From positions 270,001 through 302,000 of the forward strand of contig JBHLKY010000001.1 of the NCBI GenBank assembly GCA_048886185.1: 32,000 nt of DNA. The letters run 5' to 3'. A program made the position numbers and the translations under genes. This DNA comes from Candidatus Hermodarchaeota archaeon (GTDB lineage Archaea > Asgardarchaeota > Heimdallarchaeia > Hodarchaeales > Hodarchaeaceae). Shown one piece after another: positions 1 through 32,000 of this stretch (positions within the stretch are counted from its first letter, which is position 1; each line of letters opens with the position of its first letter). The notes under the pieces are model-generated. The model was given only the letters and a program-made list of their open reading frames with translations. It was not told the origin of the DNA and ran no database searches.

Positions 1-2
1 CC

Positions 3-3000
3 CAGTATAATAATTTATTCATTGTGCCAGCGAGTGCCACCTCCAAGGGGCAGGAATGGAATTTTACCGTGAGAGTGTTTGATGGTATTCAATGGAGTGA
101 GCTCAATGTGTCTACCACGATCACAATTGCAAATACGAACCCTGAGGTTACCATCGCTGATATTACCACGGATCCTCAAACGACTGATGATCTGGTAGCT
201 AGTTGGACTTCGAGGGATAATGATAGTGATAGTTTAACTTTTATCCTCACTTGGTATATTAATGGGATTGAAAATGCCACGTTTGCAAATAAGACGGTGA
301 TCGGAGCGGGAAACACCACCAAAGGAGAGAAGTGGTATTTCACTGTCCAGGCCTATGATGGGGAAGGATTCTCCAATGTGTTCCCATTGGCTGCGAATGT
401 CACCATCCTGAATACCGCCCCAACAGCGGATAATTTAATCATTACCACTAATCCTACGACTATTGATGATTTAGTAGCAACTTGGGATTATTTTGACATT
501 GACAATGATCCCCGAGATGATGGGCTAGCTCGGATTTGCTGGTTCAAAAATGGGGAAAACCAAACTGCATTAACTAATCAAAAAACTATTGAGGCCACTA
601 ATACCTCTAAAAATCAGGTTTGGTGGTTTACAGTCCGTGTCTTTGACGGGGAGGACTATTCTGGGCTTTATGAGTCCGCTCACATACAGGTCTTAAATAG
701 TATTCCTATGGTGGGAAATTTGGAAATTAGGATGTCAGACCCCAAGACCACAGATGAGTTAGAGGCTCAATGGGTTGCTGTTGATGATGACAACGACATC
801 CTAAGCTACACCATCAAATGGTATAGAGATGCTGTCTATCAGTCAGCTTGGGATAATGAGATCACAATTCCTGCCAGTGCCACCTCAAAAGGCGAAACCT
901 GGTATTTTACTTTGAAAATGTTTGATGGGAGCGAGTATTCCTTAGAAGAGACCCTTAGTCCTGGTGTCCTTATTCTCAATACTCTTCCTGTCGTTGAAGA
1001 CCTGGCGTTAACCCCGGATCCTCAAACGACTGATGATCTGATAGCTAGTTGGATGTCGAGGGATAATGATAGTGATAGTTTAACTTTTATCGTTACCTGG
1101 TATGTCAATGGGATTGAAAATGCCACGTTTGCGAATAAAACGGTGATCGGGGCGGGAAATACTACCAAAGGGGAGGAATGGTATTTTAGTGTCCAAGCAT
1201 ACGATGGAGAAGGATTCTCCAATGTGTTCTCACTGGCTGCGAATGTCACCATTCTGAATACCGCTCCCACAGCGAGTAATTTGATGATTACTACTAATCC
1301 CACCACGCTTGATGACTTAGTTGCTGCTTGGGATTATTTCGATGTAGACAACGATCCCCGAGATGATACGCTAGCTCGGATTTGTTGGTTCAAGAATGGA
1401 TTGAATCAAAGCACTTTAGTCAATCAGAAAATCATTGGGGCAGGTAATACCTCCAAGAATCAAGTCTGGTGGTTTACTGTTCGTGTCTGTGACGGGGAGA
1501 CCCACTCGCTTAGTATCTACGAGTCCGCTCACATTTCTATTCAGAACTCTCTACCTTATAGTTCCTCCGCTCTCCCCATTCCCGTGAATCCTTCTAAGGC
1601 AAATGGCCTAGTATTGACTCTACCTGCCCTTCTTGCGGCTCTCTCAGACCCTGATCCGAGTGATGACATTGAAGTAGTCAGGATTCGCTGGTATAAGGAA
1701 GGTGTGCTGCAAGGGACGTTAAATGACTCCTTAATCGTTCCTGGAACCCGATTGACTAAAGGAGAGAGGTGGAATTATTCCATTGTGCCTTTCGATGGAG
1801 TCGGTTATGGGGTGGTGTGTGTGTCTGCGGAGATAGTCATCTTAAACTCTCGACCGACCATCATTAACACTTATTTCACGGCAACAACTGTTACCACCAT
1901 TAGCAACCTCGTGATCAGCTATCAAGCGGAGGATGCCGATGGGGACCCTATTATTGTCTCAGGGGTCCGCTGGTATCGGTATGATGCAGGGATTCCTGGG
2001 TGGGTGTACAATGCCACCTATGATGATTATGTGAGTCTCCCCGCTATAGCCACTACCAAGGGAGAGAGCTGGAAATATGAACTTGAAGTCTCTGATGGGA
2101 CTGATCCATCCGTTTGGAGAGAGGCGGCGAAAGAGGCGGATATTATCAACAGTCAGCCTCGCGTTGATCCCTTCAGTATCATACTGATAGGAGGTATGAC
2201 TACCTCTGAGCCTTTACAGGTGAGTTATGCCTGGTATGACGATGATCCTGGGGATAGTAATACCCAGACGATTATTACCTGGGAGAACAGTGGGGACTAT
2301 CTTGTCGATACCTATAGCACGACGTTGTCGGCGGATGAAACCATGGCGGGTGAGCGCTGGTGGGTGACGATCACTCCCTCTGATGGTGAGGACTATGGCG
2401 ATTCCGTCAACAGTAAGCGTTATGGTATAAGTATCATCATTGGTAACACTCCTCCCAGTCTCCTGCCAGATGACATTGTGATTAATGGGGAGTTTAATGG
2501 CACCGAATATCAAGGGACGAGTTTTGGCACCGTCTTCAATCTCAATCTTCATTATACGGCATTTGATCTTGATGGGGCTCAAGGGGTTCCAGCGTATGGC
2601 TTATCTCTCGTTGATGGTTTCGCGGTGGGATCCGAATATCGGTGGTATCGCAATCGTTCAGGTACCATAACTCTAATTTCAGCACTAAATGATGAAACAA
2701 CTGTTCCCTTCTATTATACTCAAAAAGGGGATGGTTGGTGGGTTCAAGTGCGTCCTCGAGATTTTTATGGAGATTTTGGCGTTCCTCAAAATTCTACTCA
2801 AATTACTATTGGGAATACCGCACCTCAAATAATTGGATTACACTGGGTACGAGTCACCTATTATACAACCAATAACTTGGTGTTTTATTATACGTTCTTT
2901 GACTATGATACTAAGGATATCCAACGAGGAGTTTTTATCCGCTGGTATCGGAATGGTACTTATTTACCAGGATTTAATAACAATACAGCGATTGCCTCTC

Positions 3001-5384
3001 AGTTCACGAAAAAAGGAGAAGTATGGTATGCGAATCTCAGTGTGTTTGATGGTGAATCTTACAGTGCATGGTATTGCTTACTTAATATCACTATCCAGAA
3101 TTCTCCCCCAACGGCAGCAAGCATTTCCATAACCCCCCTATCTCCCAACACCACCCAGCTCTTGGTAGCAACTTGGATCTTTAATGATGTCGATAATGAT
3201 TCTGAGGATCGTGGCGCCGCCCTCATTCAATGGTTCCGGAATGGGATCCGTGTGGATAACCTCACGAATAGCCAAACAGTGCCCTTCGCCTATACGAATC
3301 GGGGGGAAAGCTGGTACTTCATGGTGCAAGTCACTGATGGGTATAATTACTCCCTTACCCTTTATAAATCGAATACCATTATAATTATTAACTCGGCGCC
3401 AACTGCGGGCGACCTGCAGATCAACAACGGAGATGAGATTAAAACCACTCAAGACCTGGTGCTAAGTTGGAGATTCATTGATCCTGACAATGATATTGAG
3501 GATCGCGCCTCTGTGTTAATCCTCTGGTATTTGAATGGGATCGAACAACCTTTGTTCAGAAATCAATCGACAATTTTAGCGATTAATACTACGAAAAACC
3601 AGCAATGGAGGGTGGCAATCAAGGTCTGCGACAACGGCGGGTTATGGAGTGAGTTCTTGAATTCATCCCTGGTGGTGATCCTGAACTCTGAGCCCGAGAT
3701 TATTATTCATGAGAGCGCCCATCCTGACTTTATCGTTGAGGATGAAACATTTGAAATTAATAGCAGCGTTTTCAGCTATTCCGATGCGGACGGGGATGAA
3801 GCTCAATCCGTGATCAGGTGGTATTGCAATGGGGAGTTGATGTTCCAAAACCTCTGGGGTCTTGCTGCCACTGACACCGTTCCTGGTGATGTCTGGTATT
3901 ACACCATTCAGCCATTCGACGGGACTGATTTTGGGGAGGAATGTAAATCGCCTGCCATCCCCATTGAGAGTCGGCCTGTGATTCATAGTTTTGTGGCGAC
4001 TGCCCTCCCCGACACTGAGGGCCACTATGAGGTGGAGATCAACGTCACGGACTCTCGGAATGAGATTCTTCGCGTAGAATTTTGCTTAGCTCTCAACACC
4101 ACCACTGAACTCCCTCTTTTCGTGATCACCTCTCCCAAGGCTCCGGAGTCATCTCTTTGGCTTCTAGATTACACCCTCGACAGTTACTCCTATCTTGAGA
4201 CCCCGACTCATGTCACCGTGACCGTGGTGACTACAGTCACTTATTCTAATATCACCTCCGAAATCCCCTTAGTTCAGTCATTCACCTTTACACTCGAGGA
4301 TAAAGCACCTCCGCGGGTTCTCAATGCCTATTTTGAGAAGGATGATGAGCTCAATCCCACCAACCTCACTTTTTATGCTGAGGTGCAAGACTTTGGGTCA
4401 GGGATCGCTGAGGTCATTCTCTCCTATTGCTTCCAATCGAGTGAAAAGTTCAACCAGACGGGTGGGAATGGCGCTGCCTTCCTTCAAGACGATCTGGAAT
4501 GGCTAGAGGTGCCTATGATGGTTCAAGCTACCAATGAGAGCGGGAATTTCATCTTGTATGTGGTGACCGTGGGGTTTACCCAGGCCCCCTACAGCCTTGC
4601 CATTATCTATCGGGTTTCGACTGAGGATGTGGCGGGGAATAGCAATCCTGTGGCCTTTGACATCCGTGACTATCCCGAGCGACTTGGGGCTGAAAAAATT
4701 ATCTATAATCCTCCAGGTCTGCCAGAGTGGGTTCTCCTCGTGGCTGGGCTTGTAGTATTCGTCATCTTCATTGGGTCTATAGTTTATGTGAAATTCATCC
4801 GTAAACCCGAACTGGTCGGTTTGGATAAAGAATTGGTTATGGCCAAGGTCTCTGACATCCCTGATGCAGAGGTGATGGCCTCACTGGATGCTCATACCAT
4901 TGGTGTGATTGTTAGCTTTTTCGACCAGAGACACGGCCCGATTCCGATTATCATCGTCCCTGAGATTCTGAAAGACAACTTTAATAAGCTGGTGGAACTC
5001 TCGGATCGCTCTTTCAGTGGCACTGGCTTTGCTGATGATTTTGGTGTTGAAATTCCCTCCAGTTATGACTTTGTGTTATCCCAAGGCATTCGTACAAGTG
5101 TAATGTCTTTTGGGTACGCCCTAGAGCGGCCTGAATCCAGAGGAGGCCAAGAGAACCTTACCTGTAACATTATCATCCATCAAGATCTCTTTCCATTAGT
5201 TCAATCTTTCCAGAACGAGATCAAACGGAATGTCCATTCTCTTCACGTGAGAATGGATAAAAATCCTTCAGAAAAAAATGAGATCCGTAAACTAGTCTTT
5301 GAGCTCAGGAAATTCGTATCTAACATTATATTATCCTACGCGAGCATTTATGGCACAACAGAACTTATAGAAGAGCAGAAATGA
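3..5384 (+). CDS. Giant cell-surface protein, 5'-truncated by the window edge: about 14 cadherin/Ig-like repeats of ~94 aa, a single TM helix and a cytoplasmic uDENN/longin-like domain
   Basis: The frame is open from position 3 (QYNNLFI-VPASAT), so the GTG at 24 is not the true start. Recurrent N[TS]xP...DxDxD...W[YF]xNG...W[YFW]FxVxxxDG units. TM segment PEWVLLVAGLVVFVIFIGSIVYVKF followed by IRK. C-terminal IVSFFDQRHGP...SRGGQENL domain. Confidence 0.85.
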   Translation, partial: QYNNLFIVPASATSKGQEWNFTVRVFDGIQWSELNVSTTITIANTNPEVTIADITTDPQTTDDLVASWTSRDNDSDSLTFILTWYINGIENATFANKTVIGAGNTTKGEKWYFTVQAYDGEGFSNVFPLAANVTILNTAPTADNLIITTNPTTIDDLVATWDYFDIDNDPRDDGLARICWFKNGENQTALTNQKTIEATNTSKNQVWWFTVRVFDGEDYSGLYESAHIQVLNSIPMVGNLEIRMSDPKTTDELEAQWVAVDDDNDILSYTIKWYRDAVYQSAWDNEITIPASATSKGETWYFTLKMFDGSEYSLEETLSPGVLILNTLPVVEDLALTPDPQTTDDLIASWMSRDNDSDSLTFIVTWYVNGIENATFANKTVIGAGNTTKGEEWYFSVQAYDGEGFSNVFSLAANVTILNTAPTASNLMITTNPTTLDDLVAAWDYFDVDNDPRDDTLARICWFKNGLNQSTLVNQKIIGAGNTSKNQVWWFTVRVCDGETHSLSIYESAHISIQNSLPYSSSALPIPVNPSKANGLVLTLPALLAALSDPDPSDDIEVVRIRWYKEGVLQGTLNDSLIVPGTRLTKGERWNYSIVPFDGVGYGVVCVSAEIVILNSRPTIINTYFTATTVTTISNLVISYQAEDADGDPIIVSGVRWYRYDAGIPGWVYNATYDDYVSLPAIATTKGESWKYELEVSDGTDPSVWREAAKEADIINSQPRVDPFSIILIGGMTTSEPLQVSYAWYDDDPGDSNTQTIITWENSGDYLVDTYSTTLSADETMAGERWWVTITPSDGEDYGDSVNSKRYGISIIIGNTPPSLLPDDIVINGEFNGTEYQGTSFGTVFNLNLHYTAFDLDGAQGVPAYGLSLVDGFAVGSEYRWYRNRSGTITLISALNDETTVPFYYTQKGDGWWVQVRPRDFYGDFGVPQNSTQITIGNTAPQIIGLHWVRVTYYTTNNLVFYYTFFDYDTKDIQRGVFIRWYRNGTYLPGFNNNTAIASQFTKKGEVWYANLSVFDGESYSAWYCLLNITIQNSPPTAASISITPLSPNTTQLLVATWIFNDVDNDSEDRGAALIQWFRNGIRVDNLTNSQTVPFAYTNRGESWYFMVQVTDGYNYSLTLYKSNTIIIINSAPTAGDLQINNGDEIKTTQDLVLSWRFIDPDNDIEDRASVLILWYLNGIEQPLFRNQSTILAINTTKNQQWRVAIKVCDNGGLWSEFLNSSLVVILNSEPEIIIHESAHPDFIVEDETFEINSSVFSYSDADGDEAQSVIRWYCNGELMFQNLWGLAATDTVPGDVWYYTIQPFDGTDFGEECKSPAIPIESRPVIHSFVATALPDTEGHYEVEINVTDSRNEILRVEFCLALNTTTELPLFVITSPKAPESSLWLLDYTLDSYSYLETPTHVTVTVVTTVTYSNITSEIPLVQSFTFTLEDKAPPRVLNAYFEKDDELNPTNLTFYAEVQDFGSGIAEVILSYCFQSSEKFNQTGGNGAAFLQDDLEWLEVPMMVQATNESGNFILYVVTVGFTQAPYSLAIIYRVSTEDVAGNSNPVAFDIRDYPERLGAEKIIYNPPGLPEWVLLVAGLVVFVIFIGSIVYVKFIRKPELVGLDKELVMAKVSDIPDAEVMASLDAHTIGVIVSFFDQRHGPIPIIIVPEILKDNFNKLVELSDRSFSGTGFADDFGVEIPSSYDFVLSQGIRTSVMSFGYALERPESRGGQENLTCNIIIHQDLFPLVQSFQNEIKRNVHSLHVRMDKNPSEKNEIRKLVFELRKFVSNIILSYASIYGTTELIEEQK
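171..1535 (+). repeat. Near-identical DNA duplication of a two-domain block within a three-domain supra-repeat (period ~846 nt)
   Basis: gatcctcaaacgactgatgatctg occurs at 171 and 1017. gagtccgctcacat occurs at 672 and 1521 (offset 849, one extra codon). agtgccacctc occurs at 33 and 876. Confidence 0.9.
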
Positions 5385-5600
5385 TATTCTTTCATTGATT
5401 TTTTCTGCTAATGAAATTAAACGTGAAAATCCTTCTTTCCAATCCTCATAGACATTTGACCACGATTTTTCCATATTGATTTCATAAATCCATTCATTAA
5501 TCTTCTCTAAATCAGTTTCAGATTCTGGATCGAACTCATCTAGCCACCAATCAAGATTTGGATTTTCGTTATTTATTGCACCTTTCCTTCCCCTAATTTT
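5385..5600 (-). pseudogene. Internal fragment of a ClbS/DfsB (DinB-like) four-helix-bundle gene; absent from the ORF track
   Basis: Manual translation gives KIRGRKGAINNENPNLDWWLDEFDPESETDLEKINEWIYEINMEKSWSNVYEDWKEGFSRLISLAEKINE, which resembles the family's D..N.WIYE...W..V...W..GF..L segment. There is an in-frame TAA at 5603-5601, no upstream start, and similarity stops at the giant gene's stop codon. Confidence 0.6.
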
Positions 5601-5616
5601 TTAATACCAGAGTTGT

Positions 5617-6036
5617 TTATTCCTTTGACGGAATTTTTTCCCCTTGGCCTTTAGTAGATGAACTTGGGGTTGTGTCTCTTACCCCTACACTTGTAACAAG
5701 ACTAATCGCTTCCTCGAGGTAAGTTTTTATGCGAGCTTGGTCAATACGATCTACAAGCGGAGATTTGTTTTCCATCATTGATATCCACTTATCAACTTCT
5801 GCTTTGAGAGAATTCTGTTCGTTTACAACTTGGTTAGAAAGTGATTTGAGTCCTTTCTCCTGAGAAATATTCACTGCTTGATCAAGGAGGTTGAAAGTTT
5901 GTTCAATGTCCAGATCGAGGAGAGACAACTTGGATTGAAGGATTAAGGTATATGCCAATAAGAATTTTGAGTTCTGTTGTCTTGCGATTTCATTCAGCAT
6001 GCTAACATATTCACGTAGGTTTTGGAGAGATTCAAT
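5617..6036 (-). pseudogene. C-terminal fragment of a TPR/MalT-like helical-repeat protein
   Basis: Protein-like sequence continues upstream of the Met (IESLQNLREYVS-MLNEIARQQ) to an in-frame TAA at 6039-6037. LLAYTLILQSKLSLL...A...EKGL..L...W...L.DRID.A....YL resembles C-termini of Asgard TPR proteins. Confidence 0.5.
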
Positions 6037-6070
6037 TTACATTATACGTTGGTATTACACACGAACTTCT

Positions 6071-6301
6071 TTATTTATCAAGCTTGACTTTCTCCAACAA
6101 TTCTAGTCGTTTTTTGATCCTATCACGAGTCTCTAGATCAGCAAACAATTCAAAAAAGATTTGATCGTCACCTAATTCGCCACTATTCCACTTTTCTTGA
6201 AAATCTTCAGAAGAAAAAAGGAATTCTTTTTCATAAGTTAATAAATGTTGATTTAAAGAGTTAATTTTCTCTTTTAAACGATTAACCTCTTTCTGTAACA
6301 T
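6071..6301 (-). CDS. Small antitoxin-like protein (S.EF..K...GELGDD..F type); no cognate toxin seen
   Basis: YEKEFLFSSEDFQEKWNSGELGDDQIFFE resembles small putative antitoxins usually found beside DUF6516-type toxins. Confidence 0.45.
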   Translation of the reverse strand: MLQKEVNRLKEKINSLNQHLLTYEKEFLFSSEDFQEKWNSGELGDDQIFFELFADLETRDRIKKRLELLEKVKLDK

Positions 6302-6603
6302 TTCTTATACTACTTCCGAACTCTCATCAGCTAGTAGTATGTTTCATCCAAGTTCAATTCTGCCCTGAATTTAAAGCATATATATTTTGATGTATAAAAT
6401 CTCTAAAATTGAACTAATTTTGATATAGTAGTATTTTTATGAATTTCATAATAGATTGAGCCTTCAAAAATCAACAATTGTATAATTGGATACAGAACGA
6501 CTTAGTAATGGCTTAAAAAAATATTTGACGACATTTCATATTATGTTCATTTTTCCTGTCTTTTCGAGGATGGTAGGCGTAAAGACTGAAGATAGTGAAC
6601 ATT

Positions 6604-7905
6604 TCAATGACGCTTTTTTATGACAAGACTGACAAAAATGATAAAGACTAGCAGGATAGAAATCCCATTCGTTGACGTAGGTTCAATTGTTGTCGTTGTA
6701 CTAGTAGTACCAGGAGTCGTAGTAGTGGTTGGATTTATAGTAACAACTGCTGGGATGATGTGCTTATCAATTAAAGTAAATTGAAGGGAATAATCTGACC
6801 AACCACCAAGATAATTAGTACTTGTTATGACGACTACTAAGTTGGTTTTAGGTTGAACAAGTAAGATTTGTCCTCCTATACCTAGACCTCGATAATATTC
6901 AGCTTTAGTATTTATCCACCATTGAAAACCATATCCTGTGCCAGCAGGAGGTGTAACTGATTGATGAACCCAGTCTTCTGGGACAATCGTTTGCCCACCC
7001 CATGAACCATTGTGAAGATAGAGGTAGCCAAATTTTGCGATGTCATAAGGATGTAACCATAACCCATGACCTCCTGCAATAACACCCTGAGGATCCTTCC
7101 ACCAATGATAATTGGTAATATTCAGAGGTGTAAATAGATAATCTTCTGCAAACGTCTGAGGATCCATTCCTGTTTTAATTTTGATAATTACTTGTAGTAA
7201 GTGTGAAACACCGGTGTTATATTTAAAAACTAACCCAGGGCTATCTTCCATTGGTTTATCTAATACGAATTGAACCCAATCGTCACTTGTAATTAACTTC
7301 GCATCATCATCTGCAAAATTGAGAGACCAATATTCAAAACTATTTGTATGGTTGGAATGAAACTCATAATCTTGAGGACGGACTGGATATTCAGAAAACA
7401 ACCCTGGAGTGTTCCATTCTAGTCCACTTCTCATTTCTAAGAGATCTTGAATTGTTATTGCTTCTTTTTTAGCATTCATGTTAGCAAATGTTCTATTTGA
7501 AAAGATATTAACTATCGGCTCATCAAGGTTCGTTATAAAACCACTATGATTTGCTATGCCGATTAATATACTAGTCACGCTTTTTGTTATCGAATTGAGT
7601 ATATGCATATCACTGTAATTGTAATATGAATAAAACCTGTCATATACGATATAACCATTCCGAATTATTGATATACTATCAATATATTTTACATTATTTT
7701 TCGTCATAATTTTTTCATTATTTTCAAGTATTGATGAATCCATACCCTGCCCTTCAGGGGATGAGACTCTCCATCCGTTTGTTGGAACATAAGCATTTTC
7801 TGAGGTTTTAATTATAAGTCCTTTAGTTCGAAAGCATACTATAAGAATTATCTCCAAAATGACAAAAATTGCCGTGTATTGAATTCTTTTCAGGATGATC
7901 ACCAT
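6604..7905 (-). CDS. Membrane-anchored serine hydrolase, beta-lactamase class C/PBP-like family
   Basis: SxxK motif (SITKS), FKYNT, GLG-GGQ triad region, N-terminal hydrophobic segment, Thr-rich linker and C-terminal TM plus KKRH. Confidence 0.85.
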   Translation of the reverse strand: MVIILKRIQYTAIFVILEIILIVCFRTKGLIIKTSENAYVPTNGWRVSSPEGQGMDSSILENNEKIMTKNNVKYIDSISIIRNGYIVYDRFYSYYNYSDMHILNSITKSVTSILIGIANHSGFITNLDEPIVNIFSNRTFANMNAKKEAITIQDLLEMRSGLEWNTPGLFSEYPVRPQDYEFHSNHTNSFEYWSLNFADDDAKLITSDDWVQFVLDKPMEDSPGLVFKYNTGVSHLLQVIIKIKTGMDPQTFAEDYLFTPLNITNYHWWKDPQGVIAGGHGLWLHPYDIAKFGYLYLHNGSWGGQTIVPEDWVHQSVTPPAGTGYGFQWWINTKAEYYRGLGIGGQILLVQPKTNLVVVITSTNYLGGWSDYSLQFTLIDKHIIPAVVTINPTTTTTPGTTSTTTTIEPTSTNGISILLVFIIFVSLVIKKRH

Positions 7906-8463
7906 TTTTGAGTAGGATTAATGATGGAGAATTCTGCAATTACATTAGCATCTGCAATTACACTAGTAGTTGTAGATGGGGATGGCTGGATAAACCTTTT
8001 GATATCGGTTTTCACTAGCACATCCTATCCCTGTCCAGCACCAAATGAAGTAGTATACCCCGCTAAGGTTTTTCATGCCCAACGAATCACATATTATTAC
8101 GCAATACACAAAATCCGACTTTATTTATGAAGATTTGTTGAAATGATCAATTTCATATATGATGCCAACAAAAGATTGTCCTATTTATTCACAATTCTAT
8201 TTATTATGATTTTTTTCATTGTTTTTATCTTCCTGAAGAGAATAACACTTTAGGATAAATTAAAAATGGCTTTTTAGATATTTGAATTGCAGAGAGATTT
8301 CAAATTGAGGAAAAAGTGGATAATAATCCTATATAAATGAGAATAAAGATTTTCTTGTATGAAAGCATGATTTTACGACATTTCAAGGATATCATCTAAT
8401 TCTTTTTCATGTATTTAGTACAGAGGAATGAAGAAACATTTGAGCTAAATTATGATGATTAGA

Positions 8464-8976
8464 TCAAATAAGCTTCTTTTTCCCGAAAAATGCCGTAATT
8501 TGTGATGCATGACCACCCTCGTGTCCTTCACCTTTGTATATATAATCAAATAGAGAGCTAACTGTGACTGGCATATCTTTAGTCCATTCAAAGGGTGTTT
8601 GATATTTCCATTCAGAGTTTGAAAGACTACTAATTTTTTGTATTAATTCCTTGAATGTAATCTGCCATTCCTCAAAAATTTGATCTAAATGCAAGTTTTT
8701 TCGTTTATTGGTTTCTTTTTCATTGAATTCAGCTTCATTTAGTTCCTCTTCATTAATGAACCATGGTTTCTCATTATTTAAGAGGTCATCAGTGGCTTTC
8801 TTGAGCTCTATATTCCATGCAGAGATATGAGCGATGATATCTTTTGTTGTCCACTTCCCTGTAATAATTTCTTCTGTAATTTGGGACTTTCTCAATCCTT
8901 TTATTGTTTTTTCTAGCTTCTCATGATTATGTTTTAGAAATTGAATGGCTTCTTGTTTTCTCATTCTTTCATTCAC
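8464..8976 (-). CDS. ClbS/DfsB (DinB-like) four-helix bundle protein
   Basis: WTTKDIIAHISAW and C-terminal HEGGH metal-ligand pattern. Confidence 0.8.
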   Translation of the reverse strand: MNERMRKQEAIQFLKHNHEKLEKTIKGLRKSQITEEIITGKWTTKDIIAHISAWNIELKKATDDLLNNEKPWFINEEELNEAEFNEKETNKRKNLHLDQIFEEWQITFKELIQKISSLSNSEWKYQTPFEWTKDMPVTVSSLFDYIYKGEGHEGGHASQITAFFGKKKLI

Positions 8977-8995
8977 CTACACACTGATATAATGA

Positions 8996-9880
8996 TCAAC
9001 CCATTGCTGGAGCTATTATGCTGTATATCAGGTTCGAATTACTTTTCTTCCTTTGATTTACCCCATAACGCATTCGAAAAGAGTAATTATATTCTTCAAA
9101 ACCCAAGTGGTAAAAGAACTGCAGTGGAATATTAGATGTCTCTGTAACTCCTATGAGGATCCATTCACAGTCCTTACAGCGAATTGTGCTAGCTTGGATT
9201 AATTTACTTATTAAATCAAGAGCTAGAGTAGAATTCTCTGCAACTAATGGACCAATTGTAAAAGAATTACTAGAATAACGTATGAATCCAAACCCTTTAA
9301 CAATATTATCTTGAATAAATACTACCCCTTTACTTTTGGGGTTCTTCAACATAATTTGAAAGATTTTATTCCTTTGAGCCCCAAAGATCTGTAGATCGAA
9401 TATTCCTATGCTTTTAAGGTGTTTGCTGTGCATACGAACACTTCTTGGCGCTGAAATCAACGAACTCATAAGGGTAGATTTTGGGATTTTTAATCGGAGT
9501 GATCTTTCGATTCTTATAAAATGAAATTTCTCATAAAAACCTACAACTTCCGGAACTGCATCTAAGAGAATTTCTCTACAGCCAATCTCAAGTAAGTGAT
9601 TCACAGCTTCCATGAACAATATTCTACCAATCCCTTTCTTATGATGTTTTTCATCTACAATTAGGAATCCTATCCATCCTGTAAAGGGAGGGTAAAAGTA
9701 TGTCAAAACTATTCCCAAAGGTTCTTGAGTAGAGGAATCTTCTGCTAGATATGCAGAGTCACTGAACTCAAGCAATAGTTCTGGATTTTTTTGACTAAAA
9801 CCCCATTTAACTTGAGAATCAAGATATTTCAAAAAATCTTGGTCAATTATTGTCAAGGATCGAATGTGGATTGGTAACAT
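8996..9880 (-). CDS. GNAT family N-acetyltransferase, two-domain (YitH-like C-terminus)
   Basis: Acetyl-CoA motif HHKKGIGRIL, FYEKFHF, and IGPLVA in the second domain. Confidence 0.8.
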   Translation of the reverse strand: MLPIHIRSLTIIDQDFLKYLDSQVKWGFSQKNPELLLEFSDSAYLAEDSSTQEPLGIVLTYFYPPFTGWIGFLIVDEKHHKKGIGRILFMEAVNHLLEIGCREILLDAVPEVVGFYEKFHFIRIERSLRLKIPKSTLMSSLISAPRSVRMHSKHLKSIGIFDLQIFGAQRNKIFQIMLKNPKSKGVVFIQDNIVKGFGFIRYSSNSFTIGPLVAENSTLALDLISKLIQASTIRCKDCEWILIGVTETSNIPLQFFYHLGFEEYNYSFRMRYGVNQRKKSNSNLIYSIIAPAMG

Positions 9881-9906
9881 AAAATCATCATTTCATTGTA
9901 GAATCA

Positions 9907-10572
9907 TTAAATCTGTGTTTTGATAGTGGCAGGAAGAATATAAAATTCCAAATTAACTGGATCCCTCTCCCTCTCTCTTCGATTTATTACCATTAAGTTA
10001 TTCTTATGTTTTATTATTCCCCACTGTGGCTGTTTTAAATTAATACTCTCTTTAAGAGAGTCCCAATTTTTGTCTAAAGTTTTTATTCCGATCAATTGTA
10101 CATTAGAAAATAAATACTGCTTTGATTGAATACCTTCTAGTACTTTTGCCAATGGACGCATTAAATGAAACCAAACAATATTACTGAAGGGGAATGCCCT
10201 ACTTAACTTAATTAATTTCTTAATTTTAACATGTTTACACTCAATCCACATACTTGGGATCCATTCCTCCTTTGTGGGAATTTCTGATCTTCCCCAAGCA
10301 ATTAAATCAGGTCTATAACGATTCAAAGTATAACGTGGTTCGATAATGAGCTTTTTTTCCCAAAAATAACAATACGCAAGTACTTTAAGAATAACATGAA
10401 GGTTAGATTCTTTTCGACGTTTATGTAGTATTATCCGTCGAGATTCCGTTTCTGCTGTTACAAAATTCTCCCAAATTAGTTTTAAAGGTAATGTACGAGA
10501 AAGTGGGTTGTTCATTATGCTTCCTGAAATTATGTGGCCAAATAATAATAAATTTTCATTTTCAAAGATCAA
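9907..10572 (-). CDS. YaeQ-like / PD-(D/E)xK nuclease-fold protein
   Basis: ES..HVILKVLAY...IE...Y.PDL...WIECK pattern. The TTG start overlaps the TGA of the upstream ABC gene (TTGA), suggesting translational coupling. Confidence 0.55.
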   Translation of the reverse strand: MIFENENLLLFGHIISGSIMNNPLSRTLPLKLIWENFVTAETESRRIILHKRRKESNLHVILKVLAYCYFWEKKLIIEPRYTLNRYRPDLIAWGRSEIPTKEEWIPSMWIECKHVKIKKLIKLSRAFPFSNIVWFHLMRPLAKVLEGIQSKQYLFSNVQLIGIKTLDKNWDSLKESINLKQPQWGIIKHKNNLMVINRRERERDPVNLEFYILPATIKTQI

Positions 10573-12392
10573 CTTGAAATTTTTGTTTGTACAGTAATTG
10601 GTTCCCAGTCTAAGCTTTGATGCTCATAATATTGTTTATACAGCTGATTGTATTTACCTCTCTGAGCAAGTAAGGATTCATGAGTACCCTCTTCAATGAT
10701 TTGTCCCTTCTCCATGACAATGATTCGATCCGCCTTTAAAATGGTGGAGAGCCTATGAGCAATAATGATCGAGGTTCGACTAGATAAAAGCACTTCAAGC
10801 GCCTCTTGAATGATTGCTTCTGTGTAGGCATCTACTGATGATGTTGCTTCATCGAGAATGAGAATTTTAGGATCAGTCAATAAGGCGCGGGCAAAACTCA
10901 CAAGTTGTTTTTGGCCAGCAGAAAGGCCTCCTCCCCTTTCCCCTACTTGAGTCTGAAGACCGTCAGGTAAATAAGCTATTAGCTCATCTACATGAACAGC
11001 TCGTATCGCATCCCAAAGATCCTCTTCTGAAGCATCCTGTCTCCCATATCTTATATTTTCATCGATTGTTCCTGAAAATAGGAATACATCTTGTTGCACC
11101 ATTCCAAGGTTTTTTCTATAAGAATCCAATTTCAGGTCCCGAATATCAATTCCATCAATCATAATGGATCCGCCTTGGAATTCATAAAATCGCGCTAGTA
11201 GGTTGACCAAGCTAGATTTTCCCGCTCCCGTATGTCCTACTATAGCGAGCTTTTCTCCTTTTGCTATTCTCAGATTAAAACCTTTAAAAACCCATTCGCC
11301 ATCTCTATAACTGAAATCAACATCTTTAAAGACAATCTCCCCTTTTAATTCATGGATATCTTGTTGTTTTGGATTTTGTTTTACAGTGGATTCAGAGTCT
11401 AGAATGTCAAGAATCCGTTCATATGCCGCCATACCAGCACTAAGTTCAGGAAAAAAGGTAGCCAGAAACATGATCGGGCGAAAAAACCGCTGTATATAGA
11501 GAATATACATCAAAATAACCGCAACAGATGATATTCCCTGAACAATAAGTTGGCTACCAAGATAGACGATTATTACTAGGATAATTGCGGTAATAGTTTC
11601 TAGAATCGATCTCCAAACGTGTGTAACAGCCGTTAATCGATAAGCTGATCCGAAATATTCTTTGTTTGTATTATGAAATTGTTCAGATACCGTAGCTTCC
11701 TGACCGTAGCTTTTACAGACTTGAATACCTTCAATGGATTCTATCATTGCATTATTAACATTACCGATTGATTTCCTATACGCTCGACTTACAATTCTGG
11801 CTAGTTTTCTTAGAGAAAACATCAATAAAAAGAGGAAAGGAACACCCGCTAAAGTAATCAGGGCCAGTATTGGATTTAGCCAGTAAAGAATCCCGAATGT
11901 TAGAAGGCTTACAAGTAAATTCCCCATAGTTTCAGCTATCAAAATAGTTGTATTTCCAAAATCTAGTGCATCGTTTGAAACTCTTGAATTAAGACTCCCA
12001 CTGAGATACTTATCAAAGAAACTCATATCTTGTTCTTGTAATTTGTCAAAAATATCCATTCTGAGGTCTTCTAAAAAGAATGGCATAAAATTTCCTACTT
12101 CTCGTCTCCTTAAACTGAATGTTATCCATATTATTGCAGAAAAGAAGAGATAAATTATTCCTGCCCCAATAGCTATTGAAAGATCAAGAGTGATTTCTTC
12201 AAGTTCCTCAACTGCAAATCCAACTATGAGTGGGATTATTATATCAGCTATTGTAGATATTAAAATTAAAATAGAGATCAATGTAATACTTCTCTTAAAT
12301 GGAGTAATCCTTTGAAGGTATCGAGCGATGAGTTCCCTATCTGTATATTCTCGTTCTCGTTTTTCGCTGAATAATCCTCTATAGAGTCCCAT
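10569..12392 (-). CDS. ABC exporter (type IV, TMD+NBD), subunit carrying the catalytic Walker B Glu
   Basis: TM domain, Walker A GHTGAGKS, signature LSAGQKQ, Walker B ILILDEAT, H-loop IAHRL. Confidence 0.92.
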   Translation of the reverse strand: MGLYRGLFSEKREREYTDRELIARYLQRITPFKRSITLISILILISTIADIIIPLIVGFAVEELEEITLDLSIAIGAGIIYLFFSAIIWITFSLRRREVGNFMPFFLEDLRMDIFDKLQEQDMSFFDKYLSGSLNSRVSNDALDFGNTTILIAETMGNLLVSLLTFGILYWLNPILALITLAGVPFLFLLMFSLRKLARIVSRAYRKSIGNVNNAMIESIEGIQVCKSYGQEATVSEQFHNTNKEYFGSAYRLTAVTHVWRSILETITAIILVIIVYLGSQLIVQGISSVAVILMYILYIQRFFRPIMFLATFFPELSAGMAAYERILDILDSESTVKQNPKQQDIHELKGEIVFKDVDFSYRDGEWVFKGFNLRIAKGEKLAIVGHTGAGKSSLVNLLARFYEFQGGSIMIDGIDIRDLKLDSYRKNLGMVQQDVFLFSGTIDENIRYGRQDASEEDLWDAIRAVHVDELIAYLPDGLQTQVGERGGGLSAGQKQLVSFARALLTDPKILILDEATSSVDAYTEAIIQEALEVLLSSRTSIIIAHRLSTILKADRIIVMEKGQIIEEGTHESLLAQRGKYNQLYKQYYEHQSLDWEPITVQTKISS

Positions 12393-12406
12393 AATCTAGC
12401 CTCAGT

Positions 12407-14179
12407 TTAGCTTACTATTAATTCTGGTAAAATGATATGTTTTCCAAAGATCCGTCTATAATCCTCTGATCTTTGTAATAATTCATTATGATTCCCCTCT
12501 GCAATATTTTTCCCATATTTGAGTACTATTATTTTATCAGAAGTCCTTATTGTATGTAACCGATGTGTAATGACCAATGTTGTTCTATTTCTTACAATAT
12601 TGGCCATAGCGCGCGTAATCTTCTCTTCCGTTTCACTATCTACTGCAGAAACGGAATCATCAAGAATTAGGATTTCAGGATCAGTTAGAAACGCGCGTGC
12701 GATCGCAACCCGTTGTTTTTCGCCACCAGAGAGGCGCGTTCCTCTCTCTCCAACAATAGTGTTGTATTCTTCTGGAAATTCCCGTGTAAATCCATCAACT
12801 TGAGCGAGTTCTGCTACGTCCATAATTTCTTCTTGAGTAGCATTTGGCTTACCGAAAGCAATATTTTCTCGTATTGTGCGGGAAAAAAGATATACATCTT
12901 GTTCGATATAGCCGATATGCTGTCTTAATGATTCCAGATGATAATTACGAATATCTATATCATCCAATAGGATCATTCCTTCCTGGGGCTCATAGAGACG
13001 CAATAATAATTTGACTAAGGTCGTTTTCCCGCATCCAGTTGGGCCTACAAGGGCCACTCTTTGATTTGGTTCAATGATAAAAGACAAATTTCTTAGGATA
13101 GGAATTTTATTTTCTCCATCATCTCCATATGCGAAGGTAACGTTTCTAAATTCAATTTTTCCATTAAAATTATCTGGCCATTCTATGAGTGTTGGTTTAT
13201 ATTCTTCCTCTTCTTCCAGTGAAAGACTTGTGTATAATCTGGAACAGGCAGCAAAACCGCTCATCATATCATTAGTAGCCCAAAAGATCATATTGGTAGG
13301 ATCAATTAATGTTATTAAGAGTAAATTTGCTGCTGTCAAGACACCTATGGTTAATGTACCTTGGAACACAAACACACAACTCGCTAGGAATATTGTCCCA
13401 ATACCAAGATATAGCACTAAAAGAGGATAAAATTTTGCTTGGACTCTGGTTTCTCCAATTCTATTATCACGAAATCCTATCACTGCTTTGTGAAATTTTT
13501 CACGTTCCAATTCTTCTGCTGTAAAGGATCTTACAACAGCAGCACCACTAAGACTGTCCTGTAAAACCACAGCAACATTTGAATGTGTTACCATACGTCC
13601 TGCAGCCCACGGAGCAATCCTTTTTCGATAATCTAAAACATAGTAAATGTAAAGAAGGATAAAAGGAGTACAGATAATTGCTAATCTCAGATCAAGGGTA
13701 ATTATCAAAAGAATACCAGCCATTATAATTTGAATGAACGGATAAATGTAAAAAGCTCCATGGCTGATCATAGTATTGATGATTCGTAAATCGTTTGTAG
13801 CCAAAGCCTGTAAATCACCCGTTCGAGCCTTATCATGATATCTTAATGGTTTATACTGAAGTGTATCAAAAAATTCTTGCCTCATGTTCTGTTCTGTCTT
13901 TAAACCGAGATAATGGCCTACCATCATACTAATATAATCCATAGCATTACGTAAAACGAATACAGTAAGTGCTATAGCGAGTAGTAATACTATATTAGTT
14001 AAATCGCGTGTTATAAGAGCATTATCAATGATATACCCAATAATAACAGGGATGATGACTCTTGATAATGTAACAATAGTAATACTAACAATTACACACA
14101 GTACCAAGAATTTTTGTTTGATAAGATGTGACAAAAACCACCTTTTATCACTCGAAATCTTTTTAATGTCTAAACTCAT
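12407..14179 (-). CDS. ABC exporter (type IV, TMD+NBD), subunit with degenerate Walker B
   Basis: Walker A GPTGCGKT, signature LSGGEKQ, Walker B ILILDDSV (E replaced by D), THRL. Confidence 0.92.
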   Translation of the reverse strand: MSLDIKKISSDKRWFLSHLIKQKFLVLCVIVSITIVTLSRVIIPVIIGYIIDNALITRDLTNIVLLLAIALTVFVLRNAMDYISMMVGHYLGLKTEQNMRQEFFDTLQYKPLRYHDKARTGDLQALATNDLRIINTMISHGAFYIYPFIQIIMAGILLIITLDLRLAIICTPFILLYIYYVLDYRKRIAPWAAGRMVTHSNVAVVLQDSLSGAAVVRSFTAEELEREKFHKAVIGFRDNRIGETRVQAKFYPLLVLYLGIGTIFLASCVFVFQGTLTIGVLTAANLLLITLIDPTNMIFWATNDMMSGFAACSRLYTSLSLEEEEEYKPTLIEWPDNFNGKIEFRNVTFAYGDDGENKIPILRNLSFIIEPNQRVALVGPTGCGKTTLVKLLLRLYEPQEGMILLDDIDIRNYHLESLRQHIGYIEQDVYLFSRTIRENIAFGKPNATQEEIMDVAELAQVDGFTREFPEEYNTIVGERGTRLSGGEKQRVAIARAFLTDPEILILDDSVSAVDSETEEKITRAMANIVRNRTTLVITHRLHTIRTSDKIIVLKYGKNIAEGNHNELLQRSEDYRRIFGKHIILPELIVS

Positions 14180-14286
14180 GTTACTTACGCATTCCTGTGG
14201 TAAAATTTTGTCTAATTCAAAGATTTACACTGATTCGATTTAATGATTATGGAATATGGTAAAGAAACTTGTAAACCTTATTTCCA

Positions 14287-15555
14287 TTATTTTTTAATCA
14301 TTTCGTATTCTTGGTTGTCGATGATATCTTTTAGAAGCTGTACAATTTGCCAAACTTCATGATATGAGTTGTAAAGCGCAACAGGAGCAATTCTAATGAT
14401 ATTAGGAGGACGAAAGTCAGTAATAACTCTTCGTGCTTTCAAAGCTTCAGTAATTCGAAATGCTTCGTCGTGTTCGATCGCTACATGTCCAGTTCTTTGC
14501 TTAGGGTCACGAGGTGTCCCTATCTCAAAGTTATAAGGAGTTCCAGTTAATAATTTATCAACTAAATCGATCAAGTAGGTGGTCAATTTTATCGATTTTT
14601 CACGAATGCGATCAATTCCAGCTTCTAGTGTGACAGCTAGAGCCCCTTCAATCGGTGCAGAACATAAGATATTAGAGCTGGAAATTTGCCATCCCCCTGC
14701 TGATTTAGTATGTTTAAAATCCAATTGCATTTCAAATTGTTTTTCTTTTATATATCCAAACCAACCTGTAAGTCCTGGTTCTTTGTGAAAATGTTTCTTA
14801 TTAATGTATAAAAAGGCGGTTCCACCTGGTCCTGAATTCAGATACTTATAGCTGCACCATACTGCGAAATCAACTCCCCATTTATCAAAATAATGAGGTA
14901 CGGCTCCAACGGAATGGGAACAATCAAATCCGATAGGGATTCCTCGTTCATGGGCTTCTAATGTCAAATAAGCTATGTCTAATAACTGGCCACTACGATA
15001 AAGTGCTGATGGCAGCATAACAAGAGCTATTTCATCTGTCATATAATCAACAATTTTTTTCTCATCCAAAAATCGTCCATTTGGAGGAACTAGTACTAAA
15101 TGTTGGGTGGGATCTAAACCCTTTAACTTTATCTGACTTTGTAGAGCATAAATGTCAGTTGGAAAATCAAGAGTATCGGCAAGAATTTTTGTCTTTTTAC
15201 CATCAGGGTGGTAAAATGTACTTACAAGTGAATGAAGATTGACCGTTGTTGTGCCTGTAGCAGCTACTTCAATTGGTTCAGCTCCAACCAATGGAGCAGC
15301 TATTGCTCCCAAATCTTCTCCAAAATACCACCATGGTCGTTCACCCTCAAACCAGCCAGAAATTCCAAAAGTTTTCCATTCTTTCACAACCCGTAATAGA
15401 GATCTCTCTGCATCTTTGGAAAGCAAACCAAGGGAGTTACCATCGACATAAATTGTATCTGAAGGAATATAGAAGCGGGAGCGAAAATTTGCCAAAGGAT
15501 CTTCTGAATCTAACTGGATAGCTTCCTCCTCATTGGTCGTAAATAGCTGAGTCAT
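14287..15555 (-). CDS. kynU: Kynureninase (PLP-dependent)
   Basis: DPLANFRSRF, YVDGNSLGL, FDCSHSVGAVP, WCSYKYLNSGPG (PLP Lys), DFRPPNIIRIAPVALYNS. The start is placed at the second Met (MTQLF, 15555). Confidence 0.93.
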   Translation of the reverse strand: MTQLFTTNEEEAIQLDSEDPLANFRSRFYIPSDTIYVDGNSLGLLSKDAERSLLRVVKEWKTFGISGWFEGERPWWYFGEDLGAIAAPLVGAEPIEVAATGTTTVNLHSLVSTFYHPDGKKTKILADTLDFPTDIYALQSQIKLKGLDPTQHLVLVPPNGRFLDEKKIVDYMTDEIALVMLPSALYRSGQLLDIAYLTLEAHERGIPIGFDCSHSVGAVPHYFDKWGVDFAVWCSYKYLNSGPGGTAFLYINKKHFHKEPGLTGWFGYIKEKQFEMQLDFKHTKSAGGWQISSSNILCSAPIEGALAVTLEAGIDRIREKSIKLTTYLIDLVDKLLTGTPYNFEIGTPRDPKQRTGHVAIEHDEAFRITEALKARRVITDFRPPNIIRIAPVALYNSYHEVWQIVQLLKDIIDNQEYEMIKK

Positions 15556-15654
15556 TTTTTTTACCTTGAAAAACATAAAAAAAGGGTCTCAATTATATTT
15601 TTTCTAGGAAATTTGATTTGTAGATTAGTGTTAAGATATAAAATATGGCTAATT

Positions 15655-15684
15655 GAAAAAAAAGGGAGTGGGGGGGAGAAAAAG
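15655..15684 (-). terminator. Probable archaeal oligo(T) terminator after the 1287-aa gene
   Basis: The minus strand reads TTTTTCTCCCCCCACTCCCTTTTTTT immediately after the stop codon. Confidence 0.35.
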
Positions 15685-18600
15685 TTACTTTTTTCTTCGA
15701 AGCCAAACCAATAATAGACTTAACGATAGGATAGAGAAAATTAATTCAAATCCGGATGCTCCAATTTCTGGGCCTTCTTTACTCTCAGGGGTTGTTGCAG
15801 TGGTTTCTTCAATGTTATTAATTTCAAAGAGATCTGATTGTAAGCTGGTAGTATCTGTTCCATCAGAGATTTCGATAATGATTCTATATCCAGTATCATC
15901 AGGATAAGCCGTACTGTCGAAAGAATATGTTGTATCAGTAGTGCCTGATTTTAATGTAATTTTTGTTCCATCTGGCTTAACAAGGATAATGGTAGATGTA
16001 AGAATATCTCCATCAGGATCACTGGCAGTCCAAGTAATGATTTCTGTACCACTGATAACATTATCTATATTTTCAAGTGTTCCTTCTGGAGCTCTATTCC
16101 CTATCTGAACTTTCACTCTAATGATCAATGGTGTTGTTTCATCACCTATTAATCCAATGACAAATGTGCGAACTCCCGCTGTGAGGCCCGACGGATTGTA
16201 GTGGAAAGTGAACGTCTTTTGATCAACTTCTGCCCAATTTGTGAATGATTGGGATTGTTCAACAAATGCCTCAGTCCATGCGAAAATTCTTCCAGAGGGA
16301 ACAGTTCCAATGCCTATGTTGGTTAACCTGACGATAATATCAAATTCTTCGTTTAAATCGACGTATGTTGGGGCGTTTATATCGTCAAATTCGACTGCAT
16401 GTGTGAATGTTTCATATCCCTCGAATGAGAAGTGAATATCTATCCCAGATATTGTCGTTAACACCATTTTGTACCTTAGAACTTGAGGGTAATTATTTGG
16501 ATAACTGTAATCAATGATATGAGTTTTGTAGCTAATAATATGGCCTGATTCTGTAAGAGCTCTTACACGTAAGACCATAACTTGTGGTTTTGAGATTCCA
16601 GCATCTCCTGCAACGGGGAAGACATCAATGAAATATTCTCCTTTAATAGGTGAGTGAATTGTTAGATTTTGTGAATCCGGTATGAGTCCTGAATAGGTAG
16701 TTCCAGGATATGCCTCTTCAAAGCCTGTTGTATAGTTGTAACCAACACTCATAGTTGAATTCCATAGGTAGATTGCAGAACCATCCACTGATTCCAAGGT
16801 AACTTCAAGCGAGTCCATTGGAATGTGTCCATAATAAACCTGCTGTGCAAGAATAGCTTGTACTGTCGCAAACACTGGAGGTTCTCCTCCCATGGTATTT
16901 TCCCAATAGGCTCTGGTGGAAGTCACATATATCATGTGAGTATTGAGATACTCTGTTATACTGTCATACCACCACTGATCACTATCACGTCCTGCCATAA
17001 GGAACGCTTTGCTTGCTGAAAGATACCAATAGTATTCAAATGAACGACCTGAATGTGGATTTCCACCAACAATCTGTCCAGAATTGTTAATCCAATCGAG
17101 GGCGGATAATATGTCAGGATCGTTTGGTTCAGATCCACTGAGATATAATCCCCAGATTCCTGCCGCTGTCATTGATCCATAGCTACTACTGCCCCAATCA
17201 CGCCAATCTTCAGTACTCGGAGTGTAGGTAAAGCCACCATCGTATCTCCAAATTCCTTCCTCGTCATATCCTCCTCTACAGCGCCTAACAAAAATATCGA
17301 CTTTATCCCAAAGATTAGGATCAAATGGATCCAATCCCCCAGGATTGAAGTTTTCATAGGTTGATAGTGTGAGGATTGCCCACTGACTTACAGAAAGATC
17401 AGACGATTGGTGATCGTCTCCATATCGCCAACCACCGTACCAGGGATCACTTAGATCTACGCTCCACGTTTCGTCATTTTGTGTATAGACCAACCATGCA
17501 ATAGCATCATCAATAAGTGAATCTAGAGCAGAATCGTACCCAGGGAGGGTCGCATTGTAAGCGAGTAAAGTAGTAGTTGCCATAGCAGTCTCATAAGTAC
17601 TATGATAGATTGACCTACCATCATCTTGATCAAAGCTAAAAGTATTTTGCAGGTATCCAATTGCATCTTCAACAACCTGATCATAAGCCAAACCTGCTTG
17701 GATGAAGCAGAGAGCAGCAAGAGCTGCCATTCCTGGTCTACCATATTCTTGCCCAGGTTGATAATCCCATGATCCATCGGGATTTTGTTGAGTTCGTAAC
17801 CAAGCTAATCCTTTGGTGATGGTACTTTCTGGTGAGGGAATCGTACCAGGGTCGATAGTGATTGAAATGGTGGTTTCCGAGGTCTTATAGGTCATATCAT
17901 ACGCTCTTATGGTTATTTCAATATTTCCTATGAGATCATGTGAAGGGAACCAAGTAAACCTAAAATCAGGCCCAGAGGCTGGTTCACCCCAATTCCATTC
18001 ATAAGGATTGTAAGTAAATAAAACCTCTTGACCAGAAAGAATCTGATAGTATAATATAGCAGATTCATCAATGCTTGTTCCAGTGATAGAGATTCCATAG
18101 TATTGCCCAAAATGTGCTCCATTTGTAGGTGTGGTAATGCTTACACTAGGTGGGGATGTATCTTCTGTTATATCTACTCTCACAGTAAGATCCTGAGTGG
18201 CAGTTGGGGGCTGATCGTAATCTGCATGGAGTACTTGAAAGAGCCATGGACTTGTGTATTTACCAATCTGTATCAAGTAATGATCCGTATTGATATTCCC
18301 CATCCATTCCTCCCATCGAATAATATCTCGATCCCAAATGCTGCGAAGGCGTCCAAAACCATCTAGATACCATATATCGAAATCGGGTAATCCCACATCT
18401 ACCGGTTCAGTTCGCTCTACCTGTAAGTGAAGAACATCATTAAAGTATTGTGGAACTATACCAAACAATTCAGAATCATTAACTGCGAGAGTCCCAAAAT
18501 TATATTCATCACCAGGCCCTAGAACTTGTATTGGGGAAATAGAGCTAATATCTATTGCAGTCGAGTAAGGAGCGACTGCATATGACATATTACAAGGGCT

Positions 18601-19548
18601 AAAAGGTTCATGATGATATAGTTCAACAATTGCTACTTCTTCAAAGTATATTGTTGGATTTGTGTCACCATAAAAATCGAAAGCTCTAAGTATCCCTCTT
18701 GAGATTGTCAGCTTTATTTCATTTAGACTATTTGATTGTAACCAGAATGTTTGTTCCCAATGTCCTATTGTCTCTCCAGTACTATTTCGTAATACTAATC
18801 GGATATAGTACGGTTCATCATTATTCATCCAATGAAAGAAACTTTGAAATGTAATATTTACTTCTAAATAGTCCGATGTGAGAGTTGCATCATGCATTAT
18901 GAACGATCCAATCTCCATTGGTTCATCAAAAGTATAAATGTCAAATATTTGAGGAATTAATAATAGAGGGTTCTCATCGGGATTGTAGGACCAATTTTCA
19001 TCAAAGATTTCATAGTTATATTGAGTGCTTCCATTCGCTAATTGAACGTGAGAAATCCGATATGGGCCAGCTAGTTTCAATGCTCTTAGTTGTGTGCAGT
19101 TGAAATGAACTGTAATATTGTGAATACCATTTGATAATGTCTGAAAATTGCTTTTTCCCCAGAAAAAATAACCTCCATCATAGTATCGGTCATTAGTATA
19201 TGGATCGGTGAATCTGCGTTGAAAAGTTTGATCATAGAGTGCTGCCATAACAATATAATCCGTTACGTATGTCGATGTAATTTCTACCTCAACATTGATC
19301 ATTAATATGTCAAAATCACCGTCAGGCTCAATATCATTAAGCCCATTATAGAAAATTCTTCCTGTTAGATGTCCTCGGGGATCATCTTGCATTATCTTAG
19401 TAGCAACAGTTGGAGAAGATGTCTGTATTCTTTGATCTTTATTTGCAAAGTTCGAAGATATATTTGTCAAATTTGTAGGTGACATTCCGAGAGAAAAAGC
19501 ACCAACCAAAAAGATTGCTATCAATATAATGAAATTTCTTTTTATCAT
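15685..19548 (-). CDS. Secreted/surface protein with prenyltransferase/squalene-oxidase-repeat (alpha6/alpha6) barrel, Ig-like domains and C-terminal anchor
   Basis: Signal peptide MIKRNFIILIAIFLVGAFS; QNPDGSW, YGGWRY, GGFTY repeats; Ig-like DTSPPSVSITTP and NRAP..DPDGD modules; Thr-rich linker then GFELIFSILSLSLLLVWLRRKK. AGGTGA SD upstream. Confidence 0.75.
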   Translation of the reverse strand: MIKRNFIILIAIFLVGAFSLGMSPTNLTNISSNFANKDQRIQTSSPTVATKIMQDDPRGHLTGRIFYNGLNDIEPDGDFDILMINVEVEITSTYVTDYIVMAALYDQTFQRRFTDPYTNDRYYDGGYFFWGKSNFQTLSNGIHNITVHFNCTQLRALKLAGPYRISHVQLANGSTQYNYEIFDENWSYNPDENPLLLIPQIFDIYTFDEPMEIGSFIMHDATLTSDYLEVNITFQSFFHWMNNDEPYYIRLVLRNSTGETIGHWEQTFWLQSNSLNEIKLTISRGILRAFDFYGDTNPTIYFEEVAIVELYHHEPFSPCNMSYAVAPYSTAIDISSISPIQVLGPGDEYNFGTLAVNDSELFGIVPQYFNDVLHLQVERTEPVDVGLPDFDIWYLDGFGRLRSIWDRDIIRWEEWMGNINTDHYLIQIGKYTSPWLFQVLHADYDQPPTATQDLTVRVDITEDTSPPSVSITTPTNGAHFGQYYGISITGTSIDESAILYYQILSGQEVLFTYNPYEWNWGEPASGPDFRFTWFPSHDLIGNIEITIRAYDMTYKTSETTISITIDPGTIPSPESTITKGLAWLRTQQNPDGSWDYQPGQEYGRPGMAALAALCFIQAGLAYDQVVEDAIGYLQNTFSFDQDDGRSIYHSTYETAMATTTLLAYNATLPGYDSALDSLIDDAIAWLVYTQNDETWSVDLSDPWYGGWRYGDDHQSSDLSVSQWAILTLSTYENFNPGGLDPFDPNLWDKVDIFVRRCRGGYDEEGIWRYDGGFTYTPSTEDWRDWGSSSYGSMTAAGIWGLYLSGSEPNDPDILSALDWINNSGQIVGGNPHSGRSFEYYWYLSASKAFLMAGRDSDQWWYDSITEYLNTHMIYVTSTRAYWENTMGGEPPVFATVQAILAQQVYYGHIPMDSLEVTLESVDGSAIYLWNSTMSVGYNYTTGFEEAYPGTTYSGLIPDSQNLTIHSPIKGEYFIDVFPVAGDAGISKPQVMVLRVRALTESGHIISYKTHIIDYSYPNNYPQVLRYKMVLTTISGIDIHFSFEGYETFTHAVEFDDINAPTYVDLNEEFDIIVRLTNIGIGTVPSGRIFAWTEAFVEQSQSFTNWAEVDQKTFTFHYNPSGLTAGVRTFVIGLIGDETTPLIIRVKVQIGNRAPEGTLENIDNVISGTEIITWTASDPDGDILTSTIILVKPDGTKITLKSGTTDTTYSFDSTAYPDDTGYRIIIEISDGTDTTSLQSDLFEINNIEETTATTPESKEGPEIGASGFELIFSILSLSLLLVWLRRKK

Positions 19549-19807
19549 TTAAAATATTTCACCTTTCATTATTTCTATTCAATTAATAAAAAAAAACTTG
19601 AGTTGAGATTGTCTACTAGCTCAGTAATCATATTATAAGAAATATTCCATATTATTTTATATCGTTTTTCACTTTTTAGTGTAGTAAATTGAACTAGATA
19701 CCGTTTAATGCAAGAATTTTACTCATAATAAACTTTAAAGAGATTTTGGAAGTATTAGCTTCAGAATTAAAAGTATTTTCAGTGATAATAGTATCTTATT
19801 AATTTTC

Positions 19808-19827
19808 AGGATGATATAAATCATCCT
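19808..19827. promoter_or_regulatory. Perfect 8-bp inverted repeat in a divergent intergenic region (possible operator)
   Basis: AGGATGAT-ATAA-ATCATCCT. Confidence 0.4.
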
Positions 19828-19977
19828 CTTTCTCTTCATCAAATAGAAAACATTTTATTCTCTGCATTGTGGAAGATCTACAACATATCCAAATTTTGTT
19901 AAAATAAATGAATACAGTGGATATCAAATGAAAGGTTTATACTAGGTTATCATCTGACATGAAATGGAGTCTTTTAA

Positions 19978-20979
19978 ATGTTTAGAAAGAAAAAGCCCTC
20001 TGAGATCGAGTTATTAGAACAGAAATTTTCTGAGAAGACAGATAAAATCGAAACACGAATAAATAATATGACCCAAGAATTAGCGGAAAGAATTGCAGCA
20101 ATTGAGAAACATTTAGAGGGATCTGCAGTTCGGCAAAGTGAACTATCTCAGACATTCGAGAATAGGAGTGTTGAAATTCGAACTCAGGCAACTAAAGAGT
20201 TTAAAACATCACTTGAGGAAGTTAGAAGTTCATTGGAGACCTTAGGATTAGAACTTAACAATCAAGTTCTCGACTTAAGTACAAGACTTGAACAACTTGA
20301 TCAGAACTCGAGTAATTGGTCATTTGCTATTAATGAGCAGATTGAAGAGTTTCGACAAAATTACGTAAATGTCTTAGAAGAACTTCGTCAAGGTAGAAAT
20401 ATCGCGGTTGAAAAAGAGCGGCTTATGAGTCAAAAATATGAAGAATTAGTTAATCAGTTGAAGGAAAAAGAAAAACTAGCAATTGAAAAGGAAGCATTAG
20501 CTCAGCAGCGGATTGGTTCTTTACAAGACGAAGTACAGAAAAAAGAAAAAGAAGTAGAAAAAACCACTTCACAGCTCGAACAGCTAGAATCTGAACTAAA
20601 AGCTAAAAATGGATTTATTGATGAATTACGAGAAAGAAAAATTAAAGCTGAAGAGCTGAAACTCGAACTCAAGCGTTTGAGTGAAGAAAATGAATTGAAG
20701 ACCTATGAACTTGAGAGAGCTAAAAGCCAAATGACAACCATGTCGGATGATACCAGACGTTCTCTGGGTACAACAAAGGCAATAAAAACTTTTTTGAGCG
20801 AAAGTGAGTCGGGGAGAGTCTTAAGTCATCTGATGGGTGTGGAACAAGCCTCAGTGGATGATCTAGCAACAATGACGGGGATTGCAACTTACACTGTTCA
20901 ACAAATTCTTCAACACTTCCAAGATATGGGCATCATTACATTAGATAAAACTACAAGACGAGCAAAGCTAAAAGAATAG
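19978..20979 (+). CDS. Long coiled-coil protein with C-terminal winged-helix/HTH domain
   Basis: About 260 aa of E/K/L/Q-rich heptads, then ESGRVLSHL...SVDDLATMTGIATYTVQQILQHFQDMGIITLD. Confidence 0.7.
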   Translation: MFRKKKPSEIELLEQKFSEKTDKIETRINNMTQELAERIAAIEKHLEGSAVRQSELSQTFENRSVEIRTQATKEFKTSLEEVRSSLETLGLELNNQVLDLSTRLEQLDQNSSNWSFAINEQIEEFRQNYVNVLEELRQGRNIAVEKERLMSQKYEELVNQLKEKEKLAIEKEALAQQRIGSLQDEVQKKEKEVEKTTSQLEQLESELKAKNGFIDELRERKIKAEELKLELKRLSEENELKTYELERAKSQMTTMSDDTRRSLGTTKAIKTFLSESESGRVLSHLMGVEQASVDDLATMTGIATYTVQQILQHFQDMGIITLDKTTRRAKLKE

Positions 20980-21025
20980 ACAATTAAAGTCTTACGCTAT
21001 TTGAATTGAGATAAAGGGGATTTTT

Positions 21026-21568
21026 ATGGAAGTAAAGATTGGATCAACCATTATACGTTTGGTTCTAGGGGATATTACTCAAGAAAACACTGACATCATT
21101 GTAAATGCGGCAAACACTTCACTCAGAGGAGGTGGGGGTGTTGATGGAGCTATTCATCGTGCTGGGGGTTCTGAGATCCTGCAGGAATGTGTCGAGAAGT
21201 ATCCTGAGGGATGTGAAACGGGGGAAGCTCGAATAACTACAGCGGGACAGTTAAATGCTAAATTTGTAATCCATACACCTGGTCCGATTTGGAAAGGTGG
21301 GAGACAAAACGAGGATGATCTTCTAGCAAGTTGTTATCGTAATTCTCTCCATCTCGCCATAGAATATGATGCTAAAACAATTGCATTTCCGTCTATTTCA
21401 ACTGGAGTGTATAGGTTTCCGATTGATAGGGCATCAAAAATAGCACTTTTAACCGTTATTGAAAATCTAGTGTCGACTTCTATAATAGAAGTTCACTTTG
21501 TCTTATTTAGTGATTCAGACCTTCAAATCTACGAGAAAAATCTTCTAGAGATAATTAATAACAGATAA
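21026..21568 (+). CDS. ymdB: Macrodomain O-acetyl-ADP-ribose deacetylase / mono-ADP-ribosyl hydrolase (MacroD/YmdB type)
   Basis: [39 protein letters not shown]. Confidence 0.9.
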
Positions 21569-21612
21569 GTTAATCATCTCGTTCATTTGATTTGAAAAGA
21601 GGATGTAATGAA

Positions 21613-22362
21613 TTAAGAGTTACGTGGTTTTTTTGCTTTTATCCTAAATTTAGGGATTTTTTCTTCATATGTTGGTGGTGGTTTTTGCCTTGATGGTGTT
21701 TTTATTTTAATTTTTTTAGGAATAAGTCTGTTTATTCCCTTAGATTCCTTTTTCTTTTCTGCTCCTCTTGATGTGGGAATAGTCATATTTATTATTGCTG
21801 CTGAAGGTTTTTTATCACTAACTCTGGGAACAGGTTTGTTAACGAAATTAGATTTCTTTTTTGAAGAGCTTCCTAAGGAATGAGGTATTTTAATTTCCTT
21901 ATTCGGATGCTTAGGAATTGGAGCAGGTTGATTTGAAACCAATTTTTTTCGATTTCTTTTCGAAAGCGCCCCAAGACTAGTTGGTGGAGCATGAGATCTT
22001 TCTTGTTGTGAAGAAGACTTTGGAGGAGTTTTAGAATTAACTGTGTTTTGATCCTTCTCTTTTATTGGAGATTTAACTGGTTTGAGAGAAGTTTCGCCCT
22101 TAATTTGATCTGATAATGGAGGTGGAACATTATAATAAGGAGTATCATCTTTTGATGGTTCAATTGTTCCATGTCTGGAAGGTAGTGAGTTTGATGACTT
22201 TGGTATGTTTACTTTCAACTTTTGTTTTGGTGGAGGAAGTTCAAATACTTCTTCTGCCCCGTTTGGAAATTTAGATTTAATTATTGAACTTTTAGAATTC
22301 GTGGGGATCTTCTGTTTAATTTCCTTACTAGGCTTTTTCTCACGGATTTTCCATCTTACCAA
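21613..22362 (-). CDS. Lys/Pro/Ser-rich intrinsically disordered protein with short internal repeats
   Basis: 249-aa open frame in AT-rich DNA, TTG start, very low hydrophobic content, repeated P[TH]S[LR]G..KKK. Confidence 0.6.
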   Translation of the reverse strand: MVRWKIREKKPSKEIKQKIPTNSKSSIIKSKFPNGAEEVFELPPPKQKLKVNIPKSSNSLPSRHGTIEPSKDDTPYYNVPPPLSDQIKGETSLKPVKSPIKEKDQNTVNSKTPPKSSSQQERSHAPPTSLGALSKRNRKKLVSNQPAPIPKHPNKEIKIPHSLGSSSKKKSNFVNKPVPRVSDKKPSAAIINMTIPTSRGAEKKKESKGINRLIPKKIKIKTPSRQKPPPTYEEKIPKFRIKAKKPRNS

Positions 22363-22469
22363 TTAATCCAATTTCCTAATCTGTTAAAGGAAAATTCTAT
22401 TTTCCTTTTAATCTAATCAAATATTCTCTCTTAAATTTATAATGCTAACGAAATATATTACAAAATATC

Positions 22470-23054
22470 CTATTTTCCAAATAAAAATCCAATTCCAGAA
22501 AAGAGGAAAAATAAACCATATAGGATCCCTATTAAATCAGTAGTTATTAGCCCTGCAGTTAAGAAAAGTGCACCAAATACAAAAAAAGTTATTAGAGCAG
22601 TCCATTCTGCTGAGGGCCCTTTCTCAGATTGCGAAGTAATTCTAATGAATTGATATCGAGTGAAACTACGTAATAACAGGGCGGATGATACTGCTAAATA
22701 CGGAAATGCTAATATTGAGGATACAGTAATTTGAAGTTGAGTGAATTCATTTACAGGTAGAATTTCAACGTTAAAAGTTAACAATGGTTCTTCATTAAGA
22801 GGGAAGAACGAACTTGTAAGTATAACCAATAAGGGAATGATATTCGCTAATGAAAAAAAGTAAATCTCATTCAAGGTTGCTTTTACATCAATATAATATA
22901 GAATTCTTAGAAAATAAAATATAGTTATGGTTGCATATAGAGTCAGGTAGAGAATATTCATAGCATTACTGTCTTCATCACGTATGAAGAAAAAAATACT
23001 AGCTGATATTCCCATAAGGAAGACAAAAAATGCCATGGAATGACGTGAAGCCAT
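22470..23054 (-). CDS. Multi-pass (about 6 TM) membrane protein, last tightly coupled gene of the Ubl operon
   Basis: Alternating hydrophobic helices; 4 bp gap to the upstream gene. Confidence 0.75.
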   Translation of the reverse strand: MASRHSMAFFVFLMGISASIFFFIRDEDSNAMNILYLTLYATITIFYFLRILYYIDVKATLNEIYFFSLANIIPLLVILTSSFFPLNEEPLLTFNVEILPVNEFTQLQITVSSILAFPYLAVSSALLLRSFTRYQFIRITSQSEKGPSAEWTALITFFVFGALFLTAGLITTDLIGILYGLFFLFSGIGFLFGK

Positions 23055-23058
23055 CTTT

Positions 23059-24213
23059 TTAGCCCCATCGGTTATTTAGAAGATTTTCCTGAAACATTTT
23101 AATTAATTTCTCGTAATTCTTCCCAGAAAGACGATACATCTTTTTTGTTGAGATAGGTTTATTACATCGGGAACAAATATCTGCAACACTAAGCCATTTT
23201 TCTAACTCAAGCGAATGAGCTGGATGACCACAATGAGGACAGATGACTACTTTCTTATCTGGTTCAGTGGGAAATCCATAACAAAAAATACATCGAAAGT
23301 CATCATGAGATAAATGTTGGCCAGAGGGAATAAGCTTAGTAATGATAGCTGGATTTAGTCTGTCGATACGAGTAACTGTTCTCCCTGTTTGTATTCCTGG
23401 AGCTACTGTAACAGAGTTGATACTTTCGGATCGTGGTGTTCTAGACATTTGGGGTACTGATCTTGGTTGTAATAGGCTTGCTTGATTCGTTCTTGGTTGG
23501 CTATTTGCATTGCGAGGACTAACTGAGGATGTTCTATTAACAATAAAAGATCTCCCTAATGTTTGTTGAGGTAAACGATTAACAGTCACACGACGGATTG
23601 GAACAAGAACAACCTTAAGTATATAATATTGGATCAGAAAAATAATACTAACACTAACAAAACATAATCCACTAAATTCAATAATCCTAGTTTGGATCCA
23701 AAAAAAAGCTAAACTTAAAATTATACAGAGATTATACAGAATGACAATTTTGTTGGGAACCTTCCTTCTAAAGATAAAAATTGATGGATACCTGTTTGAA
23801 TAATACTTTTGGAGGAGAAATAGGAGAAATATAAAGAATGGTAACACAAAAATAATACTAAATATGTTTAGAAAAACAAAATAATTTCCACCATTAATAA
23901 ACTCAATGTCGAGAGAGATTTCGAAGAAAGATGATCGTAGAAAATCATTTTCTCCTAAAGACGCTGTATGAGCTATCAATGTTCCCCCATATGCGATTAA
24001 CGACGGGATTCCAATAAAGATTCCCGAGGCAATTGGAGCATTATAATGCTGGAAATATCGCCATTCCTCAAGAAATTTTAAAATCAAAATTGCAGTTAAA
24101 GTAATATAAGCAATTGTAAGAGCAGTTTCTATTGGTTGATCAGTGAGTAATGTTAATAGCGTAAAAACAAACCCGACGACACAGATAGAAAGATATACAT
24201 TACGCCCGACCAA
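23059..24213 (-). CDS. Multi-pass membrane protein with C-terminal RING-variant zinc finger (putative membrane E3 ligase)
   Basis: About 6 TM helices, an R/S/P/Q-rich linker, then CIFC-x13-CPHCGHPAH-x2-E-x2-KWL-x5-CSRC (nt 23164-23292). Confidence 0.75.
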   Translation of the reverse strand: MVGRNVYLSICVVGFVFTLLTLLTDQPIETALTIAYITLTAILILKFLEEWRYFQHYNAPIASGIFIGIPSLIAYGGTLIAHTASLGENDFLRSSFFEISLDIEFINGGNYFVFLNIFSIIFVLPFFIFLLFLLQKYYSNRYPSIFIFRRKVPNKIVILYNLCIILSLAFFWIQTRIIEFSGLCFVSVSIIFLIQYYILKVVLVPIRRVTVNRLPQQTLGRSFIVNRTSSVSPRNANSQPRTNQASLLQPRSVPQMSRTPRSESINSVTVAPGIQTGRTVTRIDRLNPAIITKLIPSGQHLSHDDFRCIFCYGFPTEPDKKVVICPHCGHPAHSLELEKWLSVADICSRCNKPISTKKMYRLSGKNYEKLIKMFQENLLNNRWG

Positions 24214-24231
24214 ATACTTTTCGACCTCGAG

Positions 24232-25152
24232 TTAATTCTCATGATCATATTCTAAAAACATACTACCATTTTTCTCTGCTAGTGGAAGAAGGGTATTCAT
24301 CATCTCAGGAAGGCTCTCTAGAGGGCAATTAAGGACTTGGTAGGGTGGTTCTTCCCAGGTTTGCAAATCCTCTTTTAAACGGAATATTTTAAAGCCATAT
24401 GAACGTTTAGATATTTTTGTTGGATCAATAACTAAAGCAATAGGTGCTGTTAACTGGGAGTCTTTCGTCCTTCCAAGTTTTTGGTAGCGAACTTGAGTCT
24501 CAAAATCGGTTTGACTCATGAATACTCCATATGATGGGTGACTATGATACCAACCAAGAATAAGCTGATCATGGGTTTTCATTTTTATTTCATTATACAC
24601 TCTGACCATGGATTGAGGATCTTGGATTTGTGCATTTACCTCAGTGCCATGACCAATTGGATAGGCATCCTCGACATTTAAACATGCTAATGGAGTATCT
24701 TTTTGTTCAATTTGTCCCGTTAAAAGCCCGATTACCTCAATCCATTTACTTTGGGGTGTATTCGGATTTGCGTACTTTAAAGCATGTAAAGCAAGCTTTA
24801 TGTAAGCTTTAAGATGAATTTTAACACGAGAAGGCTTCGAGTCGGGATCTAGGTCATCAAGATTTAAGTCAACAGATTCTGTGTTTTCTTCTCGATTTTG
24901 ATTCATATTATGATTTTCATCCTTATTGAGATTCTCTGATCCGTTGGTAAAAAGCTTCTCTGTTTTTGTTTTTAATTGGGAAGGTTTAAACTGTATTTGC
25001 TTACTTAATGGATTCCAAGTATAATTATCAGGCGGGAGAGTAATGAAAGGAAATTTTAACGTAAATGATAAAGTTTGAGGGTCAAATGTTAATGAAAGAT
25101 CCCGTAGTAGTAATTCGAAAACATTTTTGGGAATTTTATTATTATTAGGCAT
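24232..25152 (-). CDS. JAB1/MPN+ (JAMM) metallo-isopeptidase, Rpn11/CSN5-like, with N-terminal extension
   Basis: EVIGLL plus GWYHSHPSYGVFMSQTD (E...HxH-x7-S-x2-D intact), TQ..YQ, ALVIDP. Confidence 0.9.
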   Translation of the reverse strand: MPNNNKIPKNVFELLLRDLSLTFDPQTLSFTLKFPFITLPPDNYTWNPLSKQIQFKPSQLKTKTEKLFTNGSENLNKDENHNMNQNREENTESVDLNLDDLDPDSKPSRVKIHLKAYIKLALHALKYANPNTPQSKWIEVIGLLTGQIEQKDTPLACLNVEDAYPIGHGTEVNAQIQDPQSMVRVYNEIKMKTHDQLILGWYHSHPSYGVFMSQTDFETQVRYQKLGRTKDSQLTAPIALVIDPTKISKRSYGFKIFRLKEDLQTWEEPPYQVLNCPLESLPEMMNTLLPLAEKNGSMFLEYDHEN

Positions 25153-25181
25153 TTTTCTAGCAACGCTCTATGTTTAGATTT

Positions 25182-25709
25182 TTACCATTTTTCAGAAGCA
25201 TATTTCTTAGTAATTTTATGGGCTTTTTTCAAGAAATTCTTGCGATCACTAAGATATTCTTGAGCTGCTTTCTTATTGAAAACATCATGAGGATTAGTAT
25301 ACGCTGTGTCAATGTTGAACATTGCTAAAATCGAATAAATTATTGTACTAATGTTTTTTGAAGGAGACCAACCGTCTGGTCTTCCCACAAGGTCGGGGTC
25401 AACAAGAGCTAGGCATATATTCCGTTTTCCTTGATATTCGTCAGGTTTTGGCCAGAAATTTGGATGCCAAATTGGAGTATGTAATCGGACAAAAGGGGGG
25501 GAATATGGGTAGTTTGATCCAAACTTAATTTCTAGTTTGAATTTGCCCTTTTCATAAGGGGTTCCTTTCGGTCCCTCAAGAAGAATTGCTAAGTGTTCTA
25601 CGCTTTTTTTTCCGCCTGGAAAGGCCTTTAGCTGCTTAATGGTTTTTTGTTTGTATAATTTTTTTAGTTGTTTATAATCATCAGCGATTCGTTTAAGTCT
25701 GATAGACAT
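25182..25709 (-). CDS. Ubiquitin-conjugating enzyme E2 (UBC fold)
   Basis: GPKGTPYEKG.F, YPYSPP, HPN motif, catalytic Cys (codon 25415-25413) in ICL, WSP. AGGTG SD. Confidence 0.92.
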   Translation of the reverse strand: MSIRLKRIADDYKQLKKLYKQKTIKQLKAFPGGKKSVEHLAILLEGPKGTPYEKGKFKLEIKFGSNYPYSPPFVRLHTPIWHPNFWPKPDEYQGKRNICLALVDPDLVGRPDGWSPSKNISTIIYSILAMFNIDTAYTNPHDVFNKKAAQEYLSDRKNFLKKAHKITKKYASEKW

Positions 25710-25725
25710 TTCTCACACCTTTTTA

Positions 25726-26970
25726 TTACTCAATTTTCAATTTAATATAGGATTGAGTGCCATCATCAAACCCCGTGACCAATATAGTCTCATAATCTCG
25801 GATTCCAGCTTCAAATATGCTCTGATTTGTATCAATTTCATTAATATCTGAATTATCTATACGAAAAACAATTGGAGGAAATTCTGGATCAATGGTGAGC
25901 TTTTTTTCTTCCGCTAATTTATTGATGATCTTTTGAATATTTGCCTTAGAATTCACTTTTATCCGATAGAGGGGGGAATGGTTATTACCACACATTGTAC
26001 AATCTGGGTTCTTAGGTTTTTCAATTTCATAGAACTTCCCAGTCAAACCATTGTATATCACATAATTTAATTGAAGTGTTCCAAGTTTTCTTTTTTCTGG
26101 AGGTGTGTGGAGATGATGAAGAATTTTAACTGCTTCTTGTGATTGTAGAGATGCCATTACACAATTGATGGTGATAACTGTTGGCTCGTGATTATCTATT
26201 ATTTGGATGATCTGATCAGTCGTAAACGGTTGTGAGCCGGGAAAATATTGTTTAAGTAGATGATTCGCATATTCTCTAATGGTGTCAACTTCATCTTGTT
26301 TGAGAATGTTCACCGGCCGATTGTAATCCTGTTCAAATTTCAATTGGCCTTTGAGTATACAATGAGCTGGTCTACGGGGATTACCTACTAAAGTGCAAGC
26401 CCCTAGCTGATCTTGTTCTCGTTCTGTTAATGGATCACACTCTAAACAAGCATTACTGAATGGCCAGACACAATAAACGTGTCCATTGAATGCTGCTGTA
26501 CCAGCATCGATCAATGGCTTTCGATTATGAATAGCTCGCCTGTTTAATTCTGACCTTGCTTCTATTGAATCTAAGCCAGCGATGTAAAGATCAGCTTCAT
26601 TATATAGATGGGGAGGTAGATCTTGAAGCGCGCAATTATGAGCCTCTACTTCAATGAAAGGATTCAATTCTTGTAAACGTTTAGCCGCATATTGTGCCTT
26701 AGATGTTCCCTCTGTGGCTCCGATGAACAGTACCTGGCGATTCAAATTAGAATATTCAATTGTATCAAGATCCACCAGGATTAATCGGCCGACTCCGACC
26801 ATTGCGAGGTTTTTTGCAACTTCCACACCGAGGCCACCAACGCCAACAATAAGAACGGTACTTTTTTTAAGGATCTCTTGTTTCCATCCAGGTAAACGGA
26901 GTTGGCGATCAAAGCGACGCTTTTCTTCTTCAGTGAACAGGTTACTGGTGAAACTTGATATTTTATTCAT
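25726..26970 (-). CDS. Ubl-activating enzyme E1 (ThiF fold with UBA2/UBA3-like catalytic Cys segment and C-terminal ubiquitin-fold-like domain)
   Basis: RFDRQ, GVGGLG, DLDTIEYSNLNRQ, Zn pairs CLEC/CTMC, catalytic GACTLVGNPRRPAHCI. Confidence 0.9.
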   Translation of the reverse strand: MNKISSFTSNLFTEEEKRRFDRQLRLPGWKQEILKKSTVLIVGVGGLGVEVAKNLAMVGVGRLILVDLDTIEYSNLNRQVLFIGATEGTSKAQYAAKRLQELNPFIEVEAHNCALQDLPPHLYNEADLYIAGLDSIEARSELNRRAIHNRKPLIDAGTAAFNGHVYCVWPFSNACLECDPLTEREQDQLGACTLVGNPRRPAHCILKGQLKFEQDYNRPVNILKQDEVDTIREYANHLLKQYFPGSQPFTTDQIIQIIDNHEPTVITINCVMASLQSQEAVKILHHLHTPPEKRKLGTLQLNYVIYNGLTGKFYEIEKPKNPDCTMCGNNHSPLYRIKVNSKANIQKIINKLAEEKKLTIDPEFPPIVFRIDNSDINEIDTNQSIFEAGIRDYETILVTGFDDGTQSYIKLKIE

Positions 26971-26983
26971 ATTTTTTCAACTA

Positions 26984-27346
26984 CTAATTTATTGATCCAG
27001 CTGTTGAAACTGGGATAATCAAACATTCAAGTCCATCTTCAATATCATAATTCGAGAGAACATCATCTGCATCTAAGGTTCTTCCACTTATGGATATATG
27101 GAAGTCTTGTGGATCAAGACCGAAGATTCCTCCAAGCGTTTCTTTTAAATCTGAGACCCCCATCTCAGGATCGATTGTGAGTTTTTCAAGTTTCTCTCCA
27201 GGCCCAATTGTGGATCGAAAGAATAAACTAACGCGAGAATCTTTTGGGATTTTACTTGTAGGCACTTTTGTCGTCACTACAGGAGTTTCTGAGTTCTTCT
27301 TTTCTTCTTCAATTTCCAGGTCATCAAAATCTTCATTTTCAGACAT
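26984..27346 (-). CDS. Ubiquitin-like protein 2 (acidic N-tail; C-terminal STAG masked by SIN)
   Basis: Beta-grasp pattern FFRST...SGRTLD...LSNYDIEDG..LIIP aligns by eye to ubiquitin. The start is moved to 27346 because of a GGAGA SD and collinearity with the Ubl1 N-terminus. Confidence 0.85.
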   Translation of the reverse strand: MSENEDFDDLEIEEEKKNSETPVVTTKVPTSKIPKDSRVSLFFRSTIGPGEKLEKLTIDPEMGVSDLKETLGGIFGLDPQDFHISISGRTLDADDVLSNYDIEDGLECLIIPVSTAGSIN

Positions 27347-27522
27347 TAAGCAATTCTCCATTCTGATTAAAAGCATCCAAATTATCAATTCATCTTCAAT
27401 ATGAAAAACATTGTTTTTTGAATCTTCTTTTGTTTGCAAATAATCTTCTGAATACGTCAATTTAATTATTCCCTTTTATCTCATAGGTACAAAATTGATG
27501 TGATTTGATGATGGAAATTGAT

Positions 27523-27726
27523 TCAAATCAAAATCTCCCCTAAGATAGACTCTTTTCCTGATTGAAGAAGCCAAAGATTAGCTTGAATATAATACTCAAT
27601 TGACGCTAGTAACAAATTTAAATCGCTTTTGCAGTCTTTATGTTCGCTAAGAGCCCTTTTTGCTTTCTCTCGCTCAACCATGGCAAAAACAATTGTTTCA
27701 ATAATACTAGCTCGAACCTCTTTCAA
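27523..27726 (-). CDS. Possible small helical hypothetical protein between the two Ubls
   Basis: 67-codon frame with a TTG start only, no recognisable motif, same strand as the operon. Confidence 0.25.
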   Translation of the reverse strand: MKEVRASIIETIVFAMVEREKAKRALSEHKDCKSDLNLLLASIEYYIQANLWLLQSGKESILGEILI

Positions 27727-27805
27727 TAAAAAGCCATCCTGAGAAGATAAAAAGAAGGGGAGTTCTTTCTTTTTATTCTAAAAAGTTGAATAATATGGAA
27801 AAAAC

Positions 27806-28153
27806 TCATCCAGCCGTACTGTGAGGGATCAAAAGAATTTCATCGCCGTTATCGACACCATAATCACCTAAAGGTGCTGACTCATCTAGAGTCCGACCGG
27901 CGTGGCTTAGATGAAAATCATCTGGATTTAACCCAAAGATGTTAGCCAAGGTGTCTCTGACGTCTCTAACAGGAGTGTTTTCTCCTACAGAAATTTTTTC
28001 AGTACGTTCAGGCCCAACGGTGGATTTGAAGAAAATATTCTTCTTAGGACCTGCAGATACTCCTGATACTGGAGTTTTCGATTGGGCGGGAGTTTTGGAT
28101 TTAATTCTGGTTTTTTCTTCTAAATCAAAGTCCAAATCTTCAAAATCTGACAT
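27806..28153 (-). CDS. Ubiquitin-like protein 1 (acidic N-tail; free C-terminal STAG)
   Basis: IFFKST...AGRTLD...LGDYGVDNGD.ILLIP; ends HSTAG-stop. AGGTGA SD. Confidence 0.88.
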   Translation of the reverse strand: MSDFEDLDFDLEEKTRIKSKTPAQSKTPVSGVSAGPKKNIFFKSTVGPERTEKISVGENTPVRDVRDTLANIFGLNPDDFHLSHAGRTLDESAPLGDYGVDNGDEILLIPHSTAG

Positions 28154-28177
28154 TTTTTTATCACCTTATTCTTTTGT

Positions 28178-28273
28178 ATGAGTTTTATTTTGTATATGAA
28201 ACTCATGTAAGATACGTACCTTACGTATTTATAAAACTTACGGAATATACGTAACACCCGAAAAATATATAAG
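28178..28273. promoter_or_regulatory. Divergent promoter with four TACGTA-type boxes, TATA elements and an 8-bp inverted repeat
   Basis: TACGTA at 28213, 28222 and 28248; TACGGA at 28239; palindromic TTTATAAA at 28228-28235; A-rich BRE-like run plus TATATAAG at 28266-28273; ATGAGTTT-13-AAACTCAT at 28178-28206. Confidence 0.65.
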
Positions 28274-28304
28274 GGTGAAAGTAATATTTTCCATCAAAGA
28301 GATT

Positions 28305-28724
28305 ATGAAAGAAGATGAGGTTGACTTATTGTCAGAAAGTGCCCAAAATACCAAAATTTCTAGTAAGGCGTGGGAACTTTTACGATGGGCAAAATTTGAG
28401 CTTGATGCAAAATCTTACAGTGATGTAATTGTTTTATTAAACAAGAAAATTAATAACCGGTCGAAAAGTATGGAAAAGGCATTAGAAAACTTCGATGAGG
28501 AACGACATAGGATCAAAGTAAAAACACCCGGTAATGATGAAGAACAAAGCATTTTCTTAGAAAAACCTAAAACAATCTTATTAAGACCCGAAGCTCGAAA
28601 GATTCTCAATCGATTAAAATTAGAAAGCAATAAACCAGCATATACATTTTCGGATGGAATTGAATTTATAATAAAAGGAAATAAAGAAATCTGGAACGCT
28701 ATTCCTGATCGTTTGAAGAAATAA
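28305..28724 (+). CDS. Tandem ribbon-helix-helix-like DNA-binding protein
   Basis: Two similar units, NTKISSKAWELLRWAK..AKSYSDVIVLL and KTILLRPEARKILNRLK..AYTFSDGIEFII, resemble the archaeal RHH/VapB-type pattern TI.IS...Y..L...K...SFSDVI. The ATG at 28305 is preferred over the GTG at 28275 because of the TATA position. Confidence 0.55.
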   Translation: MKEDEVDLLSESAQNTKISSKAWELLRWAKFELDAKSYSDVIVLLNKKINNRSKSMEKALENFDEERHRIKVKTPGNDEEQSIFLEKPKTILLRPEARKILNRLKLESNKPAYTFSDGIEFIIKGNKEIWNAIPDRLKK

Positions 28725-28738
28725 AAGGATTAATTTAA

Positions 28739-28960
28739 TTGTGTGGTATTACCGTGTCAGAGACAGATTTAGAGGTCATTTTTGATTTAATTGCACGAAA
28801 TCCCCCAATATTCGCAGTTATTGGTGGTATCAGCCTCGTTCTTCTTGGAGGAATACTAGAAATTGAAGCTCTGGTTTCTTCTGGTTGGAGTGCTCTGGTG
28901 ACTGGCGCTTTTCTCCAAGTAGGCTGGATTGTAATGATAAACTCTAGAAGAAAACGTTGA
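28739..28960 (+). CDS. Small two-TM membrane protein
   Basis: Two hydrophobic helices and a basic C-terminus (RRKR); 14 bp after the RHH gene. Confidence 0.55.
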   Translation: MCGITVSETDLEVIFDLIARNPPIFAVIGGISLVLLGGILEIEALVSSGWSALVTGAFLQVGWIVMINSRRKR

Positions 28961-29009
28961 AAGTACAAATTTGACTGAGATCTCATCATATATTGTAGGA
29001 AAGAAATAA

Positions 29010-30251
29010 CTATGATTCTGGAGCATAATTTTTAGCCATTTCTGCTCTGGAAATTACAATTCGTTGAACTTCATTCGTCCCCTCGTAAATCGGCGTAATT
29101 CGAACATCGCGATAATAGCGTTCGACATCATATTCCTTGATATATCCATAACCACCATGCATTTGAATTGCTTCATTAGTGACTTCTTGTGCAATTTCTG
29201 ATCCGTAAAGTTTAGCAATTGACGCATACTCTGAAAAATCCTGTTTCAAATCTTTCATTCGGGCTGCAGAGAGGTATGCCAGTCGTGCAGTGTGGATTTT
29301 AGTGTACAAGTCAGCAAGTTTCCATTGAGTCGCTTGAAAGCTCTCGATAGGCTGTCCAAATTGCTTTCTGGTCTTCACGTACGTTGCTGCTTTTCTATAA
29401 GCAGCATCAGCAATACCAACTGCTTGGGCTCCAATACCGATTCGTGCGGCTGCTAACTCATATAGAACCACACTGAAACCGCGATCAATTTGGCCTAACA
29501 CATTTCTTTTAGGGATTATGGCTCCATCGAGTAAGACTTCAGCAGTAGCGTTACTATGAAGGCCTAGTTTTTCTTCTATTCTTGCTATCTTGAACCCAGG
29601 GTTATTTCCTGTTTCAATGATACATGCAGTCAATCCTCTGGAACCTTTTTCTGGAGATGTGGAACCTAAAAAAAGATATGTATTTGCTATTCCAGCATTT
29701 GATATAAAGTTCTTCGTACCATTAACAACATAATGGTCGCCTTCGTCAACCATATTTGTTTTTAACGATCCTAAATCTGATCCTGCCCCTGGTTCTGTGA
29801 AAAGAAGTCCACCAATCAGTTCTCCACTTGCTAGCTTAGGTAAATAATATTCTTTAGCCTCTTCCATACCAAAGGTCTGAATGACGTCGTAGGAGGAGTT
29901 TTGTAAACCGAAGAGTAATGATGTTCCTGCATCAGCACGAGATATACGTTCATAGCAGGCGTTGGTAAGTGTAAACGATAATCCTACTCCTTCGTACTTT
30001 TCTGGGATAGCTAAGCCCATCAAATCATTTTCTGCAAGTTTTTTGACAATTTTGTATGTCTGTTCAGGATAAGTAATCTTTCCTGTTTGAACATCAAACT
30101 TACAGCCCTCCTTATCCATTTCTTGGGCATAGGGTTCGATTTCTTTCTTGCATAGTTCATCCATGAGATCAAGAACCATCTCATTTTGTTCCGTTTCTTC
30201 CTTATTATATCCAAATGTAGCCAAAATTTGTAACAAATCTTTCATTAACAC
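29010..30251 (-). CDS. Acyl-CoA dehydrogenase (short-chain/butyryl-CoA type)
   Basis: FTEPGAGSD, NGTKNFISN, EEKLGL, RKQFG, QMHGGYGY, YRD..I..IYEGTNEVQ (catalytic Glu). Confidence 0.93.
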   Translation of the reverse strand: MLMKDLLQILATFGYNKEETEQNEMVLDLMDELCKKEIEPYAQEMDKEGCKFDVQTGKITYPEQTYKIVKKLAENDLMGLAIPEKYEGVGLSFTLTNACYERISRADAGTSLLFGLQNSSYDVIQTFGMEEAKEYYLPKLASGELIGGLLFTEPGAGSDLGSLKTNMVDEGDHYVVNGTKNFISNAGIANTYLFLGSTSPEKGSRGLTACIIETGNNPGFKIARIEEKLGLHSNATAEVLLDGAIIPKRNVLGQIDRGFSVVLYELAAARIGIGAQAVGIADAAYRKAATYVKTRKQFGQPIESFQATQWKLADLYTKIHTARLAYLSAARMKDLKQDFSEYASIAKLYGSEIAQEVTNEAIQMHGGYGYIKEYDVERYYRDVRITPIYEGTNEVQRIVISRAEMAKNYAPES

Positions 30252-30305
30252 TAACCATCCATACTTTTGATGTTTGGTAGAAACATTTTCTGATTAAACA
30301 AAATT

Positions 30306-30599
30306 TCATACTTTGAATTCGCTGAAAGCGTGACAAATTTGAGAGAGTTTTTCCGCATAACCTTGGGAAATGTTGAATTTTTGTCTAACTTTCCATTCTC
30401 CTGCTTTATTCTTTTGCCAACCGTACAGCCTGATTTGATGTTTTCCTCCTCCAGTATCTACCAGAACAATAGCTTTAAGCCAAGCTGCGGTCTTTGCTAG
30501 ACGTTTTCCAGCAACTACTTTTAATGTTTTACTAACAGGGAATTCTTCTATATTATCAGTGAGTAACTCGCGAAGTAACATACCAATTCCAATCCTCAA
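30306..30599 (-). CDS. Small basic hypothetical protein, possibly PC4-like ssDNA/RNA-binding fold
   Basis: IRLYGWQKNKAGEWKVRQKFNIS followed by a helix resembles the PC4 beta-hairpin. The start may be at 30581. Confidence 0.4.
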   Translation of the reverse strand: MRIGIGMLLRELLTDNIEEFPVSKTLKVVAGKRLAKTAAWLKAIVLVDTGGGKHQIRLYGWQKNKAGEWKVRQKFNISQGYAEKLSQICHAFSEFKV

Positions 30600-30841
30600 G
30601 CTATCTTATATCAATAGAACTTCCAATACTGGTTCAATTTTTATCATTCTTTGATAAAAAAATGTTTCGATTCTTATCATAATGTAGTTAATTTCTAATC
30701 AACATTTTAATCTATTTTACAGGTAATAAATGGTGATACGTCTCAAAATCCTGCTATTAAAATTACATAATCTTATCTGTGTGAAAAAAAGGTAGTTTTC
30801 CAGAGCTGTGAAAATACCGGAAAATTCTATTACATTTTTAT

Positions 30842-31876
30842 TTAGTTACTGTTTAAATAAAGGTGACATGCAACAAAATGTCCATTCCCTACTTCAAGAA
30901 GCTCTGGTTCTTTTTTCGGACAAGAATCGACTGCTTTTGCACATCTTGTATGGAATCGGCAACCACTTGGGATGTTAACTGGACTGGGAACCTCCCCTTT
31001 TAAAATAAAACGCTCTTTCTTTTGAGTTGGGTCTGGAATGGGAATCGAAGAGAAAAGAGCTTCAGAGTATGGATGGAGAGGTTTCTTATAGAGATGTTCA
31101 GTAGGCGCTAGTTCAACAACCTTTCCAAGATACATGACACCTACTCTAGTGCTTATGCATTCAACAACACGAAGATCATGACTAATGAACAAATAAGTTA
31201 AATCCATGTCTTTCTGGAGTTCCACGAAAAGATCAAGAAGTTGAGCCCTTACTGATACATCGACAGAAGAAGTTGGTTCATCTAGCAGTACAAAATCAGG
31301 TTTTGTTACCAAAGCTCGTGCTATCGCTATTCTTTGCCTTTGTCCCCCACTGAATTCATGAGGATAGCGATAAAGATGAACCTCCCCAAGGCCTACTTTT
31401 TGAAGTATTGACAAAGTTCTTACTCGAAGCTCAGCTCCTTTAGCTAATCCCTGAACCTTAAGGGGTTCCCCAACTACGTTCTTAATAAGCATTCTTGGAT
31501 TGAGTGAAGATGAAGGGTCTTGGTACACTATCTGCATTCTTCTTCGTAAATATTTCAACTTTTTTCCCTTATATGTTGAAAGATCGTGTTGGGACCTGAT
31601 CTTTTGAAGCTGGGAGTTATTAACTTCAGAAATCGGGTCAGTTTCTGGTAGATCAAAATATATATGTCCTGATGTTGGCTCATAAAGTCTTAAAACAGTT
31701 TTTCCAAATGTGGTCTTACCACAACCCGATTCACCGACTAATCCAAAGCACTCACCCTTTCTTATACTTAGACTTACTCCATCGACAGCTTTAACATCTC
31801 CCATTTTCTTCCTAAAAACACCTCCAGTCACATGGAAGTATTTTTTTAGGTTCTCGGTTTGAAGTAGGATTTTCAA
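30842..31876 (-). CDS. oppF: Oligopeptide/dipeptide ABC transporter ATP-binding subunit
   Basis: GESGCGKT, FSGGQRQ, LLDEPT, HPYSEAL and GCRFHTRC oligo_HPY tail. The TTG start at 31876 (GGAG SD) overlaps the oppD stop. Confidence 0.9.
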   Translation of the reverse strand: MKILLQTENLKKYFHVTGGVFRKKMGDVKAVDGVSLSIRKGECFGLVGESGCGKTTFGKTVLRLYEPTSGHIYFDLPETDPISEVNNSQLQKIRSQHDLSTYKGKKLKYLRRRMQIVYQDPSSSLNPRMLIKNVVGEPLKVQGLAKGAELRVRTLSILQKVGLGEVHLYRYPHEFSGGQRQRIAIARALVTKPDFVLLDEPTSSVDVSVRAQLLDLFVELQKDMDLTYLFISHDLRVVECISTRVGVMYLGKVVELAPTEHLYKKPLHPYSEALFSSIPIPDPTQKKERFILKGEVPSPVNIPSGCRFHTRCAKAVDSCPKKEPELLEVGNGHFVACHLYLNSN

Positions 31877-32000
31877 TTCAAATTCTCCTTCTGATTGGAA
31901 TAAAGATGACATGAAACTACATGTTCCTTAAAGACCACAGTAGTAGGAATCTCTTCAGAACACTTTGGACTTGCATTGGAACATCTCGGATGAAATCGAC
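31873..32000 (-). CDS. oppD: C-terminal end of oligopeptide ABC ATPase (5' part outside the window)
   Basis: Manual translation gives RFHPRCSNASPKCSEEIP...HVVSCHLYSNQKENLN-stop (TGA 31875-31873). Confidence 0.85.
   Translation of the reverse strand, partial: RFHPRCSNASPKCSEEIPTTVVFKEHVVSCHLYSNQKENLN

Follow-up and report, generated by a model that had tools for sequence, protein, structure and literature searches.

The archaeal ubiquitin cascades reconstituted so far make use, to our knowledge, of small soluble RING proteins only. In Hrd1 and gp78, and in a looser sense in the Pex2/10/12 and Asi1/3 heteromers, the membrane domain is multi-pass and is succeeded by a cytoplasmic RING-H2-type finger which recruits a UBC E2. 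The Hodarchaeales and related lineages belong to the archaea known to be closest to eukaryotes. An operonic ubiquitylation system made up of Ub, E1-like, E2-like, srfp and Rpn11/JAMM has been described for Candidatus Caldiarchaeum subterraneum and Asgard archaea (PMC5654768). The supplement of that work also covers a cluster of Heimdall AB_125 orthologous to the operon reported here, with its E1 (OLS32357) listed as having a C-terminal Ubl domain, and the E2 of the same AB_125 operon, HeimAB125_09840, has been described as a bona fide E2 (PMC9192718).

In the window studied here (the whole 32-kb stretch of Hodarchaeales DNA that was analysed) seven neighbouring genes encode two ubiquitin-like proteins (Ubl1 and Ubl2), an E1, an E2, a JAMM metalloprotease, a membrane protein ending in a RING-like zinc domain (TM-RING) and a second membrane protein (the partner). 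What was observed or computed comprises the genes present and their motifs, the RING/U-box fold, the topology in the membrane, the paralogy of the two membrane proteins, and the co-occurrence and adjacency of the JAMM and membrane genes. On this basis we read the locus as a chromosomal, vertically inherited Ubl-conjugation operon with a dedicated E3 that is probably anchored in the cell membrane (probability of about 0.7). The initial annotation had proposed a self-contained pathway built around a membrane ligase, tagging membrane proteins and possibly acting in the manner of ERAD. The self-contained Ubl/E1/E2/JAMM/E3-like operon with its polytopic E3-like gene is upheld by the family assignments and the intact motifs, whereas the ERAD-like role is not.

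Like the Caldiarchaeum/Asgard operonic system, the locus encodes the five functions together and includes a pro-Ubl that would require JAMM trimming, an E1 whose single adenylation domain is joined to a C-terminal Ubl domain, and an E2 of the UBC fold with the loop-4 and loop-7 motifs. Clusters I-II of that system (PMC5654768) encode Ubl, UBC-type E2, JAMM and an E1 of this domain make-up side by side, and all are found here. Unlike in Caldiarchaeum, where the RING is a small soluble protein, it is here the C-terminal domain of a 384-aa protein with six transmembrane helices; Glu takes its sixth ligand position, the next gene encodes a RING-less membrane paralogue, and the Ubls have N-terminal tails of ~40 residues and end in Ala-Gly instead of Gly-Gly. 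The Asgard ubiquitin-ESCRT clusters (PMC9192718; bioRxiv 10.1101/2023.07.25.550441) come from the same phylum and share the same enzyme families. However, they are linked to ESCRT genes and have a Gly-Gly ubiquitin and a soluble RING, whereas no ESCRT genes neighbour the membrane-RING operon. A cluster of the ubiquitin-ESCRT type does exist in this genome as a separate locus on another contig. As at least two more E1+E2+Ub(l) clusters exist in the genome, and the best ubiquitin and E2 matches belong to one of these, the operon should be regarded as a separate system and not as 'the' Asgard ubiquitin system.

Organization of the operon

An ORF check found all seven genes on the minus strand at the coordinates previously assigned to them (Table 1), and the claim of a one-strand cluster with intergenic gaps of 13, 16, 29, 18 and 4 bp from Ubl2 to the partner was reproduced in full. 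Ubl1 and Ubl2 are separated by 459 bp. The longest ORF of Ubl2 begins at 27460; the ATG at 27346 was preferred, in agreement with the starts of Ubl1 and of the homologues, and the TTG start of TM-RING is also in register with those of its homologues.

Table 1. Position of the operon genes, protein domains and flanking genes in the window
Feature	Coordinates	Strand	Remarks
Divergent 149-aa protein	28275..28724	+	weak VAPB_antitox match, 0.012
Ubl1	28153..27806	-	115 aa
Ubl2	27346..26984	-	120 aa
E1	26970..25726	-	414 aa
E2	25709..25182	-	175 aa
JAMM/MPN+ metalloprotease	25152..24232	-	306 aa
TM-RING (zinc-finger) protein	24213..23059	-	TTG start, 384 aa
TM-RING membrane domain, residues 1-206	24213..23596	-	AF2, pLDDT mostly >85
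TM-RING tether, residues 207-282	23595..23368	-	disordered, pLDDT <50
TM-RING variant RING/U-box-fold zinc domain, residues 283-384	23367..23062	-	fold match
RING-less 6-TM partner	23054..22470	-	194 aa, starts 4 bp past TM-RING end
Lys/Pro/Ser-rich protein, probably disordered	21613..22362	-	249 aa, 0 Pfam matches

Ubiquitin-like proteins and soluble enzymes

Ubl1 consists of an acidic, SKTP-rich N-terminal tail of ~40 aa and a beta-grasp domain, and it ends in the mature form ...IPHSTAG. It exceeds the cut-off of the Pfam ubiquitin family (1.9e-7), and its PDB matches are ubiquitin and Ubl chains, the latter presumably Caldiarchaeum entries. Ubl2, a paralogue of Ubl1, falls below the same cut-off (2.7e-4) and is a pro-form, with three residues beyond STAG (...IPVSTAGSIN). 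The tail IPxSTAG, either bare or followed by 1-6 residues and never Gly-Gly, was present in all 40 Ubls of the loci fetched from two classes.

The E1 has one adenylation domain (Pfam ThiF, 2.6e-54, 184 bits) with GVGGLG at 43-48, a catalytic-type Cys192 in GACTL, a CxxC...CxxC zinc motif (CLEC/CTMC) and a C-terminal Ubl-like domain, for which the Pfam match is weak (Rad60-SLD, 0.089). Its best PDB relatives are human UBA1 (1.5e-36, 129 bits), the NEDD8 E1 catalytic subunit UBA3 (1.7e-31, residues 33-359) and SAE2. The E2 has the canonical UBC fold (Pfam UQ_con, 3.2e-27), with PYSPP in loop 4, HPN at 82-84, Cys99 and WSP in loop 7, and matches UBE2T and UBE2L3 in the PDB at ~8e-17. In the JAMM protein (Pfam JAB, 1.8e-15) a variable N-terminal extension of ~100 aa is joined to a domain with the motifs EVIG and HSHPSYGVFMSQTD and the pattern E...HxH...S..D. 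Its best PDB matches are 6fjv and 6fju (26S proteasome regulatory subunit N11-like protein, 1.3e-12), which we take to be Caldiarchaeum entries, and then Rpn11 and CSN5. Judged from its sequence, it is likely the enzyme that both processes the pro-Ubl and deconjugates the Ubls. The motifs of the E1, E2 and JAMM and the tails of the Ubls were thus verified, in line with the initial annotation, which had called all catalytic motifs intact.

The membrane RING protein and its partner

Residues 1-206 of TM-RING form six helices and two small beta-hairpins (AF2 model m0f44f7fe2f08), with the conserved motifs EWRY..YNAP.AS and RYP.IFI.R on the cytoplasmic face. The charge distribution is consistent with an N-in/C-in orientation; six helices and the positive-inside rule put both termini inside, and the RING is therefore expected to be cytoplasmic. 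Fold searches with the membrane domain returned no known fold. The 76-residue tether is rich in Arg, Ser, Thr, Pro and Gln and holds 12 Arg and no Lys. Moreover, the linkers of 32 homologues contain 27 Lys against 461 Arg, whereas background genes have 290 Lys against 240 Arg. Such a scarcity of lysine would be expected if lysine-directed conjugation takes place beside the tether.

The zinc domain has the fold of the RING/U-box family (a cross-brace treble-clef core with a central helix), and its fold matches are all RING or U-box E3 domains, many of them solved in complex with an E2. Its invariant signature is C-x2-C...C-x2-C-x4-H-x2-E-x3-W...C-x2-C. None of 32 homologues departs from the ligand pattern or from W340, and both are kept in 66-67 of the 67 complete representatives obtained from a search of 1.84 billion proteins. 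There are seven invariant Cys/His residues (C308, C311, C325, C328, H333, C347 and C350), one short of the eight ligands of C3H2C3 and C3HC4 fingers, with the invariant Glu336 at the sixth position and a spacing of 4 residues between ligands 4 and 5 in place of the usual 2-3. We infer that C308, C311, H333 and E336 make up zinc site 1 and C325, C328, C347 and C350 site 2; with Glu336 at the sixth position, site 1 may be weak or absent. The linchpin Arg/Lys site after the last Cys is occupied by Asn351, and an invariant Arg349 precedes that Cys instead. Position 309 is almost always Ile, position 310 holds F, I, L or Y, and W340 occurs in 67 of 67; I309/F310 and W340 are presumably E2-contact positions, as in c-Cbl and related solved RING-E2 complexes. 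In the srfp of Caldiarchaeum their equivalents, I30 and W58, are required for activity (PMC5654768).

No Pfam RING model was reached above its cut-off by the zinc domain. Below it, among 20 members, Prok-RING_1 was matched by all 20 (best 1.3e-3), zf-RING_16 by 17 (2.8e-4) and zf-RING_2 by 15 (4.2e-3). The description of the gene as a multi-pass membrane RING ligase thus holds for a polytopic protein with a cytoplasmic RING-fold domain, but not for a RING recognised by Pfam or one with a full set of Cys/His ligands. The best sequence-profile match is the RING-H2 protein RNF24 (PDB 2ep4, E 2.9e-5), with which C-x2-C, C, H, W and C-x2-C align column by column. Unlike RNF24, which has Cys at the position of the invariant Glu336 and His where position 330 varies here (His, Tyr or Phe), TM-RING has the additional invariant Cys325, giving a second C-x2-C knuckle. 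Two further RING-like proteins of the same genome also fall just below the RING cut-offs.

The gene that follows encodes a distant RING-less paralogue of the TM-RING membrane domain. In its AF2 model (mb751df9d77e3) helices and hairpins follow one another as in the TM-RING domain, the two align in hhalign with 78.8% probability (E 1.6e-5, 130 columns), and the profile of each matches the other protein. The partner was found only in the class of the window genome. In the families of the other operon-bearing class none of 82 genomes has it, which shows that the module can do without it.

The layout of TM-RING, and possibly also the assembly of paralogous membrane subunits, is shared with Hrd1/gp78, Pex2/10/12 and Asi1/3. 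The likeness is architectural only: sequence and fold searches detected no homology of the membrane domain to Hrd1/gp78-type ligases, which have eight helices against the six found here, and no luminal or extracellular recognition partner was found for TM-RING. In Doa10/MARCH proteins the RING-CH finger is N-terminal and C4HC3, whereas here it is C-terminal with the ligand order C2-C2-H-E-C2, and finger position and ligand order do not agree with membership of that family. Nor does the locus resemble the Bil or CBASS Cap2/Cap3 systems beyond the shared ThiF core: only the E1 adenylation core matches defence profiles.

Conservation among Asgard genomes

In a survey of 301 Asgard genomes the membrane domain was found in 113 and the operon-type JAMM, at orthologue level, also in 113. 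Both occur in ~110, each occurs without the other in 3, and ~185 genomes have neither. In every coordinate pair compared the membrane gene directly follows the JAMM gene on the same strand. Gene content and order are kept in 25 fetched loci from two classes. The full order is seen in 11 loci of the same genus, it is kept or locally rearranged in 2 loci of other families and 4 of the same class, and the operon is present in 5 loci of the other class. This conservation, along with the co-occurrence of JAMM and membrane domain, indicates that the cluster is not a chance arrangement. The absence of the TM-RING gene beside E1/E2 in related genomes had been named as a finding that would refute the initial annotation, and the opposite was clearly observed (25 loci; ~110 of 301 genomes). 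Moreover, several families have the operon in most of their genomes, and both its chromosomal position and its flanking genes are conserved.

All database-named members of the TM-RING family are annotated as 'hypothetical protein', and no paper describing TM-RING was found in the literature. The soluble genes of the AB_125 orthologue are already in published catalogues. Since all named members of the TM-RING family bear that annotation, the ligase-like gene appears to have been overlooked so far in a cluster type that is itself published.

Proposed function

A membrane-anchored conjugation pathway could work as follows. The JAMM protease would remove the three extra residues of pro-Ubl2, Ubl1 being already mature. 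The single-domain E1 would adenylate the C-terminal Gly of ...STAG, form a thioester on Cys192 and hand the Ubl to Cys99 of the E2. The charged E2 would then dock on the cytoplasmic variant RING, held by its lysine-free tether, and the Ubl would be transferred to lysines of proteins on or close to the membrane's cytoplasmic side; the JAMM would also reverse these marks. For the RING-less paralogue the most likely role is that of a heteromeric partner to the ligase's membrane domain, and in lineages that lack the paralogue the ligase may self-associate. We infer every biochemical step, the heteromer and the membrane or membrane-proximal substrates from the features given above, and the proposal that membrane proteins are tagged comes solely from the location of the E3.

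The ERAD-like role raised in the initial annotation could take the form of a functional forerunner of Hrd1/Doa10, in which TM-RING and its partner would recognise damaged or orphan membrane proteins in the bilayer, tag them and pass them to Cdc48 and the proteasome. This is unlikely: no homology to Hrd1 or Doa10 was detected and no link to Cdc48 or the proteasome was found. The window contains no derlin, Sel1/Hrd3 or Cdc48 genes, and the DER1 profile had no match in the genome, as it had none in any of the control genomes. More speculatively, and a little less probably, TM-RING and its RING-less twin could form a heteromeric ligase which reads membrane proteins within the bilayer and marks them for extraction by Cdc48-proteasome or for ESCRT sorting. 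Were it so, membrane proteins would have been under ubiquitin-type surveillance, with the logic of ERAD and of endocytic down-regulation, in the archaeal forebears of eukaryotes at a time when no endoplasmic reticulum yet existed. The membrane domain on which this surveillance was built would have been replaced later, in eukaryotes.

Less probable still is that the zinc domain is not a ligase, and that the membrane protein is a non-catalytic anchor, receptor or substrate binding the Ubl, E2 or JAMM and so localising or regulating the cascade, with the E2 acting without an E3. The non-canonical RING (Glu at ligand 6, no linchpin Arg in the usual place, no Pfam cut-off reached) and weak partial matches to ubiquitin-binding zinc fingers and zinc ribbons would fit such a role. 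Nevertheless, the exclusive fold matches to RING/U-box E3 domains, many E2-bound, argue against it, as do the Trp located four positions past ligand 6 and the hydrophobic residues that follow the first Cys, all invariant or nearly so, and the lysine-free tether, which suits an active ligase. A module tagging viral proteins at the membrane, of the bacterial antiviral Ubl/E1/E2/JAB kind (Bil-like or CBASS Cap2/Cap3-like), shares the four soluble functions common to such defence operons, but we regard it as very improbable. The match of the E1 adenylation domain to the PADLOC 'E1-E2' models (2023 copy; 7.4e-22) is generic ThiF homology (75.6 bits against 184 for Pfam ThiF and 129 for human UBA1), no meaningful PADLOC match was obtained for the E2 (0.0071) or the JAMM (1.4e-4) and none at all for the Ubls and both membrane proteins, and the conserved position, flanks and family-wide occurrence look like vertical inheritance and not like a defence island.

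The membrane-anchored E3 that we prefer suggests that ubiquitin-type tagging at membranes is older than eukaryotes; a conserved Asgard-wide operon with an integral membrane protein as its sole ligase would place such tagging at the membrane before them. The seven genes are also a compact set in which substrate choice by membrane E3 ligases can be tested. Three of their features are unusual and testable: Glu replacing a zinc-binding Cys in the RING, Ala-Gly Ubl ends and a lysine-free tether.

Flanking genes

The 149-aa gene divergent from the operon, possibly encoding a ribbon-helix-helix-type regulator, is kept beside the first Ubl gene in 9 of 11 same-genus loci and in one locus of the same order. 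The 249-aa protein, which may be a substrate or adaptor, carries [WYF]xI[KR]xKxP motifs at its N- and C-terminal ends. At 9 loci of the same genus a homologue of it is located downstream of the partner, and proteins with similar [WYF]xI[KR]xKxP-type motifs adjoin the operon both in the other class and in the AB_125-type genus.

Organisation of the operon

Seven ORFs, every one on the minus strand, occupy positions 22470-28153 in the ORF map of the window (see table). The spacings of 13, 16, 29, 18 and 4 bp reported from Ubl2 onwards in the initial annotation proved to be exact, and Ubl1 and Ubl2 are 459 bp apart. The longest frame of Ubl2 starts at 27460; taken from the ATG at 27346, its N-terminus parallels those of Ubl1 and the homologues. 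As runs of T follow the stop codon of Ubl1, this gene may also have a short transcript of its own besides that of the operon. No RNA family of Rfam was found in window positions 21000-29000. The Ubl1-Ubl2 gap also holds a 67-aa ORF with no Pfam match, recognisable in the three closest genomes only (~46-48% identity), which may be a small gene or merely conserved non-coding sequence.

Genes of the operon and neighbouring features of the window
Feature	Position	Strand	Remarks
Long ORF	3-5384	+	1793 aa, open at window start
Macro-domain protein	21026-21568	+	stand-alone
Lys/Pro/Ser-rich protein	21613-22362	-	249 aa, 47 Lys, 35 Pro
Second membrane protein (partner)	23054..22470	-	194 aa
Membrane zinc-finger protein (TM-RING)	24213..23059	-	384 aa, TTG start
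JAMM	25152..24232	-	306 aa
E2	25709..25182	-	175 aa
E1	26970..25726	-	414 aa
Ubl2	27346..26984	-	120 aa
67-aa ORF	27523-27726	-	inside Ubl1-Ubl2 gap
Ubl1	28153..27806	-	115 aa, first transcribed
Divergent gene with intergenic region	28154-28724	+	149 aa, gene from 28275

The Pfam ubiquitin model matched Ubl1 above its cut-off (1.9e-7) and Ubl2 below it (2.7e-4), and the next three products were assigned to ThiF (E1, 2.6e-54), UQ_con (E2, 3.2e-27) and JAB (JAMM, 1.8e-15). Inspection of the motifs confirmed that the catalytic residues are intact, as had been claimed: E1 has GVGGLG, a catalytic-type Cys192 within GACTL and two CxxC pairs, E2 has PYSPP, HPN, Cys99 and WSP, and JAMM has EVIG and H-x-H-x7-S-x2-D. 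In the PDB the closest solved relatives of the operon proteins are of the eukaryotic type, namely UBA1, the NEDD8 E1 catalytic subunit and SAE2 for E1, UBE2T and UBE2L3 for E2, and an Rpn11-like ('N11-like') protein, which we take to be that of Caldiarchaeum, Rpn11 and CSN5 for JAMM. The closest to the Ubls are ubiquitin and archaeal-type Ubl chains.

The zinc domain of the sixth gene

The AlphaFold model of the TM-RING protein (32 homologues; mean pLDDT 79.5) comprises six long helices (residues 3-203), a disordered segment (207-282) and a C-terminal domain modelled with confidence (288-384). None of the Pfam RING models exceeded its cut-off on the zinc domain, and among 20 homologous domains weak but consistent matches below the cut-offs were obtained with Prok-RING_1 (20/20), zf-RING_16 (17/20) and zf-RING_2 (15/20). 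When the C-terminal domain was compared with the PDB by Foldseek, all 50 of the top 50 matches were RING or U-box ligase domains, many of them solved with E2, at E-values of which the best was 0.055 and none reached 0.001. A profile search with the domain led to RNF24 (E 2.9e-5), whose RING-H2 finger aligns with it ligand column by ligand column. The name TM-RING in the initial annotation is thus upheld by predicted structure and profile as far as the RING/U-box fold is concerned, but not as regards an ordinary RING, since no Pfam RING cut-off was reached and one ligand is Glu.

Eleven positions are invariant in 32/32 homologues (C308, C311, C325, P326, C328, H333, E336, W340, C347, R349 and C350). 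A library search over 1.84 billion proteins gave 84 family representatives, and in the 67 complete enough for the motif the sixth position is Glu in 66 and the Trp is present in all. Based on the RNF24 alignment, the first zinc site would consist of C308, C311, H333 and E336 and the second of C325, C328, C347 and C350. W340 follows the sixth ligand at a distance of four residues, and the first Cys is directly followed by the hydrophobic pair I309/F310; in solved RING-E2 complexes it is these positions that contact E2. Their equivalents in the Caldiarchaeum RING protein, I30 and W58, are needed for activity (PMC5654768).

The domain departs from the canonical RING in its sixth ligand, which is Glu instead of Cys, in a longer spacing between ligands 4 and 5, and in the Asn that follows the last Cys, where Arg or Lys is usual. 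For these reasons it is filed, on its predicted fold, as a RING-fold variant outside every curated RING family. An ESM Atlas feature search returned the protein's own Asgard cluster at 0.93 and bacterial Prok-RING_1 clusters at 0.79, the latter being weak and useful as leads only.

Two other proteins of the same genome, in separately fetched regions, end in RING-like fingers (L031:1480-2799 (-), 439 aa, and L032:1474-2451 (-), 325 aa). These fingers score slightly below the Pfam cut-offs (zf-RING_2 23-24 bits vs 27.3; Prok-RING_1 28.9 vs 29.1), and Asgard RING domains may be systematically under-annotated.

Topology and the lysine-poor tether

The net-positive loops of the TM-RING protein are residues 137-154 (4 K/R, 0 D/E) and the segment that follows helix 6 (5 K/R, 0 D/E), and its acidic loops are 24-27 and 84-116. 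This charge distribution fits a topology with both termini intracellular, which would place the RING in the cytoplasm.

The 76 residues of the tether between membrane and zinc domains include 12 Arg and no Lys. In the tethers of the 32 homologues 27 Lys were counted against 461 Arg, compared with 311 against 205 in the flanking RING domains and 290 against 240 in other window genes; the sequences are related and the counts are given without a formal statistical test. The depletion of Lys is present in every clade. Selection against self-modification would produce just such a lysine-free flexible arm beside an E2-docking site, and the depletion can therefore be regarded as indirect evidence for lysine-directed conjugation next to the tether.

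The membrane domain and its RING-less partner

Fold searches with the membrane domain of the ligase (Foldseek against the PDB, VIA-align wide and ESM Atlas by shape) gave nothing over background. The rows for Hrd1, rhodopsin-transducer and designed-helix proteins were rejected as common helical arrangements.

The predicted structure of the partner (pLDDT 83) has elements of the same order and sizes as the membrane domain of the ligase: three helices, a beta-hairpin, one helix, a basic loop and two helices. The relation is visible to profile methods only, the BLASTP comparison of the two being not significant (E 0.83). The profile-profile alignment has a probability of 78.8% (E 1.6e-5) over 130 collinear columns, with two motif pairs in register (EWRYY..YNAP.AS of the ligase with LYY.D..ATLNE of the partner, and RYP.IFI.R with RY.FIR). 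Three independent cross-matches point the same way: in a whole-genome search the membrane-domain profile of the ligase found a partner gene (5.2e-8), at a place also matched by the partner profile; the partner profile found a ligase (9.3e-4), and in the library search the ligase profile found a partner-like protein (3.2e-4). As membrane proteins inflate such profile scores, we consider it likely rather than proven that the partner is a paralogue of the membrane domain. Since their genes are 4 bp apart, are kept adjacent in other genomes and are likely paralogous, ligase and partner may form a physical complex; the complex prediction for the membrane domain with the partner scored 0.00 against a mark of 0.32, which speaks neither for nor against binding.

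Conservation among Asgard genomes

The regions around the orthologues were fetched and all their genes mapped. Named homologues belong to Hodarchaeales, Heimdallarchaeota and other Asgard metagenome bins; cultured isolates of Hodarchaeales have been reported (bioRxiv 10.1101/2025.02.26.640444). Within the genus, 11 genomes have the full order Ubl, Ubl, E1, E2, JAMM, TM-RING, partner, with three of the loci clipped by contig ends, and another family of the order, represented by two genomes, keeps it with one Ubl only. In four genomes from two further families of the class the order is intact or locally rearranged, and one of three more loci of this class has the identical rearrangement. Five genomes of a second Asgard class, with database names such as Promethearchaeota and Hermodarchaeota, have Ubl ... 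Ubl, E1, E2, JAMM, TM-RING without the partner. The position of the TM-RING gene next to the E1/E2 module, which the initial annotation had left to be verified in relatives, is therefore conserved by synteny in two classes.

One of the rearranged loci is that of Heimdallarchaeota AB_125, where the membrane RING (OLS32361, HeimAB125_09820) is annotated as 'hypothetical protein'. The E2 of this cluster (09840) has been named a genuine E2 (PMC9192718) and its E1 (OLS32357) is tabulated in a supplement (PMC5654768). Thus the soluble genes of AB_125 are already catalogued but the ligase-like gene is not.

The distribution was assessed by profile searches in 301 evenly sampled Asgard genomes. Of these, 113 had a match to the membrane-domain profile, for which both classes were used, and 116 to the operon JAMM, three of them at paralogue-level scores. 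Both were present in ~110 genomes, the membrane domain only in 3, JAMM only in 3 and neither in ~185, figures that are given as counts and not as a test, since genomes sharing ancestry cannot be treated as independent. Nine GTDB families contain positive genomes; the module was found in 0/76 genomes of one large family, 0/19 of another and 0/11 of a family of the window's own class. Coordinates were compared in 15 genomes from five families that do not belong to the class, and in each pair the gene immediately after JAMM, in the same orientation, is the membrane gene. With the partner profile 50 genomes were matched, every one of them in the class of the window, as against 0/82 genomes of the other module-bearing families. 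The most parsimonious history has the membrane RING as an original component of the module, with a single duplication of its membrane domain in the class of the window.

The genome of the window (4.8 Mb, 96% complete) has several more E1-bearing loci outside the operon. They lie on contigs C14 (~34-46 kb), C8 (~10-13 kb) and C10 (~154-156 kb). One of them, on a different contig from the operon, has the top ubiquitin and E2 matches of the genome together with another E2-like gene; a second has a 415-aa E1, an E2 and a weak Ubl match, and a third a 435-aa E1 with two weak E2-like matches. In view of these other E1, E2 and ubiquitin loci, the operon is a separate paralogous Ubl system and not 'the' Asgard ubiquitin cluster.

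Ubiquitin-like tags and their proposed processing

All 40 Ubls from the fetched loci carry an I-P-x-S-T-A-G tail, bare or with 1-6 extra residues, and the operon Ubls make up a distinct family marked by this conserved Ala-Gly end. The pro-Ubl forms imply processing, for which the operon JAMM is the obvious candidate. Processing of a pro-Ubl has been demonstrated for the Caldiarchaeum Rpn11 (PMC5654768).

The N-terminal tails of the Ubls (window 27220-28153 (-), and regions L013-L051) begin with an acidic F-E-D-L-D-F-like stretch and carry S-K-T-P or K-x-K-T-P once or twice. In its strict form, K-x-K-[TK]-P, the motif is present in 20/40 Ubl tails vs 0.5 per 1000 residues in other ORFs, and the short motif is found again in the adjoining Lys/Pro-rich protein. 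It could serve for docking or provide an acceptor lysine. Beside the operon of the other class lies a divergent membrane-anchored Ubl protein of ~265 aa, adjoined by a winged-helix gene (L044:2871-3680 (-), also L045-L048); Ubl1 and Ubl2 apart, the window's genome has no counterpart of it.

Possible function

The best-supported reading is that the TM-RING protein is a membrane-anchored E3 which would deliver E2~Ubl to the membrane on its cytoplasmic side. Since only short hairpin loops would be extracellular, substrates would be recognised within the bilayer or the cytoplasm. A role in defence, such as that of bacterial Ubl operons, is unlikely, because PADLOC made no defence-system assignment, its matches being limited to the ThiF core, and the distribution follows a vertical, core-genome pattern. 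Among the neighbours of the operon in the window there are no Cdc48, proteasome or ESCRT genes. A DER1 profile had 0 matches in the window's genome, but also 0 in every control genome.

Archaeal operons with eukaryote-type Ubl, E1, E2, RING and JAMM are of a known kind that has been reconstituted (PMC5654768; bioRxiv 10.1101/2023.07.25.550441). In the full texts searched, no archaeal ubiquitin operon is described as having a membrane RING. Compared with these texts the membrane-embedded ligase, the Glu-containing RING, the RING-less twin, the lysine-free tether and the Ala-Gly tags are new, though they may have been depicted before in a figure or survey.

Flanking genes

The Lys/Pro/Ser-rich protein that adjoins the operon is probably disordered and has [WYF]xI[KR]xKxP motifs at its N- and C-terminus (here WKIREKKP and PKFRIKAKKP). 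Proteins that bear these motifs at their termini are found beside the operon in the AB_125-type genus (L024:1696-2406 (+)) and, fused to a long coiled coil, beside that of the other class (L044:1132-2235 (-)). This neighbour may be a dedicated substrate or adaptor.

The divergent 149-aa gene, with a weak ribbon-helix-helix-type match, is separated from Ubl1 by an AT-rich intergenic region of 121 bp. Members of the genus and of one more family keep it at the same divergent site beside the first Ubl gene, and it is likely to be a local regulator.

Immediately downstream of the cluster, on the opposite strand, lies the macro-domain protein (Pfam Macro 4.4e-44), whose domain type binds or removes ADP-ribose. 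Like it, the genes for ABC exporters, kynureninase, an acetyltransferase and an acyl-CoA dehydrogenase belong to the unrelated housekeeping neighbours of the operon in the window. The long ORF at the window start is unlike its surroundings in composition, with a G+C content of 0.43-0.49 vs ~0.35 elsewhere in the window.

Follow-up and report, generated by a model that had tools for sequence, protein, structure and literature searches.

How does an archaeal operon for ubiquitin-like conjugation come to end in two membrane proteins, one with a RING-like finger and one without, and do the two act together? In the window (the whole stretch of DNA that was analysed, 32,000 nucleotides from a Hodarchaeales-type Asgard archaeon of the Heimdall group), a Ubl-Ubl-E1-E2-JAB operon closes with two such proteins, here called B and A. 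The best explanation overall, which on balance we favour, is that B is the operon's membrane RING-type E3 and A an accessory subunit lying with B in the membrane. Both open reading frames were recovered, on the minus strand, at the coordinates given by the first-pass annotation, and the pair is built as follows.

23059..24213, minus strand: gene B, a 384-aa polytopic membrane protein, in which a 6-TM domain is followed by a disordered linker and, at the C-terminus, a RING-like finger (ORF, homologs P0070-P0118, AF2 model)
23605..24213, minus strand: 6-TM domain of B, residues 1-203, homologous to the whole of A (hydropathy, positive-inside count, AF2 secondary structure)
23329..23604, minus strand: linker of B, residues 204-295, Ser/Arg/Thr/Pro-rich and disordered (pLDDT <50 for residues 204-279), varying in length and sequence among relatives
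23062..23328, minus strand: RING/U-box-like zinc finger of B with flanking helices, residues 296-384 (profile, Foldseek and VIA matches; invariant residues)
23164-23292, minus strand: ligand core of the finger, C308-C350, within residues 296-384
23055..23058, minus strand: spacer AAAG, 4 nt, from the stop of B (TAA) to the start of A (ATG), read from the sequence
22470..23054, minus strand: gene A, a 194-aa RING-less paralog consisting of the 6-TM domain only (ORF, homologs P0003-P0069, AF2, paralogy)

Gene B starts with TTG, where relatives keep M or L, and gene A ends six residues past TM6. Around the pair, Ubl, ThiF-type E1, UBC-type E2, RING protein and JAB/MPN protease are clustered on one strand, and a Lys-rich gene follows A.

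27806..28153, minus strand: Ubl 1, C-terminus ..STAG (ORF; orthologs lead the operon in related loci)
26984..27460, minus strand: Ubl 2, ubiquitin fold, C-terminus ..STAGSIN (ORF; Pfam ubiquitin 2.7e-4, below cutoff); its true start is probably internal to this ORF
25726..26970, minus strand: E1, ThiF family (Pfam 2.6e-54)
25182..25709, minus strand: E2, UQ_con (Pfam 3.2e-27)
24232..25152, minus strand: JAB/MPN (Rpn11-like) isopeptidase, directly upstream of B (Pfam JAB 1.8e-15)
21613..22362, minus strand: Lys-rich disordered protein (19% K) in which the motif [IV]P[KTHSR] recurs (ORF; 107 nt downstream of A)

The order E2-JAB-B was kept in every locus examined, Heimdall and Loki-type alike, and B and A are adjacent in four families (f1, f2, f4 and part of f6). 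The first-pass annotation had read translational coupling from a 4-bp gap. The gap of 4 nt is real, but the spacing varies widely in related loci: within the genus the frames overlap or nearly abut, and in other families ~40-140 nt separate them. Some f6 genomes (G045, G053, G054, G052 and G056) carry A inverted or on another contig, so strict co-translation of A and B is not required. The Lys-rich protein had no match in Pfam and NCBIfam. BLAST-detectable orthologs of its gene lie downstream of A within the genus; in other families, Lys-rich ORFs with IPK motifs stand beside A, including in one genome where A is unlinked from B. In the loci examined, the Lys-rich gene is the commonest neighbour of A, ahead of B.

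A is a true but distant RING-less paralog of B across the whole 6-TM domain. This relationship, one copy with a RING and one without, had been proposed from the sequence alone at the first pass, and it is borne out by profile-profile alignment, controls, a joint alignment and a tree. BLASTP of A against residues 1-215 of B gave no significant match (E 4.5), so the likeness is invisible pairwise. The HHalign comparison of the TM regions, suggested at the same first pass, is significant: the A and B family profiles aligned with Prob 87.6% and E 3.5e-6 over 129 columns and, once the families were widened to other Heimdall lineages, with Prob 97.1%, E 5.5e-11 and a score of 73.8 over 181 columns. 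This wider alignment is collinear and runs from residue 1 in both proteins (A 1-185 against B 1-191). Two of the three blocks originally matched by eye fall in the profile register (LYLTLYATITIFYFL with AYITLTAILILKFL, and SSILAFPYL..LLLRSFTRYQFI with FSIIFVLPFF..LLQKYYSNRYPSIFI), whereas IIPLL with GIPSL is four residues off. In the joint alignment, Pro70 of B stands opposite a Pro that A has in other families (LPIIP) and has lost in this genus.

The BLASTP result, together with a profile-alignment identity of only 14-18%, is what one would also expect if two hydrophobic 6-TM proteins resembled each other through convergence or compositional bias rather than homology. We hold this to be extremely improbable. 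Controls that preserve composition and TM layout scored far lower than the real 73.8: the reversed profile gave 13.4, and column shuffles in windows of 4, 8 and 16 gave means of 24, 16 and 16, with a maximum of 39. Such resemblance would also have to account for an end-to-end alignment beginning at the first residue of both proteins and for loop motifs in common, namely YY..x.A..x6..F after TM2, Pro in TM4 and RY..[FI][IF] after TM4. A combined profile of 201 positions retrieved 74 clusters among 1.84 billion proteins, and these have only the A and B architectures, ~195 aa or 337-465 aa, save fragments and one 239-aa A-type variant. HMM searches gave weak cross-matches, reciprocal between the two families; in genome G024, the A profile matches the adjacent B ORF (E 1.2e-5). 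We thus group A and B as one Asgard 6TM superfamily, sharing a collinear match to the 201-position profile, six predicted TM helices and common loop motifs.

In the tree, the A clade and the B clade are each supported at 100/100 and have parallel internal structure, which fits a single ancient duplication. When Loki/Hel-type B sequences were added, A was still monophyletic (100/99); long branches place it beside non-Heimdall B, and the node that unites the two has 82/52. The genes run B-A-Krich-Macro in the window and B-Macro in Loki-type loci, a difference consistent with a tandem duplication in an ancestor of several Heimdallarchaeia families; an origin of A from the Heimdall B lineage and an earlier split both fit.

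We further investigated the membrane domain itself. Rather than the different folds that would speak against kinship, the AF2 models of A (pLDDT 79.9) and B (pLDDT 78, with the TM part mostly >90) agree in layout, each with three helices, then a beta-hairpin on the outside, then three more helices (A: H2-26, H29-56, H63-83, E92-98, E103-109, H111-133, H147-171, H174-192; B: H2-23, H28-56, H64-80, E95-102, E110-116, H117-138, H155-175, H180-202). By positive-inside count, the basic segments are the TM2/3 and TM4/5 loops and the tail, and the acidic ones the TM1/2 and TM3/4 loops. The 6-TM domain of B is accordingly predicted N-in/C-in, with the hairpin on the outside, in the TM3/4 loop. The predicted fold is without a match among solved structures or Pfam families. 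Foldseek of the A model against the PDB found no match (best E 0.22), and a wide VIA search with it returned only designed or soluble helical bundles (Z <=9.4). A shape search for the membrane domain in the ESM Atlas reached a TM of only 0.38, and neither feature nor structure searches of the protein atlas yielded a usable match. The combined TM profile had 0 matches among PDB sequences at E up to 10, and Pfam and NCBIfam hold no family for either TM domain, only a sub-threshold DUF308 (0.024).

These searches bear on a further proposal of the first-pass annotation, that the two proteins are halves of a channel. Taken beyond the annotation, A and B would make up a protein-conducting or retrotranslocation channel like Hrd1-Der1 of ERAD, with substrates pulled from the membrane or envelope for tagging. 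B does have the architecture of a polytopic E3 with a C-terminal RING, and when its model was compared with 48,161 chains in VIA, the membrane protein that matched best was human HRD1 (9uav_B; residues 1-141 of the model on 143-266 of the chain, 114 residues at rmsd 3.6 A, Z 7.9). Soluble helical proteins of no relation reach an equal Z, which lies far below the tool's noise bound for helical bundles, and for the A model HRD1 is not among the best 50 rows. Neither the sequence search of PDB chains nor a comparison of the N- and C-terminal halves of each family for an internal 3+3 repeat (P 0.05-0.23) gave a signal, and there was no match to a transporter or channel fold. We therefore find the channel idea unsupported and a pore of this kind very unlikely.

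In B, the membrane domain is followed by a C-terminus predicted to have a RING/U-box fold (finger pLDDT 80-90). The B family profile matches the RING of RNF24 among PDB sequences (2ep4_A, E 4.4e-5), and the best 50 Foldseek rows for the B model are all RING/U-box domains (E from 0.065, prob <=1.0, TM by target 0.6-0.77). VIA paired the model with 3lrq_A (Z 8.4, rmsd 4.2 A, 75 residues) and Ring1b (Z 7.5, 3.0 A, 69 residues). In Pfam, the best scores for the finger, zf-RING_2 (E 0.002) and Prok-RING_1 (0.0024), are both under the gathering score. A RING cross-brace of the RING-H2 or C4HC3-like kind has eight zinc ligands, in the pattern C-x2-C ... C-x(1-3)-[CH]-x(2-4)-H-x2-C ... C-x2-C. The B finger, spaced C-x2-C-x13-C-x2-C-x4-H-x2-E-x10-C-x2-C, conserves seven of them (C308, C311, C325, C328, H333, C347 and C350) and has an invariant Glu336 in place of Cys at position 6; its invariant residues are C308, I309, C311, C325, C328, H333, E336, W340, C347 and C350. 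H330 is only ~90% conserved and gives way to Y or R in relatives.

RING fingers contact the E2 through a hydrophobic residue after ligand 1, a Trp after ligand 6 and a basic linchpin after ligand 8. Ile309 and Trp340 are at the positions for this contact, and C350 is followed by the invariant pair Asn351 and Lys352, which leaves the linchpin either displaced by one residue or absent. The counterparts of Ile309 and Trp340 in the Caldiarchaeum small RING finger protein (srfp), I30 and W58, were shown to be important for E2 use (PMC5654768). Glu336 at ligand 6 and the sub-threshold Pfam scores leave the ligase activity of B less than certain; we infer it, and regard B as likely an E3 ligase.

How the two proteins are distributed among Asgard genomes bears on whether they act together. 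With the combined profile, two copies per genome were found in 50 Heimdall genomes and exactly one (a 372-408 aa ORF) in ~110 sampled genomes of other Asgard families, Lokiarchaeia among them; the non-Heimdall 6TM-RING records carry Lokiarchaeia-type and other Asgard names. The RING-less copy was seen only in four Heimdallarchaeia families. Mean column identity is higher in A (71%) than in B (58%), and the best conserved parts of A are two predicted cytoplasmic loops (top-residue frequency 0.77 and 0.81), with the A-specific sequence RSFTRYxFIRxTxxSExGPSAE. From this conservation, A appears to have been kept under strong constraint since the duplication.

Such constraint could act on a protein that has left B behind. 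A and B would then be paralogs no longer in one complex, A would have a membrane job of its own, perhaps as anchor or receiver for the Lys-rich protein, and their adjacency would be a relic of the duplication. B does stand alone in other Asgard classes, the C-terminal halves of A and B have diverged strongly (P 0.003 when aligned alone), and in several f6 genomes A lies apart from B or in the opposite orientation, with the Lys-rich gene still beside it; that this gene, not B, is the commonest neighbour would also fit an independent role. Against this, A was found without B solely in three incomplete genomes (68-78% complete), and same-strand B-A adjacency is preserved in four families. A also vanishes with the operon: the genomes that lack A and B lack the operon-type E2 as well, and one of them, G055, has sister genomes in which A is unlinked from B. 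We consider an independent A possible, though doubtful.

Alternatively, A may be a negative regulator or decoy that replaces a second B, giving assemblies with fewer RING fingers and so tuning the ligase. Inactive partners occur in RING dimers, which such an A would resemble; it retains the whole membrane domain without linker and RING, and it arose where a single-copy B already existed. Its own conserved cytoplasmic loops, however, suggest a gained binding function over mere capping, and the decoy role presupposes that B is an oligomer. We regard this role as quite unlikely.

We return to B as ligase and A as its accessory subunit. B would be the membrane-embedded RING-type E3 of a ubiquitin-like conjugation system with two Ubls, E1, E2 and a JAB protease. 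With six helices, both termini are predicted to lie in the cytoplasm, so that the flexible linker would tether the RING finger on the inner side of the membrane, where it may recruit the operon's charged E2. A would join B in the membrane, the resulting hetero-oligomer having replaced an ancestral B-only assembly, and its two highly conserved cytoplasmic loops could dock a partner or substrate; the Lys-rich disordered protein from the neighbouring gene is the obvious candidate partner or client. Every non-Heimdall Asgard lineage has B without A, so the basic ligase function does not depend on A. The heterodimer proposed at the first pass is plausible. Indirect points in its favour are the adjacency in four families, the restriction of A to genomes with B, one copy outside Heimdallarchaeia against two inside, and the joint loss with the operon-type E2; part of the co-occurrence reflects phylogenetic inertia, as related genomes do not count as independent cases. 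A complex prediction run without controls, with B 1-215 and A as alignments, scored 0.01 against a mark of 0.32 and speaks neither for nor against binding. Whether A and B form one complex we judge evenly balanced. The further suggestion of a substrate receptor or cofactor fits better than a channel, given that the cytoplasmic loops of A are its best conserved parts and that the Lys-rich gene stays beside A when A is split from B. We infer in this sense the contact with B, the adaptor role of A and the Lys-rich protein as client.

To our knowledge, membrane-bound ubiquitin ligases have so far been described mainly in eukaryotes, and A and B probably work together as one. Asgard ubiquitin operons are the best available model for the beginnings of the eukaryotic ubiquitin system. 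In the searchable literature, the E3 of Asgard operons is taken to be a RING protein that is small and soluble. The only candidate E3 of the operon in the window is a polytopic membrane protein, conserved in a family that spans several Asgard lineages and has members in records from cultured organisms, Lokiarchaeum ossiferum among them. A membrane E3 would place the ubiquitin-like system at the membrane and make its tagging targets directly testable. Many eukaryotic E3 complexes are thought to have gained non-catalytic subunits by duplication, and the Heimdall RING-less paralog would be a clean natural case of it. A bolder reading, which we hold to be unlikely, makes the Asgard 6TM-RING protein an archaeal forerunner, or the first prokaryotic functional equivalent, of ERAD-type ligases, already a two-subunit machine in Heimdallarchaeia, with a ligase and a RING-less receptor presenting a Lys-rich client or adaptor. 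If the protein were such a forerunner, membrane-coupled ubiquitylation with accessory subunits would predate eukaryotes.

Among known systems, the closest are the archaeal ubiquitylation operons of Caldiarchaeum subterraneum and Asgard archaea, with Ub, E1-like, E2-like, srfp and Rpn11/JAMM genes (PMC5654768); a Helarchaeial cascade has also been studied (bioRxiv 10.1101/2023.07.25.550441). The window has the same enzyme set in one operon, and the B finger has the E2-contact Ile and Trp as well as, like srfp, an extra Cys close to ligands 3 and 4 (PMC5654768). Unlike the small, soluble srfp-type E3s, B is a 384-aa 6-TM protein with Glu at ligand 6 and a RING-less paralog next to it. The searchable literature (subscription papers outside scope) held no description of a membrane-embedded operon E3 or its RING-less paralog. 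A single-copy 6TM-RING protein ends the operon in Candidatus Lokiarchaeum ossiferum Loki-B35 (CP104013.1) and in Promethearchaeum sp., Helarchaeota-type, Borrarchaeum and Sifarchaeum MAGs. It resembles B in its N-terminal 6-TM domain, S/R/T-rich linker, finger (DDFKCIFC ... CPxCxxPxHxxE ... CSRC) and place after JAB. These loci differ from the Heimdall ones in having one copy per genome and no RING-less paralog, and the Lys-rich neighbour is absent in 5/5 such loci scanned.

Hrd1 and gp78 are eukaryotic polytopic ER-membrane RING E3s with the membrane partners Hrd3/SEL1L and Der1. The layout proposed for A and B would be similar, with a multi-pass membrane domain, then a cytosolic RING recruiting the E2, and non-catalytic membrane subunits. 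B shows no detectable sequence relation to Hrd1 and only a noise-level structural match, and has six helices and an outside hairpin where Hrd1 has eight helices; Hrd3 and Der1 are not paralogs of their ligase, as A is of B. In BRCA1-BARD1, RING1B-BMI1 and MDM2-MDMX, an active RING E3 is paired with a paralog of weak or no ligase activity. A and B may have followed a similar path, a duplication after which labour is divided, one subunit recruiting the E2 and its paralog having an accessory part. Those pairs kept both RINGs and pair through them, whereas A has no RING and any pairing with B would be through the membrane domain.

Gene B, which encodes a six-helix membrane domain joined by a disordered linker to a C-terminal RING-like finger, is directly followed by gene A, which encodes the membrane domain only. 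Close homologs carry names that put this genome among the Asgard archaea, in the Hodarchaeales/Heimdall group. The genes of the locus are as follows.

Genes at the A/B locus (window coordinates).
21026-21568, plus strand: Macro-domain gene (Pfam 4.4e-44), convergent at the operon end
21613-22362, minus strand: Lys-rich ORF, next after A
22470-23054, minus strand: gene A, 194 aa
23059-24213, minus strand: gene B, 384 aa
24232-25152, minus strand: JAB/MPN protease
25182-25709, minus strand: UBC-type E2
25726-26970, minus strand: ThiF-type E1
26984-27460, minus strand: Ubl, tail ..STAGSIN-stop
27806-28153, minus strand: Ubl, tail ..STAG-stop
28275-28724, plus strand: 149-aa gene, upstream of the operon and divergently transcribed

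The TAA of B and the ATG of A lie 4 nt apart (AAAG), as the first-pass annotation had read. The C-terminal tail of both Ubls is Ala-Gly, not Gly-Gly, and the true start of the second (a 158-aa ORF at 26984-27460) is probably an internal Met. The 149-aa gene may regulate the operon; BLAST-detectable relatives occupy the same place in three other Hodarchaeales loci (L080, L086 and L088), and weak matches lie near A or B in two further genomes (G052 and G053). G+C content is 0.43-0.49 over positions 1-5000 and about 0.31-0.40 over most of the remainder, with 0.435 at 17001-18000.

The first-pass annotation had proposed that A and B are a RING-less and a RING-bearing copy of one transmembrane domain. 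Pairwise BLASTP between A and the membrane part of B is not significant (E 4.5). Each family is well conserved, and comparison of their profiles gave 129 collinear columns from residue 1 of both (Prob 87.6%, E 3.5e-6), with a score of 40.6 in a separate run. Since hydrophobic proteins can yield spurious profile matches, we used controls that keep composition and helix positions: reversed profiles scored 16.6 and 15.6, and column shuffles within windows of 5, 10 or 20 (n=180 runs) averaged about 16 (sd 3.5, maximum 28). When both families were widened with divergent members from other Heimdallarchaeia genomes, the match extended to 181 columns (A 1-185, B 1-191), spanning the entire six-helix domain (Prob 97.1%, E 5.5e-11, score 73.8), while the corresponding controls remained far lower (reversed, 13.4; shuffle windows of 4, 8 and 16, means of 24, 16 and 16, maximum 39). 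The paralogy of the membrane domain is strongly supported. A joint MAFFT alignment of A and B recovers the same register, with common motifs visible; two of the three blocks originally aligned by eye fall in this register, and the third, IIPLL/GIPSL, is four residues off. Taken alone, the N-terminal halves are clearly related (96%, 3.4e-9) and the C-terminal halves weakly so (P 0.003). No internal repeat was found in either membrane domain.

AlphaFold2 models built on the family alignments (pLDDT 79.9 for A and 78 for B, whose membrane part is mostly >90) show the same order of elements, namely three helices, a two-stranded hairpin after helix 3 and three more helices, so that the shared layout holds at the level of secondary-structure strings. 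Loop charges, read by the positive-inside rule, predict an N-in/C-in topology, which would put the hairpin outside and the linker and finger of B in the cytoplasm. The membrane fold is without a clear solved relative: Foldseek and a PDB sequence search found no match for it, and neither Pfam nor NCBIfam holds a model. A VIA-wide search with the A model returned generic helical bundles. With the B model (48,161 PDB chains), the best membrane-protein match was human HRD1, B residues 1-141 (window 23791-24213) aligning with HRD1 143-266 (114 aligned, rmsd 3.6 A); its Z of 7.9 is tied with unrelated helical proteins, making it a lead at most that does not establish membership of the Hrd1 family. 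The suggestion that A and B form channel halves is unsupported.

The finger of B is RING-like by predicted fold and context, with a partly canonical ligand set. The last ~90 residues of B match many Pfam zinc fingers below threshold, among them zf-RING_2, Prok-RING_1 and PHD; the family profile matches the RNF24 RING (E 4.4e-5), and each of the best 50 Foldseek rows for the B model is a RING or U-box domain. The conserved pattern is C-x2-C-x13-C-x2-C-x4-H-x2-E-x10-C-x2-C, with invariant Ile and Trp at the E2-contact positions. The Glu at ligand position 6, Glu336 (window 23206-23208), does not vary across the Heimdall B family, and divergent single-copy Loki-type relatives keep it too (AHxxE); it is therefore a family feature, not a local mutation.

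We further investigated the distribution of the two genes. Of 400 Asgard genomes, 54 match the A profile; they all belong to four families (f1, f2, f4 and f6) of the window's class, and full-length B is present in the same families. A combined A+B profile finds two matches per genome in 50 Heimdall genomes and exactly one, in an ORF of 372-408 aa, in each of about 110 genomes from other Asgard families, where the protein has the B architecture and stands at the end of a Ubl-E1-E2-JAB-B operon without A. Names on these records include Promethearchaeia/Lokiarchaeia (Lokiarchaeum ossiferum and Promethearchaeum among them), Helarchaeota-type, Borrarchaeum and Sifarchaeum. The member in cultured Candidatus Lokiarchaeum ossiferum (complete genome CP104013.1, 3534296-3536438, locus L178; 32% identity to a Promethearchaeia query) provides a starting point for experiments. 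A search of 1.84 billion representative proteins with the combined profile recovered only 74 clusters. Except for fragments and one 239-aa variant, these are either ~195 aa long or carry TM domain and finger together in 337-465 aa.

In a membrane-domain tree the A sequences and the B sequences form separate monophyletic groups (100/100 each) whose internal branching runs in parallel, so the duplication is older than the divergence of these families; the point at which A attaches is not robust once outgroups are included. Loki/Hel-type loci carry a convergent Macro-domain gene directly after B (L106 7199-7861, L109 7504-8166), whereas the window reads B, A, Lys-rich gene, convergent Macro gene, a difference that fits insertion by tandem duplication. 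The place of the Macro gene at the operon end suggests that ADP-ribose handling may be connected with the Ubl system.

The evidence that A and B work together is circumstantial. The order E2-JAB-B-A on one strand is kept in f1, f2, f4 and part of f6, and A was found without B in three genomes only, each 68-78% complete. Genomes that lack both also lack the operon-type E2, only distant E2-like genes remaining; one of these is G055, whose sister genomes have A away from B. A is more conserved than B, peaking at its two predicted cytoplasmic loops. The strongest alternative gives A an independent role, tied to the Lys-rich protein. B evidently works alone outside A-bearing genomes, and in several f6 genomes A is unlinked from B or inverted, which counts against joint work or is neutral. 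The Lys-rich ORF (19-29% K, disordered, with repeated [IV]P[KTHSR] motifs) adjoins A in several Heimdall families and is linked to A rather than to B: such an ORF stands next to A in the window, and likewise in 8 of the 10 other Heimdall loci put through the motif filter (such ORFs include L092 10348-11004, L093 4460-5215, L095 5845-6591, L098 2785-3570, L101 8320-8994 and L066 2197-3141), whereas a scan of five Loki-type (B-only) loci found none. One of these genomes is G053, in which A and the B operon are on different contigs. In four loci of the genus, orthologs that BLAST can detect follow A on its downstream side. The Lys-rich protein may serve the system as client, adaptor or substrate. 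We give even odds to A being a subunit of the putative membrane ligase, in an accessory or adaptor role.

The window system belongs to the archaeal Ub-E1-E2-RING-JAMM operons (PMC5654768) but differs from them by its probable polytopic membrane E3, the Glu at ligand 6 and the RING-less paralog, three features of which no description was found in the searchable literature. In its way of working, the A/B system may resemble, by analogy, those eukaryotic membrane RING ligases that act together with non-catalytic subunits.

What the first reader, a model, noticed from the sequence alone, without database searches (positions are those of the whole stretch)
26984..28153. Two paralogous Ubls end in Ala-Gly rather than Gly-Gly; one is mature, the other is capped
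Ubl1 ends LIPHSTAG-stop and Ubl2 ends IIPVSTAG-SIN-stop. The AG sits in the register of ubiquitin G75-G76, and Ser-Thr replaces ubiquitin's Leu73-Arg74. Established: Ubl precursors need a protease to expose the terminal Gly. Inference: Ubl1 is constitutively usable while Ubl2 is gated by the operon's JAMM protease, giving two signals from one E1/E2.
Basis: partly seen in the sequence, partly recalled or inferred. Interest (0 to 1): 0.8.

Follow-up and report, generated by a model that had tools for sequence, protein, structure and literature searches.

The report
Asgard ubiquitin-like tags ending Ala-Gly
Two neighbouring genes of a Hodarchaeales-type Asgard archaeon encode ubiquitin-type protein tags that end in Ala-Gly instead of Gly-Gly, which is the signature of a whole Asgard-wide tag family, and the three extra residues on one of them are a real but evolutionarily disposable cap rather than a conserved switch.

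Summary
Ubl1 (27806-28153, minus strand) ends IPHSTAG-stop. Ubl2 (26984-27346) ends IPVSTAG-SIN-stop. They are 43% identical. Both have a ubiquitin fold, and Ala-Gly sits in the register of ubiquitin G75-G76.

Ala-Gly is not a local oddity. All 172 full-length homologues, and every complete family gene scanned in 80 of 247 related loci, end in x-A-G. These come from records labelled Heimdall-, Hod-, Prometh- (Loki), Hermod- and Odinarchaeota.

The SIN cap is real. A 98%-identical strain from another study keeps it. Caps are nevertheless labile:
- The nearest relative carries YY instead of SIN.
- Among 21 two-Ubl operons, 8 cap only Ubl2, 6 cap only Ubl1, 4 cap neither and 3 cap both.
- The Gly-Gly ubiquitin of the same genus shows the same cap turnover.
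- The JAMM protease is kept in operons that have no cap at all.

"One free, one gated" therefore describes this genome correctly but is not a conserved design. Cleavage by the operon's JAMM is supported by precedent and by a complex model. It has not been shown.

The genome also carries two Gly-Gly cascades, each with its own E1, so the Ala-Gly tail may insulate this pathway from them.

This scan found the same family before on other DNA (e1-5444737, e1-3191408, e1-4807625). I found no paper that describes it.

The parts
27806..28153 (-). Ubl1, 115 aa. It has a disordered acidic/basic N-tail (residues 1-36) and a beta-grasp domain (37-110). The tail is IPHSTAG followed directly by a TGA stop, so it is translated in mature form.
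   Evidence: ORF and sequence. Pfam ubiquitin PF00240, 31.2 bits against a cut-off of 25.4. AlphaFold2 model with pLDDT above 90 over the domain. Foldseek top hit is Caldiarchaeum ubiquitin 6fno_D. ISG15 and ubiquitin match at Z 14-15.6.
27809..27814 (-). The Ala114-Gly115 codons (GCT GGA) of Ubl1. This is the presumed conjugation end.
   Evidence: Sequence. A114 and G115 are invariant in alignment A1.
27523..27726 (-). orf67, a small helical ORF between the two Ubl genes. It is present only in part of the clade and its function is unknown.
   Evidence: 44% identical to the ORF at the same position in L109 (E = 9e-18). Also found in L029, L030, L031 and L032. No Pfam family. The protein atlas gave nothing informative.
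26984..27346 (-). Ubl2, 120 aa counted from the ATG. It has the same architecture as Ubl1. The tail is IPVSTAG plus a Ser-Ile-Asn cap and then TAG, so it is translated as a pro-form.
   Evidence: 43% identical to Ubl1. Pfam ubiquitin scores 21.1 bits, below the cut-off. 87 homologues, of which 84 carry the motif IP[VI]S.AG.
26987..26995 (-). The cap codons TCA ATA AAT (Ser-Ile-Asn) after Gly117 of Ubl2. The stop is at 26984-26986. Only 13 bases separate it from the E1 start codon.
   Evidence: Sequence. Unchanged in contigs from an independent study. The cap is not conserved in relatives.
25726..26970 (-). E1-like activating enzyme, 414 aa. It has a ThiF adenylation domain, two CxxC pairs, an A-C-T-L-V-G-x-P catalytic-cysteine motif, and a weak hit to a ubiquitin-like fold at its C-terminus (Rad60-SLD, E = 0.089).
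   Evidence: Pfam ThiF at 2.6e-54 and the weak Rad60-SLD hit at residues 335-396. The motif residues are invariant in 22 operons.
25182..25709 (-). E2-like conjugating enzyme, 175 aa, with an invariant HPN motif and catalytic Cys.
   Evidence: Pfam UQ_con at 3.2e-27. Invariant H-P-N and Cys in 22 operons.
24232..25152 (-). Rpn11-like JAMM/MPN+ metalloprotease, 306 aa. It is the presumed cap-trimming and deconjugating enzyme.
   Evidence: Pfam JAB at 1.8e-15. E139, H203, H205, S213 and D216 are invariant in 37 homologues. Complex model with Ubl2. Present in every complete operon, including those without caps.
23059..24213 (-). Multi-pass membrane protein, 384 aa, with a C-terminal Cys/His zinc-finger (RING-like). 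It is the presumed E3.
   Evidence: The C-x2-C...C-x-H...C-x2-C pattern is read from the translation. Pfam gives only weak zinc-ribbon hits. A homologue follows the JAMM gene in most operons. Not analysed further here.
22470..23054 (-). 194-aa membrane protein. It is the last gene of the conserved Hodarchaeales-type operon.
   Evidence: A homologue is present in 20 of the scanned operons, all of Hodarchaeales/Heimdall type.

Best explanation
The two genes encode paralogous members of an Asgard-wide clade of ubiquitin-family modifiers. The reactive end of this clade is an invariant Ala-Gly, usually within Ser-Thr-Ala-Gly.

Ubl1 belongs to the lineage that also supplies the single operon tag in Loki- and other Heimdall-type operons. 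Ubl2 is a divergent paralogue confined to the Hodarchaeales-type operon. The operon's single E1 and E2 most likely serve both, as happens for SUMO paralogues or for SAMP1-3 with UbaA. The membrane RING-like protein would then pass them on to targets.

Ubl1 is made ready to use. Ubl2 is made with a three-residue cap. That cap must be cut after Gly117 before adenylation, most likely by the operon's Rpn11-like JAMM.

The cap itself is evolutionary noise. A stop codon drifts by point mutation (here TGA versus TCA). This is tolerated because the JAMM trims whatever follows the Gly. The JAMM is kept for deconjugation even where no tag is capped.

Shown here: gene structure, fold, register, family-wide conservation of Ala-Gly, cap lability, and conserved catalytic motifs.

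Inferred: E1 charging of Ala-Gly ends, JAMM cleavage after Gly, one E1 serving both tags, and neutrality of the cap.
For: Fold and register.

Ala-Gly is invariant:
- 88 of 93 hits in the Ubl1 search and 84 of 87 in the Ubl2 search carry IP-x-[ST]-x-A-G. The rest are truncated or frameshifted.
- Every complete family gene in the 80 scanned loci, out of 247 found, ends the same way.

Catalytic motifs of E1, E2 and JAMM are invariant across operons.

Caps are labile:
- 43 of 88 and 44 of 84 homologues are uncapped. The others carry 1-22 unrelated residues.
- The 21 two-Ubl operons split 8/6/4/3.
- On the E1+E2+JAMM tree the window's own clade shows SIN, YY, none, FDF, SSNRS, I and IYY. A sister clade caps Ubl1 instead.

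Control: the GG ubiquitin of the same genus keeps RTTGG invariant while its caps vary (NK, FPN, ST, FA, H, LS, TNR, IVR, MVR, KR or none).

The JAMM is retained in operons where neither tag is capped (L030, L035, L037, L042 and many Loki-type operons).

Precedents:
- CsRpn11 removes a nine-residue cap from Caldiarchaeum pro-ubiquitin, and the E1 cannot use the uncut form (PMC5654768, PMC6043591).
- Bacterial BilA leaves an Ala-Gly remnant on targets and is pre-processed by the JAB protease BilC (PMC10557695).

Complex model of JAMM residues 100-306 with Ubl2 residues 36-120: score 0.90 against a best control of 0.52. That mark was reached by 58 of 80 solved complexes and 2 of 110 mismatched pairs. 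The runs agree in at least 97% of contacts and the partner's pLDDT is at least 91. Ubl2 residues 109-120 touch E139, H203, H205, S213 and D216. A like complex is solved (6FNO), so this pass may reflect likeness only.

The Ubl tree, built without the tail columns, separates the Ubl2 lineage (23 rows, support 99) from Ubl1 plus the single-copy forms.
Against: There is no biochemical or expression evidence for any step.

In CsRpn11, a Gly-to-Ala change at the penultimate position slowed cleavage strongly (PMC6043591). Cleavage after Ala-Gly therefore needs an adapted pocket, which I did not demonstrate.

Exactly one capped tag occurs in 14 of 21 operons. Within the window's own clade Ubl2 is capped in 6 of 7. 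Some selection for asymmetric capping is therefore not excluded.

The first residues of caps are enriched in aromatic and hydrophobic residues. That could reflect a protease preference rather than pure drift.

The operons are related to one another, so the counts are not independent events.
Confidence: 0.6

Rival explanations
1. Asymmetric capping is a selected regulatory design. One paralogue is always available and the other is released only when the JAMM is active, which gives two differently timed signals from one E1/E2.
For: Exactly one tag is capped in 14 of 21 two-Ubl operons. Ubl2 is capped in 6 of 7 members of the window's own clade. In the 17 species-representative operons alone, no both-capped case was seen. 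An uncorrected Fisher test gave p = 0.03. The cap blocks E1 use in the Caldiarchaeum system (PMC5654768).
Against: Which paralogue is capped swaps between sister clades. Four operons cap neither tag and three cap both. Cap sequence and length are unconstrained. The five Ubl1-capped representatives form one clade and so count as one event. The unrelated GG ubiquitin of the same genus has equally erratic caps. The Fisher result ignores relatedness and weakens once the both-capped contigs are added.
Confidence: 0.15
2. The capped Ubl2 is not processed in this organism. It acts non-covalently, for example as a decoy or regulator of the E1, E2 or JAMM, or it is on its way to becoming a non-conjugatable Ubl-domain protein.
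For: Loki-type loci carry a divergent protein of about 265 aa that has a family-like Ubl domain but no Ala-Gly end. Non-conjugatable derivatives therefore do arise. Penultimate Ala slows an Rpn11-type protease (PMC6043591).
Against: The IPVSTAG tail of Ubl2 is as strictly conserved as that of uncapped orthologues (78 of 84). About half of Ubl2 orthologues are uncapped and so are directly conjugatable. The complex model places the scissile region at the JAMM zinc site (caveats as given under the best explanation).
Confidence: 0.08
3. The Ala-Gly proteins are not protein modifiers at all. They would be sulfur carriers or adaptor Ubl domains, and the operon linkage would be incidental.
For: ThiS/MoaD-type beta-grasp proteins also pair with ThiF-family enzymes. 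No conjugate has been observed.
Against: The operon order Ubl-E1-E2-JAMM-membrane RING is conserved across phyla. The E1 has a eukaryote-type catalytic-cysteine motif and the E2 has HPN plus Cys, both invariant. The closest sequence and fold matches are ubiquitin, ISG15 and Caldiarchaeum ubiquitin, not ThiS or MoaD.
Confidence: 0.03

Closest known systems
Caldiarchaeum subterraneum ubiquitin operon (CsUb, E1-like, E2-like, small RING finger protein, CsRpn11), reconstituted in vitro (PMC5654768, PMC6043591)
   Same: It has a single-domain ubiquitin-fold tag. CsUb is the best structural hit for Ubl1 (6fno_D, 29% identity). It also has a single-chain E1, a UBC-type E2, an Rpn11-like JAMM and a RING. 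The tag is encoded as a pro-form whose cap the JAMM removes before the E1 can act.
   Different: CsUb ends Gly-Gly, and a G77A change slows CsRpn11. It has no long N-terminal tail and there is only one tag gene. Its RING protein is small and soluble. In this family the end is an invariant Ala-Gly, the tag gene is duplicated, the RING-like domain is fused to a multi-pass membrane protein, and the caps are 0-22 residues long and unconserved.
Asgard Gly-Gly ubiquitin cascade linked to ESCRT (Helarchaeial pro-ubiquitin GG+SPKN, E1, E2, RING E3; bioRxiv 10.1101/2023.07.25.550441; PMC9192718)
   Same: It is found in the same group of organisms and has the same enzyme logic, with short C-terminal caps. 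The window's genome has such a ubiquitin (ending ...RTTGG-NK) next to its own E1 on contig C14.
   Different: It is a different tag family with a different, equally invariant tail, its own E1, and no N-terminal extension. The Ala-Gly operon is a separate, parallel cascade in the same genome.
Bacterial BilABCD (Bil) ubiquitination-like defence system (PMC10557695)
   Same: The mature tag of Ensifer aridi BilA leaves an Ala-Gly remnant on lysines. The tag is pre-processed, and later removed, by the operon's JAB/JAMM protease. It has an E1 plus an E2. This is direct precedent that an Ala-Gly end can be activated and conjugated.
   Different: BilA has two beta-grasp domains and is ISG15-like. The system has no RING and is bacterial, with an anti-phage role. 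I did not test homology of its enzymes to those here.
Eukaryotic SUMO paralogues (my own knowledge, not tested here)
   Same: They have a disordered N-terminal extension on a ubiquitin fold. Several paralogues share one E1 and one E2. Their C-terminal caps vary in length and sequence and are removed by a dedicated protease.
   Different: SUMO ends Gly-Gly. The processing enzymes are cysteine proteases (SENP/Ulp), not JAMMs. No specific sequence relationship was found: Pfam Rad60-SLD gave only weak hits below its cut-off.
UFM1 (my own lead, from memory of its single-Gly end and two-residue cap)
   Same: It has a single terminal Gly preceded by a non-Gly residue, a short cap, and a hydrophobic-Ile-Pro stretch before the tail.
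   Different: Neither Ubl matched Pfam Ufm1, and no match was found in the genome. UFM1 is not among the best sequence or fold matches. The Asgard Ufm1 homologues reported in PMC12962969 are most likely a different family, though I could not inspect their sequences.

Membership tests
Ubiquitin family (Pfam PF00240) conjugatable modifiers | Beta-grasp ubiquitin fold | tested here: met
   The AlphaFold2 model has the order beta-beta-alpha-beta-(short helix)-beta with pLDDT above 90. Foldseek hits to CsUb, ISG15 and ubiquitin have E values of 1e-6 to 3e-8. Z is 14-15.6 over 75-80 residues at rmsd 1.0-1.5 A.
Ubiquitin family (Pfam PF00240) conjugatable modifiers | Sequence match above the curated family threshold | tested here: met
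   Ubl1 scores 31.2 bits against a cut-off of 25.4. Ubl2 alone scores 21.1 bits, below the cut-off, but is 43% identical to Ubl1. The family profile hits single ubiquitin chains at about E = 1e-4.
Ubiquitin family (Pfam PF00240) conjugatable modifiers | C-terminal Gly-Gly | tested here: not met
   The end is Ala-Gly in both genes and in all 172 full-length homologues. The terminal Gly itself is present and invariant.
Ubiquitin family (Pfam PF00240) conjugatable modifiers | Covalent attachment to target lysines through E1 and E2 | not testable with these tools
   There is only operon linkage to an E1 and an E2 with invariant catalytic motifs.
Archaeal operonic eukaryote-type ubiquitylation systems (Caldiarchaeum/Asgard type) | Co-encoded tag, E1 with catalytic Cys, UBC-type E2, RING-type E3 and Rpn11-like JAMM | tested here: met
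   Pfam ThiF, UQ_con and JAB. The A-C-T-L-V-G-x-P, HPN/Cys and E...HxH...S..D motifs are invariant. The RING-like Cys/His pattern was read from the translation only. The gene order is conserved in about 50 loci.
Archaeal operonic eukaryote-type ubiquitylation systems (Caldiarchaeum/Asgard type) | Pro-tag cleaved after the terminal Gly by the system's JAMM | tested here: inconclusive
   The complex model scored 0.90 against a best control of 0.52. That mark was reached by 58 of 80 solved and 2 of 110 mismatched pairs, with at least 97% contact agreement and partner pLDDT of at least 91. A like complex is solved (6FNO), so the pass may be from memory.
UFM1 family (Pfam PF03671) | Sequence match to the Ufm1 profile | tested here: not met
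   Neither Ubl matched even at E up to 10. There was no match in the whole genome.
UFM1 family (Pfam PF03671) | Fold closer to UFM1 than to ubiquitin | tested here: inconclusive
   UFM1 is not among the 50 best rows of either fold comparison. Not being listed does not exclude it.
Bacterial Bil (BilABCD) systems | Tag with two tandem beta-grasp domains (ISG15-like) | tested here: not met
   There is a single beta-grasp domain preceded by a disordered tail.

The most novel reading that the evidence does not exclude
The invariant Ala at the penultimate position, within the Ser-Thr-Ala-Gly tail, is the identity element that keeps this cascade orthogonal to the two Gly-Gly ubiquitin cascades in the same cell. 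Each cascade has its own E1, and two are linked to their own JAMM. On this reading Hodarchaeales already run several insulated Ubl pathways, including a duplicated tag pair analogous to SUMO paralogues. Tail-encoded pathway separation of the ubiquitin/NEDD8/SUMO kind would then predate eukaryotes.
Probability: 0.35. Interest if true: 0.65.

Novelty: new variant of a known kind. Interest (0 to 1): 0.45.

Why it matters
Hodarchaeales are among the closest known archaeal relatives of eukaryotes.

This genome carries three eukaryote-type tagging cascades, each with its own E1 and its own invariant tail (RTTGG, DQIKGG and STAG). One of them has a duplicated tag and a membrane-embedded RING-like protein. 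This suggests that Ubl pathways diversified and became insulated from one another before eukaryotes arose.

The Ala-Gly end is a concrete, testable handle. Single-residue swaps should show whether the tail alone sets E1 and JAMM specificity. The distinctive remnant could be searched for in metaproteomes.

For the narrower claim handed to me, the outcome is sobering. The mature-versus-capped contrast is real in this genome. It looks like tolerated stop-codon drift rather than a regulatory device.

Tried and rejected
UFM1 lead. I recalled that UFM1 has a single Gly, a two-residue cap and an Ile-Pro stretch before its tail. No Pfam Ufm1 match was found for either Ubl or in the genome, and UFM1 was not among the best fold matches. 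I dropped the lead. The Asgard Ufm1 homologues of PMC12962969 could not be inspected because no supplementary files are held.

Expression. In the look-up of sequencing runs with kind 'any', no RNA holder was listed. Nothing can be said about transcription.

Statistics. A Fisher test on the cap states of 17 representative operons gave p = 0.03. I do not rely on it. The operons are related, the five Ubl1-capped cases form one clade, and three both-capped contigs turned up afterwards.

orf67. It has no Pfam family. The protein atlas returned only generic helical-hairpin look-alikes with scores of 0.75 or less. Its function is left open.

Literature. Searches for an Ala-Gly or non-diglycine Asgard tag found the general Asgard and Caldiarchaeum ubiquitin papers and the bacterial Bil paper. 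None describes this family. The library does not hold subscription journals.

Not attempted:
- Identifying the JAMM or E1 pocket residues that accommodate Ala.
- Analysing the RING-like membrane protein or the upstream TACGTA boxes. Other findings of this scan cover those.
Full report
WHAT IS THERE

On the minus strand, Ubl1 (27806-28153, 115 aa) ends LLIPHSTAG followed by TGA. Ubl2 ends LIIPVSTAG-SIN followed by TAG.

The mechanical ORF list gives Ubl2 a TTG start and 158 aa. The ATG at 27346 (MSENEDF...) is the start used by orthologues and by the database's own gene call, P0095, of 120 aa.

The two proteins are 43% identical over their whole length (E = 1e-30). The Ubl1 stop and the first cap codon of Ubl2 differ by one base (TGA versus TCA) at the homologous position.

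Logan contigs from a different study (run X5) are about 98% identical. They cover the 3' end of Ubl2 and the Ubl1 stop with no change in the AG, SIN or stop codons. The cap is therefore not an assembly artefact.

CONTEXT

The two genes head an operon that continues as follows:
- E1, Pfam ThiF at 2.6e-54.
- E2, Pfam UQ_con at 3.2e-27.
- JAMM, Pfam JAB at 1.8e-15.
- A 384-aa multi-pass membrane protein with a C-terminal Cys/His RING-like finger.
- A 194-aa membrane protein.

Several motifs are invariant across 22 operons:
- The E1 nucleotide-binding glycines.
- Two CxxC pairs in the E1.
- An A-C-T-L-V-G-x-P-R motif in the E1. From my own knowledge, this is the eukaryotic E1 catalytic-cysteine motif.
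- HPN and the catalytic Cys in the E2.

The JAMM residues E139, H203, H205, S213 and D216 are invariant in 37 homologues. The cascade looks catalytically competent.

FOLD AND REGISTER

Ubl1 models as a disordered tail (residues 1-36) followed by a confident beta-grasp domain.

The best Foldseek hit is Caldiarchaeum ubiquitin bound to its Rpn11 homologue (6fno_D, 29% identity). ISG15, ubiquitin, NEDD8 and SUMO follow. VIA-align gives Z values of 14-15.6.

Both the profile alignment and the structural alignments (model 36/37-115 to ubiquitin -1/0-76) are ungapped to the end. This gives the following correspondences:
- Ala114-Gly115 corresponds to ubiquitin G75-G76.
- Ser-Thr corresponds to L73-R74.
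- His (Ubl1) or Val (Ubl2) corresponds to R72.

THE ALA-GLY END IS A FAMILY TRAIT

Homology searches returned 93 proteins for Ubl1 and 87 for Ubl2. The records are labelled Heimdall-, Hod-, Prometh- (Loki), Hermod- and Odinarchaeota.

Of these, 88 and 84 carry IP-x-[ST]-x-A-G. The remainder are truncated or frameshifted. None ends Gly-Gly.

A scan of one genome per species found 247 loci. In the 80 I retrieved, every complete family gene ends the same way.

In alignment A1, the residues I109, P110, S112, A114 and G115 are invariant.

I built a tree without the tail columns. It separates the Ubl2 lineage (23 rows, support 99) from a group that holds Ubl1, the Loki Ala-type and the other Heimdall Val-type tags. 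Ubl1 therefore continues the ancestral operon tag and Ubl2 is a divergent paralogue.

The two-Ubl operons form one clade on an E1+E2+JAMM tree (18 rows, support 100).

CAPS

About half of each lineage is uncapped (43 of 88 and 44 of 84). The rest carry 1-22 unrelated residues.

Cap states for the 21 operons that hold both paralogues:

| Cap state | Operons | Members |
|---|---|---|
| Ubl1 free, Ubl2 capped | 8 | window, L029, L031, L032, L033, L041, L043, L044 |
| Ubl1 capped, Ubl2 free | 6 | L013, L034, L036, L039, L040, L152 |
| Neither capped | 4 | L030, L035, L037, L042 |
| Both capped | 3 | L109 (RY/KI), L151 (MC/22 residues), the Logan contig with P0010 and P0149 |

On the tree, the window's own clade of seven shows SIN, YY, none, FDF, SSNRS, I and IYY on Ubl2. 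The five WN/WR caps on Ubl1 form a single sister clade.

As a control I looked at the Gly-Gly ubiquitin of the same genus. Its tail RTTGG is invariant while its caps read NK, FPN, ST, FA, H, LS, TNR, IVR, MVR, LSC, KR or nothing. A third tag, ending DQIKGG, is almost always uncapped.

Short, unconserved caps are thus a general property of these archaeal tag genes. They do not distinguish Ubl2 from Ubl1.

PROCESSING

The JAMM gene is present in every complete operon. That includes operons in which no tag is capped. Its conserved job must therefore be more than maturation, and deconjugation is the obvious candidate (inference).

Precedents from the literature:
- CsRpn11 removes the nine-residue cap of Caldiarchaeum pro-ubiquitin exactly after Gly-Gly. 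It also cleaves conjugates, and the E1 cannot use the uncut form (PMC5654768, PMC6043591).
- In that enzyme a penultimate Gly-to-Ala change slowed cleavage markedly and Gly-to-Val abolished it (PMC6043591).
- Bacterial BilA is pre-processed by a JAB protease and leaves an Ala-Gly remnant on lysines (PMC10557695). An Ala-Gly end is therefore chemically workable.

I ran a complex model of the window's JAMM (residues 100-306, with zinc) and Ubl2 (residues 36-120).
- It scored 0.90 against a best control of 0.52.
- That mark was reached by 58 of 80 solved complexes and 2 of 110 mismatched pairs.
- The runs agree in at least 97% of contacts and the partner's pLDDT is at least 91.
- Ubl2 residues 109-120 touch E139, H203, H205, S213 and D216.

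A like complex (6FNO) is solved. The pass therefore shows likeness to that complex, not that this copy cuts.

PARALLEL CASCADES

The same genome (4.84 Mb, 96% complete) holds several other systems:
- On C14, a ubiquitin ending RTTGG-NK lies next to its own 341-aa E1, with E2-like genes nearby.
- On C8, a tag ending DQIKGG lies with its own 410-aa E1, an E2 and a JAB.
- On C10, there is a bacterial-type JAB, E1 and double-E2 set.

No Ufm1-family match was found.

So there are three eukaryote-type tags, three private E1s and three different invariant tails. Together with the CsRpn11 G77A result, this suggests that the Ala-Gly tail helps keep the pathways apart. That is inference. It is my most novel reading, at about one chance in three.

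KNOWN OR NEW

Asgard and Aigarchaeota tag-E1-E2-RING-JAMM operons are known, and one has been reconstituted. Pro-tag trimming by the operon's JAMM is also known.

I found no paper in the searchable library that describes an Asgard tag family ending in Ala-Gly, its tandem duplication or its cap behaviour. Public records call these proteins only 'ubiquitin-like domain-containing' or hypothetical.

Earlier follow-ups of this scan reached the same family-level conclusion on other genomes. This window is therefore another instance, not a first sighting.

- The cap-state table placed on a tree.
- The Gly-Gly ubiquitin control.
- The JAMM-Ubl2 complex model.

LIMITS

Nothing here shows transcription, cleavage, charging or conjugation. 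The operon counts are not independent events. The membrane RING-like protein and the N-terminal tails were not analysed.

Noticed in passing
window 27523-27726 (-): A 67-aa helical ORF sits between the two Ubl genes. It is conserved at the same position in L029, L030, L031, L032 and L109 (44% identity to L109, E = 9e-18) but absent from other two-Ubl operons such as L013. It has no known family.
   Followed up: partly
window 27220-27346 and 28030-28153 (-): Both tags carry a disordered N-terminal extension of about 36-40 residues. It has a conserved acidic Phe-x-x-Leu-type motif (F4 is kept in at least 90% of 60 homologues) followed by a basic K-S-K-T-P stretch (K20 and P22 are kept in at least 90%). 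The motif is shared with Loki-type tags.
   Followed up: partly
own genome G000:C14:38869-39965 (L003, L028): A canonical ubiquitin (84 aa, ending RTTGG-NK) lies directly upstream of its own 341-aa ThiF-type E1. A 263-aa P-loop ATPase-like gene and a small GTPase-like gene are adjacent, and E2/UEV-like genes lie at C14:45202 and C14:34641. Its caps vary among species of the genus just as the Ala-Gly tags' caps do.
   Followed up: partly
own genome G000:C8:9760-13570 (L026): This is a third cascade. JAB (199 aa) and E2 (180 aa) are on one strand. A 263-aa protein with an N-terminal Cys-rich (zinc-ribbon-like) motif, a Ubl ending DQIKGG (109 aa) and an E1 (410 aa) are on the other. The Ubl is uncapped in 15 of 17 relatives.
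   Followed up: partly
own genome G000:C10:153900-157000 (L027): A bacterial-type module lies here. It has a 322-aa protein that appears JAB-like by eye, a 422-aa E1-like protein and two tandem E2-like proteins (145 and 138 aa), with no obvious tag gene. Its gene set recalls bacterial E1/E2/JAB modules (my impression; not tested).
   Followed up: no
L015, L054-L060, L062, L063, L067, L068 and others (Loki-type loci): Upstream of the operon tag (IPASTAG), Loki-type loci carry a second family tag ending IPAS[ITV]AG. They also carry a divergently transcribed protein of about 265 aa with a family-like Ubl domain that ends ...LIPSRKEKN and so has no Ala-Gly. Further unlinked IPASTAG copies occur elsewhere in the same assemblies, for example L049 with L055, L077 with L059, and L069 with L067.
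   Followed up: partly
L080 (contig DATKTW010000176.1): A contig filed under a Nanopelagicaceae (actinobacterial) assembly carries the full Loki-type operon of tag, E1, E2, JAMM and membrane RING. It is most likely a mis-binned Asgard contig rather than gene transfer.
   Followed up: no
L151 965-1447: One Ubl2 orthologue has a 22-residue Lys-rich extension after VSTAG. This is far longer than the usual 1-7 residues.
   Followed up: no
window 28178-28260: Several TACGTA hexamers are visible in the raw sequence between the Ubl1 start and the divergent 149-aa gene (28275-28724). Another reader of this scan also noted them. I did not analyse them.
   Followed up: no

Follow-up and report, generated by a model that had tools for sequence, protein, structure and literature searches.

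In the 32,000-nucleotide stretch of Candidatus Hermodarchaeota DNA analysed here (the window; positions are counted from its first letter), an array of six 6-bp boxes lies between a ubiquitin-like (Ubl) operon and a divergent gene that encodes two RHH units in one chain. The array is real and is not a chance arrangement. Taken with the genomic linkage of the two transcription units and with the modelled fold of the protein, it suggests that the RHH protein is probably a local, autoregulated repressor of the divergent Ubl operon, similar in its way of working to AvtR.

A phased array of boxes and two TATA boxes

The boxes are arranged at a 9-bp period on both sides of a palindromic TATA box, TTTATAAA (TATA1, 28228-28235). 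Three of them form a putative left array, O1 (28204-28227): B1 (CATGTA, 28204-28209), which stands 9 bp before B2 and over the inferred Ubl start site, B2 (TACGTA, 28213-28218) and B3 (TACGTA, 28222-28227), the variable member of the array; we give no strand for these three. TATA1 is followed by 'act' up to 28238, and then by three boxes read on the plus strand: B4 (TACGGA, 28239-28244; TACGAA in the orthologues), B5 (TACGTA, 28248-28253; YMCGTA in the orthologues) and B6 (CCCGAA, 28257-28262). B4 to B6 (28239-28262) together with their spacers make up a putative operator, O2, a block of 26-27 bp that hardly varies (28237-28263, strandless). The central CG/TG steps of the six boxes fall at 28206, 28215 and 28224 on the left and at 28241, 28250 and 28259 on the right. 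B4 and B5 can also be read as the left and right halves of an inverted repeat, TTACG-N7-CGTAA; because ACGT is its own complement, 9-bp direct repeats and this inverted repeat look the same in the sequence.

TATA1 is assigned to the Ubl operon (minus strand; its orientation is inferred). Directly after B6 there is a second TATA box, ATATATAA (TATA2, 28265-28272, plus strand), which we propose as that of the RHH gene, so by position the boxes flank TATA1 and abut TATA2. An earlier sequence-only reading of this DNA had described four boxes (B2 to B5) as two pairs, each with a 9-bp period, offset by 26 bp and bracketing a palindromic TATA box. Its coordinates, periods, offset and bracketing all agree with the sequence. 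The four boxes are indeed there, but the array has six, since B1 and B6 are also in phase; likewise TATA1 is there, but the TATA box for the RHH gene had been missed.

The array stands out both in the window and in the genome. The pattern TACGTANNNTACGTA, which corresponds to TACGTA-N3-TACGTA, has two matches in the window with at most one mismatch, both at the array, against 0.02 expected from 100 shuffles (none of the shuffles reached two matches). Across the source genome (4.84 Mb, 35% GC, 75 contigs), exact TACGTA-N3-TACGTA and TTACG-N7-CGTAA each occur once, at the array, and a position weight matrix (PWM) made from the conserved 22-bp block gives the array 35.2 bits and the runner-up site 18.6 bits. 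Loosened phased-box patterns found no further intergenic site in the whole genome. The genome-wide search that had been suggested for defining a regulon thus returned this site only; a wider regulon was considered and rejected, as the exact, PWM and loosened phased patterns gave no second genomic site. Uniqueness of the array argues for a regulator that is local and dedicated. The exact O2 pattern also has eight matches in 241 million metagenome records: six are in Ubl1-RHH intergenic regions, and the remaining two are unrelated palindromes, consistent with chance.

Conservation of the intergenic region

We collected 21 orthologous intergenic regions, representing 20 distinct versions, from genome contigs, from assemblies encoding identical homologues, from the genome of one relative and from the metagenome scan with the O2 pattern. 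The boxes differ in how strictly they are kept: B2 is TACGTA, B4 is TACGRA and B5 has CGTA in 20/20 versions; B6 is CCCGAA in 18/20, with its CG 9 bp after that of B5; B1 is CATGTA in 14/20 (YAYG in 15/20); and B3, the least conserved of the six, is TACGTA in three and YAYG in 14 of the 20. Conservation of the four boxes listed earlier, which had been named as a point on which the operator reading could fail, therefore holds for three of them in every version, but not for the box at 28222-28227. TATA1 is TATA-like in all 20 versions, the gap between B3 and B4 ranges from 8 to 12 bp, and TATA2 is TATA-like in 19 of the 20; the one version that has lost it, at locus L022, no longer has the RHH gene beside it.

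The spacers of O2, 'ata' and 'aca', are invariant in the 15 tabulated loci, and this invariance shows a constraint that goes beyond the 6-bp boxes, a point that counts against our preferred reading. Over all pairs, the 26-bp O2 block has a pairwise identity of 0.93, versus 0.46 at the 4-fold degenerate sites of the adjacent Ubl1 gene, which are saturated. The arrangement can be followed into distant loci. For example, in locus L017, where the RHH protein is 53% identical, GGTACGTGTA is followed by a TATA box and then by TACACGTACC-TTACGAAAA, so that both the 9-bp and the 26-bp spacing are kept, and in locus L019 (39% identity) a diverged O2 can be recognised. The contig ends that adjoin O1 in L002 and L006 look like assembly breaks.

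The RHH gene and its downstream neighbour

The tandem RHH gene is on the plus strand at 28329-28724 (131 a.a. from TTG 28329). Two other in-frame starts exist, ATG 28305 (139 a.a.) and GTG 28275. Most homologues begin eight residues past ATG 28305, at the equivalent of TTG 28329, which is preceded at 7 nt by a Shine-Dalgarno-like GAGGT (28317-28321, plus strand), and the orthologous loci keep either GAGGT or AGAGG there. On these two grounds we take TTG 28329 as the most likely start, rather than 28275 or 28305. We also considered O2 as coding sequence, as upstream of the gene the frame in this genome runs open from stop to stop (174 codons). In relatives it is not open (126-163), and the alignment contains indels of lengths not divisible by three, so a coding extension was rejected.

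The family is narrow. It comprises 49 clusters at 90% identity, those with names being Hodarchaeota, Heimdallarchaeota or Promethearchaeota, and it has only 18 representatives among 1.8 billion clusters at 50% identity; the gene is single-copy in the source genome. In locus L016 the RHH gene is seemingly truncated, which reflects a scaffold gap of Ns.

Just downstream is a small ORF with two TM segments (28754-28960, plus strand; alternative start TTG 28739), possibly co-transcribed with the RHH gene. It is conserved at 59-72% in the close clade only, and is absent downstream of the RHH gene in more distant loci.

Two predicted RHH units in one chain

An AF2 model built from a 44-sequence alignment (pLDDT 84, pTM 0.77) contains two strand-helix-helix units. 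In the numbering of the 139-a.a. reading from 28305, unit 1 (approximately residues 14-47) consists of strand 14-18 and helices 20-33 and 38-47, and unit 2 (approximately 89-124) of strand 89-93 and helices 95-108 and 115-124; the pLDDT of these blocks is 88-97. The linker between the units carries a conserved motif, FDExRHRIKxKxP. The model has exactly two DSSP strands, 14-18 and 89-93, so these two must pair with each other in one sheet, and at the level of the model the two strands form an intramolecular sheet, that is, a single-chain RHH pseudo-dimer. The two RHH-like units that had been read from the translation are thus recovered by structure prediction, and the top PDB matches to the model are single-chain or ordinary RHH proteins.

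In a structure search independent of Foldseek, the best PDB representative is 9f0x_E of the F relaxosome (Z 5.9, rmsd 4.1 Å, 100 residues, covering both units), presumably one of the TraY molecules as judged by chain length, followed by DndE and then AvtR (Z 4.0 over 79 residues); these structural Z values (5.9, 4.2 and 4.0) are under the level that the tool regards as safe alone. Further matches include NikR, MazE, TraM, CdbA, Arc, single-chain Arc, PutA, ParD, SvtR and AmrZ. Foldseek against the PDB gave no match at E ≤0.001; its top rows, above that value, are F relaxosome chains, AcaB, AvtR and DndE. A profile search of PDB sequences returned only spurious matches to coiled coils or designed repeats.

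At the sequence level, 42 of the 44 relatives match the RHH family VAPB_antitox (PFAM ID: PF02697) at E ≤0.1 (best 5e-07), and several of them carry a precomputed PF02697 annotation. The match covers the N-terminal unit only, and the window protein scores 19.8 bits, under the curated cut-off of 27.9. The family of the window protein has no Pfam TraY match at E ≤0.1. Aligning the N unit with the C unit by hhalign gave the structural register, with E 0.01 and a probability of 4%, too weak for an internal duplication to be demonstrated by sequence. A homodimer prediction (two copies, alignment A1) scored 0.00, which we count neither for nor against. At the model level the RHH fold class is well supported, homology to any single described family is not, and independent fusion is as likely as common descent with TraY or AvtR.

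Linkage of the RHH gene to the Ubl operon

The putative target, the Ubl operon, lies on the minus strand (23059-28153), is identified by Pfam matches and has the same order in orthologous loci: Ubl1 (27806-28153), a 67-a.a. ORF, Ubl2, E1 (ThiF), E2 (UQ_con), JAB/MPN and a membrane protein with a zinc-ribbon/RING-like C-terminal end. A Shine-Dalgarno-like GGTGA (28161-28165, minus strand) is found 7 nt before the Ubl1 ATG, and CAC is kept at this position in the orthologue alignment.

Of the 13 genome loci with upstream sequence, 12 have the RHH gene and Ubl1 in divergent orientation, as do six metagenome loci; the same orientation is found in L017, L019 and L033. The two genes are neighbours in families f1 and f2, as well as on two contigs that could not be placed. 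We surveyed 83 genomes of the class. Within the genus, 18 of the 21 other genomes have the RHH gene, and the three genomes that lack it are precisely those lacking Ubl1; both genomes of f2 have it, and families f3, f5 and f7 are without the RHH gene and also without Ubl1. In f4 the RHH gene is absent, yet a relative of Ubl1 is present in 25 out of 31 genomes; a related Ubl operon in a family that does not have the RHH protein counts against our preferred reading. An f4 genome that has the Ubl operon and no RHH match serves as a negative control: no such boxes are found upstream of Ubl. Family f6 has a distant tandem-RHH ORF (160 a.a.) as the last gene of its Ubl operon. The earlier suggestion that the RHH protein is the dedicated regulator of this system is supported by phyletic pattern, synteny and the uniqueness of the array in the genome, and all the computational checks proposed with it had a favourable outcome.

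One metagenome-assembled genome (MAG), G001, has the two genes apart. Its Ubl1 is on a short contig (locus L022) that keeps O1, TATA1 and O2 as far as CCCGAAA and then diverges; TATA2 and an adjacent RHH gene are missing, and TATA1 is the sole TATA box left upstream of Ubl1. The RHH gene of G001 is on another short contig, together with its two-TM neighbour, and has upstream of it a TATA box with CCTACGTAACTCATG just behind. Provided that these contigs are genuine, the Ubl promoter is where the array belongs, and a similar box has stayed at the promoter of the RHH gene itself. The split is possibly a natural rearrangement, seen in one MAG; as the contigs are short, it may instead come from mis-binning.

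Comparison with known systems

An RHH autorepressor with a phased operator is a well-known kind of system. Dimeric RHH repressors (Arc, Mnt, CopG, MetJ, omega, NikR) insert a beta-sheet into the major groove, bind short repeated sites with sub-helical-turn spacing, form cooperative arrays and are autoregulated (see Schreiter & Drennan 2007, cited in PMC12117103). Many of these classical repressors appear in our list of fold matches, but they are made of two chains, whereas here the two units are fused and diverged, which would make the DNA-reading sheet intrinsically asymmetric. VAPB_antitox, a family of archaeal CopG-type 'putative antitoxins', resembles the N-terminal unit (a weak to moderate match in 42/44 relatives), but it matches one unit only, the window protein scores below its cut-off and there is no toxin partner here.

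The single-chain architecture has two described precedents, TraY and AvtR. F TraY is a monomer that holds the whole RHH dimer fold in one chain, and three copies bind adjacent sites side by side as a 'train' (PMC12117103). TraY (PDB 9f0x-9f12) shares with the protein described here the whole dimer fold in one polypeptide and is its best structural match, but it is a bacterial relaxosome accessory protein that acts at oriT. To our knowledge, TraY is not known to repress a divergent operon by occluding its promoter.

The tandem RHH protein AvtR, from Acidianus filamentous virus 6, binds DNA as a monomer. It represses its own gene and controls the promoter of the neighbouring gp30; it nucleates on strong sites and spreads to degenerate ones between the two promoters, and it activates or represses the neighbouring gene according to concentration (PMC5569661). 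AvtR (PDB 4hv0) is likewise a single chain with two tandem RHH units, matching the model at Z 4.0, and the invariant O2 and degenerate O1 resemble its strong and degenerate sites. AvtR differs in being viral, about 100 a.a. long, with a short linker and another site consensus; the protein described here is chromosomal and belongs to a cellular Asgard archaeon, its linker of about 40 residues carries a conserved basic motif, and it is associated with a ubiquitin-like operon. In sequence, the two showed no similarity that could be detected. With archaeal promoter-occluding repressors the system shares a conserved linkage of regulator and target (synteny, co-occurrence and co-absence).

The mechanism would be a familiar one, and its usefulness comes from the target, the Ubl operon of Hodarchaeales-type Asgard archaea. 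In the literature searched, of which our coverage is limited, no regulator of an Asgard or Caldiarchaeum ubiquitin-like operon is described. A dedicated repressor with a defined, unique and highly conserved operator would give a concrete experimental handle on the Asgard Ubl system: purified protein and about 70 bp of DNA make a directly testable pair, and the signal that releases the repressor would indicate the physiological role of the system. Natural single-chain RHH proteins described so far are very few, and the protein adds to them one that is chromosomal and comes from a cellular archaeon.

Proposed regulation and alternatives

In archaeal promoters the TATA box is centred about 26 bp before the start site, with the BRE just upstream of the TATA box, and archaeal repressors classically exclude TBP/TFB or RNAP by occupying the promoter. 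Read leftward, TATA1 would place the Ubl start near 28205, in B1, and its BRE at about 28238-28243, on B4; for the RHH gene, TATA2 would give a start near 28295 and a BRE at B6, which overlaps the expected position. The Shine-Dalgarno-like elements at both genes make leaders of about 50 and 34 nt plausible. A crude genome-wide logo of the sequence preceding TATA-like octamers showed neither a BRE signal nor a positional peak, so these BRE assignments follow general knowledge of archaeal promoters.

With this geometry, occupancy of O1 and O2 would bracket TATA1 and cover both BREs and the Ubl start. We propose that each monomer uses its single two-stranded beta-sheet to read one YAYGWA or CG(T/A)A box, and that monomers align cooperatively on boxes spaced at 9 bp. 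O2, which overlaps the BRE positions of both divergent promoters, would be the high-affinity nucleation site, and the more degenerate O1 would cover the stretch between the TATA box and the start site of the Ubl operon. Full occupancy, bracketing TATA1 and covering the BRE of the RHH promoter, would keep TBP, TFB and RNAP off the Ubl promoter and would autorepress the RHH gene. What the analysis shows is the fold class, the box array with its conservation and its uniqueness in the genome, and the co-occurrence and synteny of the genes; binding, stoichiometry, start sites, the sign of the regulation and the inducing signal are all things that we infer here.

The sign is the part of this proposal with the most serious competitor. 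The RHH protein could be mainly an activator of the Ubl operon, or a dual regulator that depends on concentration: binding at O2, just upstream of the BRE of TATA1 and overlapping it, would recruit TFB/TBP to TATA1, and repression would set in once the weaker O1 is filled. On the inferred Ubl promoter O2 falls at about -34 to -57, where archaeal activators are generally known to act as well, but B4 overlaps the expected BRE rather than preceding it, and B1 to B3 cover the stretch from TATA1 to the start site, a typical repressor position. The contrast between a strong O2 and a degenerate O1 also fits AvtR, which activates at low concentration and represses at high (PMC5569661), and because of this resemblance we retain the activating or dual role, as unlikely but worth keeping in view. 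A more modest reading, which we consider distinctly improbable, takes the conserved block as nothing but the core of a compact bidirectional promoter, made up of an initiator and a pair each of BREs and TATA boxes, or as the site of some other factor; the RHH protein would then do something else, its gene being a mere conserved neighbour. B4 and B6 do coincide with expected BRE positions, so part of their conservation could be due to basal promoter function, and their CG(A/T)AA cores are like the purine/A-rich BRE consensus as generally known. This would not explain, however, why B5 and the spacers lying between the two BREs do not vary, why B2 is invariant and B1 conserved on the downstream side of TATA1, why the CG steps keep so strictly to a 9-bp phase or why the block is unique in the genome; nor would it account for the TACGTAAC box upstream of the separated RHH gene in G001, or for the boxes missing at the Ubl promoter of the genome without an RHH gene.

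A toxin-antitoxin module would be a quite different use of the same parts, with the RHH protein as a CopG/VapB-type antitoxin, the two-TM protein as its toxin and the boxes as the autoregulatory operator of the pair. The labels point this way (JGI names several relatives 'predicted CopG family antitoxin', and there are the weak Pfam VAPB_antitox matches), as does the two-TM ORF close behind the RHH gene, also on the G001 contig. The neighbours of the RHH gene, however, are the divergent Ubl1 and the small two-TM ORF, with no PIN, RelE or ParE-type toxin nearby by Pfam; distant loci lack the two-TM ORF yet retain the Ubl linkage, the single-copy RHH gene disappears along with Ubl1, and when the genes separate the operator remains with the Ubl operon. 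We regard this as extremely unlikely. A cis-acting RNA was dropped, since Rfam gave nothing relevant on 27900-28500 (one sub-threshold sRNA match, E 0.23) and RNA folding of 28196-28275 is unremarkable (z -1.5).

Local autorepression by the RHH protein, our preferred reading, could have a further layer, in which the regulator is a client of its own system and the basic linker motif FDExRHRIKxKxP, which is strictly conserved and contains lysines, serves as a site of Ubl conjugation or sensing. This is a long shot. The membrane-RING pathway, perhaps with help from the co-transcribed two-TM protein in the close clade, would then modify or remove the repressor, giving feedback on transcription of the operon. 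Such a system would foreshadow, in a prokaryote, the control of transcription by ubiquitin or a response to membrane stress.

Divergence of the spacer and of the tandem-RHH gene

In family f2, the divergent spacer between the RHH gene and Ubl1 (1333-1491 of L033, G070:C342) carries CAAGTACGC-CAAGTACAC immediately upstream of the Ubl TATA box. The two units form a direct repeat with the same 9-bp period as the boxes of the window, but with a different core (GTAC); a shared period with an altered core suggests that the specificity has co-diverged. In family f6 (L031, G048:C22), the place of the TACGTA boxes upstream of Ubl1 is taken by an imperfect palindrome (GTTGTG..CATG / CATG..CACAAC). The Ubl operon closes here with a distant tandem-RHH gene (1990-2472, minus strand; 160 aa), which overlaps the TM-RING gene at that gene's end; after it comes, on the same strand, an ORF for a Lys/Pro-rich basic protein of 216 aa (1343-1993).

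Within the RHH protein (gene at 28329-28724), the linker joining the two RHH units contains a near-invariant motif, FDExRHRIKxKxP (residues 63-75 of the 139-aa reading), which is retained even in relatives with 31-45% identity. This motif could be an additional DNA-contacting arm, or a site of modification or sensing.

In G001, a MAG, two different short contigs hold the RHH gene (L008) and the Ubl operon (L022), with the break exactly past the CCCGAAA of O2 (boxes B4-B6); the separation could be a real rearrangement, or an artefact of MAG assembly or binning. In G066, a pair of contigs, L002/L006 and its Ubl1-bearing match, stops beside O1 (boxes B1-B3) in the Ubl1-RHH spacer, which looks like an assembly break within the spacer.

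Small ORFs and the Ubl1 C-terminus

The RHH gene is followed, at a distance of 14-50 nt, by a small ORF (28754-28960, plus strand; alternative start TTG at 28739) whose 67-73 aa include two hydrophobic segments. It matches no Pfam family, is 59-72% conserved within the close clade, still accompanies the RHH gene in G001 (contig L008), and is missing 3' of the RHH gene in more distant loci. The 67-aa ORF between Ubl1 and Ubl2 (27523-27726, minus strand) is likewise without a Pfam match; it shows 39-57% conservation in several close relatives (L001, L004, L007, L016, L024 and L027), and tblastn did not find it in the others.

Ubl1 itself (27806-28153) ends in HSTAG-stop in the window and in close relatives, whereas in another clade (L012-L015) its C-terminus reads STAGWN or STAGWR; some genomes thus have this orthologue in a 'mature' form and others with a two-residue cap.
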